A model generated the notes under the pieces. That model made no database searches. It saw only the letters and a list, made by a program, of their open reading frames with translations, and was not told the origin of the DNA. A stretch of DNA of 64,000 nucleotides. Source: Gammaproteobacteria bacterium. Lineage in GTDB: Bacteria > Pseudomonadota > Gammaproteobacteria > Eutrophobiales > Eutrophobiaceae. How positions within the stretch are numbered: position 1 is the stretch's first letter; each line of letters begins with the position of its first letter. The stretch is from NCBI GenBank assembly GCA_963422205.2, contig CAXMWX010000011.1, forward strand, positions 132,686 through 196,685, read 5' to 3'. Shown in pieces: positions 1 through 64,000 of the stretch. A program made the translations under genes and the position numbers.

Positions 1-879
1 CGTGCTGCTGCCTGCAACAATCGTGGCATAGAGTAAAAACTGGCCGAGCGCACCGGGGGTGATTTCACCATCAATGACGGCCTGCGCCCCGGTCCACAAG
101 ACGATCACAATGGCACTGAAGGCAGTCAAGACGATAATGCCGGACAACACAGAACTGACCAGCAGGCGCTGCCGTGCTGCCTGAAACGAGGCTTCGACAG
201 ACAAGGCAAAACGCCTCCCTTGCTGCCGCTCCTGCGTGAATGCCTGGATGATGTGAATGGCATTGAGGATCTCGCCGGCGATGCCGCTTGACTCGGCAAT
301 TTTATCCTGGGTAATCCTGGACAGGCGCCGCACTTTTCTGCCATACAGCCATAAAGGCACAACGACAACCGGCAGCAAGACAAACAACAACAGGGTCAGG
401 CGGCTGCTGGTGATAAACAACATGATCAACGCACCGGTCAACATGAACCCACTACGCAATGCGATTGACAAGCCCGCCCCTATCACTGACTGCACCAGAG
501 TGGTGTCCGTGGTTAAACGTGACAACACCTCGCCAGTACGGGTATCCTCATAAAATGTCGGCCCCAGATTGAGGACATGCTGATAGACAGCGGTGCGAAT
601 GTCTGCCACCACCCGCTCCCCAATCCACATCACACAGTAATAACGCAGCGAGGAGAATACAGCTAACGCCATGGCCAGAAGCAACAGGCTCAGAAAGTAG
701 GCGTGTATGGTGCCCTCCCCTGTCCTGGAAAATCCATGATCGATGACATGGCGGATCGCCACCGGCATGGATAAAGCAGACAGGGCGGCCAGCGACAGAC
801 ACAGAAAAGCCATCAGCAGGCGTAACCTGTACGGCCATAGAAAAGGCAGGCTTCGGGCTAAAGGGCGCAGTTTTTTCAC
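1..879 (-). CDS. ABC transporter permease/ATP-binding protein, MsbA-related (partial, runs off window start)
   Basis: Manual translation, not in the ORF track: GTG at 879, KKLRPLARSLPFLWPYR...TRTGEVLSRLTTDTTLVQSVIG...GEITPGALGQFLLYA, typical of an ABC exporter TMD. Confidence 0.85.
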   Translation of the reverse strand, partial: MKKLRPLARSLPFLWPYRLRLLMAFLCLSLAALSALSMPVAIRHVIDHGFSRTGEGTIHAYFLSLLLLAMALAVFSSLRYYCVMWIGERVVADIRTAVYQHVLNLGPTFYEDTRTGEVLSRLTTDTTLVQSVIGAGLSIALRSGFMLTGALIMLFITSSRLTLLLFVLLPVVVVPLWLYGRKVRRLSRITQDKIAESSGIAGEILNAIHIIQAFTQERQQGRRFALSVEASFQAARQRLLVSSVLSGIIVLTAFSAIVIVLWTGAQAVIDGEITPGALGQFLLYATIVAGSST

Positions 880-1134
880 GTGGTGAATCGGCCTGTCTGT
901 ACAATGGCTAACAAATGCAGGCTGTGTATTGTGGCTGAAACAGGCGGGCTGCCTTGTGTCAACCCGGCCCTGTCAACATAAACAGCAGCCATCTTATACT
1001 TACCGGCATCAGCAGCACCATTCAAAGCCGACGCACATAAGGCAAAAACATTGCACGGCGTGACCCGGCTCTGAAGTATTTTATGTATAATCTGCGCTTA
1101 ATCATTATCATCAACGGGTTTGAGGTAAGCATGT

Positions 1135-2130
1135 ATGTGGATAGATTCTCTGGCGGAGTACGGGATGTTTATGGCCAAGTTCGGCACCATCTTCATCGCC
1201 CTGTGTTTGCTCATTGTGCTGGTGTTCACCCTGTTCATGCGTGGTCGGGAAGCGGGGGAAGAACACCTGGAGATCAAACACATCAACCAAAAGCTGGACG
1301 GCTTTCGCCTGTTGATATCGGCGACAGTGTTACCCAAAAAGGCATTTAAGAAATCTGTCAAGGCGCAAAAACAAAAAGACAAGGGCAGTGACCCGGCACA
1401 GAAAAAAATATACGTCATTAATTTTGATGGCGATATACGCGCCAGCCAGGTCAATTCGCTGCGGGAAGAGATCACCGCTGTGCTCAGCATCGCTGATCAG
1501 AATGATGAGGTCCTGCTTGTTCTGGAGAGCAACGGCGGCACCGTGCATGGCTATGGGCTGGCGGCATCACAGCTATGCCGGATAAAGGATAAAGGCATAA
1601 AGCTGACCGTGGCTGTTGATAAGGTGGCGGCCAGCGGCGGCTATATGATGGCCTGTGTGGCCGATACGATTATCGCCGCCCCGTTTGCCATCATCGGCTC
1701 GATCGGTGTGCTTGCACAGCTACCGAATTTTAATCGCCTGCTGAAAAAACATGATATCGACTTTGAACAGATCGCTGCCGGCCAGTATAAACGTACCCTG
1801 ACCCTGTTCGGCGAGAACACCGGCAAAGACAGAGAAAAGCTACAGCAGGAACTGGATGAGACACATGCCCTGTTCAAGCAGTTTGTGCAAGAGAACCGCC
1901 GCCAGGCAGAGATAGAAAAAATTGCCACCGGTGAACACTGGTACGGCCTCAAGGCGCAGCAGTTAGGGCTGATAGACAAAATTCAGTGCAGTGATGATTT
2001 TATTTGTGAGGCCGTCAAGCTGGCGGATGTCTATGAGCTGGCCTATATCAGAAAGCGGCCTGTGCTGGAGAGAATCTTCTCCCCTGCTGTCAAGGCGACC
2101 CGATTGCTTGCTGATCGCTGGCAGGTGTGA
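1135..2130 (+). CDS. sohB: S49 family protease SohB
   Basis: N-terminal TM; LESNGGTVHGYGLAASQL and VDKVAASGGYMMACVA motifs. Confidence 0.93.
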   Translation: MWIDSLAEYGMFMAKFGTIFIALCLLIVLVFTLFMRGREAGEEHLEIKHINQKLDGFRLLISATVLPKKAFKKSVKAQKQKDKGSDPAQKKIYVINFDGDIRASQVNSLREEITAVLSIADQNDEVLLVLESNGGTVHGYGLAASQLCRIKDKGIKLTVAVDKVAASGGYMMACVADTIIAAPFAIIGSIGVLAQLPNFNRLLKKHDIDFEQIAAGQYKRTLTLFGENTGKDREKLQQELDETHALFKQFVQENRRQAEIEKIATGEHWYGLKAQQLGLIDKIQCSDDFICEAVKLADVYELAYIRKRPVLERIFSPAVKATRLLADRWQV

Positions 2131-3394
2131 TCTGGCCATGCAGTTGCTTTAACTCATCAGCAATAATATCGATCCCGGCCGCCACTTCAGCATCGTGTTG
2201 TGCATAGCTTAGCCGGATACATTGCTGTTTGTGCGGCCAATCTGCTGTCAGGCCCGGGAAAAAATGCTCGCCAGCGATGATCAACACGCCGCGTACCTTT
2301 AATCGCTGATACAACTCCCGGCTGCTGATGGGCAAGTCAGGCAGCCATAACCAGAGAAAAATCGCCCCTTCCGGTTCATGAATATAATAATTCAAACCGG
2401 CCAGCTTGCTGTGTATCAGCGCCACAGTGCGTTGCATCTTGGCCTTGTAATAGGGCTGGATGATGGTTTTGCACAGGCGATTCATCTCATCGCAGGCCAG
2501 CAAGTCCAGGGCAAGTGCCGGGCCAACGTTACCCAGGGCCAGATTGATCACGCCGTTGATGTTGCCGATGGTACGGATGAACTCCGGCCGGGCCACGATG
2601 ATACCGGTACGCATACCCGGCAGCCCCAGTTTGGACAGGCTCATGGACAAGAGAATATTCTCATTCCAAATCGGCCTGGCACGGGTGAAGATAATGTTCG
2701 GAAACGGCATACCATAGGCATGGTCAATGATTAACGGCACCTTATGTGCCCGCGCCAGGGCATCCAGCCTGGCAAGTTCCTCATCACTGACGACATTGCC
2801 GGTCGGGTTGGTTGGACGGGAGAGGCAGATCGCCCCGATGTTGTTCGCGATTTGCAGATGGTCAAAATCGACATGGTACTTAAACAGCTTGTCCGGGCCA
2901 GTTCGAATCAGCGGACGGCGGGCGGTAAACAGATCATCACACAGGCCAACATCAGCATAACCGATATACTCCGGTATCACTGGCAACAATATCTGTTTAC
3001 GGCGGCCATCGCCAAACTCGCCGGCCAACATATTAAACAGAATAAAAAAGGCCGACTGACTGCCGGCAGTCAAGGCGATATGATCGGCACTGATGCCCCA
3101 GCCGTATTGCCTGTTCAAGCTCTCTGCCAGGGCAGTGATAAACGCCTTATCACCCTGTGGCGGGCCGTAATGGCCGATCATGCGGGCGAAGCGCTCGGAA
3201 TCGGTCACAATCCGTTGCATGGTGCGCTGAAAAACCGCCTGCACCTGTGGGATAGATGCTGGGTTACCGCCGCCCAGCATGGCGATTATTTGCTGACCGG
3301 CCTGTTGATCAGCCATCGCATGGCCGAGATCTTCCATCAGGCGGACGATACCGGCATCCTCACTGAAACGATTGGCAAAATCAGACAAGATCAT
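2090..3394 (-). CDS. avtA: Valine-pyruvate transaminase
   Basis: MLGGGNPA, SRPTNPTGNV, SLSKLGLPGxRTG PLP-lysine motif. Confidence 0.92.
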   Translation of the reverse strand: MILSDFANRFSEDAGIVRLMEDLGHAMADQQAGQQIIAMLGGGNPASIPQVQAVFQRTMQRIVTDSERFARMIGHYGPPQGDKAFITALAESLNRQYGWGISADHIALTAGSQSAFFILFNMLAGEFGDGRRKQILLPVIPEYIGYADVGLCDDLFTARRPLIRTGPDKLFKYHVDFDHLQIANNIGAICLSRPTNPTGNVVSDEELARLDALARAHKVPLIIDHAYGMPFPNIIFTRARPIWNENILLSMSLSKLGLPGMRTGIIVARPEFIRTIGNINGVINLALGNVGPALALDLLACDEMNRLCKTIIQPYYKAKMQRTVALIHSKLAGLNYYIHEPEGAIFLWLWLPDLPISSRELYQRLKVRGVLIIAGEHFFPGLTADWPHKQQCIRLSYAQHDAEVAAGIDIIADELKQLHGQITPASDQQAIGSP

Positions 3395-3431
3395 GCCGGT
3401 TTAATCTGCGGAATACATCGTGGCTTGGGCA

Positions 3432-4583
3432 TCATCCTGCCAGTCTTTTGCCCGTCATCAACAAACACATCACGCGCTCGGCGGCATTGCTGAGATTATG
3501 TGTTGCCGAACCAAGCGCCTCCGGCAATGACATATCACGCGCCACGGCGGCCTCAATCGCATGGATGCCATGGGCAAAGACCAGGCGCGCATCGTCAGCC
3601 AGCCCGCCGCCAATCGCCACCACCGGCAGGGCGAACTCGGCGGCCAGACGGGCAACACCGGCCGGGGTTTTACCGCATACGGTCTGGGCATCGATGCGGC
3701 CCTCGGCGGTAATCACCAGATCGGCCGACTTGAGATGTTGGCGTAATTCGGTCGCCTGCATCACGATATCAATACCGCTTTGCAAACGGGCCCCGGCAAA
3801 GGCCAGCAAGCCGGCCCCCAGGCCGCCAGCCGCACCTGCACCGGGGACATCCGCCACATCGATTTGCAAGTCCCGCCGGATGATGTCAGCCAGGCGATGC
3901 AACCCCTTATCTAGCGTCCTGACCATGGCGGGCGTTGCTCCTTTTTGGGGTCCGAACACATAGGCAGCCCCCCGCCGGCCATACAACGGATTATCGACAT
4001 CACACGCCACCACCAGTTCGGCCTTGCCGAGTAACGGCTTAACAGCAGACATATCAATCCGCTCTATCTGCGCCAATGTCGCACCAGCAGCCGTGCGTCT
4101 GATCAGGCGCTGGTTTACATCATAGAAGCGAACGCCAAGCGCCTGTGCCATGCCGGTGCCGCCATCGTTGGTCGCCGACCCGCCCAGGCCCAGGATAATG
4201 CGCCTGGCCCCCCGCCTGAGCGCATCAGCAATCAACTCGCCCGTGCCATAACTGCTGGTACGCATGGGGTTGCGGTATCGCTTTCGTATCAGCGCCAAGC
4301 CGGAGGCCGCGGCCATCTCGATTACCGCCGTGCCGGTATGTTTGATAAAGCCGTAGCGTGCCTGAATCTGCCGGCCGAGCGGGCCGGTGACGTTCACCTT
4401 GATAAAACGGCCGCCAGTGGCATCCACCAGCGACTGCACCGTCCCCTCGCCGCCATCCGCCAGAGGCACGATGGTACACCTGGCATCAGGCAGGATGCGT
4501 TTAATGCCGGTTTCAATCGCTGTGCCTACCTGCAAGGCGGTCAGGCTTTCCTTGAATGAGTCGGGGGCGATGACGATTTTCAT
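3432..4583 (-). CDS. glxK: Glycerate kinase (GlxK/GarK family)
   Basis: MKIVIAPDSFKESL start, PLADGGEGT, GGSATNDGG, GAGAAGGLG. Confidence 0.92.
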   Translation of the reverse strand: MKIVIAPDSFKESLTALQVGTAIETGIKRILPDARCTIVPLADGGEGTVQSLVDATGGRFIKVNVTGPLGRQIQARYGFIKHTGTAVIEMAAASGLALIRKRYRNPMRTSSYGTGELIADALRRGARRIILGLGGSATNDGGTGMAQALGVRFYDVNQRLIRRTAAGATLAQIERIDMSAVKPLLGKAELVVACDVDNPLYGRRGAAYVFGPQKGATPAMVRTLDKGLHRLADIIRRDLQIDVADVPGAGAAGGLGAGLLAFAGARLQSGIDIVMQATELRQHLKSADLVITAEGRIDAQTVCGKTPAGVARLAAEFALPVVAIGGGLADDARLVFAHGIHAIEAAVARDMSLPEALGSATHNLSNAAERVMCLLMTGKRLAG

Positions 4584-4655
4584 GCAGCGAACCTGATAAA
4601 TACCCACACAGTTTACGTGATTGGAGGCGATGTTAAAACGCAAGATACAGCGGCG

Positions 4656-5648
4656 TTACTGCATCGCCAACTGTGCCAGCATAGCGGCAAACCCGCTGAT
4701 CATGCGGGTCATGCTGACATAATCAAGGCGCTCGGCCACATCGCCAGCCGTGTGGTAGGCACTGTTCCTGAAGTCGGCTGTGTCCGTGACCATCACCGCC
4801 GGAAAACCATACTGCCAGTACGCATAATTATCCGAGCGCTGTATGTCCGGCACCAGCCGGGGCGGGGCAATCAAACCGGCCGAGCGTATAGTGGCCTGTT
4901 CTCTGAACAATTTTATTGACCGGCGCAACAGCGGGCCGGAGTTAGGATTGCCAACGAAGGCGATAAAATTACCGGTATGGGGATACAGATGCCGGATGAT
5001 CTTCGGGTAATGTTGTGTGTGCGGCTCATGCCGGTAGTAACCGATCATCTCCATGGAATACATGATCAGGATTTTATCTTGATGGCGACGAGCAAGTTGC
5101 GCGCTGACCATGCTGCCCATGGATGCGGTGGCAAAAAAAGGCGGCTCCTCGTTGGTAAAGGCGATCAGCCGGATCGTCCTGTCGTAGTGTTTGCCCTTCA
5201 GCAGCCGGGCCAGTTCAAGCAAGCCGGCTACCCCCGAGGCATTATCATCCGCACCAGGGGTCAGCCAGGCGGTGTCGTAATGCGCGCCGACAACGATCAC
5301 CTCATCCGCCTTGTCGCCACCGGTGATCTCCACCATCAGGTTTTTATAGTGACCATCACCAAACACCTGCTCGGTCACAGCATAACCGGAGCGGGCCAGT
5401 TGCTCGCTGATATAATCTGCCGCCTGTGTTAATTGCACTGGTCGCTTATGGTGACGTTCGCCTATCTGCTCGGCCAGCATACGCACATGCCGAACCAGGT
5501 TATCGTGCAATGCCTGTTGTGTTGCCGTTAAATCGGGCACATCGCCGGCGAATGTCGGCCCCGGCATACGAATGCAATAGCCGTAGATAAGCAGCAGGCA
5601 GAGCAGAACCATAGCAACGGCAGCAAGCATGAGACGGATCAACAGCAT
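4656..5648 (-). CDS. M28 family peptidase, membrane anchored
   Basis: [28 protein letters not shown]. Confidence 0.88.
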
Positions 5649-5651
5649 GGA

Positions 5652-6101
5652 TTAAAAATTGATGACCTTATCACCAATGCTGATCTGCTGCTTCGCCACC
5701 TGACCGGCGTTTAATTCCAGCACAGCCAGCACCTTCTGCCCCGATGGCATGGCGGTGAGCGAATGCGGCACCGCCCCTTCTATGATCTTGACGATCACGC
5801 CACTGGCATCGATGTAGAGAATGTCCAGCGGCAGCCAGGTGTTCCTCATCCAGATACTGACCGGCTGGGGCTTAGGATAGCGCAGCAGCATCCCGTGGGC
5901 AGCAGGCAGAGATTTGCGATTCATCAGGCCCTGGCGCCGGCTGTCATCATCGGCGGCCACCTCAACGGTGTAGTCAATGACTCTGCCAGCGCTGATGATG
6001 CTGATGCTCGCCCTGCCAAACTCAACCGCCACCGCCTGACCGCCAACAAGAAAAAGCAGCCAGGCACCATAAAGCCGGTGGGTTTTATCGAACCACGACA
6101 T
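5652..6101 (-). CDS. DUF192 domain exported protein
   Basis: VEVA...QGLMNR...GML...WMRNTWLPLDILYI...VLELNAG; signal peptide. Confidence 0.88.
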   Translation of the reverse strand: MSWFDKTHRLYGAWLLFLVGGQAVAVEFGRASISIISAGRVIDYTVEVAADDDSRRQGLMNRKSLPAAHGMLLRYPKPQPVSIWMRNTWLPLDILYIDASGVIVKIIEGAVPHSLTAMPSGQKVLAVLELNAGQVAKQQISIGDKVINF

Positions 6102-6126
6102 GAAAAACAGACCGGAAGCCGGTTGT

Positions 6127-7134
6127 TCAACCCTGTTGCAGCAGGGTTTTCAAATCAATGACGGCGGCGTTGGCACGGGAGATATACGAGGCCATTACCA
6201 GCGAATGATTCGCCAGCAGCCCAAAGCCGGTGCCGTTGAGAATCACCGGACTCCACACCGTATCCTGGGTCGCCTCCAGCTCACGGATGATTTGTCGCAG
6301 GCTGACCAGCGCATTTTTCTTGATCAGCACCTGTTCAAAATCCACTTCCGCGGCGCGCAGAAAATGTATCAACGCCCAGGTCGCCCCGCGGGCCTCATAA
6401 AACACATCGTCAATCTCATACCAGGGTGTCTTGACATTGAGTTGCTGTGGCTTGGTGGTGGCTTGCTGGGCGGCGACATCGCCTTGCAGATCGGTGTTGA
6501 TGCGCTGCTGACCGACGCTGGCACTGAGGCGCTGGGACAGGCTGCCCAGCCGCTTCTCAACGATCGCCAGCCAATCGCGCAGATTATCTGCCCGGGAGTA
6601 AAACTGTGCGTCTTTCTCATCGGCATTGATCAGCCGCTGCTGGTAGCGTTCAAGCGCCTCAATGCCCTGACGGTATTCCCTCTCGCTCGCTGGCAATATC
6701 CAGGAGCTGTTATCGTAATGAAACTGCGGGTCGGCAATGCTCAGATCGACATCCTCGGTTGACTGGGTTTGCGAGCGGCTGAAGTCATTGCGGTAGGCCC
6801 TGGCGATGTCACGTACCTGGGTGAGTACACCAAATTCCCAGGCAGGCAGGTTATCCATCAACACGCCGGGCGGGAAAATATCATTACTCAAATAACCGCC
6901 CCGCTTGTCCAGCAGGATCGTCATCACTTCAATCACCGTGGCGGTTGTCACATACCCGGTCACCGCCGGTTGATCGGCAGGCAAGGCCGCCAGCGCCTGC
7001 TGTTTGACATTGAATGTGGCCGGCTCGCTGTCCCAAAGCCACATCAGTAACAGCATAATCAGGACACCGGCCAGGCTGACAAGACCCAGCAGTTTCAACA
7101 ACGGCTTGGCAGTCATCATGGAAATTTCGCGCAT
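6127..7134 (-). CDS. DUF2333 family protein
   Basis: N-terminal TM; KRGGYLSND, WEFGVLTQVRD, FYSRADNL, IDDVFYEARG. Confidence 0.85.
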   Translation of the reverse strand: MREISMMTAKPLLKLLGLVSLAGVLIMLLLMWLWDSEPATFNVKQQALAALPADQPAVTGYVTTATVIEVMTILLDKRGGYLSNDIFPPGVLMDNLPAWEFGVLTQVRDIARAYRNDFSRSQTQSTEDVDLSIADPQFHYDNSSWILPASEREYRQGIEALERYQQRLINADEKDAQFYSRADNLRDWLAIVEKRLGSLSQRLSASVGQQRINTDLQGDVAAQQATTKPQQLNVKTPWYEIDDVFYEARGATWALIHFLRAAEVDFEQVLIKKNALVSLRQIIRELEATQDTVWSPVILNGTGFGLLANHSLVMASYISRANAAVIDLKTLLQQG

Positions 7135-7186
7135 GATTATGTCTTTGTGGTGGTTAAACGGGCGGGGTTATCTGTGTGCTCATCAC

Positions 7187-7651
7187 TCACCCTATCTGCC
7201 GGTTATCCTCTTCGGTCTTTGTCGCCTTGCTGTAGCCGGTGTCCTGTCGGTTCATGTTGACCGCATGTTTCTGGCGATAAATGGCATACACCTCATCCGG
7301 CGTCAGCCCGGCGCTTAGCATGCACGATACCAGAAAATGCAGAATGTCGATCAACTCCACCCGAATGTTCTGCATATCCAGGGGATCCCTGCTCCACCAC
7401 TTCCACGGCAACTCCTCCTGCAACTCGGCCACCTCAGCCTGCATCGCCCGGCAGTAATTCGCCAGCCAGCGAGCCGGCAAGTCATTGACCTGTAATTTAT
7501 CCGCTTGTGCTGCATCACAGATCGCCTGCATACTCAACACATTGCCAGCATCATCTGTGATGTTGTGGGTGCGAAAGACATGGTTATTCAAGTCGGCCTG
7601 CATGGCAAAGAGACGGCGCAGCATGTCATGGCTATTGTTATCAGTGTACAT
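7187..7651 (-). CDS. Dimeric all-alpha dUTP diphosphatase (dUTPase_2 family)
   Basis: EVAEL...PWKWW...IRVELIDILHF...YRQKHAVNMNRQDTGY; start placed at MYTDN. Confidence 0.8.
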   Translation of the reverse strand: MYTDNNSHDMLRRLFAMQADLNNHVFRTHNITDDAGNVLSMQAICDAAQADKLQVNDLPARWLANYCRAMQAEVAELQEELPWKWWSRDPLDMQNIRVELIDILHFLVSCMLSAGLTPDEVYAIYRQKHAVNMNRQDTGYSKATKTEEDNRQIG

Positions 7652-7796
7652 ATTCCGACCCTGTCCTGTATAATGGATGGATGATGGCGTGTGACAGTCC
7701 TGCATAATTCTCATAGACAGCAACACTGAGTAAGTTCAGTAAAATTATATCGCCATGCACACACGTTAAGCAATCTCACCTGATCAATGAGGCAAC

Positions 7797-8507
7797 ATGA
7801 CCAAGACGGCATTCATCACCGGTAACAGCAGCGGCCTGGGCGCCGCCCTCACACAGCACCACATACAGCAGGGCGATACGGTCTATGGTCTTAGCCGCCG
7901 CGGATCTCCACTGGAACATCCTAAGTTGCACGATGTGCCGTGTGATCTGGCTGAACTGGAGACGATCGAACAGCACCTGTCCACCCTGCTGGGTGATTGT
8001 CAGCATCTGGATTACGTCTACCTCAATGCAGGCATGCTCGGCCAGCTACAGGCCATCCATGAGGCCAGCATCACCCAGCTTAAAGCCATGCTGAACATTA
8101 ACCTCTGGAGCAATAAGGTCATACTGGACTGGCTGCTCAAGGCAAACATCCATTGCGCTGTGATTATCGCCATCTCTTCCGGTGCAGCGAACAGCGGCAG
8201 TCGTGGCTGGTCGGGTTATGCGCTGTCCAAGGCCGGCCTGAATACCTTAATGCAGCTGTATGCCCACGAATGGCCTGACAGCCAGTTGATCGCCCTGGCG
8301 CCAGGTCTGATCGACACCGCCATGATGGACTACCTGAACGATGATCAGCAGATATCGGTGAGCGAATTTCCCGCCGTACAGCGCCTGCGTGATGCACGTG
8401 GCACGGAGGCCATGCAAACCACCACCGAAGCAGCGGCCAGAATCCATGCCTTCTGCCAGGAACTGCACGGCATAAAATCGGGCAGTTTTGTTGATATCAG
8501 GCAGTGA
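7797..8507 (+). CDS. SDR oxidoreductase (benzil/sepiapterin reductase-like)
   Basis: ITGNSSGLG, NAG, ISSGAA, YALSK, PGLIDT. Confidence 0.88.
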   Translation: MTKTAFITGNSSGLGAALTQHHIQQGDTVYGLSRRGSPLEHPKLHDVPCDLAELETIEQHLSTLLGDCQHLDYVYLNAGMLGQLQAIHEASITQLKAMLNINLWSNKVILDWLLKANIHCAVIIAISSGAANSGSRGWSGYALSKAGLNTLMQLYAHEWPDSQLIALAPGLIDTAMMDYLNDDQQISVSEFPAVQRLRDARGTEAMQTTTEAAARIHAFCQELHGIKSGSFVDIRQ

Positions 8508-8600
8508 CCCTGGCAACACCTGGTCCTTGCAGATGCCAACCCTTAGGGTTAATTCTCCAAACCGATGGCAGATGAGAACACGCACAGGTTAAATATCAGG

Positions 8601-9167
8601 TTAAATATCAAATTGTGGCTCGTCCAGCTTGTCCTTGTCACTCATGTCAACGGCACGCTTGGCGTTTTCCATGTATTCCCTGGCCCGAGAGGTTTTCCCC
8701 ATCGTTGTGGCATCCCACTCCCAGAACATCGCCAGCTCGCCATTGACCAGCCCCCGGCCCGACAAGGTGGCGACATGGTCAATATATCCCTGCACCTGCT
8801 CATAGCGCTCGGCCAGTTTTTCAACATCGGTAAAGTTTTCCTTGGCAATCGCTTCTAAGGCAAATAACCTGTTATTCAGGGTGATAATGCAATGTGCTGC
8901 GCTGCGAAAACCGGCATCGCTGACCAGACCGCCCAAGGCCATGAGAGAACCTGCAACCGGTATGACCGTGGCGGTAATCAAGGCATAAGGCACATTTTCG
9001 GTGTAGAGATAGACGATGACACTGAGGGCGATGCTGACGATGAGTATGATGAGAGACGATATGATCGTATCACGCCGCCTGATCTCCTGCAGTTCCTTTT
9101 TAATCGCCACCTGCTCACTGGCTATCTCATCGGCTGAGGGTGGCGTCTTGTCGATATTAAAATTCAT
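8601..9167 (-). CDS. Hypothetical membrane protein
   Basis: 188 aa ORF with two hydrophobic segments; no family recognised. Confidence 0.7.
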   Translation of the reverse strand: MNFNIDKTPPSADEIASEQVAIKKELQEIRRRDTIISSLIILIVSIALSVIVYLYTENVPYALITATVIPVAGSLMALGGLVSDAGFRSAAHCIITLNNRLFALEAIAKENFTDVEKLAERYEQVQGYIDHVATLSGRGLVNGELAMFWEWDATTMGKTSRAREYMENAKRAVDMSDKDKLDEPQFDI

Positions 9168-9470
9168 ACATTATCACCACAGCTAGTCAAACTCCCCACA
9201 GTCTGCCTCTTAATTACTCCGATTATCATACGCTTTTCGAGGCAATAAAAGTAGCTGTCACACCGAAAAATCTGTGACTTTTTCAACCTATAAATGGCTT
9301 TTTTCACGCCCTCAACTGCCGCAATAATATCAGAATTTCATTGCATATTTAGCGGCATCATTTTGATTTTCCATGAAAATTTGCCTGGCAATCAGATCAG
9401 CGCTGATTTTTCAGCCCGGCACAAACGCCCCTCACCCGCCTGGCACGGCAGTCATCGCCCTTGTCCCTGG

Positions 9471-10346
9471 CTACAAGATAGCTGTCATGGTGCTGATGCA
9501 GGCCGCATAATACGGCTGACCAAACAGATTCAGATGATTTAATTCATGATACAGGCGGTACAGAGAGAAACGCCGCTCGGCCTCGGCCTGGAACGGCCAG
9601 ACCTCAGCATAGGCCGCCTCACAGCGCGGCCCGAAGCCGCCGAATAGCCGCATCATGCCAATCTCCGCTTCCCGCTGGCCGTAGTAACTGGCAGGATCAA
9701 ACACCAACGGCCTGCCCTGCTCATCAGCCGCGGCATTACCCCGCCAGAGATCACCGTGTAACAACACCGGCGGCTCATCAAGATCCGCCAGCAGGGTATC
9801 CAGCCGGGCCATCAACTGATCGCCCAGTTTTAACAAGGCATCATCAGAATCGGCCTGACGGGCAAATTGTTGCAGCTGCCATCCCAGCCGCTGATAACGC
9901 CAGAATGACAGCCAGTCGCTGCTCCAGGCGTTGGGTTGCACAGTCTCTCCCAGGTAGTTGTCCATCATAAAACCGAATTGCCCGGCCTGAGTCTTTTGAT
10001 GCAGCAAGGCCAGCGTGCGGCCAAGCTGCTCGGCCCAATCCGCCGCCGCCTCACCAAACGCCAGTGCTTCCAGCACCAGAAAATCATCTGCCCGGACCAC
10101 TGGCCGGGGTACCCGGATGATATTCGCCTCGGTAAACAGCGCCAATGCCTCAAATTCAGCAGCATACATACCGGGCAGACTGGCGATGCGGGGATGGGTC
10201 TTGACAAAATAGCGCCGCCCGTCATCCAGCGTGATGAGACGGCTATCATTGATACTGCCGCCATGACGGGGCTCGGCGCTTGCCAGCCTGGCCGGCTTGC
10301 CAGTGGCCTCGGTGAGCGCAGCTTCGAGTGTTTGCTGTAACGGCAT
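9471..10346 (-). CDS. Fructosamine/ribulosamine 3-kinase family protein
   Basis: GGSIN, YFVK, LLHGDLWRGN, FDPASYYGQREAEIGM. Confidence 0.92.
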   Translation of the reverse strand: MPLQQTLEAALTEATGKPARLASAEPRHGGSINDSRLITLDDGRRYFVKTHPRIASLPGMYAAEFEALALFTEANIIRVPRPVVRADDFLVLEALAFGEAAADWAEQLGRTLALLHQKTQAGQFGFMMDNYLGETVQPNAWSSDWLSFWRYQRLGWQLQQFARQADSDDALLKLGDQLMARLDTLLADLDEPPVLLHGDLWRGNAAADEQGRPLVFDPASYYGQREAEIGMMRLFGGFGPRCEAAYAEVWPFQAEAERRFSLYRLYHELNHLNLFGQPYYAACISTMTAIL

Positions 10347-10404
10347 ATTGCATCATACAGCCTTGACAAACGGCTTGCCCCGAACGACGTTGATTCTAAC
10401 GGCG

Positions 10405-10899
10405 TTATTGATCCTGGCAACGTTGACAATAGGCGAGTATCCCCGGGCAGGCCTGCTCAATCATATCCAGCACGGCCACAAAACCCTCAGCCCCGCCGTA
10501 GTAAGGATCAGGCACCGAGGGGGCACCATCATTGCCCTGCTGGCCGGGCAGGAAGCTCCCCAGCAGGCGAATATGCGCTTTTGTGCCGCCAGCCATCGCT
10601 TCCAGATAGCGCAGATTATCGGTATCCATCGCCACCACCAGATCAAACGTCCTGACATCGTCCCGCATGACCTGTCGGGCGATTGAATCCAGGGTATACC
10701 CCCGGGCCGAGGCCGCCTCCTGCATGCGGTGATCTGCCGGGGCGCCGCAATGGTAGTCTGTCGTACCGGCAGAATCGATTCGGATCTGATCAGTGAGATG
10801 GCGCTCGGCGATATAGTGCTTGAAGATCCCCTCGCCTGCGGGCGAGCGGCAGATATTGCCCATACAGACAAACAACACGGCGATAGGATTCTCTGCCAT
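10405..10899 (-). CDS. Low molecular weight protein-tyrosine phosphatase family
   Basis: FVCMGNICRSP P-loop, VPDPYYGG. Confidence 0.94.
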   Translation of the reverse strand: MAENPIAVLFVCMGNICRSPAGEGIFKHYIAERHLTDQIRIDSAGTTDYHCGAPADHRMQEAASARGYTLDSIARQVMRDDVRTFDLVVAMDTDNLRYLEAMAGGTKAHIRLLGSFLPGQQGNDGAPSVPDPYYGGAEGFVAVLDMIEQACPGILAYCQRCQDQ

Positions 10900-10966
10900 C
10901 GTGATCCCCTGATAATGCCCCTTATATGATAATCTCTAGCATGATAAAGACGATACGACTGGGGGG

Positions 10967-13282
10967 CTACTGATAGATATCTGCTGCTGCCGCCTCGGCC
11001 ACATAATACCAGCCAGTTGAGTTGAGTTTGTAGTAGGAAATAATGCGCTCACCTGCCCCCTCATCAACCAGCATCAGGCCATGCTCAGAGGTGCTGTCCC
11101 GGATACTGGCAACGACTTCCTGATAGTGATATGCCGGCAGTTCAGCCGCCGTATTGATCAAGGTGCCCACGGCATATTGCTCCGCCTTGTCTTGTGTGCT
11201 GACGACCACCCGGCCCTCGTTATCCAGCAGATAGGCCGCATGAATGTCCTGCATGGCCTCGGTGATGAGCAAATGCTCACGGATGTAATCCAGGGTCATT
11301 TCAACGGCGGCAACGCCAATGATGATGCCCTCGGTGTCGTACAGCGGTGTCGTGCAGGGTAACATCCAGCCCCGCCCGGTGACATCAATATACGGCAGGG
11401 TCCAGCCAGTTCGCCGCTGCTGCAATGCCTGCCGGTACCAGGGCCGCTGCCTCGGATCGTATACCTCTGTATAGCCCGTCCGGCCTGGGTAGTCCATCAG
11501 AAATCCTTCCTCCAGGCCCAGAAAGGTGCTGATCGGCAGACCGGCAGAGCGGATCACCTGCCGGATAGCGGCCACATCGTTTATGGGGATGTCCAGATCA
11601 TGGCTACGCACGATAAGCCGCTTGAGGGTGTGCCGTAGCGGATTGAGCCGGCGAATGACTGGCTCCGCTGCCCTCCGGGTCACGCCCGGTGCCAGCTTGT
11701 ATACCGGCCAGTCAACACTGATGGGGATGTTGTGCGCCGGCGCCGGGGTATAATCCGGAGGGGCGGTATCGGCAATCAGGTAATCCGTGTGCAGGTAATA
11801 CGGGGACGGGTCGGCATGACCATGATTCAACAAATTACTGGCAGCGGCAGCAATGCCCTCTAAAATGGCTTCATACTCCAGAAACCGGCTGTCTATGTGC
11901 TGTGCCTGGCTGCCGACTTGTCGCAGGAAATCGCTGGTATGCTCGGCGGCCAGCTGTGCCTGAATCCGATCTTTCTGGTGCATGTATAGCGTGCCTGCGG
12001 TGATAACAAAGGCAGCGATGATGCTGTAGGCAAAGATATTAAATGCCGCCACACGATGCCGGTTCATCCACCGGGCGGCTTGCTGTACGAGCGTATCCGG
12101 CTGTGCCTGAATGGCCCTACCATTTAGAAAACGCCGGATATCAGTGGCAAACTCATCCACTGTGTCATAACGATCTTCCGGCTTGAACCGGGTTGCCTTG
12201 TGGACAATCGCAATCAGCGGCCCGGGCACCTCCAGCTTGCGAGAGAAGGGAATGGGTTTTCTTATCTTGCCCTTGCGTGCCTCGCTGAGTAACAGAATAT
12301 GATTATGCCCCTTATAGGGTTTACGCAAGATAATCAATTCATAGAGAATCAGCCCCAGGGTAAATAAATCACTTCGATGATCCAGCATCTCATGTTTGCC
12401 CATCGCCTGTTCAGGCGACATATACGCCGGCGTACCCAGCATATCACCTGACTGGGTCACCCCTCCGATCTGTGCATCGTTATCATCATGTATTGACTGT
12501 TGTGCCAGTTCCGTATACGTATCGTCGCTCAGGTTGATGACCTTGGCGATCCCCCAGTCCATCACATAGACATCATTGTAGGGGCCGACCATAATATTCA
12601 ACGGCTTCAAGTCACGATGTATCACGCCTTTCCTATGGGCATAGTGCATGGCATCACAGACTTTCAGAAAATGTTGCAGCAAGGCGGCCAGATTATGCCT
12701 CTCGTCCGGCCTCCCCCATTGCCTGACTTGCTCCCTGGCATCCTCCAGCATGTCTTTCAGGGTTTTGCCATCGATCAGTTTCATGGTGTAACCGACATGA
12801 TTCTGTACCACTCTCATCCGGTAGATGGGCACGATATTGGGATGTTCCAGCTGGGCGGTGATCTGTGCCTCTTTGAAGAACCGCACCATGTAATTCGGCT
12901 CATCGGCAATATGTGAATGAATCTTCTTCAGCGCCACCGTGCGCCCCAGTTCATTATCCCTGGCCATCAGTATCTCACCCATCGCCCCATGAGCAATGGA
13001 CTGCAACACGGTAAACTCATGATCATCAAGATGGCGGGTTCGGGTAGCAAAGGACTCCTGGATATGCCCGGCACTGTGATCGGTGATACTGGTCAGATGG
13101 CTGCTCTCTATGCTTTGCACCGCCTCGTACTCATCCGGGCTGATCTGATTGCCCGCATAAAGATCATCAATGAAACCATAGACATCATCATTGCAATACT
13201 GATCCTGATACTCTGAATACAGCTTATCCAGCTTCTCACCAGGTAATGAATGGATGCTCTGTTTTATCTGTACTGGTATCAT
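10967..13282 (-). CDS. Hanks-type Ser/Thr protein kinase with TM helix and C-terminal dCache-like sensor domain
   Basis: GAMGEI, VALK, HRDLKPLN, DWGIAK, GTPAYMSPEQ; TM AAFNIFAYSIIAAFVITAGTLY; YDPRQRPWY...WTLPYID...GVAAVE. Confidence 0.9.
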   Translation of the reverse strand: MIPVQIKQSIHSLPGEKLDKLYSEYQDQYCNDDVYGFIDDLYAGNQISPDEYEAVQSIESSHLTSITDHSAGHIQESFATRTRHLDDHEFTVLQSIAHGAMGEILMARDNELGRTVALKKIHSHIADEPNYMVRFFKEAQITAQLEHPNIVPIYRMRVVQNHVGYTMKLIDGKTLKDMLEDAREQVRQWGRPDERHNLAALLQHFLKVCDAMHYAHRKGVIHRDLKPLNIMVGPYNDVYVMDWGIAKVINLSDDTYTELAQQSIHDDNDAQIGGVTQSGDMLGTPAYMSPEQAMGKHEMLDHRSDLFTLGLILYELIILRKPYKGHNHILLLSEARKGKIRKPIPFSRKLEVPGPLIAIVHKATRFKPEDRYDTVDEFATDIRRFLNGRAIQAQPDTLVQQAARWMNRHRVAAFNIFAYSIIAAFVITAGTLYMHQKDRIQAQLAAEHTSDFLRQVGSQAQHIDSRFLEYEAILEGIAAAASNLLNHGHADPSPYYLHTDYLIADTAPPDYTPAPAHNIPISVDWPVYKLAPGVTRRAAEPVIRRLNPLRHTLKRLIVRSHDLDIPINDVAAIRQVIRSAGLPISTFLGLEEGFLMDYPGRTGYTEVYDPRQRPWYRQALQQRRTGWTLPYIDVTGRGWMLPCTTPLYDTEGIIIGVAAVEMTLDYIREHLLITEAMQDIHAAYLLDNEGRVVVSTQDKAEQYAVGTLINTAAELPAYHYQEVVASIRDSTSEHGLMLVDEGAGERIISYYKLNSTGWYYVAEAAAADIYQ

Positions 13283-13486
13283 GCGCCAATCTGACCCCTA
13301 ATAACCGAACGACATAAGGCTCGCCATGAGTATAGCAAAATAGAGGATGAGATAAAATGAACACGGGCAAGCGCTGACAGGACGACACCACCGATACTGC
13401 TACAACGTGAAAGCAAGCTGATGATTGGCGCTGGCGCCGTGCTTTGATCACCCCCTTAACTCAAGCGAGGCGTATCATCTTGCCGG

Positions 13487-14104
13487 TTAATCAAGCAAGT
13501 GTTTAAGCTGTCGATAATCTTCCGGTCGATCCAGATCGTGTTTCTCATCCAGTTCAAAGCAGGATAAGCCCATGCGCTGTATCCTGTTTCTTGTTTGTGA
13601 CAAGACAGTCGCTTCACCCCAGTCTATATCAGCAAACAACGCCGCGTATGCCTCCCTCAGACCAATCAGATAATAGCCCCCATCCACTGCCGGCCCCAGC
13701 ACGACATCATAACCTGCATTCAGTTTACTCATGCCTTGAGCAAGATCGGCAGTCGTCAATGCCGGACAATCACAGCCAACAATCATCGTATTTTTATACT
13801 GCCTCAAGCTCTGCTTGCAGGCGTTTAACATCCGCTCGCCCAGGGTCATGCCCTGCTGCAAAGATAACCTGATAGCAAACTCCGCTGCCAGGGATTCCAG
13901 CAACGGGTCGGCCAGCGTGGGCGTTGCCCAAAGATAGCTGTCCCATTCATCAGAGGCAGTCGCCGTTGCGATAGTCTTGTGCAGTAATTTCTGATAAATA
14001 CACCGGGTTTGCTGCTCGCCGTATGCCGCCAGCAAGCGGGTTTTCACCCGCCCTGATAACGGCGTTTTGGTAAACAGTAAAACCGCCGTGCAAGGCTCAG
14101 TCAT
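13487..14104 (-). CDS. TIGR04282-type (DUF2064, CofC-like) transferase
   Basis: FTKTPLSGRVKTRL, QQGMTLGERM, GCDCP, LGPAVDGGYYLIG, DLDRPED; start overlaps the upstream stop (ATGACTGA). Confidence 0.88.
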   Translation of the reverse strand: MTEPCTAVLLFTKTPLSGRVKTRLLAAYGEQQTRCIYQKLLHKTIATATASDEWDSYLWATPTLADPLLESLAAEFAIRLSLQQGMTLGERMLNACKQSLRQYKNTMIVGCDCPALTTADLAQGMSKLNAGYDVVLGPAVDGGYYLIGLREAYAALFADIDWGEATVLSQTRNRIQRMGLSCFELDEKHDLDRPEDYRQLKHLLD

Positions 14105-14768
14105 ATTGCCTGGCAAGTGCTGCCGGGTCCCGGCCCAAATACCAGGCTAATCGTAACCACCACATATTCAGTATGGTGCGGAATATCCCTCTCTCCTCCC
14201 AGCGGCGGCTGGAGGTGATCACCGGCTGCCGGATGATGGCCGGACGTTGCAAGGCACGTAACCGTCGGCACAGATCAATATCCTCCATTAACGCAATCTC
14301 CGCATAACCATGCAATGCGAGAAAGGTTGCCCGGCGTACAAACAGGCATTGATCACCGGTCGCCACAGCGGTCAAAAAACTGCGGCAGTTCATGCCGGCC
14401 TCAATCAGGCGAAATACACAATGCTGACCGGATAATCGGACAAGGAAAAATCCCCAGACTGAACGCTGTAATGCCGCCAGCAGCAGCTGATCAAAATCAT
14501 CAACCAGCAAGGTATCGGCATGCAGAAACAGCAGGGCATCGCCATCCGCAATGGCGGCACCGGCATTCATCTGCACTGCCCGACCTTGAGGGGCGGTAAT
14601 GATTTTATCTGCACAGGCTGTAAACATATCGACACTGTTATCTTCACTGCCGCCATCAACCACGATCACCTCATGCCCGTGCTGACGTGCAGCTTGCAGG
14701 CCCGGCAGGATACCGGCGGCCTGATCTGCCTCGTTCAATACCGGTATGATAATGGACAGCGTGTGCAT
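14097..14768 (-). CDS. TIGR04283-type GT2 glycosyltransferase
   Basis: SIIIPVLNE, VDGGSED, GRAVQMNAGA, FLHAD, GDQCLF, LMED, TSSRRW. Confidence 0.88.
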   Translation of the reverse strand: MHTLSIIIPVLNEADQAAGILPGLQAARQHGHEVIVVDGGSEDNSVDMFTACADKIITAPQGRAVQMNAGAAIADGDALLFLHADTLLVDDFDQLLLAALQRSVWGFFLVRLSGQHCVFRLIEAGMNCRSFLTAVATGDQCLFVRRATFLALHGYAEIALMEDIDLCRRLRALQRPAIIRQPVITSSRRWEERGIFRTILNMWWLRLAWYLGRDPAALARQYD

Positions 14769-14793
14769 CTGACAGGCAAACAGGCTCGCTGTA

Positions 14794-15588
14794 TCACACC
14801 GCCACCGGTGCCGCTATGGCGGCGTGTGATTGATAATTCTGCAAGGCAAAATCATCATAGCCAAAAGCAAAGAGATCGCCTATATCGGGGTTTATCTGCA
14901 TGACCGGCAGCGGATAGGGCTTACGCCCAAGCTGCTCATCAGCCTGTGGCAGATGATTGACATACAGATGCACATCGCCCGAGGTATGGATCAATTCACC
15001 CGCCCGCAAGCCGGTGACCTGTGCCATCATCAGGGTCAGCAAGGCATAAGAGGCGATATTAAATGGCAGCCCCAGAAACACATCCACACTGCGTTGATAT
15101 AACTGACAAGATAACGCACCGCCCGCAACATAGAACTGAAACAGCACATGACAGGGCGGCAGTGCCATCCTGGCCAGCTCGCCCACATTCCAGGCACTGA
15201 CTAGCAGCCGCCGGGAGTTTGGTTTGGTCTTTATCTCGGCAATGACATCGGCGATTTGATCCACCGTTGTGCCATCGGCCGTGCGCCATGAACGCCACTG
15301 CGCCCCGTAGATTGGGCCGAGATCGCCCGCCGCATCCGCCCATTCATCCCAGATAGTCACGCCGTTATCTCGCAGATAGCCCACATTTGAACTGCCGTTA
15401 AGGAACCACAACAACTCGTGAATGACCGACTTGACATGCACTTTTTTTGTCGTCACCACAGGAAACCCGGCTGCCAGGTTAAAACGCATTTGATGGCCGA
15501 ACACGCTCAAGGTACCCGTACCGGTGCGATCCATTTTTCGGCTGCCATGCTGGCGAACGTGCTCAAGTAATTGCAGGTATTGTTGCAT
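14794..15588 (-). CDS. thyA: Thymidylate synthase
   Basis: [28 protein letters not shown]; 264 aa from MQQYL. Confidence 0.97.
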
Positions 15589-15646
15589 TCGGCAAGGCGT
15601 TCCGTGTGTTAGACGGCTGGCATCATAATCTGTTTGACGGCAGGGT

Positions 15647-16438
15647 TTAATCGATTTTTGCCGGGCGCCGGTAAGCACACCACAACAGCCCGGCCCCCAG
15701 CAGGATCATCGGGATACAGAGCAGTTGCCCACGGGTCATCCAGTGTGCAATCAGGCCGGTCAAGTGGCTGTCCGGTGCACGCACAAACTCAACCAGAAAT
15801 CTGACTGTACCATAACCGAGCAAAAACACGCCGGACACCGACATGGCCGGCCGGGGCCTGGCGCTGAACCACCACAGCAAAACAAACAGTCCAATGCCCT
15901 CCAGCATCGCTTCATAGAGTTGTGATGGATGACGGGCGATGTTACCGGCATTCGGGAACACCATGCCCCAGGGCAGATCCGTTGGTCGCCCCCACAATTC
16001 TGCATTGATAAAATTCCCCAGCCGACCGGTAAACAAGCCCACAGGCACGACCGGGGCGAGATAATCAGCAACAGCGAAAAACGGCTTCTGCTCACGGTAA
16101 GCGACATACCCGATGGCAACCACCACCCCAAGCAGCCCGCCATGAAACGACATCCCGCCCTGCCACAGCTTGATCATATCCAGCGGGTTATCCAGATAAT
16201 ACGGCAGATGATAGAACACCACCGAGCCCAGGCGCCCGCCAACCAGGATGCCGATGGTAGAATAGAAAATCAGATCCGCCACCTGCCCGGCCGTCCAGCC
16301 GCTGCCCGCTGCACTGGTGCGCCAATGCAGCAACCACCAGGCGGAAAAAATACCCACCACATAGCTGATGCCGTACCAGTGAATTTTAACCGGCCCTAAC
16401 TCAAAGGCGACCGGATCGATGCCCGGAAAAGTCAACAC
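15647..16438 (-). CDS. lgt: Prolipoprotein diacylglyceryl transferase
   Basis: [35 protein letters not shown]. Confidence 0.97.
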
Positions 16439-16672
16439 AGGAACGTCAACATGCCAACGTCAACATGCCCACAGGAGATGCCCCGGCAGGCGGGCGGGCG
16501 AATAGTATCTACAACACATCAGCGTATGTCTGATAACAGCCTCCGGGTAGCCCCTCATCTGGCGCATCAGCCTGCCCCTGTCAACAGGCTGGACGCATGA
16601 TGAATGATACCCGGCTTTTTCTCAAGATTAAGCGCAAAAAAGCCGGTATAGTACACCGCTGAAGAAAGCACC

Positions 16673-18769
16673 ATGGCAGCACTTAACCGAAGACAAAACC
16701 GGCTCGCCGCCGAGACCAGCCCCTACCTGCAACAACACGCCGACAATCCGGTCGACTGGTATCCCTGGGGCGAGGAGGCCCTGGCCAGGGCGAGGGATGA
16801 GGACAGGCCCATCCTGTTATCCATCGGCTATTCCGCCTGCCACTGGTGTCATGTCATGGCGCATGAATCCTTTGCCGATGAGGCCACCGCCACATTGATG
16901 AACCGCTATTTCGTCAATATCAAGGTTGACCGGGAAGAACGGCCGGATATTGACAAAATCTACCAAAGCGCCCAGCACCTGCTGACCGGCCGGACCGGCG
17001 GCTGGCCGTTGACCATGTTCCTGACACCAGCCGATCAGGTGCCGTTCTTCGGCGGCACCTATTTTCCACCGACACCACGCCATGGCCTGCCCGGCTTTGG
17101 CGAATTGCTCAACCGCATTCATGCCCTCTATGATAACCGGCGGGACGATATCAGCGAGCAGAATGCCGCCTTCCTGACGGCACTGGCACAATCATCACCC
17201 GCCCTCAAGGCATCAGAGCAGACTGTGCCAGACCTCGCGCCCGTGGTGGCGTGCATTGAAAAATTGCAGGGCGCCTTTGACCGGCAGCATGGGGGCTTCG
17301 GTGCAGCACCGAAATTCCCCCACCCCAGCAACCTGACGCTGCTGCTGCAATGCCAACGGCTGAAGCTGGCCGAACAAACCAGACAAACCGCACGGACGAT
17401 GTGCCTGCTCACGCTGGAGAGAATGGCGGCAGGCGGCATCTACGATCACCTGGCGGGCGGCTTTTGTCGTTACGCCGTTGATGCCGCCTGGCAGATCCCC
17501 CATTTTGAAAAAATGTTATACGACAACGGGCCGCTGCTCGCCCTGTATGCCGAGGCCAGCCAGCTTGACCCGAACAACCCGGTGTTTGCAGCCGTTGTCC
17601 GGGAGACAGCCGCCTGGGTACAGCAAGACATGCAGGCCGAACAAGGCGGCTATTATTCCTCGCTGGATGCGGACTCAGAAGGCGAGGAAGGCCGGTTTTA
17701 TGTCTGGGACAGGCAGGAGCTCGCCAGCTTGCTGGATGCACAGCAATTTGCCCTGTTCAGCCAGCGTTACGGCCTTGATCGCCGTCCGAATTTTGAAGGC
17801 AAATGGCATCTTTACGCCAGCAAAACAATCGCCGAGGTGGCCAGCGGGCAAGACCTCACGCCAGAGAGTACGCACAAGGCCCTCGCCCAGGCCCGACAGA
17901 CCGTGCTGAAGCATCGCTCACAACGGCCCCGGCCGGGACGTGATGAGAAGATCCTCACCGCCTGGAATGCCATGATGATCACAGGTATGGCCATCGCCGC
18001 ACGCCAGTGCGTCCATGAGTCTACCAGGGACAGCTACCTGCACTCAGCAGAGGCGGCCCTGGCATTCATCCATGAGACGCTCTGGCAGAACCAGCGCCTG
18101 CTGGCGACCTGCAAAGATGGCACCGCCCACTTAAACGCCTATCTGGATGACTACGCCTTCACGATAGAGGCCATCCTGGCCGTGTTGGCCGTGCGCTGGA
18201 ATACCCGTTGGCTGAACTTTGCCATCGCCCTGGCCGAGGTGCTGCTGGCACAGTTCCATGCTCAGGAGAACGGCGGGTTTTTCTTCACCTCGCACGACCA
18301 CGAGCGCCTGTTGCAACGCCGCAAGGACTTTATGGACGATGCCCTGCCCGCCGGCAACGGCATCGCCGCACTGGGGCTGCTGCGGTTGGCACACCTGACG
18401 GGCAACCCGGCCTACATGCAGGCGGCTGAGAAGACGATAGCCGCCGCCAGCCCTCTCCTGCAACGGGCACCAGCGGCCTGCACCGCCATGGTGTGTGCGC
18501 TGATCGAATTTCACCGCCCGCTCGCCTCGGTGATCATTCGCGCCGATGAGGCAACGCAGCAGACATGGTGGCAGGCCATCTACGCACACGGCGGCCTGCA
18601 CGTGCAATGTTACGCCATTCCTGCTGACAGCCCGCCACTGCCCGGTCTACTGGCCGAAAAACAGGCGCTGCATGACCAGCCCACGGCCTATATCTGCACC
18701 GGCTTCACCTGCCTGGCACCAGCGCATGATCTCAACAGCATTTTAACCGCCTTGGACAGCCTGAATTAA
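16673..18769 (+). CDS. Thioredoxin-domain protein YyaL/SSP411 (DUF255)
   Basis: [40 protein letters not shown]. Confidence 0.92.
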
Positions 18770-18902
18770 CGATGTCATAATGCCCGCCCATTCGGACAGG
18801 CTCGCTGCTGATGCAAGCAAACGATAACGATGCAAACACATCGACATATCAACACAGCGCCTTACGAGCCTGCTTTTCAATATTCATCGTTGGGGAAGCT
18901 AA

Positions 18903-20711
18903 ATGAATAGTGATAACACCGGTTTATCCCAGTGGGTGGACGACTTCGCCGAGTTATGCCGTCCTGAGACCATCATCTGGTGTGATGGCAGCCGCCAGGA
19001 GCACGATCAGGTCTGCGCTCTGCTGCTGCAAACCGGCGCGGCAAAACGGCTCAACCCGGCGCTGCGCCCGAACAGCTATCTGGTGTGGTCTGATCCGGCG
19101 GATGTTGCCCGGGTGGAAGATCGCACGTTTATCTGCTCTGAAGATCAGGCTGATGCCGGCCCGACCAACAACTGGCAGGCGCCGGCGGCCATGCGGGAGA
19201 CACTGCGTGGTCTGTTTACCGGCTGTATGCAGGGGCGCACCCTGTATGTGATCCCGTTCAGCATGGGGCCGATAGGCTCGCCCGGCGCCCATATCGGCGT
19301 ACAGCTGACCGACTCCCCCTATGTGGTCGCCAGTATGCACATCATGACCCGGGTCGGCAGCGAGGTATTGGAAGTATTGGGGAAAAGCACAGATTACGTC
19401 CCCTGCGTGCATTCGGTGGGTATGCCGCTGACCCGGGGCGTCAGCGATGTTCCCTGGCCCTGCAACAGCGCTAACCGCTACATCGTCCATTTCCCGGAAA
19501 CCCGTGAGATCTGGTCGTTTGGCTCCGGCTATGGGGGCAATGCGCTGCTGGGCAAAAAATGCTTTGCCCTGCGTATCGCCTCGGTCATGGCCAGAGATCA
19601 GGGCTGGCTGGCCGAGCACATGCTGATCCTGAAGATCACCAGCCCTGAGGGCAGTTCACGTTATCTTGCGGCCGCCTTCCCCAGCGCCTGTGGCAAGACC
19701 AACCTGGCCATGCTGACCCCGACCATGCCCGGCTGGCAAGTTGAGACCATCGGCGATGATATTTGCTGGATGAGGTTCGGCACAGACGGCCGGCTGTATG
19801 CCATCAATCCCGAGGCGGGCTTCTTCGGGGTGGCGCCCGGTACCGGTGCCAAGACCAACCACAATGCCATGCAGACCCTGACGAAAAACGGCATCTTCAC
19901 CAACGTGGCCGAGACGCCGGAGGGCGATGTCTGGTGGGAAGGCATGACCGCCGAGACACCGGCACAGCTTATCGACTGGCGGGGCAGGCCATGGACGCCG
20001 ACGGCCGACACCCCGGCGGCGCACCCCAACGCCCGCTTTACCGTCCCGGCCAGCCAGTGTCCGGTCATCGCTGAGGAGTGGGACAGCCCACAGGGCGTCC
20101 CTATCAGTGCGATCCTCTTTGGCGGTCGGCGTGCCAGTGTTGTGCCGCTGGTCAATGAGGCCAGAGATTGGCGCCAGGGGGTGTTCTTTGGCTCCATCAT
20201 CGCCTCTGAAAAAACGGCCGCCGCCACCGGCAGGATCGGCCAGCTACGCCGTGACCCCATGGCCATGCTGCCTTTTTGCGGCTACAACATGGCCGACTAC
20301 TGGCAGCACTGGCTGGACATGGGGGCTAAACCGGGCGCCAGGCTGCCTAAAATCTACTATGTCAACTGGTTCCGCAAAGATACCGCGGGCAACTTTATGT
20401 GGCCGGGTTTTGGCGAGAACAGCCGGGTATTGAAATGGATTTTTCAGCGCTGTGAAGGCACTGCCGAGGCCATTGACACCCCCATCGGTAACCTGCCTGA
20501 GATTGATGCGCTGGACTTTACCGATCTTGCTGCCGTTGATGAGGCCAGTATTGCCGACTTGCTGAGAGTGGACATGGATGGCTGGCTGGAAGAAATCCCC
20601 CTGATCAGGCAGTATTATGCACAGTTCGGCGATAAGGTGCCGGCTGTATTGCAGCAAGAGGTAGAGGCGCTTGAAACCCGGCTGCTGAGTGCCAAGCAGG
20701 CGGCCGCCTGA
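18903..20711 (+). CDS. pckG: Phosphoenolpyruvate carboxykinase (GTP)
   Basis: [48 protein letters not shown]. Confidence 0.96.
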
Positions 20712-21004
20712 TCCTGGCGCTGTCCCAAAGGCGATATTTCTGACGGGGATATTTCTGACAGGCCCATCGTCATGCCAGTCGGGGTGATCAGCCGGTGGCA
20801 CGATGGCGCACGATAAGGATGGCTGCACGCCGCCCGTGGTCGGTGGTCGGCAGTCGGCTGGACCCGCTGCAACATCCGCATGATAAGGCCAGCGGGGGGT
20901 GAGCGGATATGAAGCCAGCCGGGTTTTACGCCGGTTCGCTGCGATGCTGTACCCATTCCATCCAGTCCATCAGAGGCCGGGCGTCTTGTGATGCCGGGAT
21001 GCGG

Positions 21005-23887
21005 TTAATCAGATAATAACGCTGGCTGTTTTCTTTTTCGCTTTCCAGTTGTTCGGGCAGGTTTTTTTTTCAAGACCGCCGCCAGGTAGCTGGCGGTGTA
21101 AGAGCCTTTTACCTTGACCAGATCCTCGGGCCGGCCAGCAGCAATAATCTGCCCGCCGCCATCGCCACCTTCCGGCCCCAGATCGATGATCCAGTCCGCC
21201 GTCTTGATCACATCCAGATTATGCTCAATCACAACCACCGTATTGCCGTGATCGCGCAACCGGTGCAATACCTGTAGCAACTGTTTGATATCGTGAAAAT
21301 GCAGGCCAGTGGTGGGTTCATCCAGAATGTACAAGGTCTTGCCGGTGTCACGTTTGGACAGCTCGCGGGAGAGCTTCACCCGCTGTGCCTCGCCGCCTGA
21401 CAAGGTCGTTGCATTTTGCCCCAGACGGATATAGGACAGGCCGACATCCATCAAGGTCTGTAGCTTGCGGGCCAACACCGGCACGGCATCAAAAAACTCA
21501 CGCGCCTCTTCCACCGTCATGTCCAGCGCCTGATAAATGCTTTTTCCCTTGTAGTGAATGTCCAGGGTTTCACGGTTATAACGCTTGCCCTTGCAGAGAT
21601 CACACAGCACATAAATATCGGGCAGAAAGTGCATCTCAACCTTAATCAAGCCATCGCCCTGGCAGGCTTCACAGCGCCCGCCTTTGACATTAAAACTGAA
21701 CCGGCCGGGCTTATAGCCACGAGAGCGCGCCTCAGCCGTGGCCGCATACAGCTCCCGTATGGGCGTGAATAACCCGGTGTAGGTGGCCGGATTCGAACGT
21801 GGCGTGCGGCCAATCGGGCTCTGATCAATGTCCACCACTTTATCGAACTGCCCAAGCCCCTTGATGGTTTTATACGCCGCCGGGCTGGCACTGGCGCCAT
21901 GGATATCCCGTGCGGCTATTCGGTACAACGTATCGTTAATCAAGGTCGATTTACCCGACCCGGAGACACCCGTGATGCAAGTCATCAGGCCAACCGGCAG
22001 GGTCAGGTTGACGGATTTCAGGTTATTACCACAAGCACCCAGGAGCTTGACTGTGCGCTTAACATCCATGGCGGTACGGCTGGCAGGCACCTCAATCCGC
22101 GCTTTGCCAGAGAGGTAATGGCCAGTGAGGGATTTGTCTGATCCTGCAATAGCCGCCGGCTTGCCCTCGGCCACCACCTGCCCGCCATGCACACCCGCCC
22201 CCGGCCCCATATCAATCACATGATCAGCCGCATTAATCGCCTCCTCATCATGTTCAACCACGATCACGGTGTTACCAAGATCACGCAAATGCCGCAAGGT
22301 GGCCAGCAGCCTGTCATTATCACGCTGGTGCAGACCGATGGACGGCTCATCCAGCACATACATGACACCGACCAGGCCCGCCCCGATCTGACTGGCCAGA
22401 CGGATGCGTTGGGCTTCACCGCCGGAGAGTGTCTCAGCGCTTCGATCCAGGGTCAGGTAATCCAGGCCGACATTCATCAAAAACTGTAACCTGTCGCTCA
22501 CTTCTTTCAGAATTCGGGTGGCGATTTCTCCCTTGCGTCCGGCCAGCCGCAAATCCTGAAAAAATTCCTGCGCTGCCTGCACCGGCATGGCCGTGATCTC
22601 AGGCAGGGAAAGCTGCTGGATAAACACATGACAGGCCGAGCGGCGCAGACGGCTGCCGCCACAATCCGGGCAGGGCTTGTTGTTCTGATAACGTGCCAGC
22701 TCCTCCCGCACGATGCCAGAATCGGCCTCCCGGTAACGGCGCTGCATATTCGGTATCACGCCTTCAAACGGACGTGTACGCCTCTCTGCCCGCTTCCCGT
22801 CATACACATACTCAAACGCAATTTGCTCATCCCCACTGCCGTAGAGAATCATCTGCTGCATGGCTTTTTTCAGCTTGGCAAAAGGCGTATCGATATCAAA
22901 CTGGTAATGCCGGGCCAAGGATTTAATCAGTTGAAAATGATACGCATTGCGCCGTTCCCAACCCCGAATCGCCCCGCCCGGCAGACTAAGATCGGGGTTC
23001 TGCACCACCCGATCCACATCAAAAAACTGGATCACCCCCAGGCCATCGCAACGGCGGCATGCCCCCACGGGATTATTAAATGAGAACAGGCGCGGCTCCA
23101 GCTCACTCAGGCTGTAACCACACACAGCGCAGGCATAGCGGGCCGAGAAGACCGTATCCTCAATCGTTGCATCATCCATGGCCGCAACGATCACCAGGCC
23201 ATCGGACAGACGGGCCGTGGTCTCCAGAGATTCTGCCAGCCGTAACCCCAGATCCGGCCGCACCTTAAAACGGTCGACAACGGCTTCGATGGTGTGATTG
23301 CGGCGTAAATCCAGCGACGGTGCAGAATCCAGCCCCACTACCTTGCCATCAATTCTGGCACGCACAAAACCCTCCGCCCTGAGTTTGTCCAGCGCCTGCA
23401 CATGCTCGCCCTTGCGCCGCTTGACGATGGGCGCCAGCAGCATCAGACGCTCGCCTGCCGGGCGCTGCAAGATCAGATCGACCATCTGGCTGATCGTCTG
23501 TGCCTCCAGCACTGTGCCGTGATCCGGGCAATGTGGCTCCCCCACACGGGCATAGAGCAAGCGCAGGTAGTCATAAATCTCGGTGATGGTGCCGACTGTT
23601 GAGCGCGGGTTATGCGAGGTGGATTTCTGCTCGATGGAGATGGCCGGAGACAGGCCCTCAATGTGATCCACATCCGGTTTTTCCATCATCGATAAAAATT
23701 GGCGGGCGTAGGCGGACAGGGATTCCACATAACGCCGCTGCCCATCGGCATAGATCGTATCAAAAGCCAAGGAAGACTTGCCCGAACCGGACAGCCCGGT
23801 GATCACAATCAGCTTGTCCCTCGGCATATCAAGATTAATGTTCTGAAGATTGTGTGTCCGGGCACCTCTGATATGAATCGTATCCAT
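21005..23887 (-). CDS. uvrA: Excinuclease ABC subunit A
   Basis: GARTHNL, two Walker A motifs ([16 protein letters not shown]), LSGGEAQR twice, zinc fingers. Confidence 0.98.
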
Positions 23888-23931
23888 GATGAGAAATTTC
23901 AGCCCCTGGTATTAGCCTAATAAAAATTAAA

Positions 23932-23947
23932 CTGCTAATATTAGCAG
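23932..23947. promoter_or_regulatory. Putative LexA SOS box between divergent uvrA and ssb
   Basis: Perfect palindrome CTGCTAATATTAGCAG fits CTG-N10-CAG; the E. coli uvrA-ssb spacer also carries an SOS box. Confidence 0.7.
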
Positions 23948-24007
23948 ATAGCGGCAAAAATATGTCAACCGGCTTGAACAAAGAACATAACAACAAAGAG
24001 AACAGCG

Positions 24008-24463
24008 ATGGCAAGAGGGGTTAATAAAGTCATACTCATCGGAAACCTGGGGAACGACCCGGATGTGCGTTACACGGCGGGCGGGTCGGCGGTGGTCAAT
24101 ATCAGCATCGCCACCTCAGAATCATGGCGCGATAAAGAAACGGGGGAGAGGCAGGAGCGCACCGAATGGCACCGGGTGGTGTTCTTTGGTCGGCTGGCCG
24201 AGATCGTCTCAGAGTACCTGCGTAAAGGCGCGAAAATCTATATAGAAGGTCGCCTGCAAACCCGCAAATGGCAGGATAAGGACGGCAGCGACCGCTGGAC
24301 AACGGAGATTGTGGCAAATGAGATGCAGATGCTGGACAGCCGTGGTGGTCATGCAGATGCCGCACCGCCCGCACACAGATCAACCCAGGGAGCATCACCG
24401 GGCGAGGCGCCAGCAAAGCAGGCAACGGACTCTGAGTTTGTCGATGATGATATTCCGTTCTAG
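24008..24463 (+). CDS. ssb: Single-stranded DNA-binding protein
   Basis: [25 protein letters not shown]-terminal DDDIPF. Confidence 0.98.
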
Positions 24464-24542
24464 TACAAGCGGCTAGGCGCATAGCGGTCGCAGCAGATGG
24501 GGCAGGCAGCAACCGGGGGCATATTCAAGGCCAACCGCTGGT

Positions 24543-25994
24543 ATGACCATCACAACCCACGTTAATCTGCTCAAAAACAGACGGACGAAGATCATCGCTA
24601 CGGTCGGCCCGGCTTCGGCCCGGATGATCGATCAGTTGATTGATGCCGGGGTCAACGTATTCCGGCTGAACATGTCGCACGGTGAGCATAAATTTCACCA
24701 CACCATCTACCATGCCATACGGCAACAGTCGCTTGCACAACGCAGGACGGTAGCCGTGCTGGCCGATCTGTGCGGACCGAAAATTCGTACCGGCAGATTT
24801 CAGGGAGGGGCGACGACACTGGCAGATGGTGCTGAGGTCATCGTCACCACCAGGGAAGTGCTGGGAAGGGTCGGAAGGGTCGGGCTGATACCCTCACAAT
24901 ATGACCGGCTGGCCGCTGATCTCAAGCCCGATGATCGTATTCTGCTGGATGACGGGGCGATTGAGCTAAAAGTCAAGCGCATTGCAGGTGAGGATATTCA
25001 CTGCATTGTCGTACATGGCGGGGTGCTGCAAGATCACAAGGGCATGAATCTGCCCGGTGTCTCGGTCTCAGCACCTGCATTGACCGACAAGGATCGGGCA
25101 GATGCCGTCTTCGCCATGCAGTTGGGGGTTGACTTTTTAGCCCTGTCTTTTGTGAGGACAGCCGATGATATTAAGCAGTTGCAAGCACTGATTAAAGACC
25201 ATGATGCCGCCTGCAAGGTGGTCGCGAAAATTGAAAAACCGGAGGCGCTGCACAATGCCGAATCCATTATCAACGCCGCCGATGCCATCATGGTTGCCCG
25301 CGGCGATTTGGGCGTTGAGTTGCCAGCCGAACAGGTGCCGGTTGCACAACGGGAGCTGATTGAACTGGCAAGAGCGCATTTCAAACCGGTCATCGTTGCC
25401 ACCCAGATGCTCGAGTCCATGATTGAAAATGCCCGCCCTACCCGTGCCGAGGTCACGGATATCGCCTATGCCGTTACACTCAACACCGATGCCGTGATGC
25501 TCTCTGCCGAGACGGCGGCGGGCGATTTCCCGGTAGAGGCCGTGACGATGATGGATCGCATTGCCAGGCAAACAGAAGCCCACTTGTGGCAAAGCGGCCG
25601 TTACGGTGCGGCCATGCAGGCAGCGAAAGACAGCCCGCCCATCTGGTCGGTGATAGCCAATGCCACTGCGGTGATGTCACGTGAACTCATGGCACATGCC
25701 GTGGTGGTCATCTCGCAGACCGGCATGTCCGCCATGACGATGAGCGCCGCGCGCCCTGCCGCGCCCATCGTGGCACTGACGGCCAGCCCACAGGTATATC
25801 AAGGCATGGCGTTAATGTGGGGCATTATCCCCGTCTTGATCGAACAGGATGAGTCGCATGATCTCCTGACACTGGCCAAGACCAAAGCCAGTGAGCTGGG
25901 GCTGGCAGAGACGGGCGATTATATCCTGCTGGTTCAGGGTTTTAACAAAGAGGCCGCTAACAATACACCAACCATAACCGCCATCATGATCTGA
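24543..25994 (+). CDS. pyk: Pyruvate kinase
   Basis: RRTKIIATVGP, RLNMSHG, MVARGDLGVE, ATQMLESM, PTRAEVTD. Confidence 0.96.
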   Translation: MTITTHVNLLKNRRTKIIATVGPASARMIDQLIDAGVNVFRLNMSHGEHKFHHTIYHAIRQQSLAQRRTVAVLADLCGPKIRTGRFQGGATTLADGAEVIVTTREVLGRVGRVGLIPSQYDRLAADLKPDDRILLDDGAIELKVKRIAGEDIHCIVVHGGVLQDHKGMNLPGVSVSAPALTDKDRADAVFAMQLGVDFLALSFVRTADDIKQLQALIKDHDAACKVVAKIEKPEALHNAESIINAADAIMVARGDLGVELPAEQVPVAQRELIELARAHFKPVIVATQMLESMIENARPTRAEVTDIAYAVTLNTDAVMLSAETAAGDFPVEAVTMMDRIARQTEAHLWQSGRYGAAMQAAKDSPPIWSVIANATAVMSRELMAHAVVVISQTGMSAMTMSAARPAAPIVALTASPQVYQGMALMWGIIPVLIEQDESHDLLTLAKTKASELGLAETGDYILLVQGFNKEAANNTPTITAIMI

Positions 25995-26002
25995 TCAGCG
26001 GC

Positions 26003-26500
26003 TCACAGCAGCCTGCCCGCCCGATAGACCGGCAGGCTATCGTCAGCCGCCGCCTGATAGGCCAGGCTGAAATCATCCAGGCCGCTTATCGCCCCTCTGC
26101 TGTCTTTATCTGCACTGATCTGAAAGGCATCAAAACCACAGCGCTGCATGTAGAACAACTGATCCCGCAGCACCTCCCCGACCGCCCTGAGTTCGCCTTT
26201 GTAATGATACCTCTCACGCAACATACGCGCCTGTGAATAGACCCGGCCATCCTTGAACTGGGGAAAATTCAGGGCAATCATCGGAAAATCAGCCAGCAAC
26301 GGGGCTAACAGTGCCACCTCATCGTCAGGATTGAGATAGACGGCCACCTTGCCCGGATGTTCTTCCAGGACGGCCGGTTGCTCCCGCCACCAGGCGAAAG
26401 GCACGATAATATCGGTTGCTGGCAGCCGCTGATCATGCCCATCACCCGCAATCAGTTGCCACTGATCCTCCATCACCTGCCTGTGCTTAATGACCTTCAA
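26003..26500 (-). CDS. DUF934 protein, partner of Pseudomonas-type CysI
   Basis: IALNFPQFKDGRVYSQARMLR, ELRAVGEVLRDQLFYMQRCGFDAF; 4-nt overlap with cysI. Confidence 0.92.
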   Translation of the reverse strand: MKVIKHRQVMEDQWQLIAGDGHDQRLPATDIIVPFAWWREQPAVLEEHPGKVAVYLNPDDEVALLAPLLADFPMIALNFPQFKDGRVYSQARMLRERYHYKGELRAVGEVLRDQLFYMQRCGFDAFQISADKDSRGAISGLDDFSLAYQAAADDSLPVYRAGRLL

Positions 26501-28182
26501 CGTATCGCCGCCTCCCTCGCCGTGCCAGCCCCCGCTGCATAGACCCTCGCCTTGAAAGGCGCCATGCCGATACGCTGATAAGTCGCCAGGAATGGCTCTT
26601 CAGCCTCCCGTTGCTCAACATACACCTGCAATATATCCGCTATGGTCTCGGCTACCTTTTCCCTGGCGATGGCAGGGCCAAGCCGCTCGCCGAGGCTGGC
26701 CTGCTGATTTGCCGAACCGCCCAGGGTCAGTTGATAAAACTCCTCGCCTTTTTTATTCACGCCCAGAATGCCGATATGCCCGACATGATGATGCCCACAG
26801 GCATTCATGCAGCCCGACATTTTGATCTGTATCTCGCCGATGTCGTGCAGATAATCCAGATCATCAAAGCGCTGGTTGATCTGCTTGGCGATGGGGATAG
26901 AGCCGGCATTCGCCAGGCTGCAATAATCGAGGCCCGGGCAGCAGATCATATCCGTCAGCAGGCCGATATTCGCAGTCGCCAGGCCCTGCTGTTTAAGCAC
27001 CTGCCAAAGCGGGTAGAGATCCGCCTGCCTGACATGGGCGAGAAGCAGATTTTGATCGTGCGTCACCCTGATCTCGCCCAGGCTGTATTGTTCCGCCAGA
27101 TCAGCAATCATACGCATCTGCTCGCTGGTGGCATCCCCCGGGGCGATGGCCGGATGCTTGAGCGAGAGATAGACGGCACGGTAGCCCGACACCTTGTGTG
27201 GCTTGACGTTGCGCTGATACCAGTTGCTGAAGTCCTTCGATTCGGCGATGGCCTGATCACAGGTACGATCGGCAGCGGCATCGGCGGCATAATCGGGCAT
27301 CGTGAAGTGTGATCTCATCCGCTCGATGGCGGCTGGTTCCAGCCGAAGTGCCGAGTCCCTGATGCACTGCCACTCCGCCTCCACCTGTTCAGCAAATCGC
27401 TCCGCCCCCATTGCATTCAGCAGAATTTTAAGCCGTGCCTTGTAGATATTATCGCGCCGCCCGAAGCGGTTATAGATGCGTAAAATCGCCTCCAGATAAG
27501 ATAACAGATGCTGTTTCTCCAAAAACGGACGGATACAGGTGCCGATATAAGGCGTCCTGCCCAGGCCACCGCCGACAATCACCTTAAAACCGACAGCACC
27601 GCCATCATCCCGCACCAGATACAAACCAATGTCATGCACCTGCACCGCTGCACGATCATTTTCGGCCCCCGAGACGGCGATCTTGAATTTCCGCGGCAGG
27701 TAGGAGAACTCAGGATGCAAGGTTGACCACTGGCGGATGATCTCGCAATAGGGCCGGGGATCTTCAATCTCATCCGCCGCAATTCCGGCAAAGTGATCGG
27801 AGGTCACGTTGCGGATGCAGTTACCGCTGGTCTGGATGGCGTGCATCTGCACTGTTGCCAGATCAGCGAGCAGGTCGGGAACAGACTCCAGCCTGGGCCA
27901 GTTGTACTGAATATTCTGCCGGGTGCTGAAATGGGCATAACCCTTGTCGTATTTGTCCGCCACCTCGGCCAGCATGCGTAACTGCCCGGCTGAGAGCAAC
28001 CCGTAAGGAATCGCCACCCGCAACATGGGCGCATGGCGCTGAAGATACAGCCCGTTCATCAGGCGTAACGGGCGGAACTCATCCTCGCTCAATTCGCCCG
28101 CCAGAAATCGCCGGGTCTGATCACGAAACTGCGCTACGCGCTCATCGACAATCTGTTGATCGTACTCATCATAGCGATACAT
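26497..28182 (-). CDS. cysI: Nitrite/sulfite reductase hemoprotein (Pseudomonas-type CysI)
   Basis: MYRYDEYD start, TSGNCIRN, LPRKFKIA, CPGLDYC and SGCMNACG siroheme/4Fe-4S ligands. Confidence 0.92.
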   Translation of the reverse strand: MYRYDEYDQQIVDERVAQFRDQTRRFLAGELSEDEFRPLRLMNGLYLQRHAPMLRVAIPYGLLSAGQLRMLAEVADKYDKGYAHFSTRQNIQYNWPRLESVPDLLADLATVQMHAIQTSGNCIRNVTSDHFAGIAADEIEDPRPYCEIIRQWSTLHPEFSYLPRKFKIAVSGAENDRAAVQVHDIGLYLVRDDGGAVGFKVIVGGGLGRTPYIGTCIRPFLEKQHLLSYLEAILRIYNRFGRRDNIYKARLKILLNAMGAERFAEQVEAEWQCIRDSALRLEPAAIERMRSHFTMPDYAADAAADRTCDQAIAESKDFSNWYQRNVKPHKVSGYRAVYLSLKHPAIAPGDATSEQMRMIADLAEQYSLGEIRVTHDQNLLLAHVRQADLYPLWQVLKQQGLATANIGLLTDMICCPGLDYCSLANAGSIPIAKQINQRFDDLDYLHDIGEIQIKMSGCMNACGHHHVGHIGILGVNKKGEEFYQLTLGGSANQQASLGERLGPAIAREKVAETIADILQVYVEQREAEEPFLATYQRIGMAPFKARVYAAGAGTAREAAIR

Positions 28183-28290
28183 TGTGTCACTTCCCGCATG
28201 ATTTGTTGGGAAGCAGGACTGTAGCAATAAATTTTTATGATTAAAAATGCTAAATCGTGCTATTTATATAAATAAAAAGAATAAATAAAC

Positions 28291-29388
28291 TCAGGCCAGG
28301 TGTGGCCGGGCGAGGTAGGTACAGGTCTGCATCTCCATCAGGCGGCTGTAGGTACGTTTGAACTCCTCGGCAAGCCGGCGGCCTTGATACAGCGCGGCCG
28401 CACTCACCTCGGCGGCAATGATCAGCGTAACGTTGCGATCATAGAACTCATCGACCAGGCTGATAAACCGCCGTGCCAGATCATTGGTCTCATCATCCAT
28501 GGCCATCACACCGCTGATCAAGACTGTCTGGAACTGCCTGGCGATGCCAATGTAATCGGCCGGCCCTCTCGGTCCATCACAGATCGCCTTGAAATCAAAC
28601 CATACCACGCCATCACAAAAGCGCAGGTTACGAATCTTGCGGTTTTCGATCTCGATCGTGGAGTTAATCCGACCGGTATCGGGGGCAATGGTCAAATAAG
28701 CGTGTTCCAGGGCGGCATTCGCTTCGGCACTTAACGGGTAATGATAGGTCTTTGCCTGATCAAGGTAGCGCAGGCGATAATCTGTGGTGACCGCAATTTC
28801 GATCACCTCGGTGTGCTGTTTGATGAGCGCTATGGCGGGCAGGAAGCGTACCCGTTGCAAGCCATCCCAATAGAGCCTGTCCGGTGCCACATTTGAGGTG
28901 GCCACCAGGGTCACGCCGTTGGCGAACAGGGCAGAGAACAGCCCGCCCAGTAGCATGGCATCGGTGATGTCGGCCACATAAAACTCATCAAAACAAATGA
29001 CTTTTGCCTGCTGTGCCAGCCGGGCGGCGATTAATCGCAGCGGATGTTGCTGGTTTTTGTGTTGTTGCAATTCATGGTGAACTCGCTGCATGAAACGATG
29101 GAAATGTATACGCAGCTTGTCCTCAAAAGGCAGGCAATCGAAAAACAGATCCACCATATAGGTCTTGCCCCGCCCCACCCCACCCCATAAATACATGCCT
29201 TTAACTGCGGGCTCTGCCACACCCGGCAACAAGTTCCTGAGACGATTCAACCAGCCGGCATCGTATGCACGGTCTGCCAGCCGGGCATGCAATACCTGCA
29301 AGCGCTCCAGTATCTTAATTTGCAGCGGGTCAGAACGTATCTTGCCTGCCTGTATGTCTTGCTGATAACGTTGCATTGGTGTCATCAT
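28291..29388 (-). CDS. zapE: Cell division ATPase ZapE (AFG1 family)
   Basis: GMYLWGGVGRGKT, HFHRFM, CFDEF, TSN, GLQR. Confidence 0.94.
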   Translation of the reverse strand: MMTPMQRYQQDIQAGKIRSDPLQIKILERLQVLHARLADRAYDAGWLNRLRNLLPGVAEPAVKGMYLWGGVGRGKTYMVDLFFDCLPFEDKLRIHFHRFMQRVHHELQQHKNQQHPLRLIAARLAQQAKVICFDEFYVADITDAMLLGGLFSALFANGVTLVATSNVAPDRLYWDGLQRVRFLPAIALIKQHTEVIEIAVTTDYRLRYLDQAKTYHYPLSAEANAALEHAYLTIAPDTGRINSTIEIENRKIRNLRFCDGVVWFDFKAICDGPRGPADYIGIARQFQTVLISGVMAMDDETNDLARRFISLVDEFYDRNVTLIIAAEVSAAALYQGRRLAEEFKRTYSRLMEMQTCTYLARPHLA

Positions 29389-29431
29389 TGAACCTTAACA
29401 AATAATTCCCGATTGCAGGCATGATATTACG

Positions 29432-30115
29432 ATGGTTATTATCGCTTCACTCGGTGTGATTCTCGTTCTGTTGTTCGGGCCGCAACTGTGGGTTAAGTAT
29501 GTCTTCAGGAAATACAATACCGACTTACCCCAGCTGCCGGGCAACGGCGGCGAGCTGGCTGAACATCTGCTGGACAGATTAGGATATGAGGATATCAGCA
29601 CCGAGATCACCGAAGCGGGTGATCATTATGACCCGCAGAAGAAGTCGGTCTGCTTATCACCTGCAAGCTATCAGGGGCGCTCACTGACCGCCATCGTCAT
29701 AGCCGCCCATGAAGTGGGACATGCCATCCAGCACAAATCGGCCTACAAGCCGATGGTCATACGTGAGCATCTGGCCAGATTCGCCGGCATGGCCGAGAAG
29801 ATCGCCGGCCTGGTGCTGGTGAGTTTTCCGTTTGCCGCCATCATCACAAGACAACCCCTGGTGGGCGGGCTGATGTTCGCCCTGGGGCTGGGGATTCTCC
29901 TGTTACCCGTGTTGTTTCATTTTGTGACCCTGCCGGTTGAGTTTGACGCCAGCTTCAACCGCGCCCTGCCTATCCTGATTCAGGGTAACTACCTGCCTGC
30001 CAGCGCCGAGCCGGTGGTACGACAGATATTGACAGCCGCCGCATTGACCTATCTGTCTGCCTCATTATTCAGCCTGTTAAACTTCTATCGCTGGCTGATC
30101 TTTCTCAGGCGCTAA
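29432..30115 (+). CDS. Membrane zinc metallopeptidase (YugP-like)
   Basis: DHYDP, AAHEVGHAIQH, TLPVEFDAS, LTAAALTY. Confidence 0.9.
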   Translation: MVIIASLGVILVLLFGPQLWVKYVFRKYNTDLPQLPGNGGELAEHLLDRLGYEDISTEITEAGDHYDPQKKSVCLSPASYQGRSLTAIVIAAHEVGHAIQHKSAYKPMVIREHLARFAGMAEKIAGLVLVSFPFAAIITRQPLVGGLMFALGLGILLLPVLFHFVTLPVEFDASFNRALPILIQGNYLPASAEPVVRQILTAAALTYLSASLFSLLNFYRWLIFLRR

Positions 30116-31185
30116 AACAGCGAGCGCTGCTGACCGGGCAGGCAGGGCGGTGTGAATAAATCGGTGCTAAGCAGTGCAGGTGCTGCCATATAGCCGCATT
30201 TTCGCTTAGCGAGCATAAACCGCTGCTGAATCAGGTGGGCAATATGCCCCTCGCCGGTATGCCGGCTGTGAAAACGTGGATCATTCTCCCTGCCGTTACG
30301 TATATCGCGCAAAATCGTGAAGATGCGTTTCAGCTTGTCCGGGGCATGTGCCTGCAACCACTCCCGAAACAGCTGTTTTACCTCATGCGGCAGGCGCAAC
30401 ATGATGTAATCGGCGGTTTGTGCGCCGGCGGCCCTCGCCTGCCTGAGTACCTGTTCCATTTCCGCATCATTGATAAACGGAATGACCGGGGCAAACAGCA
30501 CACCCACAGGCACACCGGCCGCATGCAGATTGGCAATGGTCTGCAAGCGCCGCTTCGGGGCTGTCGCCCTCGGCTCCAGGCGTCTGGTCAAGTCATGATC
30601 CAGGCTGGTGACAGAGACAAACACATGCAGCAGATTCATCTCGGCCATCGGCTTGAGCAGATCAAGATCCCGCTCAATCAGCCAGGACTTGGTCACGATC
30701 GTCAGCGGATGCCGGCAGGCGAGCAATACCGCAATTATCTCCCTCGTCACCCGATATTGCCGTTCAATCGGCTGATAAGGATCCGTGTTGGCGCCCATGG
30801 CAATCACCGAACAACGATAGCTTCTCTTCGCCAGGGCCTCCTTCAGTAGCTCAGCGGCATTGTGTTTGACAAACAGCCTGGATTCAAAATCAATCCCGGG
30901 CGATAAGTCCATATAGGCATGTGCCGGACGGGCATAACAATACACACAACCATGCTCACAGCCCCGGTAGGGATTGATGGATTTATCAAAGGGAATATCC
31001 GGCGATGTGTTGCTGCTGATGATCGTCTTGGGATACTCAGGGGTGACGGTCGTCCTGACCGCCGTTGCCTCAGCATCAGCCGGATACCAGCCATCGTCAA
31101 ACGCTTCACGCTGATGCGCCAGATACCTTGGCTTTGGCCTCGTATACGTGCCTCTGCCCTTCAGCTTTTTCTTATCTGGCTGCAT
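30112..31185 (-). CDS. PA0069-family radical SAM protein (SPL-like)
   Basis: SINPYRGCEHGCVYCYARP, NTDPYQPIE, LRLPHEV. Confidence 0.92.
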   Translation of the reverse strand: MQPDKKKLKGRGTYTRPKPRYLAHQREAFDDGWYPADAEATAVRTTVTPEYPKTIISSNTSPDIPFDKSINPYRGCEHGCVYCYARPAHAYMDLSPGIDFESRLFVKHNAAELLKEALAKRSYRCSVIAMGANTDPYQPIERQYRVTREIIAVLLACRHPLTIVTKSWLIERDLDLLKPMAEMNLLHVFVSVTSLDHDLTRRLEPRATAPKRRLQTIANLHAAGVPVGVLFAPVIPFINDAEMEQVLRQARAAGAQTADYIMLRLPHEVKQLFREWLQAHAPDKLKRIFTILRDIRNGRENDPRFHSRHTGEGHIAHLIQQRFMLAKRKCGYMAAPALLSTDLFTPPCLPGQQRSLF

Positions 31186-31328
31186 TTATCGTTCGCCCGT
31201 GGCCTCGTTACATCGATCAGCACGGCGGTATTGTTGCATACGCCTGTTGCAGATCATGTATCATCATGGGAAGTGCATCATGTCCCAGCGCACAAAGATA
31301 ACACAGAACTAACGACCACAAGACAACC

Positions 31329-32618
31329 ATGCTGCCCCCCGTTCTAACCGACATCATCCTGCTGCTCTTGTTAGCGATCAGCATCGCCTTGCTTCTCCGG
31401 GGCTTTAGCCAGCGTGAGAATACCGAGTTCAGCACGCATCTGAATCTGCGTTTTGATGAGTACGGAAGAAAAATCCATGCCCTGGATGAGCAACTAGGCA
31501 AGCATCAGCTTGCCCAGCTTGATGCCACCAGCCACTTGCGTGAGCAACTTGGCCTTAGCCTGGCCGAGCACAATACCCGGTTTGAACAACGGCAAAACGA
31601 CGCCGTCACCCAATTATCCACCCTGTTGCAAACCGGCATGACCCATACCCAGAAACAGGTGGGGGACTATCTTGCCAGAAACAGCGAGGAGTTGGGCAGA
31701 CGGGTTGATGAGTTGACCAAAAAGACAGACGCCCGGCTGGCAGAGATCAGCACCCAGGTGGATAGGCGTTTAACCGCCGGCTTTGAGAAAACCAGCGCCA
31801 CGTTTACAGATATCCTCAAACGGCTGGTGCTGATAGACGAGGCACAAAAGAAGATCACTGAACTCTCCAGCAATGTCGTCAGCTTGCAGGAATTACTGGC
31901 AGACAAGCGCTCACGGGGCGCCTTCGGTGAGGTGCAACTCAGCGCCCTGGTGCGTAATTTCATGCCCGAGAGCAGCTATCAACTGCAATATACCCTGCCC
32001 AACAACAAAATAGCCGATTGCGTTTTGTTCCTGCCTGCCCCGGTCGGCAAGATCGTCATTGATGCGAAATTCCCGCTGGAATCCTATAGCCGCATGATGG
32101 ACACCGACCTGCCGGAGGCGGACAGGAAGGCAGCGGCGAGGCAGTTCAAACAGGATATTCGCAAACACGTAAACGACATTGCCGAGAAATACATCATCCC
32201 CGGCACAACAGCCGATGGGGCGGTCATGTTCCTCCCGGCCGAGGCGGTATTTGCCGAGATCCATGCCCATCATCAGGACCTGGTGGACAAGGCACATGCC
32301 GCCAGGGTGTGCATGGCCTCGCCCAGCACGCTGTGGGCTATCCTGAACACCGCCCGCTCGGTACTGAAAGATGCCGCCACCCGTGAACAAATCCATCTCA
32401 TCCAGGAGCACCTGCGCTATTTATCGGCGGATTTTGGCCGCTTTGAAAAGCGCATGGATGATCTCGCCAGACATATCCGCCAGGCAAATGACGATGTAGA
32501 GAAGGTCAGCACCTCGGCACGCAAGATCAGCAGCCGTTTCAGTCAGATAGAGCAGGTTGATCTGGAACAGGACGCACTCAAGGCGGCGGATGGGGATGGC
32601 AGGGAGAGAATCATCTGA
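31329..32618 (+). CDS. rmuC: DNA recombination protein RmuC
   Basis: TM plus coiled coil; RGAFGEVQL, IDAKFP, AEKYI, VMFLPAEAVF, SPSTL. Confidence 0.93.
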   Translation: MLPPVLTDIILLLLLAISIALLLRGFSQRENTEFSTHLNLRFDEYGRKIHALDEQLGKHQLAQLDATSHLREQLGLSLAEHNTRFEQRQNDAVTQLSTLLQTGMTHTQKQVGDYLARNSEELGRRVDELTKKTDARLAEISTQVDRRLTAGFEKTSATFTDILKRLVLIDEAQKKITELSSNVVSLQELLADKRSRGAFGEVQLSALVRNFMPESSYQLQYTLPNNKIADCVLFLPAPVGKIVIDAKFPLESYSRMMDTDLPEADRKAAARQFKQDIRKHVNDIAEKYIIPGTTADGAVMFLPAEAVFAEIHAHHQDLVDKAHAARVCMASPSTLWAILNTARSVLKDAATREQIHLIQEHLRYLSADFGRFEKRMDDLARHIRQANDDVEKVSTSARKISSRFSQIEQVDLEQDALKAADGDGRERII

Positions 32619-32713
32619 TATAAGTCAGGCTTGTAAATATCTTTTATCTCAATGTGTTAAGATACATTCTGAAAATATATCTTAAAACTTTAGCTGACTG
32701 AACACGATCTTAA

Positions 32714-33508
32714 ATGAATCCGCTGAAGGCGATCATCTTCGATATGGACGGCACCCTGGCAGAGACGGAAGAGATACACAGACAAGCCTTCAACATCGCC
32801 TTTGCCGAATTTGACCTGCCACTGAACTGGAGCATCCCCCAGTACCGGCGGTTGCTCTCTATATGCGGCGGCAAGGAGCGCATACGCCTTTGCCTGAAGG
32901 CCGAGGGCAGCAGCATCCCTTATCAGCATGTGCAGCTATACGAATTTGCCGAGCGGATTCATGCCCGAAAATCTGCCATCTATCGGGAAAAACTGCGGCG
33001 AGGTGAGGTGCAACTTCGCCCCGGCATAAAACGGCTGCTACAGGAGGCCAGCACGGCGGGGGTAAAACTGGCCATCGCCACCGCCTCGTCCAGCGAAAAC
33101 GTGGCTACCCTGCTGGAAACAACAATGGGGAAGGCGGCTGATCGGCTGTTCGCCACCATCGCCAGCAGCGACATCATTGAAGATAAAAAACCCTCACCGG
33201 TGGTGTATCAGTTCTGTCTGGCCAAGCTCGGCCTTGAAGCCGCCGACTGCATTGCGATTGAAGATACGGGCAACGGTAACCTGGCCGCACGGCGGGCGGG
33301 TTTGAAGACCATCATCACCACACACAATCTAACCATTGACAACGACTTCAGCGGCGCCAGCCTGGTGGTAAATCACCTGGGCGAGCCCGGGCTGCCATTT
33401 ACCGTCAGCAGCGGCGATGCGCTGGCCGCCCGCTACGTTGACCTTGCGCTGTTATGCCGACTGTTGATGAACGAGACACCGGCAAGCCACAGCAGCCACC
33501 TGAACTGA
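32714..33508 (+). CDS. cbbY: HAD hydrolase, CbbY-like
   Basis: FDMDGTLAETEEIHRQAFN, GGKERI, LRPGI, KKPSP, IED. Confidence 0.75.
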   Translation: MNPLKAIIFDMDGTLAETEEIHRQAFNIAFAEFDLPLNWSIPQYRRLLSICGGKERIRLCLKAEGSSIPYQHVQLYEFAERIHARKSAIYREKLRRGEVQLRPGIKRLLQEASTAGVKLAIATASSSENVATLLETTMGKAADRLFATIASSDIIEDKKPSPVVYQFCLAKLGLEAADCIAIEDTGNGNLAARRAGLKTIITTHNLTIDNDFSGASLVVNHLGEPGLPFTVSSGDALAARYVDLALLCRLLMNETPASHSSHLN

Positions 33509-33590
33509 CCATGGGTAAGCCGGATAAAACCCCGCCTGGTAAGGAATCGCTGGCGCATCCCGCACGTAATCATCATCAACAACGATCACC

Positions 33591-34526
33591 ATGACACTCA
33601 CTGAGCTTCGCTACATCGTTGCCGTCTCACAGCAGATGCACTTTGGCAAGGCGGCGGCCGCCTGTTTTGTCAGCCAGCCGACGTTAAGCGTGGCGGTGAA
33701 AAAACTGGAGGCGGAATTAGGCGTACCAATTTTTGAACGGCATCAGCATGAAATCACCATCACCCCCACCGGCAAACGCATCATAGCCCAGGCCGTTAAT
33801 GTGCTGGAACAGGCGAATGCCGTCAAACTGATTGCCGAGGAGGGTAAAGATCCACTGCGAGGTCACCTCAAGCTGGGCGTGATTTATACCATCGGCCCGT
33901 TTCTTCTGCCCCAGCTTATCAGCCAGCTGACCGCCCGGGCGCCGGATTTAAATCTCATCATCGATGAGGACTTCACGGCTAATCTGGCCGAGAAACTGCG
34001 CCAGGGCGAGCTGGACATGGTGATTTTATCAGAGCCGTTCAGCCTGCCCGGCATCAACACCCGGCTGCTGTACCGGGAGTCTTTTACTGTGGTGCTGCCG
34101 CTGGCACACCCGTTAGCAAAAAAGCGCCGGATCAAGGCAGATGATCTGCTTGACGACACCTTGCTTTTGCTGAAAAGCGGCAACTGTTTTCGTGATCAGG
34201 TCATGGCCGCCTGCCCGGCCTGCAAGAGCGATGCGTTTTCCAAAACCAGCATCCAGAAAACCCTGGAAGGCAGCTCGATTGAGACGATACGACAAATGGT
34301 GGCTGCCGGTTCCGGGGTGACTGTCATCCCCTCCACGGCGGTCAGCAAGTACGATGGATTTGCTCATCTTGTTGCCTACCGACCGTTCGCCAGACCAGAA
34401 CCCCGGCGGGATATTGTGCTGGCCTGTCGCAACTCCTACCCCAGGGAGAAACTGGTGGGGCTTATCGCCGAGGTGATCACGCAGTGTGAGCTGCCCGGCG
34501 TTACACACGCAAAGCGCTTACTTTAA
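33591..34526 (+). CDS. oxyR: H2O2-responsive LysR regulator OxyR
   Basis: MTLTELRYIVAV HTH; redox pair GNCFRDQVMAAC (C-x8-C); GSSIETIR. Confidence 0.9.
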   Translation: MTLTELRYIVAVSQQMHFGKAAAACFVSQPTLSVAVKKLEAELGVPIFERHQHEITITPTGKRIIAQAVNVLEQANAVKLIAEEGKDPLRGHLKLGVIYTIGPFLLPQLISQLTARAPDLNLIIDEDFTANLAEKLRQGELDMVILSEPFSLPGINTRLLYRESFTVVLPLAHPLAKKRRIKADDLLDDTLLLLKSGNCFRDQVMAACPACKSDAFSKTSIQKTLEGSSIETIRQMVAAGSGVTVIPSTAVSKYDGFAHLVAYRPFARPEPRRDIVLACRNSYPREKLVGLIAEVITQCELPGVTHAKRLL

Positions 34527-35915
34527 TACCAAAAATGCCGCCAGATTACCGCGCAACACCCGTAGCAGCAGGGCGCCCTGCGGGTTATCAACCGCCGTTA
34601 AAAAATCGCGCAAGTCACGCACATCGCGACGATTCACAGCAGTAATCACATCCCCCGGACGCAAGCCGGCATCCCAGGCTGCCGTGTCCGGCTGCATATC
34701 GACAATCACCACGCCCCTCACCTCGCCGTAGAGCCGGTGTGTACGATCAATCTCACTCAAGGTGACGCCCTTCAGCCGGGGATTGACGGCCTGCCCGATG
34801 GCTTCGGGGGGGGGGTTGGCAGCTGCGGCTGAATTGGCGGCAACGTAGGCTGTCAGCTTCAGCTTGCCGCCACCTCTGAGGAGATCGAATTCAACGGCAT
34901 CATTGACTTGCAGCAGGCCAATATGATTACGCACATCGCTGGCCTGTTTAACCGGCTTGCGGTTGATGGCGATGATGATATCGCCGGCCTGTAGGCCCGC
35001 TTGCCCGGCAGGTGAGTCCGGCAAGATACTGTTTATCACCGCGCCCGATTTCTGTGTGATACCAAAGGCTTCCGCCAGGTCGGGATTCAAATCCTGCACC
35101 CGGATGCCAACAAAACCGCGCTCGACTGTGCCTTTGTTCAGCAGTTGATCGGTGATCTGTAACGCCAGGTTGATGGGGATAGCAAAACCGATACCGATAT
35201 TGCCACCGGTTCTGGAGAAAATCGCGGTATTGATGCCCACCAGCTCGCCCCTCAAATTCACCAGCGCCCCGCCGGAGTTGCCTGGATTGATGGAGGCATC
35301 GGTCTGAATAAAATCCTCATAACCTTCTATGCCAAGACCGCTGCGACTGAGCGCACTGACGATACCGGATGTCACCGTCTGCCCCAGGCCAAACGGATTG
35401 CCGATGGCAACCACAAAATCACCGACACGCAGCTTGTCCGAATCACTGCTCGGCAGCGCCACCAGATTATCAGCCGCTATCTTGATCAAGGCAACGTCCG
35501 TCTCCGGGTCTGTGCCGATCTTCTCGGCCTGGAACTGTCTGCCATCTCGCAGGGTGACCGTGATCTCGATGGCGTTTTTGACCACATGGTTATTGGTCAG
35601 CACCAGACCACGCGCCGCATCCACAATGACTCCCGACCCCAGGCTTTGGGTCTTGCGCTGAAGCGGCTGATCGGGCATGTTAAAAAAACGACGGAAGAAG
35701 GGATCATTAAACAGCGGATTTTGTTTCAGCTGGATACGGCCTTCGGTGGCGATATTAACCACAGCCGGGGTTATGCGTTCCAGCATCGGCGCCAGGCTGG
35801 GCAGGGCCTTATCATCCACCGCCTGTGGCAGGGCGGCGGCAGCACCAGAGGCTGCAAACAGCATGGCCAGAGAGGCAAAGATACGGGGCAATTTACACAG
35901 CATGTCTATCTGCAT
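34518..35915 (-). CDS. degQ: Do/DegQ serine endopeptidase with two PDZ domains
   Basis: LGSGVIV, TNNHVV, IQTDASINPGNSGG. Confidence 0.9.
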   Translation of the reverse strand: MQIDMLCKLPRIFASLAMLFAASGAAAALPQAVDDKALPSLAPMLERITPAVVNIATEGRIQLKQNPLFNDPFFRRFFNMPDQPLQRKTQSLGSGVIVDAARGLVLTNNHVVKNAIEITVTLRDGRQFQAEKIGTDPETDVALIKIAADNLVALPSSDSDKLRVGDFVVAIGNPFGLGQTVTSGIVSALSRSGLGIEGYEDFIQTDASINPGNSGGALVNLRGELVGINTAIFSRTGGNIGIGFAIPINLALQITDQLLNKGTVERGFVGIRVQDLNPDLAEAFGITQKSGAVINSILPDSPAGQAGLQAGDIIIAINRKPVKQASDVRNHIGLLQVNDAVEFDLLRGGGKLKLTAYVAANSAAAANPPPEAIGQAVNPRLKGVTLSEIDRTHRLYGEVRGVVIVDMQPDTAAWDAGLRPGDVITAVNRRDVRDLRDFLTAVDNPQGALLLRVLRGNLAAFLVLK

Positions 35916-35929
35916 TGAAATCTACCGGG

Positions 35930-35956
35930 TCAGCGCATGGTGCGATGTTGAAGTTC
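35930..35956 (-). promoter_or_regulatory. Putative sigmaE (RpoE/AlgU) promoter of degQ
   Basis: Minus strand GAACTT-N16-GCTGA versus consensus GAACTT-N16-TCTGA. Confidence 0.65.
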
Positions 35957-35985
35957 AGGCACCGATGGCAGGCTAGTATGCCAGA

Positions 35986-36013
35986 TAAAAAAGGCGGGTA
36001 GGATACCCGCCTT
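35986..36013 (-). terminator. Rho-independent terminator after hsp20
   Basis: Stem AAGGCGGGTA/TACCCGCCTT followed by a T-run on the minus strand. Confidence 0.8.
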
Positions 36014-36027
36014 GATGTAGGCAACGC

Positions 36028-36483
36028 CTAGCCTTTGACAGTGATTTTTCGAGGCTGAAGTTTTTCCTGCTTGGGGATGACGATCTGCAACACCCCGTCC
36101 CGGCTCTCTGCCTCGATGTTCTCTGCATCGGTGCTGTCAGGTAAGCTGAAGTAGCGCCGGAATTCACCCTGCGAGCGCTCCAGCCGCTTGTAGCCTCGAT
36201 GTTGCTGCTCGTTACTGTGGCGGCGCTCTCCCTTCAGCGTCAACACACCGCCATCCATCGTCACCTCAATGTCCTTGACATCCACGCCCGGCAGATCAGC
36301 ATAGATCACATAACGGCTGTCTTCCTCTTTGATGTCCACGGCTGGCCGCCATTGACTGGCCGTATCTGCCATGTCCTTGCCAGCATCATTGAAGAACTGA
36401 TACATCAGGCTCTGCGGGGAGAGAGCCCCATCAAACCTGTCAAACAGGCTGAACGGTTCATATCTGACTAATGACATTTTCAT
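36028..36483 (-). CDS. Hsp20 small heat shock protein
   Basis: WRPAVDIKE, ADLPGV, ERSQGEFRRYFSLP, GVLQIVIPK; GGAGG RBS. Confidence 0.95.
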   Translation of the reverse strand: MKMSLVRYEPFSLFDRFDGALSPQSLMYQFFNDAGKDMADTASQWRPAVDIKEEDSRYVIYADLPGVDVKDIEVTMDGGVLTLKGERRHSNEQQHRGYKRLERSQGEFRRYFSLPDSTDAENIEAESRDGVLQIVIPKQEKLQPRKITVKG

Positions 36484-36515
36484 TACCTCCTGAACTGTGA
36501 TTGACTTGATTTCCT

Positions 36516-36543
36516 ATATTGGGATGGGCAGATGGATTTCAAG
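36516..36543 (-). promoter_or_regulatory. Putative sigma32 promoter of hsp20
   Basis: Minus strand CTTGAA-N14-CCCAATAT. Confidence 0.8.
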
Positions 36544-36595
36544 AGTGCAGCACCTGAATGGCTGGCGATTGCACAGACACAGTTAAGATGCGGCT

Positions 36596-37276
36596 TCAAA
36601 CATAATACGCACTGCGGGTCATCAGCCGGGCACACAAAGTCATCGCCCGCTTGATGATGGTCGGCAGTTCTTCGCCGCCGGCATGGGCGGCTGTGGCCGC
36701 ATGATGGGCTTCGTCCTGTTTGATTTGTTCCAGGATAGCGCGGCTCTTAACGTCATGTGCTGGCAGCAGCGCCAGGTGTTCATCGAGATGAGCTTCAACC
36801 TGCCGCTCGGTCTCCACAACAAACCCCAGGCTCCATTTATCCCCACACAAGCCGACCAGGGCGCCCAAGGCAAACGAACCCCCATACCAGGCCGGATTAA
36901 GATAGCTGGTATGGCTGTTCAAGCTGTGGAGGCGCTCAGCACACCAGGCCAGATGATCGCCCTCCTCCCGTGCCGATTGCAGCAGGCTATCCCTTATGGC
37001 TGGCTGGCGCGCAACACTGGCCTGACCGTGATAAAGCCCCTGGGCAGCCACCTCGCCTGCATGGTTGATACGCATCAGCCCGGCGATGTGTTGTCGCTCC
37101 CCGGCTGTCAATGGTTTTTCATTTGCCGTTGCACTTTCCGCTGTACTTGCCTCGGAAGATGGGGCGGACGGTGTCGGCCTGCCGCTGACCTCTCGTGCCG
37201 GTACCAGCCGGCCCAGGAGACGGTCAACCCGCAGGATAAGCTGATCTGTCAGGTCGTAGGCTCGCTTGTGCATCAT
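36596..37276 (-). CDS. coq7: Demethoxyubiquinone hydroxylase Coq7
   Basis: GLMRINHAGEVAAQGLY, EEGDHLAWC, ETERQVEAHL, DEAHH; start trimmed to MMHKR. Confidence 0.92.
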   Translation of the reverse strand: MMHKRAYDLTDQLILRVDRLLGRLVPAREVSGRPTPSAPSSEASTAESATANEKPLTAGERQHIAGLMRINHAGEVAAQGLYHGQASVARQPAIRDSLLQSAREEGDHLAWCAERLHSLNSHTSYLNPAWYGGSFALGALVGLCGDKWSLGFVVETERQVEAHLDEHLALLPAHDVKSRAILEQIKQDEAHHAATAAHAGGEELPTIIKRAMTLCARLMTRSAYYV

Positions 37277-37317
37277 CACTGGATTGTTCATAAAAGCCAC
37301 GGCCAAGTCCAGTGTTA

Positions 37318-37346
37318 TTGACAGCCACCTGCGCTCGCCGTAGTAT
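37318..37346 (+). promoter_or_regulatory. sigma70 promoter of rplM-rpsI
   Basis: TTGACA-N17-TAGTAT. Confidence 0.8.
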
Positions 37347-37381
37347 GCCTTCCTTTTTGGCAGTGATACACAGGACGGGCG

Positions 37382-37810
37382 ATGACAACCTATACGGCAA
37401 CCCCCAAAGACATCACACGGGATTGGTATATTATTGATGCCAGCGGAAAGATACTTGGCCGGCTGGCAACCGAGATAGCCCGCCGCCTGCGGGGTAAACA
37501 CAAGCCCGAATATACCCCGCACATGGACACCGGAGACTATATCATTGTCATCAACGCCAGAGAGGTCGCCGTCTCCGGCAACAAGGCCACCGGCAAGCTG
37601 TATTATCGCCACTCCGGCTATCCGGGCGGCTTGAAGACCATCAGCTTTGAGAAACTGCGGCAGAGAAAACCGGAACGGCTGATCGAGGCCGCCGTCAAGG
37701 GCATGTTGCCCAGGGGGCCGCTTGGCCGGGACATGTTCCGCAAGCTGAAAGTATACGCTGATGCCAACCACCGACACGCTGCCCAGCAGCCCCAACCCTT
37801 AGATATATAA
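37382..37810 (+). CDS. rplM: 50S ribosomal protein L13
   Basis: [31 protein letters not shown]. Confidence 0.98.
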
Positions 37811-37827
37811 GCATGGGAGATATCAAC

Positions 37828-38220
37828 ATGGCTGAACCGACCTATTACAGCACCGGGCGCAGAAAAAATGCCAGCGCCCGGGTCTTCCTGAAACAGGGCA
37901 GCGGCAGTATTACCATCAACAACCGCCCGCTGGAGCACTACTTTGGCCGTGAGACAGGCCGTATGGTGGTGCGGCAACCGCTGGAGACAGTCGAGATGGC
38001 ACATGATTTCGACCTCAACATCACCGTCAGCGGCGGCGGTATCTCCGGCCAGGCCGGCGCCATACGTCATGGCATCAGTCGTGCGCTGATTAAATACGAT
38101 GAGGCATTACGCAAACCGTTGCGTCTGGCGGGCTTTGTCACCCGTGATGCCAGGGCGGTAGAGCGAAAAAAAGTCGGGCTGCACAAGGCCAGAAAGCGAC
38201 CGCAATACAGCAAGCGCTGA
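37828..38220 (+). CDS. rpsI: 30S ribosomal protein S9
   Basis: [26 protein letters not shown]; 130 aa from MAEP. Confidence 0.98.
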
Positions 38221-38316
38221 TTCTTAAATCTCGGCAAATCCTTATCTCGGCAGGCAGCATCATCAGCACACGGCCCGTGTCAACCCGGCGGCAGATCGCT
38301 GCCCGTGCAGGATAAA

Positions 38317-38390
38317 TGGGGGCTCGTCTAATGGTAGGACAGCAGACTCTGACTCTGTACGTGGGGGTTCGACTCCCTCGCCCCCAGCCA
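38317..38390 (+). tRNA. tRNA-Gln (anticodon CTG)
   Basis: TGGGGGC acceptor stem paired with GCCCCCA, GCAGA-CT-CTG-AC-TCTGT anticodon arm, GTTCGA T-loop, encoded CCA. Confidence 0.96.
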
Positions 38391-38470
38391 TATAAATCCC
38401 AAGGCTAAACCCCCCAAGCCGGTTGACGTGCCCCGGTTGACATGCCGAACAGAGACAGAAAAACAGACGG

Positions 38471-38953
38471 CTATAAATGCTCAAGAATGTTCTCAGCCGA
38501 GCTCACCTTGAACGCCATCGGCGCTTCAATGTGTAACTGACTGATCGTGCCATCTTCTACCACCATGGCAAAGCGCTGGCAGCGTGTGCCCATACCAAAA
38601 CCGCTGGCATCAAGCGCCAGACCCAAGGCCTGAGTATACTCAGCATTGCCATCCGCCAGCATCAAGATGGCATCCCCCACATGGGCATGGCTGCCCCAGG
38701 CATCCATAACAAACGCATCGTTTACGGCCATACAGGCGATGGTATCAACCCCCCTGGCCTTGATCTCGGCGGCTTTTTCAACAAAGCCGGGCAAATGCTC
38801 CTGGGAACATGTTGGCGTGAAGGCGCCCGGCACGGCAAATAACACCACCTTCTTGCCGCCAAATAACTCCTCGGTGCTGAGCGAGCCGGGGCCATCGGCA
38901 TTCATCACGGTAAACCGCCCCTCAGGGGCCTTCTCTCCTGCTTGTACTGTCAC
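38471..38953 (-). CDS. Peroxiredoxin (Prx5 type)
   Basis: VPGAFTPTCSQEHLPG, VNDAFVM; TATAAT and GGAGG upstream. Confidence 0.94.
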   Translation of the reverse strand: MTVQAGEKAPEGRFTVMNADGPGSLSTEELFGGKKVVLFAVPGAFTPTCSQEHLPGFVEKAAEIKARGVDTIACMAVNDAFVMDAWGSHAHVGDAILMLADGNAEYTQALGLALDASGFGMGTRCQRFAMVVEDGTISQLHIEAPMAFKVSSAENILEHL

Positions 38954-39062
38954 GGTAACACCTCCACGTTAAGGATCATGATTTTGCGGGCGGGCATTAT
39001 AGCCGAACCAGCGCAAAAGTTGTGATGTTTCTCCTCCCCGGCTGGTCGGCAGGCTGGCACAC

Positions 39063-39926
39063 ATGAGATACACTAATATACACAAATCGCCTACCATGAA
39101 TGATTGCCAACCTTTGGATGCTGAGTTGATGAGAAGACTGCGAAAAATCATCTATTACCTGAAAAAATCACATAACCCTGTGCTGAAAAGCCTTTTGCAT
39201 CTGATCCTGGCGCTCTACCGACTGGTTGACCTCCTGTTCTTGAAAAAAGCGACTAAGCTGGATCGAACAGCCGAGAATATCGTATCGAAAGACAGAAAAT
39301 TCTGTTGCGTTGTCGTGCCCAAATGCGCCTCCCGCACACTGCTCTATAATATTAGGGATGCAGCTAAGGACAAGGGTTTCTCTTATACGATTGGGAGAGC
39401 CAAAATCGCCCGCCTTATCAACAGGCACGCAGGCTATTTCCATTTCACTTTTGTGCGAAGCCCCTGGGCGCGGGCCTATTCCTGCTACAAGCAAAAGATC
39501 CTTAGGCATGATCCGATCAGTGATGCGCTGTATTTCACGGGCCGCAGCGGGCTGCACGGTAAGATGAGCTTCCGGGATTTCGTGGTTTGGCTAGGCAGCA
39601 GCGAAGGCCGGGACGATTGCGCCAACCGGCACTGGGCCTCTCAGCATCTTGTCCTCGGCATGGACCTGGGCATGAAATATGACTTCATCGGCAGGCTGGA
39701 GACCATGGATCGCGATTTGGAAATGGTGACCAACCACCTGGGCATTGGCATGGACTATTTTACCAGGATTCGGAACAGATCATCCCGGCAGGACGAATAC
39801 CTTGAGCATTACGATGAGGAACTGATTGCCATCATCGCACGCCGATACGCCAGGGATATTGAGATATTCGGCTATCAGGCCCCGCAGCTGCCAGCGGCTA
39901 ATCCACCGACACAGGCCGAACCCTAA
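39063..39926 (+). CDS. Sulfotransferase family 2 protein
   Basis: 5'-PSB VPKCASRTL, 3'-PB FTFVRSPWARAYSCY, HWASQ, YDFIGRLE, YARDIEIFGY; start uncertain. Confidence 0.85.
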   Translation: MRYTNIHKSPTMNDCQPLDAELMRRLRKIIYYLKKSHNPVLKSLLHLILALYRLVDLLFLKKATKLDRTAENIVSKDRKFCCVVVPKCASRTLLYNIRDAAKDKGFSYTIGRAKIARLINRHAGYFHFTFVRSPWARAYSCYKQKILRHDPISDALYFTGRSGLHGKMSFRDFVVWLGSSEGRDDCANRHWASQHLVLGMDLGMKYDFIGRLETMDRDLEMVTNHLGIGMDYFTRIRNRSSRQDEYLEHYDEELIAIIARRYARDIEIFGYQAPQLPAANPPTQAEP

Positions 39927-40067
39927 GATAACAGCCGGCCACCAGTCCAGCTATGGACATTAATCGCAAAGCTATTTATTCTTTAGTTACGTTCACTTAT
40001 GTGCTAGTTCTAAAAACTACTATACAGTTATACAATACATGTTCTCAACACTGGATGGGGTGATGCC

Positions 40068-41786
40068 GTGAGTTTTACGAAAAAAATGATCCTGATTGTT
40101 GTGACCCCGATGCTGTTTATCATGCTAATTATCATCAGCGATCAACTCATCATACGGAATATCCAGATGACGCTTGTAGAGATCGAAGATGAGTTGCCCA
40201 TCAGCCAATCTATCAGCACCATTCAGGCAAAACACATTGAACAATTAGTCTGGCTGGAGCGCTCCCTGCTCGCCATTGAGGTAGAGGACACGGAAGTCGT
40301 GGCACAGGCAAATAAAACGTTCGACCGGCTTGGCATCCAGGTAAAACAGCTTTTGGGCAGTATTATCGATAGCCTGAATGTGCGTATAGAGAAAGATGAG
40401 TTGAGTGATATGGAAGAATTGCTGACAACGACTGAGAACATACAACGCCGTTACGATCGTTTTTACGATCGAGGGAGAACGCTGCTTGAGGAGATTGACA
40501 CAGGCAACATCATCGAGGCAGAAATCCTGCTGCAAAGCATGGGAGAGGAGGCTGACAAATTAAATACAACGCTGGAGAACACCAACAATCTGCTGTCCAC
40601 CAAAATGCTGACCACCACCCATGCGGCCAGCGAATATGCCCAAAGGGCCGTCATCTTCTCCTCTTTTATGGCCGTATTCGTGATGTTGACCTCATTTATT
40701 CTGGTATTTTTGATTGTCCGCAACGTCATGCAACAACTGGGCGCCGACCCGAAAGTATTGGCCGGTATTACTGAGTCTTTTGCCGGGGGTGACTTGAAGA
40801 CCGAAAAAAACACGGCTTCCAGGGGCGTGTTAGCCTCGGTCTACTCCATGATTGACACCCTGCATCAAGTCATCTTCGGCATCAAGACCGGGGCCGAGGA
40901 GGTGAGCCTGGCGGCTGAGCAGGTCTCTCAGGGCAACACCAACCTAAGCCAGCGGACACAGGAACAGGCATCCTCGCTGGAGGAAGTGGCCTCCAGCATG
41001 GAAGAGATGATGAGCACGGTGACACAAAATGCAGAGAATGCCCAGCAGGCGAACCAACTGGCCGGTGCGGCCCGGGAGCAGGCCGAGAAAGGCGGCCAGG
41101 TCGTGAATGAAGCCGTCTTGGCGATGGGCGAAATCAACACCTCCAGCAAACAGATTGCCGATATCATCGGCGTGATCGATGAGATCGCCTTCCAGACCAA
41201 CCTGCTGGCATTAAATGCCGCCGTGGAGGCCGCCCGTGCTGGCGAGCAGGGCCGGGGGTTTGCGGTGGTCGCCTCGGAGGTGCGTAATCTTGCCGGGCGC
41301 AGCGCCACCGCCGCCAAGGAGATCAAGGCGCTGATTCAAGACAGCGTGGACAAGGTCTCGGCGGGCACGGCGCTGGTGAATGAGTCCGGCGATGTGCTGG
41401 AGGAGATCGTCATGTCGGTGAAGAAGGTCAGCGACATTGTGGCCGAGATCGCCGCAGCAAGCCAGGAGCAGACCGAGGGGATAGGCCAAGTCAACAAGGC
41501 GGTGCTGGGCATGGACGAGATGACGCAGGAAAACGCCTCGCTGGTAGAAGAAGCCGCGGCGGCGGCAGAGGCGATGGGCGCACAGGCCGCCGAATTAAAG
41601 CGTCTGGTCTCGTTCTTTCGCCTGCAAAACGAGGAAGCCAAGCTGGCATCTCATCCGGCAGAAGCCGAGGTTGTAGAACCGGTGGCAGAAAACCCCAAGG
41701 TGGCCGCCCGGCCCTTGCCTGACGGCAGACGAAAGACCGCCCTGCCCCTGCACGGCGATGATGACAGTGAATGGGAAGAGTTCTGA
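40068..41786 (+). CDS. Methyl-accepting chemotaxis protein with C-terminal EWEEF pentapeptide
   Basis: Two TM helices, helical periplasmic sensor, [30 protein letters not shown]. Confidence 0.95.
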
Positions 41787-41963
41787 GCATCGCAACTGCC
41801 GCATCAATATCCGATGATTAGCATCTACAGGCCAGGATGCTGACAGAGAAACACCGGGTAACGCCAGGTCAGGGTGGTGCTTGTTAGCTGTCTGATGCCT
41901 GTGTTCAAGTGACACGTGCTGGTGCATCCGCCGCAAGCGACAGCCTCGCCCTGTCGCTTGATC

Positions 41964-42320
41964 CTAGAGTTTGAAATGAAATTTCAAATAGGCCTTGGCA
42001 ATTTCGACCGGTTCGCTGTCAACCATGCAGGTTTGAAACCTGGTCTTCATCACCGCCCGCATACCCGCCCGGTCAAACGTCCCCGTTGGCTCTGACTCCA
42101 CCACTTTCACATCCTTCGCCTTGCCATCGACACCAATGGAAAATTCCAGGGCAACATACCCTTCAATACCCCGCTCTCTGGCCCTTTTCGGGTAATTTGG
42201 GTCCGCTTTTTTCAGGACTTTAATATCCGCTACGGTACACTCTTGGGCAAACAATGACGGGGCAGACAACAGCAGTGCACCACCAACAAGACAGACACAT
42301 CCGCATAATGATTTCATCAT
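41964..42320 (-). CDS. TonB C-terminal-domain-only protein with signal peptide
   Basis: PNYPKRARERGIEGYVALEFSIGVDG...FDRAGMRAV; signal ending SLFA-QE. Confidence 0.85.
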   Translation of the reverse strand: MMKSLCGCVCLVGGALLLSAPSLFAQECTVADIKVLKKADPNYPKRARERGIEGYVALEFSIGVDGKAKDVKVVESEPTGTFDRAGMRAVMKTRFQTCMVDSEPVEIAKAYLKFHFKL

Positions 42321-42472
42321 GTCATACTCGCTTTATCTCTACACAATCCACGTTGTTGTATTGATCTTGACCCTAATCATAGCTGATACCCGTAGCATTA
42401 CGCCACGGCTGATGTGCAATATTTGTAATATATTTGTTATTTTCCATACACGACTGATCAATGCATGCCCTG

Positions 42473-43636
42473 TCACCCTGATTCCGGCAGGAAACAGGCC
42501 AGCAGATCATTAAGATACCGGTAGCCATGGGCCGTAGCTTTGATCATCTTCTCATCATCGCATAACAAACCGGCGGCGATAGCGGCTTGATATGCCTGAT
42601 CACAGTCATCCAATGGCAAGCCCGTGCGTTGTTCAAACAGCCCTGCCGGCACACCCTCTCTCAAGCGCAAGGCATTCAGCATAAACTCAAAGATCCGCTC
42701 CGCCGCCGATACCCTGTGTTGCAGACTAATCACTGCCTGCCCGCCCGCTTTTTGCATATAACGTGCTGGCAGCTTGTGCCGGGTGCTGCGGATCACCTCG
42801 CCACTGTCATGCCGGGTCAATTTTCCGTGTGCGCCCGCACCGAGGCCGAGGTAATCGCCAAACTGCCAGTAATTTTTGTTATGCCGACACGGATACCCCG
42901 GCTGGCTGTAGGCCGAGACTTCATATTGCACAAAGCCATGCCGGTCTAATACAGCACATCCTCGTTCAAACATCTGCCAGAGCCGTTCATCATCGGGTAA
43001 GGCGGGCGGCATGGAATGAAAAACCGTACCGGGTTCAATGGTCAACTGATACCAGGAAATATGCTGTGGCCGTTGTGCGATGGCTGTTTGCAAATCCCGC
43101 AGGGCATGTTCCAATGATTGCCCCGGCAGGCCATACATCACATCAATATTGATATTGGTAAAACCGCAGTCCTGTGCCATCGCCACGGCAGCAAGCGCCT
43201 GCTTTTGGTCATGCACTCTGCCGATACGCTCCAGGCTGTCATCATGAAAACTCTGCACCCCAATCGACAAGCGGTTGACACCTGCCTGCCGGTAGCCCTG
43301 AAAATGCCCGGCATCCACCGCCCCGGGATTCGCCTCCAGGGTGATCTCGATATCACTTGCCAGGGTGAATGTATCCTCAAGATAGCCAAGCACAGCAGCA
43401 ATACTCTCCGCTGAGAATAAACTCGGCGTACCGCCGCCGAAGAAAACAGACTCAACCGGCGCATACGCACACGCCTCAGCCGCATACGCAATATCCCTCA
43501 ACAGGGCGGCGGTGTATTGTCTCTCCGGCAGATCAGATTTTCCATGCACATGGGAATTAAAGTCGCAATAAGGACACTTCTTTGCACACCAGGGCAGATG
43601 GATATAAATGGACAGCGGCAGCGGCGGCATCACCAT
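42473..43636 (-). CDS. hemW: Radical SAM heme chaperone HemW
   Basis: YIHLPWCAKKCPYCDFN, GGGTPS, EANP, HNKNYW. Confidence 0.94.
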   Translation of the reverse strand: MVMPPLPLSIYIHLPWCAKKCPYCDFNSHVHGKSDLPERQYTAALLRDIAYAAEACAYAPVESVFFGGGTPSLFSAESIAAVLGYLEDTFTLASDIEITLEANPGAVDAGHFQGYRQAGVNRLSIGVQSFHDDSLERIGRVHDQKQALAAVAMAQDCGFTNINIDVMYGLPGQSLEHALRDLQTAIAQRPQHISWYQLTIEPGTVFHSMPPALPDDERLWQMFERGCAVLDRHGFVQYEVSAYSQPGYPCRHNKNYWQFGDYLGLGAGAHGKLTRHDSGEVIRSTRHKLPARYMQKAGGQAVISLQHRVSAAERIFEFMLNALRLREGVPAGLFEQRTGLPLDDCDQAYQAAIAAGLLCDDEKMIKATAHGYRYLNDLLACFLPESG

Positions 43637-43653
43637 GCACCCTGGCCTTGCGC

Positions 43654-46600
43654 TCAGAGACTGGGTTTTTCAGCAACAGCCGGCGGCACCTCGGCCCCTC
43701 GCCTGCCAAACACCGATTCCAGTACCAAGGATAACAGGCACGGCACGAACGTCAGTGTCACAACGATAGAGAACAACAGGCCGAATAACACAATCACCCC
43801 CAGCCCCCGATACAACTCCGTGCCTGCACCAGGATAGAAAACCAGCGGTGACAAACCAAAAATGGTCGTGATGCTTGAGATCATCACCGGACGTAAACGG
43901 GTGCGGGTGCTTTCCAGCACAGCCGCTTTCACCGCCATGCCTTTTTGCTTGATATTTTTCACCGCCCGGTCGACCACCAGGATAGGATTATTCACGACTG
44001 TGCCGATCAACACCAGAAACCCCAGCATGGTGATCACATCGAAAGGCTGATGCACGGGAGCAAAACCAAATAACGGCAAATGCCCGCCGATAAAGTTCAA
44101 CAGGCAGATGCCTGCCACTCCGCCGGCAATGCCGACCGGCACCGAAGTCATGATGATGAATGGGTAACCCCAGTGAGAGAAAATCGCAACCAGCAGTAAA
44201 TAAGACAGCAAGATGGCAATGATAAAGTTCGCCGACAGGGAATCACGGGTTGCAATCAAGCGATCGTTAGCCCCCGTGATCGTCATATCAATACCCGCCG
44301 CCACCTGCTGATCCGTATTAAGCGCATCAATGATGCCGCTGCGTACTGTCTCCACCCCCGCTTCCAATGCGATGTTTTTCGGTGGCACAATGCCCAGTGT
44401 TATCGTCCTGGCCCCATCCACCCGGCGTATGGTACCGGTATTGACCGATTGCTTGATCGATGCCACAGCCCCTAACGGCACAACACCGCCGGCCGGTGAA
44501 TACAGCAGGATATTTTCCACATCATCAGGTTGGCTGATCGTGCCGTGTGTTGAGTAGACATACATGTCTATCTTGTCATCGCCCAGAAAAAACTCATCCA
44601 GGAAGGCACCATCGGAATAGGCCCAGATCATATACCCCAGCTCATCTGCATCCAGCCCCAATTCACTGGCACGCTCCCAGTCCGGGCGGATCTCAAGCAT
44701 CGGTTGTCCCATGGTCAATGAGGATGGGGTTGGGCGGATTCGTGGGTTATCAAAGACCTGATGGGCGAGTTCAAATGCCCTGGCCGCCGTGGCAAACAAC
44801 AGCACCAGATCGGTGCCAGCCAGTTCCAGATTAATACTGCGGCTGCCACCAAAATTACTGGAAAAAATAGAACCACGGGAAGCAAACGCATGAATGCCCG
44901 GGATCCCGGCGGCCATCTCGCTGATCACCTGCACCAGATCATCTGCCTGCTTCCTGCTGGTCGCCTCCGGCAGGATCATATTCCGCTCTGCACCGGCATA
45001 GCCCAGGACAAAATTCAAGCCCGGCACCTCGCTCTCACCACGGGCATATTTTGCCGGGTCCTCGCCCACGTATGGCAGCAATTCCGCCTCCAGCTGACGA
45101 TAAATCCCGTGCATTTCATGCACATTATACCCGGGCGGGGCAAACAACATGGTAAAGACCTTCTGCTCCTCGCCCTCCGGCAGATATTCAGCCTTCGGCT
45201 TCAAGGAGAAAATAAATGCACTAAACAGGCAGATGAGCAGAATAAAAACCAAGCGGCGGCGGGTGTTTTGCAGCAGCCAGGCAGTAAAACCTGCAATCCC
45301 CTCAGCGGTTCTCTGCCCGGCGGCATACCAGCCCCCCTTATCATGCCGAACTGTCATGGGCTGTAAACAACGACTGGCAATCGCCGGCACCACGGTAATC
45401 GCCACCAGCATGGAAATAAATATCGATGCGGAGATAGCAATGGCAATATCAGAATACAGCTGGCCGGCCTCTTCCTGGATAAACAGCACGGGCAGGAATA
45501 CAAACACAGTGGTCAGTGTGGATGCAAGCACCGCCGGCCACACCTCGGTCACGCCATCTAATGCCGCCTGCATCCTGGCTTTGCCCTGCTGTATATGTCG
45601 GTAGATATTCTCCAGCACAACAATGCTGTTATCCAGCGTCATGCCGATGGCAAACGCAATACCGGCCAGGGAGATCACATTGATGGTGCGGCCAAACACC
45701 AGCAGGCCCAGAAAAGCCGCAATGGTACACACCGGTATACCCACAGCCCCGGTCAGGGTCGCCGAGACCGAGCGCAGAAATAAAAACAGCACCAGCACCA
45801 CCAGCACAGCACCAAGCAGTAAATTACGCCGTACATTGCTGATCGAATCCTGCACGTACTTGACATCATTGCTTATCATCGTCAGTTGCAAACCCTCGCT
45901 CCTCATCATCTCCTGATTGAGCTCGTCAACCTTCTGCATGACAGCATCCATCACTTCAATCACATTAGCGCCGGTTTGCCGCCGGATCCCTATTGTGATG
46001 TTAGGTACGCCTCCCCGGTAGGAGAAGCTGCGAACTTCAAATGTCGACAGCTCTGCATAGCCAACGTCAGCCAGGCGTATGAATGACCCGTCACGATGTG
46101 CGATCACCGTGTTTTCGATATCCTCAATGGTGTCGAACCGGCCAATGGTGCGGAGTAAAAACCGATGCTTGCCGCTGTCCAGATCGCCGCCCGACATATC
46201 CCGATTACGCGCCCGGACAGCATGACGCAATGCCGTTAAGGTGATCTGCCGTTCAGCCAGTTTGACCGGATCAACAAACACCTTGATCTGCCGCTTTGCA
46301 CCGCCCCAGATACTGGCCTCGGAGACGCCGGGCACCCGTTCAAGCCGGGTTCTGACATGATCAGTGATGAAGTCTTGCAACATGATCATGTCGACATTTT
46401 TCGGGTTCCCCGGCAGGGGCGTGGTGCTGAGAAAAATAAAGGGATTGTTGGAGAAGGAACTGGTGACAATACGTGGCTCATCCACGTTTTCCGGGTAACC
46501 GGGCACCTGCGATAAGGCATTGTTCACCCGGATCAACAGCTCATTGATATCGGTGCCATGCGGGAACTCCAGCTCGATCTCGGCACGGCCTGTCGTGGCC

Positions 46601-46842
46601 TTGGAAATCATCCGCTCAAGGCCGGGGATACGCCGTAGATACTCCTCTTGTTCAATGATAATTTCCTGCTCCACATCCTGTGGCGTTGCCCCGGGCCAGA
46701 GGGTCGTGACGGTGATTGAGCGAACATCCAGATCAGGGATCATCTGAATCGGTATTTTGTTGATGGCAACGATGCCGAACAAGCAGACAATCAACACAAT
46801 CACAGAAACAATGATCGGCTTTTCTATAGCAAACTTAAACAT
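43654..46842 (-). CDS. RND efflux permease (AcrB/AcrD/AcrF superfamily)
   Basis: 1062 aa; PGATPQDVE, GMTLDNSIVVLENIYR, TRLRPVMISS. Confidence 0.93.
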   Translation of the reverse strand: MFKFAIEKPIIVSVIVLIVCLFGIVAINKIPIQMIPDLDVRSITVTTLWPGATPQDVEQEIIIEQEEYLRRIPGLERMISKATTGRAEIELEFPHGTDINELLIRVNNALSQVPGYPENVDEPRIVTSSFSNNPFIFLSTTPLPGNPKNVDMIMLQDFITDHVRTRLERVPGVSEASIWGGAKRQIKVFVDPVKLAERQITLTALRHAVRARNRDMSGGDLDSGKHRFLLRTIGRFDTIEDIENTVIAHRDGSFIRLADVGYAELSTFEVRSFSYRGGVPNITIGIRRQTGANVIEVMDAVMQKVDELNQEMMRSEGLQLTMISNDVKYVQDSISNVRRNLLLGAVLVVLVLFLFLRSVSATLTGAVGIPVCTIAAFLGLLVFGRTINVISLAGIAFAIGMTLDNSIVVLENIYRHIQQGKARMQAALDGVTEVWPAVLASTLTTVFVFLPVLFIQEEAGQLYSDIAIAISASIFISMLVAITVVPAIASRCLQPMTVRHDKGGWYAAGQRTAEGIAGFTAWLLQNTRRRLVFILLICLFSAFIFSLKPKAEYLPEGEEQKVFTMLFAPPGYNVHEMHGIYRQLEAELLPYVGEDPAKYARGESEVPGLNFVLGYAGAERNMILPEATSRKQADDLVQVISEMAAGIPGIHAFASRGSIFSSNFGGSRSINLELAGTDLVLLFATAARAFELAHQVFDNPRIRPTPSSLTMGQPMLEIRPDWERASELGLDADELGYMIWAYSDGAFLDEFFLGDDKIDMYVYSTHGTISQPDDVENILLYSPAGGVVPLGAVASIKQSVNTGTIRRVDGARTITLGIVPPKNIALEAGVETVRSGIIDALNTDQQVAAGIDMTITGANDRLIATRDSLSANFIIAILLSYLLLVAIFSHWGYPFIIMTSVPVGIAGGVAGICLLNFIGGHLPLFGFAPVHQPFDVITMLGFLVLIGTVVNNPILVVDRAVKNIKQKGMAVKAAVLESTRTRLRPVMISSITTIFGLSPLVFYPGAGTELYRGLGVIVLFGLLFSIVVTLTFVPCLLSLVLESVFGRRGAEVPPAVAEKPSL

Positions 46843-46865
46843 GGGGCAAATTGAAACATGGCAAA

Positions 46866-47993
46866 CTAATTGATCTTAAATTCAACCTCTTCGATAATCG
46901 CAATGGCCTGATCATCCTTCAGCCGCTCATTCCCGCGGATGACCACCAGGTCGCCGGGGTGCAACTCATCGGAAATGATCTCGATCTTTTGTGCATAGCG
47001 ACGCCCGGTCTCTACCTGGAGTTGCCGGGCCCGAACAGCATCGCTATCCACCCGCCAGATTGTCCCGGAGCCGTCCGGCTTTCTTACAATCGCATCGTCA
47101 GGCAACAAGATGACTGCCTGATTATTGCCGGACTGCAAGCGAAAAGTCACCCGCGCTGACATGCCGGGCGCAAACAGCCCCTGGCCGTTATCCAGGGCGA
47201 TCATGACCGGAAATGTGCGGGCATTGTCGCTGCCCAGCGGAATTTTTCTCTCCACCTGCGTTGAAAATACCTGATCGCTGTACGCATCAAACCGAACCAT
47301 GGCCTCGGTGCCGATATGCAGGCGATGAAAAAAATGCTGTGGCACGGGCACGATGATGCGTAACACCTGCATTTCAGCGAGTTCAAACAAGGCCGTATCC
47401 GGGTTCACCCATTCCCCCTGCTCAACAAACTTGGCGGTAATCACGCCATCGAAAGGAGCAAATATCACATGTCGGCTGACAATACGGCGCTGGCGGGCAT
47501 GTTCGTGTTGCAGACGCTCAAGTATGGCCGCATACCTGTCGACCTCGGCCAGATAAGCCGCATAATCGCTCGCTGGTATGTGCTTGTCCTCCAGCAGTTC
47601 AGCAGCATTGTTTCGCAATCTGATGGCCTCCTGCAAGACCGCTTCGGCCTCTTTGACCTGTGCTGCTATCCTCTCGCTGTCAATAACAGCCAGTTCATCA
47701 TCCAGCACCAGCAGCCGATCCCCCTCACGGACTGCATCGCCCCGGTCCACATGAATACGCAAGATAAGGCCGGCTTCATGCGGGGAGAGCCGTGATGTGC
47801 GTTTCGTGATGACCGAGCCGGTTAAGGGGACTTCTTCGTATATCGGCATGGATAAGGCACGTGTCACCTTCACAGGCACGGCGCTCTGCTGCTGTGCTGC
47901 GGCCATGGCCAGACCTGCAAGCAGAATAACAACAGTGCCGATGACAGGCCGTATCATGCCCCGTATCATTTCTCTCACACCCATGAAAGACAT
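46866..47993 (-). CDS. RND periplasmic adaptor (MFP)
   Basis: Lipoyl-like VDRGDAVREGD, IFAPFDGVI, PGMSA; start is 47993 or 47969. Confidence 0.9.
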   Translation of the reverse strand: MSFMGVREMIRGMIRPVIGTVVILLAGLAMAAAQQQSAVPVKVTRALSMPIYEEVPLTGSVITKRTSRLSPHEAGLILRIHVDRGDAVREGDRLLVLDDELAVIDSERIAAQVKEAEAVLQEAIRLRNNAAELLEDKHIPASDYAAYLAEVDRYAAILERLQHEHARQRRIVSRHVIFAPFDGVITAKFVEQGEWVNPDTALFELAEMQVLRIIVPVPQHFFHRLHIGTEAMVRFDAYSDQVFSTQVERKIPLGSDNARTFPVMIALDNGQGLFAPGMSARVTFRLQSGNNQAVILLPDDAIVRKPDGSGTIWRVDSDAVRARQLQVETGRRYAQKIEIISDELHPGDLVVIRGNERLKDDQAIAIIEEVEFKIN

Positions 47994-47995
47994 GA

Positions 47996-48616
47996 CTAAC
48001 CGGCCATGGCCGCCACATCTGGCAGGCTGGTCAATAGCTGCTGTAATGCCCTGGCCCGATGGCTTACCCTGTTTTTCTGCGGCGCCGGCAGTTCGGCGGC
48101 GGTACACCCCTCAGCGGGCAGATAGAAAACAGGATCATAACCGAAGCCATGTTCTCCTCGTGGCTGCATGGTGATCTGTCCATGCCAACTGGCTTGTGCA
48201 ATCAACGGCATCGTATCTTTTTCTGATCGGAGATAAACAATAGCACAATGGAAACAGGCCGTGGCTGGTTCATCGCCTTTTGCCAGCAGATTATTCAGCA
48301 GTAATTGCAGGTTTTCCTCATCGGTTGCCGCCGCACCGGCATACCGGGCTGAATAGATACCCGGCTCACCGCCCAGCACATCAACCTCCAGGCCGGAATC
48401 ATCCGCCAGCACCGCCAGCCCGGTATGCCTCGCTGCATTCCTGGCCTTGATGAGCGCATTCTCGATATAGCTCAACCCGGTCTCCCTGGCAGCCGGTACG
48501 TTGCATGCAGTTTGCGCCAAGAGCCGGATGTTGATCGATGATAACAGCGCAGAAAACTCACGCATCTTGTCGCTGTTACCACTGGCTAACACGACCGTTG
48601 GCAAGGCCGCATTCAC
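47996..48616 (-). CDS. rdgB: dITP/XTP pyrophosphatase RdgB
   Basis: [33 protein letters not shown]. Confidence 0.96.
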
Positions 48617-49329
48617 GTCGACAAGGCCTCCTGCTGCAAGGCAATCAGCCGGGCAATACCCGCACTGCCAATGGCCAGCAGCCGCTCAAGCTGTGCTGCT
48701 GAGAAGGGCTGTCCTTCAGCCGTACCCTGAATTTCAATATATTCCCCTTTGCCATTCATCACGAGATTCATATCTGTCTCAGCGATGGCATCCTCGGCAT
48801 AGTCCAGATCAAGCACGGCAGTCCCCTCGCAAACGCCGACTGATATGGCGGCAATCGGCCCGATGATGGGGTCCTGGGTGAACATGCCCTTCGCCATGCC
48901 GGTCTTAACCGCATCCACCAGCGCAATATACGCACCGGTAATGGCGGCGGTGCGGGTACCTCCATCGGCCTGTAGCACATCACAATCCATGATGATGGTC
49001 TTCTCCGCCAGCAACTTCAGATCAACCGCGGCACGGAGACAACGACCAATCAGGCGCTGTATTTCCACCGTGCGCCCCGCCTGCTTGCTCTGGGCCGCTT
49101 CTCTTCGCATCCGACCATGCGTAGCACGTGGCAACATGCCGTATTCAGCCGTCAGCCAGCCCTTGCCCTTGCCTTTGAGAAACGCCGGCACTTTCGGCTC
49201 GATGCTGGCATTGCACAGGATGCGGGTGCGGCCAAATTCCACCAGCACCGAGCCCTCCGCATGGCAGGTATAATGGCGGGTGAATGTGACCTCTCTTAAC
49301 TCATCAGCCTGACGATTGTTTGCACGCAT
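48613..49329 (-). CDS. rph: Ribonuclease PH
   Basis: [38 protein letters not shown]; 238 aa. Confidence 0.97.
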
Positions 49330-49469
49330 TGGATCTCCACCTTGCTGAAATACAGGCAGTATAACCGGATTCCACCGCCGGATATATTTGCCCGAATACA
49401 TTTGCCCCGATACGTTTACCGACTCATCTTAAATCGGTAGTATTAGCCGCATTCAACAATCGGAGATAA

Positions 49470-50330
49470 GTGATGGTTGCCAGTATGACAGCATTTGCAC
49501 GGCTGGAAGAGGCTGGTGACTGGGGCAGTGCGGCCTGGGAGATACGCACAGTCAACCACCGCTATCTCGATATCTCCCTGCGTTTGCCGGACGCATTACG
49601 TGTGCTGGAAAACACAGCACGTGAGCAGATTGCCGCCAGGCTCACGCGCGGCAAAGTTGACTGCCTGTTGCGCTGTGAGGTGGATGGCACAGCGGATGAA
49701 TTTCGCGTGAACATGGCGCTGGCCAGGCAGGTGATCACGGCAGCGAAGCGGCTGGGCCTCCCGGGCCCGGCCAGCATTAACCCCCTGGACGTGCTGCGTT
49801 GGCCGGGCGTGCTGGAGGGAGGGCGGCTAGCCGTGGATACCCTGACCCCACCCATCACCCGCCTGCTGCATGAAGCCCTGGATACCATCGTGACCATACG
49901 AGAGAGAGAAGGCAGCAAAATGCAGGGGCTCATCCAGCAGCGCTGCGATTCCTGCCGACAGCACATTGAGCAGATACGCCAGCATGTCCCGACCATCATC
50001 TCAGGTATCAGGGACAGATTCTTAACCCGCGCCAGGGAGACCGGGCTGATCCTGGATGAGGGCCGGCTGGAGCAAGAGCTGCTGCTGATCTGCCAGAGGA
50101 TGGATGTGGCGGAGGAGCTGGAGCGGCTACAGGCGCATATCGATGAGGTGAGCAGCGTACTACAGCAGGATAAACCGATCGGCAGGCGGCTGGATTTTCT
50201 CATGCAGGAGATGCACCGGGAGGCCAATACCCTGGGGGCGAAATCTGCCCACCTTACCATGCGTAACGCCTCGGTTGATCTCAAGGTGCTAATAGAGCAA
50301 ATGCGAGAGCAGATACAAAACGTAGAATAA
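49470..50330 (+). CDS. yicC: YicC/YloC endoribonuclease
   Basis: SMTAFAR, VNHRYLD, GRRLDFLMQEMHREANT, EQIQNVE. Confidence 0.95.
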   Translation: MMVASMTAFARLEEAGDWGSAAWEIRTVNHRYLDISLRLPDALRVLENTAREQIAARLTRGKVDCLLRCEVDGTADEFRVNMALARQVITAAKRLGLPGPASINPLDVLRWPGVLEGGRLAVDTLTPPITRLLHEALDTIVTIREREGSKMQGLIQQRCDSCRQHIEQIRQHVPTIISGIRDRFLTRARETGLILDEGRLEQELLLICQRMDVAEELERLQAHIDEVSSVLQQDKPIGRRLDFLMQEMHREANTLGAKSAHLTMRNASVDLKVLIEQMREQIQNVE

Positions 50331-50968
50331 TGGGCAAGCACACAGCAACACCCGGCGGGTTGTTATATGTCATCTCAGCACCCTCGGGGGCCGGCAAGAC
50401 CTCGCTGATCAAGGCATTACTGGCAAGCCACCCTGACTTGCATGTTTCGGTCTCGCACACAACCCGGGCCAGACGTGCCGATGAGAAAGCGGGGGAAGAC
50501 TACCATTTTGTCAGTGAGGCCGAATTTCTACGGCTAGTCGATAACGATTTATTTCTCGAATATGCCAGGGTGTTCGATCACTTCTATGGCACCTCAAAAC
50601 AGTGGGTAGCACAACAACTGCACAACCACCAGGACATTATCCTGGAAATCGACTGGCAGGGCGCACAGCAGGTGCGCCGCCTGCTACCAGAAGCAGTCGC
50701 CATCTTTATCCTGCCGCCCTCACTCGCCGCCCTGGCACAGCGGCTTGCCGTCCGGGGCGATGATGCCGCGACCATTGAACGGCGGATGAATGAGGCCAGA
50801 GGCGATATACAACACTACCGGGAGTATGACTACCTCATCATCAACGATGATTTTGAACAGGCCAGGCAGACGCTGATGGCGATCGTGGCGGCCAGTAAAC
50901 ACAGCTACCGCCAGCAGGGCAGCTACTTTGATCTCGTTGTCGAGCAACTGTTGCTTGCCGACCGATAA
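50330..50968 (+). CDS. gmk: Guanylate kinase
   Basis: SAPSGAGKTS, SHTTR, EIDWQGA, FILPPS. Confidence 0.97.
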   Translation: MGKHTATPGGLLYVISAPSGAGKTSLIKALLASHPDLHVSVSHTTRARRADEKAGEDYHFVSEAEFLRLVDNDLFLEYARVFDHFYGTSKQWVAQQLHNHQDIILEIDWQGAQQVRRLLPEAVAIFILPPSLAALAQRLAVRGDDAATIERRMNEARGDIQHYREYDYLIINDDFEQARQTLMAIVAASKHSYRQQGSYFDLVVEQLLLADR

Positions 50969-51026
50969 TTCAAGTACACTAATCATCCTGACTTTTGATC
51001 ATTGACATACCAAACAGGTGAGATAA

Positions 51027-51425
51027 ATGGCACGCTTAACCGTTGAAGATTGCTTGCAGATTGTAGATAACCGTTACGATCTGGTGTCACTGGCCAGTAA
51101 ACGCGCCAGGCAACTGGGCAAGGGCATTGAACCCCTGCTGGAAGCTGAAGCAGATAAACCCACGGTGATCGCATTAAGAGAAATTGCCGCCGGGCGGGTC
51201 AACGATGCGAATATTGACAAGCTCGGCCAGCCGCAATTTGATGAGGAGATGGACAGGGATATCATGAGCGCCATGGAATTCAAGGCCGCCCTGCCGGGGG
51301 CAACCCCGGCCAATCATCTGGATCATCGGCCTGGCACACAGTTCAACCATCAACTGAGCTATCATCCTGGTCATCAGCCCGACAATCGCCCTGGCCATGA
51401 TCCCGGTAATCAGCCAGAGGATTAA
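51027..51425 (+). CDS. rpoZ: RNA polymerase omega subunit with C-terminal repeat extension
   Basis: [26 protein letters not shown]. Confidence 0.95.
51306..51425 (+). repeat. Degenerate 12-bp tandem repeat (about 10 units) in the rpoZ 3' end
   Basis: ccggccaatcat, ctggatcatcgg ... cctggtcatcag, cccgacaatcgc, cctggccatgat, cccggtaatcag. Confidence 0.7.
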
Positions 51426-51538
51426 CGTAAAACACCTGCCCCTTAACGATCACTGCTTGCCTGTGCTGGCCCCGCCCGGTGCCCGGCTGATCCGGCAAAA
51501 ATCAGTCAAAGCCGCCATTCTGCGTTACACTGTAACTC

Positions 51539-53650
51539 ATGGTTACGATTGGTGATTTAGCGAAGACAATCAGCACCTACCTGGATCAAAGCGAGGTAGA
51601 CAAGGTCAACCGTGCCTATCAATTCAGTGCCCTCGCCCACGAAGGGCAACGCCGCAAAAGCGGTGAGCCGTATATCCACCATCCGCTGGAGGTGGCCATG
51701 ATACTGGCCGAGATGCACATGGATCATCAAACCCTGGCGGCGGCCATCCTGCACGATGTGATTGAGGACACGGCCACCTTAAAGCACCAGATCAGGAGAA
51801 AATTTGGCAAAGGGGTGGCGGAGCTGGTGGATGGGGTCAGCAAGCTGACACAGATTGAATTTGACAGCCAGGCCGAGGCCAAGGCGCATAACTTCAGAAA
51901 AATGCTCATGGCCATGAGCCATGATATCCGGGTGATACTGGTCAAGCTCGCCGACAGATTACACAATATGCGTACCCTGGGCGCCCTTGCCCCGGAGAAG
52001 CGCCGACGTATCGCCCGGGAGACGCTGGAAATCTACGCCCCCATTGCACAGCGATTGGGCATTAACGGCATCCGCCTGGAGTTGGAAGAGCTGGGCTTTG
52101 CCACCCTGTACCCCTTGCGTTTTCGCATCCTCACCGAGCAGGTAGTCAAATCAAGAGGCCACCGAAAAACAATCATCGACAAGATCAGGAACGCCCTCCG
52201 CCGGCGCTTGCGGCAGGAAAAGATTCCCGTGCAGATAGTCGGGCGGGAGAAACATCTCTATGGCATCTACCAGAAGATGCTGAACAAACAACTGTCTTTT
52301 CATGAAGTGTATGATGTGTATGCCTTTCGCATTATCGTTGATGATGTTGATACCTGTTATCGGGTCGTGGGCACAGTGCATAACCTGTATAAACCTGTGC
52401 CAGGTAAATTCAAAGACTATATCGCGATCCCGAAATCCAACGGCTATCAGTCTTTGCACACTGTTTTATTCGGCCCCTTTGGTGTTCCCATAGAAGTGCA
52501 GATCCGCACACGGGAAATGAATGATGTCGCCGAGGCGGGCATCGCTGCTCATTGGTTATACAAGTCCGGGGCATCATCAGACAGCTCAGGCACGCACAAG
52601 CGCGCACGGGAATGGTTACAACAGATCATGGAGATGCAGACCACAGCAGGCAATCCGCAAGAGTTCCTGGAACATGTGAAGATCGATCTGTTCCCCGAAT
52701 CGGTCTATGCGTTCACGCCCAAGGGCGAGATCATGGAACTGCCCAGGGGCGCCACCGCGGTTGATTTTGCCTATGCCATCCACTCCGATGTGGGCAACGC
52801 CTGTGTGGGCGCCAGAATCGACAGACGACTGGCCCCCCTGGCAAGCAAGCTGACCACCGGCCAGACGGTGGAGATCATCACCGCCCCCGGCGCCCGGCCG
52901 GATCCGGCCTGGCTGAATTTTACTGTCTCGGCCAAGGCCCGTTCCAATATCCGGCATTTCCTGAAAAACCTGCGGACTAACGAAGCGGTGGCACTTGGCA
53001 AACGTCTGCTGGTCAGAGAGCTGCTGGCATTGTCCGTCAACTACGATGAGATAAGCGATGAGCAAATACAGGGCGTGTTAAGTGAGTTTCAGCTTGACAG
53101 TGAAGCGGAGTTACTCAAGGAAATTGGCCTGGGTAATCGCCTGGCCACCCTGATCGCACAGCATTTACTGAATCCGGCGCTCACACCGGACAAGGTCAAC
53201 GGCTCAAAGAAACTCCCGTTTATCATCAAAGGCACCGAAGGCATGGTGATCAATTTTCCCAAATGCTGCCTGCCTATCCCTGGCGATCCGGTACATGGCT
53301 ATGTGACTGCCGGACGCGGCATCGTTGTGCATCACCAGTCCTGCCCGAATACCGCTGAGTACCGCAACCAGCCGGACAAATGGATCTACGTCGAGTGGGA
53401 GCCGAAAATGGATGGGGATTTTCCGACCAACATCCGCGTTGATGCCACCAACCAAAAAGGCATACTGGCAAAAATCGCCTCCACCATTTCCTATCAAAAC
53501 GCCAATATTTTAAGCGTTGATATGGCCGACAAAGATGACAGATACACGCACCTGCGCTTCATCGTCGAGGTAAAAGACCGGCAACATCTGGCACATATTC
53601 TGCGACGGATCAAGGGCATAAAACACGTGGCACGGGTCAGCAGAAGATAA
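51539..53650 (+). CDS. spoT: Bifunctional (p)ppGpp synthetase/hydrolase SpoT
   Basis: HD motif LHDVIED, KLADRLHNMRT, NGYQSLHT, TGS and ACT domains. Confidence 0.97.
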   Translation: MVTIGDLAKTISTYLDQSEVDKVNRAYQFSALAHEGQRRKSGEPYIHHPLEVAMILAEMHMDHQTLAAAILHDVIEDTATLKHQIRRKFGKGVAELVDGVSKLTQIEFDSQAEAKAHNFRKMLMAMSHDIRVILVKLADRLHNMRTLGALAPEKRRRIARETLEIYAPIAQRLGINGIRLELEELGFATLYPLRFRILTEQVVKSRGHRKTIIDKIRNALRRRLRQEKIPVQIVGREKHLYGIYQKMLNKQLSFHEVYDVYAFRIIVDDVDTCYRVVGTVHNLYKPVPGKFKDYIAIPKSNGYQSLHTVLFGPFGVPIEVQIRTREMNDVAEAGIAAHWLYKSGASSDSSGTHKRAREWLQQIMEMQTTAGNPQEFLEHVKIDLFPESVYAFTPKGEIMELPRGATAVDFAYAIHSDVGNACVGARIDRRLAPLASKLTTGQTVEIITAPGARPDPAWLNFTVSAKARSNIRHFLKNLRTNEAVALGKRLLVRELLALSVNYDEISDEQIQGVLSEFQLDSEAELLKEIGLGNRLATLIAQHLLNPALTPDKVNGSKKLPFIIKGTEGMVINFPKCCLPIPGDPVHGYVTAGRGIVVHHQSCPNTAEYRNQPDKWIYVEWEPKMDGDFPTNIRVDATNQKGILAKIASTISYQNANILSVDMADKDDRYTHLRFIVEVKDRQHLAHILRRIKGIKHVARVSRR

Positions 53651-53751
53651 GCCCGGCATGTCTGGCCAGCGCCGCTTTTGCACCAGGCTGCCCGCCCGGG
53701 AGAGCAGGGCAAGGCGGGCGAGTATGCCAACTGCCGGGGCTGCTGTGCTTG

Positions 53752-53760
53752 TGGTAAGCT
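53752..53760 (+). promoter_or_regulatory. Putative extended -10 promoter of the MTase-HNH gene (leaderless)
   Basis: TG-g-TAAGCT lies 7 nt before GTG-ATG; no Shine-Dalgarno visible. Confidence 0.45.
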
Positions 53761-53770
53761 GGCGCCCGTG

Positions 53771-54973
53771 ATGACTGACACGGCGGCTAACTGGCAATCC
53801 AGGACCATCTGGACTGGCGACTGTATTGACATCATGCGCGGCATGAACTCGGCCACGGTGGACTTGATCTACTTAGACCCGCCGTTTAACTCCAGGGCCA
53901 ACTATGCCGCACCCATCGGCTCAAAAGCGGCCGGGGCGGCCTTTAAGGATATCTGGACTTTAAGCGACATAGACGTGGAATGGATCAACCTGATCGAAGC
54001 CAAACACCCGAAACTCTATCGGGTGCTGCTGGCCGCCACCACCGGGAGCGACAAGTCGTACCTTGCCTACATGGCGGCGCGTCTGCTGGAGATGCGACGG
54101 ATCCTCAAAGCGGCCGGCTCTATCTACCTGCATTGTGATCCGACGATGGGCCATTACCTGAAGCTGGTGATGGACGCCGTCTTTGGGCGTGCCTGTTTCA
54201 GGAACGAAATCGTATGGTACTACCGCGGGGCGGGGACGCCCAGGCGTGATTTTGCCCGGCGCCACGATCTGATTTTTCGGTATGCGGGCAAGGGCTGTTT
54301 TTTCGATCCCGACCCGGCCCGCCAACCCTATGCCGATGCGACCGTGGCACGCTTCTCCCACTATATCGGCAATGTTCGGGAAGGGCGCAATTACGGTCGG
54401 CAAACGCTAAACCCCAGGGGCAAACATCCCGATGATGTACTCATCGATATCCAGCCGATCGCACCCTCGGCAAAGGAACGCACCGGCTATCCCACACAAA
54501 AGCCGCTGGCGCTGTTGGAGCGCATCATCAAGGCCAGTTCCAGCGAGGGCGATGTGGTGTTTGATCCCTTCTGCGGTTGCGCCACCACGCTGGTGGCCGC
54601 CGATGCCTGGGGGCGGCATTGGGCCGGGGTCGACATCTCTCCCAAGGCCGCCGAGCTCATCAGGCAGCGTATTGATGACAATCTGCGCCGCATCATCCAT
54701 CGTCGGGACATCCCGCAACGTACAGACCTCGGCCGGCTGCCGCGCTATAACTCACCTAAAAACCGCAAGCACCTCTACGGCCTTCAATATGGTAATTGCG
54801 CCGGTTGCGGGGCGCATTTTGAAGCACGACACATGGAAGTCGATCACATCATCGCCCACCGCAAGGGCGGCACCGATCACATTGACAACCTACAACTGCT
54901 GTGCGGCAACTGCAACCGTATCAAGGGCGACCGGGGCATGGACTATCTGAAGACGAAGCTACAGATGCCATGA
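53771..54973 (+). CDS. Beta-class N6-A/N4-C DNA methyltransferase fused to a C-terminal HNH endonuclease
   Basis: VDLIYLDPPF (motif IV) precedes YPTQKP and DPFCGCAT (motif I); C-terminal CAGC...EVDHII...DNLQLLCGNCN. Confidence 0.9.
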   Translation: MTDTAANWQSRTIWTGDCIDIMRGMNSATVDLIYLDPPFNSRANYAAPIGSKAAGAAFKDIWTLSDIDVEWINLIEAKHPKLYRVLLAATTGSDKSYLAYMAARLLEMRRILKAAGSIYLHCDPTMGHYLKLVMDAVFGRACFRNEIVWYYRGAGTPRRDFARRHDLIFRYAGKGCFFDPDPARQPYADATVARFSHYIGNVREGRNYGRQTLNPRGKHPDDVLIDIQPIAPSAKERTGYPTQKPLALLERIIKASSSEGDVVFDPFCGCATTLVAADAWGRHWAGVDISPKAAELIRQRIDDNLRRIIHRRDIPQRTDLGRLPRYNSPKNRKHLYGLQYGNCAGCGAHFEARHMEVDHIIAHRKGGTDHIDNLQLLCGNCNRIKGDRGMDYLKTKLQMP

Positions 54974-55024
54974 TCTACGCTGCTGCAAACCATAAAACCA
55001 ACCCATGGAACTGACGAGGATGAG

Positions 55025-55411
55025 ATGACAAAACAGATCATACACACAGACAAGGCGCCCGCGGCCATCGGCACCTACTCACAAGCCATAAAAAGCAACA
55101 CCACCGTGTATCTGTCCGGGCAAATTGCCCTGGCCCCTGAGGACATGGTGCTGGTCAACACAGACAGGGCAGCCGAGATACATCAGGTTTTCAAAAACCT
55201 CCAGGCAGTGGCCGAGGCCGCTGGCGGCAGCCTGGCCGACATCGTCAAACTGAATATCTACTTAACAGACCTGGCGTGTTTTCCGCTCATCAACGAGATC
55301 ATGGCAACGTATTTCAACACGCCCTACCCGGCCAGAGCAGCCGTTGGCATCGCCGCCCTGCCGAAAGGGGCGAACGTGGAAATGGACGCCATCATGGAGT
55401 TGGAAGACTAA
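55025..55411 (+). CDS. ridA: RidA family imine deaminase
   Basis: [33 protein letters not shown]. Confidence 0.93.
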
Positions 55412-57508
55412 TTGCCTGCCCCCGCCTTGGAACTGCATCACTCCATCATTACATTAAAAGGGGTCGGGCCGGCGATACAACAACGGCTGGCAAAGTTAGG
55501 CATCGTCCTGATACAAGACTGCCTGTTCCATTTGCCCAACCGCTATATCGATCGCACACAGATAAGGCACATCGGCTCCGTGGTGGCGGGGGAGGTCGTG
55601 CTGATACAGGGCGAGATCACGCAGACACACATGGCCTATGGCAAACGCCGCCAGTTGCTCTGCCACATCAGCGATGATACCGGCGGTTTGGTGTTACGTT
55701 TTTTTCACTTCACCCACCGACAGAAAAATCAACTCCTGCCTGGCAAGACCCTACGGTGCTGGGGGAAGGTGAGGAGTGGCCGACAGTCGCTGGAGCTTGC
55801 TCATCCAGAGTATCAGATGCTGGCTAAAGACAAAGAGGAGGCGCTGGATAAGACGCTGACACCGGTCTATCCGGCCACCGAGGGGATCTCGCAATTTAAA
55901 CTCAGAGCATTATCCACCCAGGCATTACACGTGCTGCGGGATGATGCCAGGGGCCTGCCCGAATTAGTGCCGCAACATATACTGAAAAAATACACATTCT
56001 CAACGCTGGCCGAATCATTATGCTATGTACACAGGCCACCGGTGGATGCCGATACTGATGCCTTGCTACAGGGCCGGCACAAGGCGCAAAAGCGTCTGGC
56101 ATTTGAGGAGTTGCTGGCACATCAACTCAGCCTGCGTAGCCTGAGAGCAAATATCAAACAAAAACAAGCCCATGCCATAGCATCTGGGAGACCGCCGGCG
56201 ATTGAGCAGTTCATTGCCGGGCTTAATTTTACACTGACACAGGCACAAGCACGGGTCATTGATGAGGTTGTTACCGATATGTCGAAAGAGAAACCGATGT
56301 TGCGTCTGCTGCAAGGCGATGTGGGTTGCGGTAAAACCGTGATCGCAGCGCTCGCTGCCCTGTATGTCATCCATGCCGGTTATAAAGTGGCTCTGATGGC
56401 ACCGACGGAGATCCTCTGTGATCAGCATTTTACCACCATCAGCCAATGGTTTGCTGCACTCGCCATACCGGTGGTGCTGCTGAAGGCCAAACAGACCGAA
56501 GGGCAACGTCAACACACTTTAAACCGACTAACATCACCCCAACCGCTGCTTGCCATTGGTACACATGCGTTATTTCAGGAACATGTCAGCATCACTCAAC
56601 TGGCCCTGGTGATCATCGATGAACAACACCGCTTTGGTGTGCATCAGCGGCTGACGCTGATGGAGAAAGGCAGCACAGGCAATCACTACCCCCATCAACT
56701 GGTCATGACCGCCACCCCCATCCCAAGGACGCTGGCCATGACCCTGTTTGCCGAGCTGGATATCTCGGTGATTGATGCGCTGCCCCCGGGGCGAGTCCCG
56801 ATCAACACCACGGTGCTGTCGAACAGAAAACGAGCTGACATCATCCAGCGGGTAGATAACATCTGTCGTGCCGGTCGGCAGGTCTACTGGGTCTGTGCAT
56901 CGATAGAGAACTCGGAGGCGGTTGATCTGGAGCCGGCTGAAGAGATTGCCGCCCTGCTCACCGATAGCCTGCCTGCCCGCCGCATTGCCCTGGTGCATGG
57001 TAGAATGAAGAGCAGCGAGAAGGAGCAGATCATGCAGGCGTTTAAGCTGGGCGAGATCGATCTGCTGGTAGCAACCACAGTCATTGAGGTGGGGGTGGAT
57101 GTGGCGAATGCCAATCTGATGGTCATTGAAAATGCCGAGCGGCTGGGTTTATCCCAGCTGCATCAGCTGCGTGGGCGGGTTGGGCGGGGTGCGTATGAAA
57201 GCCACTGCGTGCTGCTGTACAAAGCACCGCTGTCAAACATGGCAAAAGCCCGTCTTAGCACCCTGCGTGATACCCACGATGGCTTTCTCATCGCCGAAAA
57301 AGATCTCCAATTAAGGGGGCCGGGCGAGTTATCCGGTTCACGGCAGACCGGCCTGCCGGTATTGAAGATCGCTGATTTTGCCAGAGATGCCGAGCAACTG
57401 CCCTTAGCTTGTGACAGTGCGGATGATATGCTGAAAAATACCCCCGAGACCGCCAACAAACTGATCAAGCGATGGTTAAATTATCATCATGATTTTGTTA
57501 CTGTCTAG
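55412..57508 (+). CDS. recG: ATP-dependent DNA helicase RecG
   Basis: QGDVGCGKT, DEQHRFGV, MTATPIPR, QLHQLRGRVGRG. Confidence 0.97.
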   Translation: MPAPALELHHSIITLKGVGPAIQQRLAKLGIVLIQDCLFHLPNRYIDRTQIRHIGSVVAGEVVLIQGEITQTHMAYGKRRQLLCHISDDTGGLVLRFFHFTHRQKNQLLPGKTLRCWGKVRSGRQSLELAHPEYQMLAKDKEEALDKTLTPVYPATEGISQFKLRALSTQALHVLRDDARGLPELVPQHILKKYTFSTLAESLCYVHRPPVDADTDALLQGRHKAQKRLAFEELLAHQLSLRSLRANIKQKQAHAIASGRPPAIEQFIAGLNFTLTQAQARVIDEVVTDMSKEKPMLRLLQGDVGCGKTVIAALAALYVIHAGYKVALMAPTEILCDQHFTTISQWFAALAIPVVLLKAKQTEGQRQHTLNRLTSPQPLLAIGTHALFQEHVSITQLALVIIDEQHRFGVHQRLTLMEKGSTGNHYPHQLVMTATPIPRTLAMTLFAELDISVIDALPPGRVPINTTVLSNRKRADIIQRVDNICRAGRQVYWVCASIENSEAVDLEPAEEIAALLTDSLPARRIALVHGRMKSSEKEQIMQAFKLGEIDLLVATTVIEVGVDVANANLMVIENAERLGLSQLHQLRGRVGRGAYESHCVLLYKAPLSNMAKARLSTLRDTHDGFLIAEKDLQLRGPGELSGSRQTGLPVLKIADFARDAEQLPLACDSADDMLKNTPETANKLIKRWLNYHHDFVTV

Positions 57509-57559
57509 CCTATGCACACACCTGCAAACCGTCATCGCCGGACGCTGCTCCCGAACCTC

Positions 57560-58411
57560 ATGAAGACCACTATCCCGCGCTATGCCCGGCTGATCCGGCT
57601 CGATAAACCCATCGGTACGCTGCTGCTGCTCTGGCCAACCCTCTGGGCCTTATGGATAGCCAACAGCGGCATACCCAGCATGCACTTGTTGCTGGTCTTT
57701 GTTTTAGGTGTGTTTTTTACTCGCTCGGCCGGCTGTATCATCAATGACTGTGCCGACCGGGATATCGATCGCTATGTCGACAGAACACGGCACCGGCCGA
57801 TCACCTCCGGCGAAGTCACTGTAGAGCAGGCACTGGGCTTCATGGCCGTGCTGCTGCTGCTGGCCTTCATGCTGGTCTTGACGGCCAATCACTTAACGGT
57901 GCTACTGGCCTTTGCAGGCGTGCTGCTGGCATTTATCTATCCGTTCATGAAGCGTTACACCTATGTGCCGCAATTCTTTCTCGGCCTGGCCTTCAGCTGG
58001 GGCATTCCCATGGCATTTGCTGCCACCACCAACACGGTGCCGGCAATCGCCTGGCTGCTGTTCCTGGCCAATATCGTCTGGGTACTCATCTACGACACCA
58101 TGTATGCCATGGTAGATCGAGAAGATGACATACGCATCGGTGTCAAATCCACGGCCATCTTATTTGCTGAGGCAGACACCACGATAATCGGCATCATGCA
58201 GTGCATGTTCATCGTTATTCTGCTATTCATCGGCCAACAGCTAAAGCTGGACATGTTCTACTACAGCAGCCTCGCCTTTGTTGTGCTGTTTTTTATCTAT
58301 CAGCAGTTTTTGCTGAAAGACCGAACAGCGGGCAAATGCCTACAGGCATTTTTGTCCAATAACTACCTTGGCATGACCTTGTTCCTGGCCATCTTTGTGT
58401 CCTATGTTTAA
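57560..58411 (+). CDS. ubiA: 4-hydroxybenzoate polyprenyltransferase
   Basis: RLDKPIGTLLLLWP, NDCADRDID, YDTMYAMVDREDD; start is 57560 or 57512. Confidence 0.95.
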   Translation: MKTTIPRYARLIRLDKPIGTLLLLWPTLWALWIANSGIPSMHLLLVFVLGVFFTRSAGCIINDCADRDIDRYVDRTRHRPITSGEVTVEQALGFMAVLLLLAFMLVLTANHLTVLLAFAGVLLAFIYPFMKRYTYVPQFFLGLAFSWGIPMAFAATTNTVPAIAWLLFLANIVWVLIYDTMYAMVDREDDIRIGVKSTAILFAEADTTIIGIMQCMFIVILLFIGQQLKLDMFYYSSLAFVVLFFIYQQFLLKDRTAGKCLQAFLSNNYLGMTLFLAIFVSYV

Positions 58412-58421
58412 GATTGGCTGA

Positions 58422-59210
58422 CTAGGCAAGCCCATCACATGTAACGGGGATCGAATTAAAGCCGGATGGAAAACCAGTGAATACTTTATCCAGTACGGCA
58501 GATGCCTTGAGCAAACGTACTTTGACCTGGTAGAGGGTTTTAACATCGGAATAAGGCACGACCACGGGCGTAAAGCCTTTCCGGTGTAATTCGCTCAAAC
58601 GGTTATTCACCGCCGTCTGGCTGGAGAAAAGCCCCAGGGAGATGGCGTTACGCAATTCGCCCTGGCTGATCAGCCGATAATCCTGTACTCCCCGGCGTTG
58701 CAGGCTTGCAATCAGGTCGATCGCCTTTGTTCGGTCCTTCACCGGGGCCAGATAAATCCAGAATAATTGTTTGGCTTCTCTCTCCCCTGCATCTATTTCG
58801 CTGCCAAAATTGCGTGCCTGAAACCAGTCGTGCAGTGCCTGGGCAATTTTTTTATCCGGTATCGGCCCGAAATAAAAACAACTGTACTCATCCGTAGCAG
58901 CTACGATGTCCCGGGCCTTCTCGTCTGTTTGCTGGCCGGTCAAGCTGACCCGCCCTTCCCTGGCCTCGCCAGTCAGTGTATCCAGTAATTCGGCCCTGGC
59001 CGGATTAGGCTGGCCGGTGGTCAACAAGCCCTCCTGTGCCTTCAATGGCAGGCTGTGTTGCAACTCATCAATTTTACTCAGCCGCTTGATCTCCGGTGAT
59101 ACGTGGATGCGCTGGTTTAAGTTCGAAACAAGCTGGCTGGATTCTTTATCCAGTTCCCACCCGTAATAAACCATGTTGGCCGTCAACAGCAGTAACAAAA
59201 ACCATTTCAC
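58422..59210 (-). CDS. SPOR-domain membrane protein downstream of coaX
   Basis: MKWFLLLLLTAN, CFYFGP, NAISLGLFS; conserved birA-coaX-SPOR context. Confidence 0.8.
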   Translation of the reverse strand: MKWFLLLLLTANMVYYGWELDKESSQLVSNLNQRIHVSPEIKRLSKIDELQHSLPLKAQEGLLTTGQPNPARAELLDTLTGEAREGRVSLTGQQTDEKARDIVAATDEYSCFYFGPIPDKKIAQALHDWFQARNFGSEIDAGEREAKQLFWIYLAPVKDRTKAIDLIASLQRRGVQDYRLISQGELRNAISLGLFSSQTAVNNRLSELHRKGFTPVVVPYSDVKTLYQVKVRLLKASAVLDKVFTGFPSGFNSIPVTCDGLA

Positions 59211-59965
59211 CTTGCTTCGCCCAAATAAGCCATGCCGGATAAAACCAAATCTTTATGGTAAATGCAGTCAATAGATAATAATGGCATGATAGCAGCCGCA
59301 CCGCCACCTGTGACAATCACCTTGAGATCACGATCAGTCAGCGCCCTTGCATGGGCTATGGCCTGCCTGATGAACGCTGTGATAGCGATTGTATAGCCCT
59401 GCATCAGGCACTCCTGGGTTGATTTGCCCAAGGCGGTGGGGAATTTAGCGGTGGTTGATTTATTTGCTGTGCATGCCGCCAGGCTGGATGCCGTCTCTGG
59501 CAGCAGATCGCCTGCGGCATAGCGCCCTGGAATGATATACCCCCCCAGGTGCTGCTGCTGTCTGTCAATGACATCAAACGTAATTGCGCTACCAAAATCG
59601 ATAACGCATAACGGCGGGTCACATGCGTGAATGGCGGCTATCATGGCAAGCCATCGGTCAACACCGAGCTGTTGATGTTGTGTATAGCCATTTTTCAATG
59701 CAAGGAAACGGCGCTCACTCTGCAAAAACACCGCCTGCAACGACCATAATTCAACAACGACTGCACTGATCCTCTCATTCAGTTCAGCGCAGGTTACCGA
59801 TGATATCAAGACCGCATCAGGCCGCTTTAGCTGTGACCAGTGATCTCTCAGGGTATGAATGAATGCCTCCTGTGCATGGGCTATAACACCTGCATGAGAT
59901 AAGGCATTCGCCCTGGCTAAGGCCCACTTTATCCGGCTGTTACCCACATCCACCACTAACTTCAC
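59207..59965 (-). CDS. coaX: Type III pantothenate kinase
   Basis: DVGNSRIKW, LGVDRW, DFGSAITFD, GGYIIPG. Confidence 0.94.
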   Translation of the reverse strand: MKLVVDVGNSRIKWALARANALSHAGVIAHAQEAFIHTLRDHWSQLKRPDAVLISSVTCAELNERISAVVVELWSLQAVFLQSERRFLALKNGYTQHQQLGVDRWLAMIAAIHACDPPLCVIDFGSAITFDVIDRQQQHLGGYIIPGRYAAGDLLPETASSLAACTANKSTTAKFPTALGKSTQECLMQGYTIAITAFIRQAIAHARALTDRDLKVIVTGGGAAAIMPLLSIDCIYHKDLVLSGMAYLGEAR

Positions 59966-60924
59966 GGCGATGCCTGCAAACTCACTTCGCCACTGCTGAA
60001 TCGTTGCCTGGTGCCATCGATATTCATCACCAGCAAACCATTACTGTCAACGCCTTGCACCACGCCTGAAATAATGCCGTTACCCGTATGGAGAGAGATT
60101 TTTTTATCTGTTAGATAATCAAACTCTCGCCAGCTTCGGATAAAACTGTTTGCCCCCTGCCTGCTGACCTGCTCAAGCATGACAAATTGTGCATCTATAA
60201 TATCGGCTGCTATCCGGTTACGTAACACCGGGGAATCCACGATTGAGGCCAGATCAATTACCGGCTGATCTATTTTTTCTCTGATGGCATCATCCAGATT
60301 AATATTGACACCGATACCAATAACAACGTCAGATGAGGTCGCCGTTTCGCTTCTGGACTCGATCAATATACCCGCCAGCTTGGCATCATTGGCGATGACA
60401 TCATTCGGCCACTTCAGATAGATTGCATCAGCCCCGGCCTGCTGCAAGGCCCTGATGAGGGCAACACCACAGGCAAGAGACAAGGCATTCAAGGACGCCG
60501 GCGGGGCGGCAAAATGCCAGCCTATCGATAGATACAGACCGGCGGCAAAAGGCGAGAGCCAGGGCCTGCTGCGCCTCCCTCTGCCACTCCTCTGGTATTC
60601 ACACAGCACAACATGTGCATGAATGGATTCTCGGTGTAGACGTGCCAGCAGATACGAGTTGGTAGAATCAAGCTCAGCGTATAACTCAATGCTCGCCGGA
60701 GTCCTACACAGGTTTTGTGCTAACTCTGCCTCATCCAGCAAATCCATTGCCGTCAACAGACGATAGCCCTTGCCGTGTCTGCTCTGAATATCTATGCCAG
60801 CCTCTCTTAGCTGACGAATCGCTTTCCATACCGCCGTGCGGCTGCATGCAAGCTGCCGGGCAAGCACATTACCGGAATGATAATTCAGATCCGCCAGCTG
60901 TTTGAGTAAGCGATAGCGCAGCAT
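59962..60924 (-). CDS. birA: Biotin-protein ligase/repressor BirA
   Basis: N-terminal HTH (SRTAVWK), DSTN, GRGRR, KWPND, KLAGILIE. Confidence 0.95.
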   Translation of the reverse strand: MLRYRLLKQLADLNYHSGNVLARQLACSRTAVWKAIRQLREAGIDIQSRHGKGYRLLTAMDLLDEAELAQNLCRTPASIELYAELDSTNSYLLARLHRESIHAHVVLCEYQRSGRGRRSRPWLSPFAAGLYLSIGWHFAAPPASLNALSLACGVALIRALQQAGADAIYLKWPNDVIANDAKLAGILIESRSETATSSDVVIGIGVNINLDDAIREKIDQPVIDLASIVDSPVLRNRIAADIIDAQFVMLEQVSRQGANSFIRSWREFDYLTDKKISLHTGNGIISGVVQGVDSNGLLVMNIDGTRQRFSSGEVSLQASP

Positions 60925-60944
60925 CTATGTTCTGGCAAATAACG

Positions 60945-61784
60945 CTACAAGCCGTTGCAGCCGGTGGCGATTGGCCTGTTTGGATCGGCACACCACTCGC
61001 TCCATGATCCTGGATAGAGCCGGGGCATCGGCAGGCCAGCATAGGCGCAGGCCAGTATATTATGGCAGGCGGACACCCCTGAACCGCAATAAAAAACGGC
61101 CTCTTCAGGTGGCATCCCGGCGAATAATTCGCTTAACTCAGCATATAATGTTTGCGCCGGCTTAAAGATGGCAGCATCGGTTAAATTATCCTGCCAGTAA
61201 CGATTAATCGCACCGGGGATATGACCTGCCACGGGATCGAGCGGCTCATGTTCACCCCGGTATCTCGCTGGCTCTCTGGAATCGATTAATAATTTACCGT
61301 GCGTAACTTCATGCAGATTGACTAACATGGCATCAGCAAAATCTGCACAAAAATCCGCAGGTTGCGGTGTGGCCACTGTCGTCTCGGTGGCATAACCGGC
61401 AGCCTGCCAACGGCTTAACCCACCGTTAAGCACGGCGACATTTTTATGTCCGGCATAACGCAACAACCACCACAGGCGTGCTGCAAATGCACCGGCTGAA
61501 TCATCATAAGCAACCACACAGGTAGCAGCATCAATACCCAGACGGGAGAATAATCGGGTTAAATCGTTTTTCGCTGGCAGCGGATGTCTGCCGCCTGCTG
61601 ATGCCTTGTGATCACAAAGCTCCTCATCAAGCCGAACATAAACCGCCCCGGGGATATGGCCTGCCAGATAGGCCGCATGGCCTGCCTGCCTGTGCATCAG
61701 ATCAAACTGGCAATCCAACACCCGCCAGTTATCCTCGCCTGTATGCTCATGCAACTCTTGTACTTCAATGATGTCTGCCAACAT
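60945..61784 (-). CDS. sseA: Double-rhodanese sulfurtransferase (SseA-like)
   Basis: GHIPGA twice, GRHPLP, YCGSGVSAC, LYPGSWSEW. Confidence 0.88.
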   Translation of the reverse strand: MLADIIEVQELHEHTGEDNWRVLDCQFDLMHRQAGHAAYLAGHIPGAVYVRLDEELCDHKASAGGRHPLPAKNDLTRLFSRLGIDAATCVVAYDDSAGAFAARLWWLLRYAGHKNVAVLNGGLSRWQAAGYATETTVATPQPADFCADFADAMLVNLHEVTHGKLLIDSREPARYRGEHEPLDPVAGHIPGAINRYWQDNLTDAAIFKPAQTLYAELSELFAGMPPEEAVFYCGSGVSACHNILACAYAGLPMPRLYPGSWSEWCADPNRPIATGCNGL

Positions 61785-61863
61785 TTTTTTATCGTGTGCA
61801 TATCAGGTGGCTTCCATGCCGCATTATACGTATTACGTCAAGCCATGTTGATGTTTATCTCTT

Positions 61864-61899
61864 ATTGGCTGGCCGATTAGCTGGCTGATTGGCTGCCCG
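61864..61899. repeat. Three imperfect 12-bp tandem repeats
   Basis: attggctggccg attagctggctg attggctgcccg. Confidence 0.7.
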
Positions 61900-61954
61900 G
61901 CACAGGCTGGCTCACCAGAGACAGGGTTATGCTGCAAAGACAGGCATTTAAATT

Positions 61955-61997
61955 TGTGATGTCGTTCACGGAATTTTCCTGAAGCAGCTACCATACT
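61955..61997 (+). promoter_or_regulatory. Putative CRP/Vfr site and -10 box upstream of the FHA gene
   Basis: TGTGA-N6-TCACG at 61955-61970 with AT-rich flanks; CATACT at 61992-61997. Confidence 0.6.
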
Positions 61998-62036
61998 TGG
62001 TCACGTCTATAACCAACCGAGCAGAGAGAATCTACG

Positions 62037-62924
62037 GTGAATGTTATGTTGGATAAATTTTTTACAAACCCGTTGGAATTGCAAATAGGAGAGCAGAGTT
62101 TTAAGTTCCACTCCGTTGCAGATTTCGAATTTGCCATGGCAGGCCGTACCTCAGTACCATCACAAAAGATCACTGAAATAGTGAAACTCTCCACCAAAGA
62201 GCTAAAGAAAGAAGCAAAAGCAATCAAGCATATTGAAAAACGCTTTGTCAGCATTTTATCAGCCTCGTTAGTGGACGCACAAAACATCAGCCGCTCCATG
62301 CGGCAATTAGATCTGCTTATTTTCTCATCAGATCACAGCTGGCGGGATATTATCAATGCCTTGAATAAAGGCGGCAATGAGTTCAATGCGTTTCGCCGTG
62401 TTGCCATGGTCAAGTACATGCAGTACCTGTCCTCCAGGCAGGACATCATCAAGTATATGTACAAGGAGAAAAACCGGCAGGAGAAGGGAGCTGGAGAGGC
62501 CGCAGATGATGCCCCCTTTAAAGAAACCTTGCTCCTGGACGATGTGGTCTTCGAGCCTTGCATTGATAAGTCTACCGGTGCTGCATTTGAGCGCATGCCC
62601 AAGGGCGAGGCGGTGACACTTACCCTGCCGTTGCAATCAGAAATGGAAGTCAGAATTTCCAAACATACGTGCAGGATTGTCGTGCTTGATGGCAAGGTAA
62701 AATTCATTGATCAGAATGGCAAAACCTACGATCTGCCCAAAGGCCGCAACATTATCGGCCGAGACAGTGTCAGCAGCATCATGCTCGATTCCAGCCTGTG
62801 TGATGTATCACGCCTGCATCTGATCGTGGAGAACTTTGACAACAACACCTTGCAGCTAACCGATCTGTCATCCCATGGCACGTTCATTCCCGACAGCTAC
62901 ATGGAGTCGCACTCAGCCTACTAG
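62037..62924 (+). CDS. FHA domain-containing protein with unrecognised N-terminal domain
   Basis: IIGRD...DVSRLH...DLSSHGTF FHA signature. Confidence 0.85.
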   Translation: MNVMLDKFFTNPLELQIGEQSFKFHSVADFEFAMAGRTSVPSQKITEIVKLSTKELKKEAKAIKHIEKRFVSILSASLVDAQNISRSMRQLDLLIFSSDHSWRDIINALNKGGNEFNAFRRVAMVKYMQYLSSRQDIIKYMYKEKNRQEKGAGEAADDAPFKETLLLDDVVFEPCIDKSTGAAFERMPKGEAVTLTLPLQSEMEVRISKHTCRIVVLDGKVKFIDQNGKTYDLPKGRNIIGRDSVSSIMLDSSLCDVSRLHLIVENFDNNTLQLTDLSSHGTFIPDSYMESHSAY

Positions 62925-63132
62925 GGCTACCAGGGACACTGGCAGCTTCAGCGCCAGCCGCACCCATCTTCAATCTCTGGGGGTCTTCCAAGGCCCCCGG
63001 AGGGTCTCATCAACGCTATCAGCGACACCTTCCCCCCAGAGTGATAAATGAATAATGGTAATATAAATATAATTACTTATTATTTTATAGAATAAGCGGA
63101 ACCCGCTATAGTGCATCACCCCGATCAAGCTG

Positions 63133-63891
63133 ATGATTGCAATGCACGAGCAAACGATGCCCATGACAACCACCGCATTTGACGCCGACAGGCTGGCCGA
63201 GGACTATGCCGATAGATCGCCCCAGGATATTCTCATCCTCGCCGTTGAGCAATTCGATGCACTCGCCATCTCTTTCAGTGGTGCTGAGGATGTCGTGCTG
63301 ATCGATATGGCACATCAGATACGACCGGGGATCCCGGTATTTTCGCTGGATACCGGCCGACTCCATCCTGAGACCTACCGCTTCTTAGAACAAGTGAGGC
63401 AGCATTACCGTATTGATTTGGACATCCTCTCGCCCGATGCCGCCATATTACAGGATTTTGTCAGGCAGAAAGGACTGTACAGCTTCTACAGAGACGGCCA
63501 CAGGGAATGCTGTAGCATCAGGAAAGTCATGCCATTGCGAGGTAAATTAGCCACCCTTGATGCCTGGGTAACCGGCCAGCGGCAGGATCAGAGCCCGGGT
63601 ACACGCATGAACATCGCCGTGGTAGAGCAGGATAGGGCCTTCTCATCCGCCCACAAGCCGTTGATTAAATTTAACCCGCTGTCACGCTGGACTTCCGCAG
63701 ACGTGTGGAACTATATCAGGGAACATGATGTGCCCTATAATGATCTGCATAACAGAGGCTTTATGAGTATTGGCTGTGAGCCATGTACCAGAGCGGTACT
63801 GCCCAATCAGCATGAGCGTGCCGGGCGCTGGTGGTGGGAGCAGGAGAGCGTGAAGGAATGCGGCCTGCATCCAACCCGCCCGGAGCGATAG
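63133..63891 (+). CDS. cysH: Adenylyl-sulfate (APS) reductase, CysH family
   Basis: SFSGAED, LDTGRL, CC and CEPC Fe-S ligands, ERAGRW, ECGLH. Confidence 0.93.
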
Positions 63892-63894
63892 AAC

Positions 63895-64000
63895 ATGCAC
63901 ATCACCATGGTAAAAAAGCGCACCCCGGATGGCGAGCCATGCGCGAAATGTGCCGAGGTTGAGCGGAAGTTAATTGATGCCGGGCTGATGGATCGCATCG
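63895..64000 (+). CDS. CxxC thioredoxin-like hypothetical protein (partial, runs off window end)
   Basis: Manual translation MHITMVKKRTPDGEPCAKCAEVERKLIDAGLMDRI; starts 3 nt after the cysH stop. Confidence 0.65.
   Translation, partial: MHITMVKKRTPDGEPCAKCAEVERKLIDAGLMDRI

Follow-up and report, generated by a model that had tools for sequence, protein, structure and literature searches.

A DNA methyltransferase–HNH nuclease fusion gene between spoT and ridA: a predicted single-chain restriction-modification enzyme of a mobile family

The fusion gene and its neighbors

The window, which is the whole stretch of 64,000 nucleotides of gammaproteobacterial DNA that was analyzed, carries a gene encoding a DNA methyltransferase (MTase)–HNH nuclease fusion (protein P0001; 53771..54973, + strand; 400 aa plus stop), as delimited by its open reading frame (ORF) and translation, Pfam domains, and homologue N-termini. 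The widest open frame begins with TTG 53678 and closes with the stop codon at 54973; the start is ATG 53771, where the N-termini of 44 homologues align. A prior annotation made from the DNA letters (the sequence-only reading) had described a single 400-aa ORF here, and the frame is indeed intact across 400 codons, with all conserved motifs kept. The start given in that reading, 53752, was a minor error, being 19 nt 5′ of ATG 53771 and without an in-frame start codon.

Upstream lies spoT (51539..53650, + strand; NF008303, 952 bits against a cut-off of 947), followed by a 120-nt spacer (53651..53770) that we searched for repeats, inverted-repeat (IR) motifs, promoters, terminators, and similarity to other flanks. 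A ridA-family gene (55025..55411, + strand; TIGR00004, 157 bits against a cut-off of 106) begins 51 nt past the fusion stop and is followed by recG (55412..57508, + strand; NF008163, 956 bits against a cut-off of 796). The spoT, fusion, and ridA genes are tightly spaced on the same strand. In the spacer, the scan found no promoter-like site, and the single terminator-like site lies on the minus strand; no promoter-like or + strand terminator-like site separates the three genes. The fusion gene is probably transcribed together with spoT, ridA, and recG.

NCBIfam scans of the 56 window ORFs returned housekeeping genes only, including rdgB, rph, yicC, gmk, rpoZ, spoT, ridA, recG, ubiA, coaX, and birA, and found no restriction, specificity, helicase, or transposase partner gene in the whole 64 kb. 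The earlier statement that no separate REase, HsdS, Res helicase, or controller gene lies nearby therefore stands. A tblastn search of the window detected neither a second fusion copy nor an IS1595 transposase. Repeat and IR-motif searches around the fusion gene, including the spacer, found no inverted or direct repeats and no insertion-sequence (IS) end motif, and 8-bp target duplications and terminal inverted repeats were likewise absent there. The window flanks have no similarity to the flanks of related loci, homology ending at the borders of the coding sequence (CDS). Among the 25 genes in the window with 300 or more codons, the fusion gene has the most distant codon usage (1.076 vs. 0.927 for the next gene), which we counted as a mark of foreignness. 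Its GC and GC3 deviate by only +1.2 and +1.3 sd within the window, a result that weighs against the reading favored below, in which the gene encodes a mobile restriction-modification (R-M) enzyme. We infer an insertion between spoT and ridA because the closest homologues reside in other phyla, homology stops at the CDS borders, and codon usage is the most deviant.

Domains of the fusion protein and a predicted dimer

Residues 30–297 (53858..54661, + strand) form a β-class N6/N4 DNA MTase domain, assigned from Pfam PF01555 (N6_N4_Mtase; E 1.6e-41, 143.1 bits against a cut-off of 26.7), PDB sequence matches, and a fold search. The catalytic motif IV, DPPF (residues 36–39; 53876..53887, + strand), and the AdoMet-binding motif I, DPFCGCAT (residues 265–272; 54563..54586, + strand), could be read directly from the sequence and flank a variable segment (residues 176–235), giving the circularly permuted motif order of the β class. 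The sequence-only reading had placed DPPF at 53876 ahead of DPFCGCAT at 54563 and drawn the same conclusion, which we confirm. In an alignment of 45 sequences, Asp36 and Pro38 of motif IV and Asp265, Phe267, and Gly269 of motif I were invariant, and Pro37 and Phe39 were at least 90% conserved. PDB sequence matches of the MTase domain were M.BceJIV, M.RsrI, CcrM, and M.MboIIA. The best Foldseek matches in the PDB were M.BceJIV, MboIIA, and RsrI (TM to target 0.72–0.84), with CcrM (6pbd) at 0.52; E values for solved β-class MTases reached 1e-18 at a sequence identity of just 21–25%. Cytosine-N4 enzymes (PvuII and rotifer N4CMT) were also among the fold matches, but the predicted MTase probably targets N6-adenine rather than cytosine-N4, because motif IV begins with Asp and the best matches are adenine enzymes.

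In β-class enzymes, the target-recognition domain is placed between motifs VIII and X, and on this basis we named residues 176–235 (54296..54475, + strand) the presumed target-recognition segment, which was delimited by column identity and comparison of paralogues. This segment is the least conserved region of the protein (column identity 0.526 in 120 close homologues). A linker of about residues 302–342 (54674..54796, + strand), drawn from column identity and the structural model, joins the MTase to the nuclease; residues 301–340 have a column identity of 0.563 in the same homologues. The AlphaFold model of the whole protein has a pLDDT of 89.8 and a pTM of 0.88, and within the linker the 301–310 block has a pLDDT of 77 and the remainder 93–96.

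The C-terminal domain (residues 343–388; 54797..54934, + strand) is a zinc-type HNH nuclease with the pattern CxxC, DH, N, CxxCN. PF01844 matches these residues (E 1.4e-13, 51.2 bits against a cut-off of 21.4), as PF14279 does the HNH tail (38.5 bits against a cut-off of 27.5), and the Pfam scores of the MTase and HNH domains are far above chance. The CAGC (343–346), DH (358–359), N (373), and CGNCN (378–382) elements fall at nt 54797–54916, where the sequence-only reading had seen an apparently intact Zn-ribbon HNH, with motifs and positions as we find them. Cys343/Cys346 and Cys378/Cys381 provide the paired CxxC ligands expected of a structural zinc site, and Asp358-His359, Asn373, and Asn382 the catalytic residues. 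In the 45-sequence alignment (42–78% identity), Cys343, Asp358, Asn373, Cys378, and Cys381 were invariant, and Cys346, His359, and Asn382 were conserved in at least 90% of sequences; degeneration of the HNH across homologues, which the earlier note had named as grounds for rejecting its reading, is thus not what we observe. The third catalytic position is Asn rather than His (a His-Asn-Asn, or HNN, variant), which weighs against the R-M reading; HNN variants of HNH are active in other families. In the 120 close homologues, the HNH domain had a column identity of 0.774 and the N-terminal MTase one of 0.757. Of these 120, 112 retain both MTase motifs (IV and I) together with the HNH pattern, as do 80 of the 127 proteins of at least 380 aa among the best 150 representatives of 50% clusters. 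These comparisons were counted in favor of purifying selection on the HNH of the family. In the PDB, the HNH tail matched the corresponding domains of Cas9 and of a maturase from a group II intron. When scanned alone against PADLOC, it matched models of REase_II, PtuB, and Cas9 with E values from 2e-07 to 1e-05; it also matched IscB (4.4e-09).

Complex prediction gave a homodimer score of 0.75, compared with 0.00 for the best of three controls. Among proteins with solved structures, 20 of 30 same-chain pairs and 1 of 23 single chains attain this mark, a calibration that holds roughly here as a custom alignment was used. At least 81% of contacts agreed between runs, and partner pLDDT was at least 74. 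The predicted interface lies within the MTase core (residues 84–89, 124–132, 143–188, and 219–225), and the model suggests that two chains probably act together as a homodimer, joined through this core. The score may, however, merely mirror likeness to the solved β-class MTase dimers M.BceJIV, CcrM, MboIIA, and RsrI.

Relatives, domain exchange, and transposon carriage

The fusion architecture is common to more than 120 clusters at 63–78% identity. What had been read as a singular insertion specific to spoT-ridA is therefore better described as one copy of a huge mobile family that lies amid varied housekeeping genes. Immediate neighbors (126 ORFs from 72 of the loci at which a family ORF was called) comprise housekeeping genes without relation to one another and transposases of other kinds, and no recurrent partner gene occurs among them. 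ABC ATPases and short-chain dehydrogenases recur in related loci and were rejected as partners, as they are generic families at varying distances. The upstream ORFs of loci L002 and L004 have no other match within the related-locus set, and that of L028 matches only the downstream IS1-like ORF of L011 (64% identity) and, weakly, an IS1 transposase. A look-up of the clusters of the family returned hardly any names.

The nuclease is exchanged between relatives. Of 88 MTase-family ORFs from 74 of the 79 related loci, 64 carry HNH, 9 T5orf172/GIY-YIG-like, and 5 Mrr_cat PD-(D/E)xK domains, and 10 carry none or fragments. Because three unrelated nuclease folds occupy one position, cleavage appears to be the selected function. 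The recognition segment varies in a different manner: between tandem paralogues (arrays at loci L039, L013, and L001), residues 176–235 are 11–32% identical vs. 95–100% downstream, in the C-terminal half of the MTase, the linker, and the HNH. As judged from these alignments, tandem paralogues that are nearly identical elsewhere exchange the recognition segment as a cassette. By analogy, this cassette pattern is that known from specificity-diversifying R-M enzymes; in the MmeI family, according to the portion of the source used here, specificity diversifies by change of the recognition module (PMC4081073).

These exchanges bear on the idea that the protein is an orphan or epigenetic MTase that performs no restriction, in which the HNH serves as a zinc-ribbon DNA clamp or weak nickase, by analogy with the C-terminal domain of CcrM, which binds DNA non-specifically, and in which the window copy was co-opted into a spoT-ridA-recG operon. 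Such a role would accord with the strand, spacing, and lack of intervening promoter-like or + strand terminator-like sites at the locus, with CcrM being among the closest solved relatives, and with the existence of many solitary β-class MTases as well as a PADLOC oMTase match. First, however, the general base His359 and Asp358, Asn373, and Asn382 are conserved besides the zinc cysteines. Second, replacement of the HNH by GIY-YIG-like and Mrr-type nucleases would be senseless for a mere clamp. Third, diversification of the recognition segment is unexpected in a housekeeping epigenetic regulator. Finally, the insertion site is common to no relative. We regard the orphan role as quite unlikely.

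In a gene tree of 56 rows, phyla were intermixed (25 label changes vs. a minimum of 9). The window protein grouped with one protein from Acidobacteriota and one from Dehalococcoidia (SH-aLRT 89), and this group is nested in a starred clade whose 13 rows represent at least six phyla. By this phylogenetic evidence, the fusion family spreads horizontally across phyla. Several hosts of family members belong to sponge-symbiont taxa. Among matching phage and plasmid records, only 1 of 564 and 1 of 343, respectively, cover at least 80% of the query, and otherwise the MTase part alone matches. Near-absence of the fused form from these records is unusual for a mobile R-M gene and weighs against that reading.

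At loci with a recognizable vehicle, this is an IS1595-family transposon rather than homing. An IS1595-type transposase (PF12762 plus PF12760; 12 of 18 scanned ORFs are this transposase) lies within 1.75 kb of the fusion-family gene in 16 of 79 related loci. In relatives, inverted repeats ending GGGGAATTATAT flank the transposase and the MTase-nuclease, and perfect 8-bp target duplications bound six of eight elements inspected; the IS ends of these elements may be of the ISNwi1-like subgroup. The alternative raised in the sequence-only reading, a homing-like element in a core operon, would involve recurrent insertion at one site and finds no support, as neighbors differ between loci and none of the 79 shares the spoT/ridA flanks of the window. 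Passenger-carrying members of the IS1595 family are an accepted category, the “transporter IS,” with genes unrelated to transposition, as stated in the part of PMC3129680 drawn upon here. The family resembles this category in that relatives adjoin a PF12762/PF12760 transposase within inverted repeats and with 8-bp target duplications, and the window copy differs in having no IS part. The best explanation of the window copy is that it is a solo gene stripped of its IS parts.

The fusion could in principle aid movement of the transposon, by second-strand cleavage or methylation-timed transposition, the window copy being left over after loss of the transposase and ends. Start-stop overlaps or gaps of 3–37 nt between the transposase and fusion genes (L018, L044, L045, L068, and L076) suggest co-expression, and the unit is conserved over elements with different nucleases (T5orf172 in L059, Mrr in L079). 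IS1595-family elements normally require the DDE transposase alone, however, their passengers being unrelated to transposition in the text seen of PMC3129680. Moreover, no transposase is near most copies, the fusion gene may be upstream of or convergent with the transposase, and variable recognition segments are left without explanation. An accessory role in transposition is thus extremely improbable.

Transposon carriage might instead point to a selfish addiction cargo, which stabilizes itself and its IS1595 carrier by post-segregational killing (loss of the gene dilutes methylation, and residual nuclease cuts the chromosome), with phage defense as a by-product. This mechanism overlaps that of the R-M reading and differs in what is selected. 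IR-bounded elements with target duplications, scattered single insertions amid housekeeping genes and not defense islands, and spread across phyla all fit such a cargo, and the consulted portion of a survey of mobile R-M forms reports R-M units lying between IRs as well as insertion into structures resembling operons (PMC2853133). We nevertheless consider selection for addiction unlikely. No transposase lies within 1.75 kb in 63 of 79 loci, fast exchange of recognition segments and multi-copy arrays in which these segments differ fit new specificities against invaders better than mere stabilization, and a one-chain enzyme loses methylase and nuclease at once, which weakens classical post-segregational killing.

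Maintenance of an intact fusion is not universal, as relatives at L010, L068, L070, L073, and L076 are broken or truncated, and this too weighs against the R-M reading. Together with the lack of a transposase, inverted repeats, or target duplication in the window, these broken relatives would suit a non-functional relic of an old insertion. The uninterrupted frame, the presence of every conserved motif, and the confident AlphaFold model argue otherwise, and we judge decay of the window copy to be very unlikely.

Proposed activity and comparison with known systems

On balance, we lean toward the view that the fusion gene encodes a mobile, self-contained, single-polypeptide R-M enzyme that is Type IIC-like and probably dimeric, with its activity predicted from sequence comparisons. 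The N-terminal β-class MTase, through its own variable recognition segment between motifs VIII and X, would pick the site at which both activities operate. In the presence of AdoMet, the enzyme would methylate host sites, and the tethered C-terminal HNH (the HNN variant with a Cys4 zinc site) would cut unmethylated sites on incoming DNA. Homodimerization via the MTase core would provide an HNH active site for each of the two strands. The gene itself would be selfish and mobile, with relatives riding IS1595-family transposons across phylum boundaries. For the fusion protein, we infer nuclease activity, coupling of cleavage to methylation, co-transcription, and a defense role; site-specific cleavage blocked by the enzyme's own methylation is a prediction to which swapping of nuclease folds and recognition cassettes lends indirect support. 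It weighs against this model that a fused enzyme whose cleavage and protection share a single site could be lethal to a naive host. The one-gene R-M interpretation of the earlier note has gained comparative support from these two kinds of swapping, and its activity remains predicted. The transposon link, domain swapping, cross-phylum spread, and likely dimer go beyond that note.

More tentatively, relatives may constitute a new class of compact (about 400 aa) plug-and-play R-M proteins, in which a β-class adenine MTase scaffold combines an exchangeable internal recognition cassette with a likewise exchangeable C-terminal HNH, GIY-YIG-like, or Mrr-type nuclease, carried as IS1595 passengers in at least 13 bacterial phyla and amplified into tandem arrays of multiple specificities. 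If so, they would be a transposon-borne innate-immunity toolkit, notably in dense host-associated consortia such as sponge microbiomes, and could account for the reported enrichment of PF01555 and PF01844 in sponge metagenomes. If the fusion restricts, it would be the smallest self-contained R-M architecture known and the first combined R-M type of a β-class MTase and an HNH. Exchange of recognition cassettes on a constant 400-aa frame may supply enzymologists and tool builders with new specificities of methylation and cleavage, and transposon carriage provides a direct path for insertion sequences to move immunity or addiction genes between phyla. For annotation, thousands of family genes are named just “DNA methyltransferase” or “hypothetical protein,” masking a likely nuclease.

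We know of no characterized member of the fusion family. In PADLOC-DB v2, no system model spans the fusion, the front matching MTase_II/III/oMTase and the tail REase_II/PtuB/Cas9, which weighs against the R-M reading. In searches confined to openly accessible full-text literature, we found no description of a β-class MTase–HNH fusion. That architecture is not the topic of the portions consulted of PMC4738411, PMC12707154, PMC5714182, PMC3592412, PMC4752239, PMC10305163, and PMC9674854.

Parts of the fusion protein have counterparts in several systems. The solitary β-class N6-adenine MTases M.BceJIV, CcrM, M.RsrI, and M.MboIIA share its MTase fold, motif order, and predicted core homodimer, and the extra C-terminal DNA-binding domain of CcrM may be compared with its extra C-terminal domain; unlike the fusion protein, all four are without a nuclease domain. 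The PADLOC REase_II (PDLC03418), Septu PtuB, and Cas9/IscB HNH nucleases share the CxxC...DH...N...CxxC layout of the HNH tail, but rely for targeting on separate domains, RNA guides, or partner ATPases, and any MTase is encoded by a gene of its own. RAMA-domain fusions, in which N6-adenine MTases or their partners occur with HNH, URI/GIY-YIG, REase, or T5orf172 domains (in the part seen of PMC4738411), and a ParB-MTase with nicking activity (in that of PMC3592412) also join such MTases or partners to nuclease folds. In contrast to the fusion protein, in which Pfam detected neither, they carry a RAMA reader or ParB domain.

Type IIC, in the REBASE sense, denotes R and M within one chain, and Pfam places endonuclease and MTase domains within one polypeptide here. 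By the section of PMC4081073 available to us, most Type IIC enzymes combine an N-terminal PD-(D/E)xK domain with a γ-class NPPY MTase, a build that is typical and not defining. The contrast that the sequence-only reading drew with classical Type IIC/IIG enzymes agrees with this account, as in the fusion protein a β-class DPPF MTase comes first and an HNH last. Combined enzymes such as MmeI, BpuSI, Eco57I, and BtgZI perform cutting and methylation in one chain with one recognition module for both, as predicted for the fusion protein, and some, such as MmeI, work without a separate MTase (PMC4081073). The atypical BtgZI has the same order as the fusion gene, with the MTase first and the nuclease last. 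The known Type IIC/IIG enzymes are about 900–1000 aa, with a usually N-terminal PD-(D/E)xK nuclease and a γ-class MTase (α-class in BtgZI), whereas the fusion protein comprises 400 aa, with a β-class MTase, an internal recognition segment, and a C-terminal HNH.

The fusion gene and its chromosomal setting

The fusion gene lies in a single open frame (window 53678-54973, +) and, read from the ATG at 53771, encodes 400 residues. The sequence-only reading had the 400-residue ORF right but its start, at 53752, slightly off, because a start at 53771 yields that length and 44 homologues have N-termini that line up with the Met encoded there. DPPF (residues 36-39, nt 53876), DPFCGCAT (265-272, nt 54563), and the HNH elements CAGC, DH, N, and CGNCN (343-382, nt 54797-54916) lie where that reading put them, and Pfam matched N6_N4_Mtase to residues 30-297 (E 1.6e-41) and HNH to residues 343-388 (E 1.4e-13). 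Frame, motifs, and Pfam domains confirm that the earlier description was correct and that the feature is real and intact; an unbroken frame with its motifs in place contradicts the view that this copy is a decaying relic. NCBIfam adenine-MTase models matched the front of the protein and IscB/Cas9 HNH models its tail, all under the full-length cut-offs. PDB sequence matches were M.BceJIV, M.RsrI, CcrM, and M.MboIIA for residues about 97-301, and Cas9 and a group II intron maturase for the tail. An AlphaFold model built from a 45-sequence alignment was confident (pLDDT 89.8, pTM 0.88); its nearest folds were those same beta-class adenine MTases, and none of its structural matches was a solved chain spanning both the MTase and HNH domains.

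By NCBIfam, the 56 window ORFs are ordinary core chromosome, including RND efflux, rdgB, rph, yicC, gmk, rpoZ, and spoT, with ridA, recG, ubiA, and further on coaX and birA after the fusion gene. None of the 56 is a restriction enzyme, HsdS, Res-type helicase, controller protein, integrase, or transposase, which bears out the claim that no partner gene is nearby. Within the window, tblastn found neither a second copy nor an IS1595 transposase, and a repeat search found no inverted or direct repeats bracketing the gene. The gene lies 120 nt from spoT and 51 nt from ridA on the same strand as both, and a scan found no promoter-like site or + strand terminator-like site between it and either neighbor, making co-transcription plausible. 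Its GC content is mildly raised (0.588 versus a mean of 0.555, z +1.2), and no other of the 25 window genes with 300 or more codons departs as far in synonymous codon usage (1.076; runner-up 0.927). The host is an uncultured gammaproteobacterium, and the best match to its SpoT has 78% identity. The window copy is one ordinary, transposase-less member of its family.

Three other window features deserve mention. The ORF at 10970-13282 (-) encodes a 771-aa Ser/Thr protein kinase whose kinase domain has sub-threshold matches, well under cut-offs, to the defence-associated MAD6 and PglW; no defence genes adjoin it. Two neighboring glycosyltransferases at 13490-14768 (-), adjoining thyA and lgt, score above the cut-offs of the arsenosugar-biosynthesis families TIGR04282 and TIGR04283. 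In the 399-aa ORF at 36599-37795 (-), a COQ7-type demethoxyubiquinone monooxygenase match is confined to residues 184-399, and the first 183 residues, which are unassigned, may stem from an over-long ORF call.

Conserved catalytic residues, interchangeable modules

Of 8000 candidates scored in a word-indexed search, none had E above 0.001; the best 120 have about 380-430 aa and 63-100% identity, with PF01555 and PF01844 in 119 and PF01555 alone in one. An exhaustive search of 50%-identity representatives gave 3111 proteins with E <= 1e-30. Among the best 150 of these, 127 reach 380 aa or more, and 80 of those 127 combine the motif IV, motif I, and HNH patterns as scored by regular expressions. 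The top-scoring representative, P0122 (1598 aa), shows motif IV and motif I three times each and lacks the HNH pattern; it represents either three fused MTases or a tandem array read through as one protein.

All three motif sets are kept in 112 of the 120 close homologues, the motif-I pattern being missing in four and the HNH pattern in four. Across 45 aligned members whose identity to the window protein spans 42-78%, C343, D358, N373, C378, and C381 never vary, and conservation is at least 90% at C346, H359, and N382. The HNH residues are thus not degenerate across homologues, and their conservation shows strong purifying selection on the catalytic residues. Mean column identity among the 120 close homologues is 0.757 in the N-terminal MTase part, 0.526 in residues 176-235, 0.686 in the C-terminal MTase part, 0.563 in the linker, and 0.774 in the HNH domain.

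We classified the C-termini of 88 MTase-family ORFs by Pfam on 18 examples and local BLAST: 64 carry HNH, nine a T5orf172/MUG113/GIY-YIG-like domain, five Mrr_cat (PD-(D/E)xK), and ten no domain or a fragment. Across the family, three unrelated nuclease folds therefore occupy the C-terminal position. Two findings contradict an orphan epigenetic MTase whose HNH domain is an inert clamp. First, the HNH catalytic residues are conserved. Second, the nuclease is interchanged.

The presumed target-recognition segment also varies. In some loci, two to four MTase-nuclease paralogues follow one another head to tail (L039:6427-12347, L049:12-3731, L043:6507-9413, and L013:27-3738), with downstream halves almost the same and recognition segments unrelated. 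In L039, which has four copies (two near-identical), paralogue identity is 98-100% for the C-terminal MTase part, 95-100% for the linker, and 100% for HNH, but only 11-27% for the segment aligned to residues 176-235. Corresponding values are 100/100/95% versus 32% in L013 and 88/95/96% versus 13% for the two copies in L001. A hypervariable, cassette-like internal segment thus sits where beta-class enzymes carry the target-recognition domain, and the near-identical L039 pair suggests recent duplication. Directly downstream of the two tandem genes in L043, a further ORF of 335 aa (9443-10447) carries an HNH domain of its own.

Carriage by IS1595 elements and spread across phyla

One scan of genome contigs with the family alignment gave 79 distinct loci from 13 named phyla. 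ORFs there were called by a crude rule, taking the longest non-overlapping frames of 90 aa or more, and then clustered; five of the 79 loci lack a called family ORF, an antisense ORF having outcompeted it. The 126 immediate neighbors, from 72 loci, are unrelated housekeeping genes (e.g., cox1, folE, dxs, hemH, aspS, nuoD, pdxJ, lysS, ppk, thyA, dprA, tsaE, and proB), other transposases, toxin-antitoxin parts, or genes with no Pfam match, and include no recurrent restriction, helicase, or specificity gene. The window's spoT/ridA flanks recur at none of the other loci, leaving the earlier alternative of a homing-like element in a core operon without support. Split or truncated copies occur in L010, L068, L070, L073, and L076. 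In contrast to the other loci, L052 (6888-10318) is a prophage context, with a 366-aa MTase relative, in which no nuclease domain was found, between Mu-type portal and Mu F-like genes.

An ORF cluster of about 310-330 aa in these loci matches DDE_Tnp_IS1595 and Zn_ribbon_IS1595. By tblastn, this transposase occurs in 17/79 loci. In 16 it is no more than 1.75 kb from the fusion gene; 11 of these have it directly upstream in the same orientation, and five have it downstream and convergent. Transposase and fusion gene are enclosed by inverted repeats ending GGGGAATTATAT or close variants (e.g., 38 nt and 84% complementary in L018, 30 nt and 90% in L079, 40 nt and 88% in L004). Six of eight repeat-bounded elements inspected (L019, L042, L060, L076, L078, and L079) have a perfect 8-bp target duplication; that of L018 matches at 6/8 bases, and L055, whose repeats surround the MTase-nuclease gene alone, has none. 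T5orf172 and Mrr versions, too, are found in IS1595 elements (L059, L079, and L055). Passenger-carrying IS1595 members are an accepted category, according to the passage of PMC3129680 that cites Siguier 2009. A role as transposition accessory to the IS1595 element is contradicted by the 63/79 loci with no nearby transposase and by diversification of the recognition segment.

Some elements hold further ORFs. The 4.3-kb element at L060:7887-12149 holds a P63C-domain gene (9573-10541, minus strand) in addition to MTase-HNH and the transposase, three genes in all; just outside it, an independent ORF of 503 aa (6235-7746, minus strand) matches N6_N4_Mtase in part. Inside other repeat-bounded elements, the fusion gene is directly preceded by an ORF of 222-238 aa that overlaps its start (L002:7333-8001, L004:7313-8017, and L028:7285-8001). 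Those of L002 and L004 have no Pfam match and no match elsewhere in the locus set, and that of L028 has a weak IS1 transposase match and 64% identity to a downstream IS1-like ORF in L011; all three may be spurious high-GC ORFs or cargo.

A quick maximum-likelihood tree was built from 56 HNH-bearing rows, leaving out all fragments and the 15 of 70 family ORFs of 370-520 aa without an HNH pattern. It needs 25 phylum changes, against a minimum of nine and a shuffled mean of 32.0, and its starred branches alone force at least seven changes for Pseudomonadota and five for Chloroflexota, counts that paralogy and binning errors may inflate. The window protein groups with Acidobacteriota and Dehalococcoidia proteins (69% identity, SH-aLRT 89) within a starred 13-row clade of at least six phyla. 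Cross-phylum identities of 60-69% would far exceed expectation for a vertically inherited core gene. In phage and plasmid collections, tblastn matched the MTase part only, with at least 80% query coverage in 1/564 phage and 1/343 plasmid records.

Sponge-named taxa contribute 11/79 loci (Candidatus Poribacteria 7, Poriferihabitaceae 3, Porisulfidus 1). The rest come from Dehalococcoidia, Acidobacteriota, Caldilineae, Rhodothermia, Binatia, and other groups, which we take, from taxon names only, to be the usual sponge consortium. The sponge-named loci suggest that the fused family circulates within sponge-associated consortia, and it could contribute to the reported enrichment of both PF01555 and PF01844 in sponge metagenomes.

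Proposed action and relation to known enzymes

The window protein is a beta-class MTase with AdoMet and catalytic motifs intact. Adenine-N6 is the favored, although not proven, methylation target, because motif IV has Asp and the nearest relatives are adenine enzymes. The recognition segment would aim both methylation and cleavage, such that methylation of its own sites would shield the host and the tethered nuclease would cut unmethylated sites. Complex prediction supports a homodimer (score 0.75, best of three controls 0.00; contacts agreeing at least 81% between runs; partner pLDDT at least 74), a score reached by 20/30 proteins solved as same-chain pairs and 1/23 solved as single chains. 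The prediction used our own alignment, so this calibration holds approximately, and the result may reflect likeness only, because beta-class MTase dimers are already solved. The predicted interface is formed by the MTase core, not HNH, and a dimer would bring two HNH sites, sufficient to break both strands. A Type IIC-like one-chain restriction-modification (R-M) enzyme, the main interpretation of the sequence-only reading, is the best-supported reading and on balance probable, if unproven. Selfish addiction cargo is a rival that posits a mechanistically identical enzyme with another selective rationale.

The worth of the finding lies in the wider picture of a modular family of MTase-nuclease fusions whose recognition cassettes are exchangeable and which IS1595 transposons carry across phyla. 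PADLOC v2 has no model covering the fusion, the Type IIC section of Pingoud et al. 2014 (PMC4081073) does not mention a beta-class MTase with C-terminal HNH, and no published description of the MTase-HNH architecture was found in full-text literature, although REBASE or InterPro curators may already list a putative type; we therefore file the fusion as a new variant within the combined R-M enzymes. According to that section, Type IIC is defined by R and M in one protein, and most such enzymes join an N-terminal PD-(D/E)xK nuclease to a gamma-class MTase. The window fusion differs in pairing a beta-class MTase with a C-terminal HNH domain, and is like them in carrying nuclease and MTase domains in one protein.
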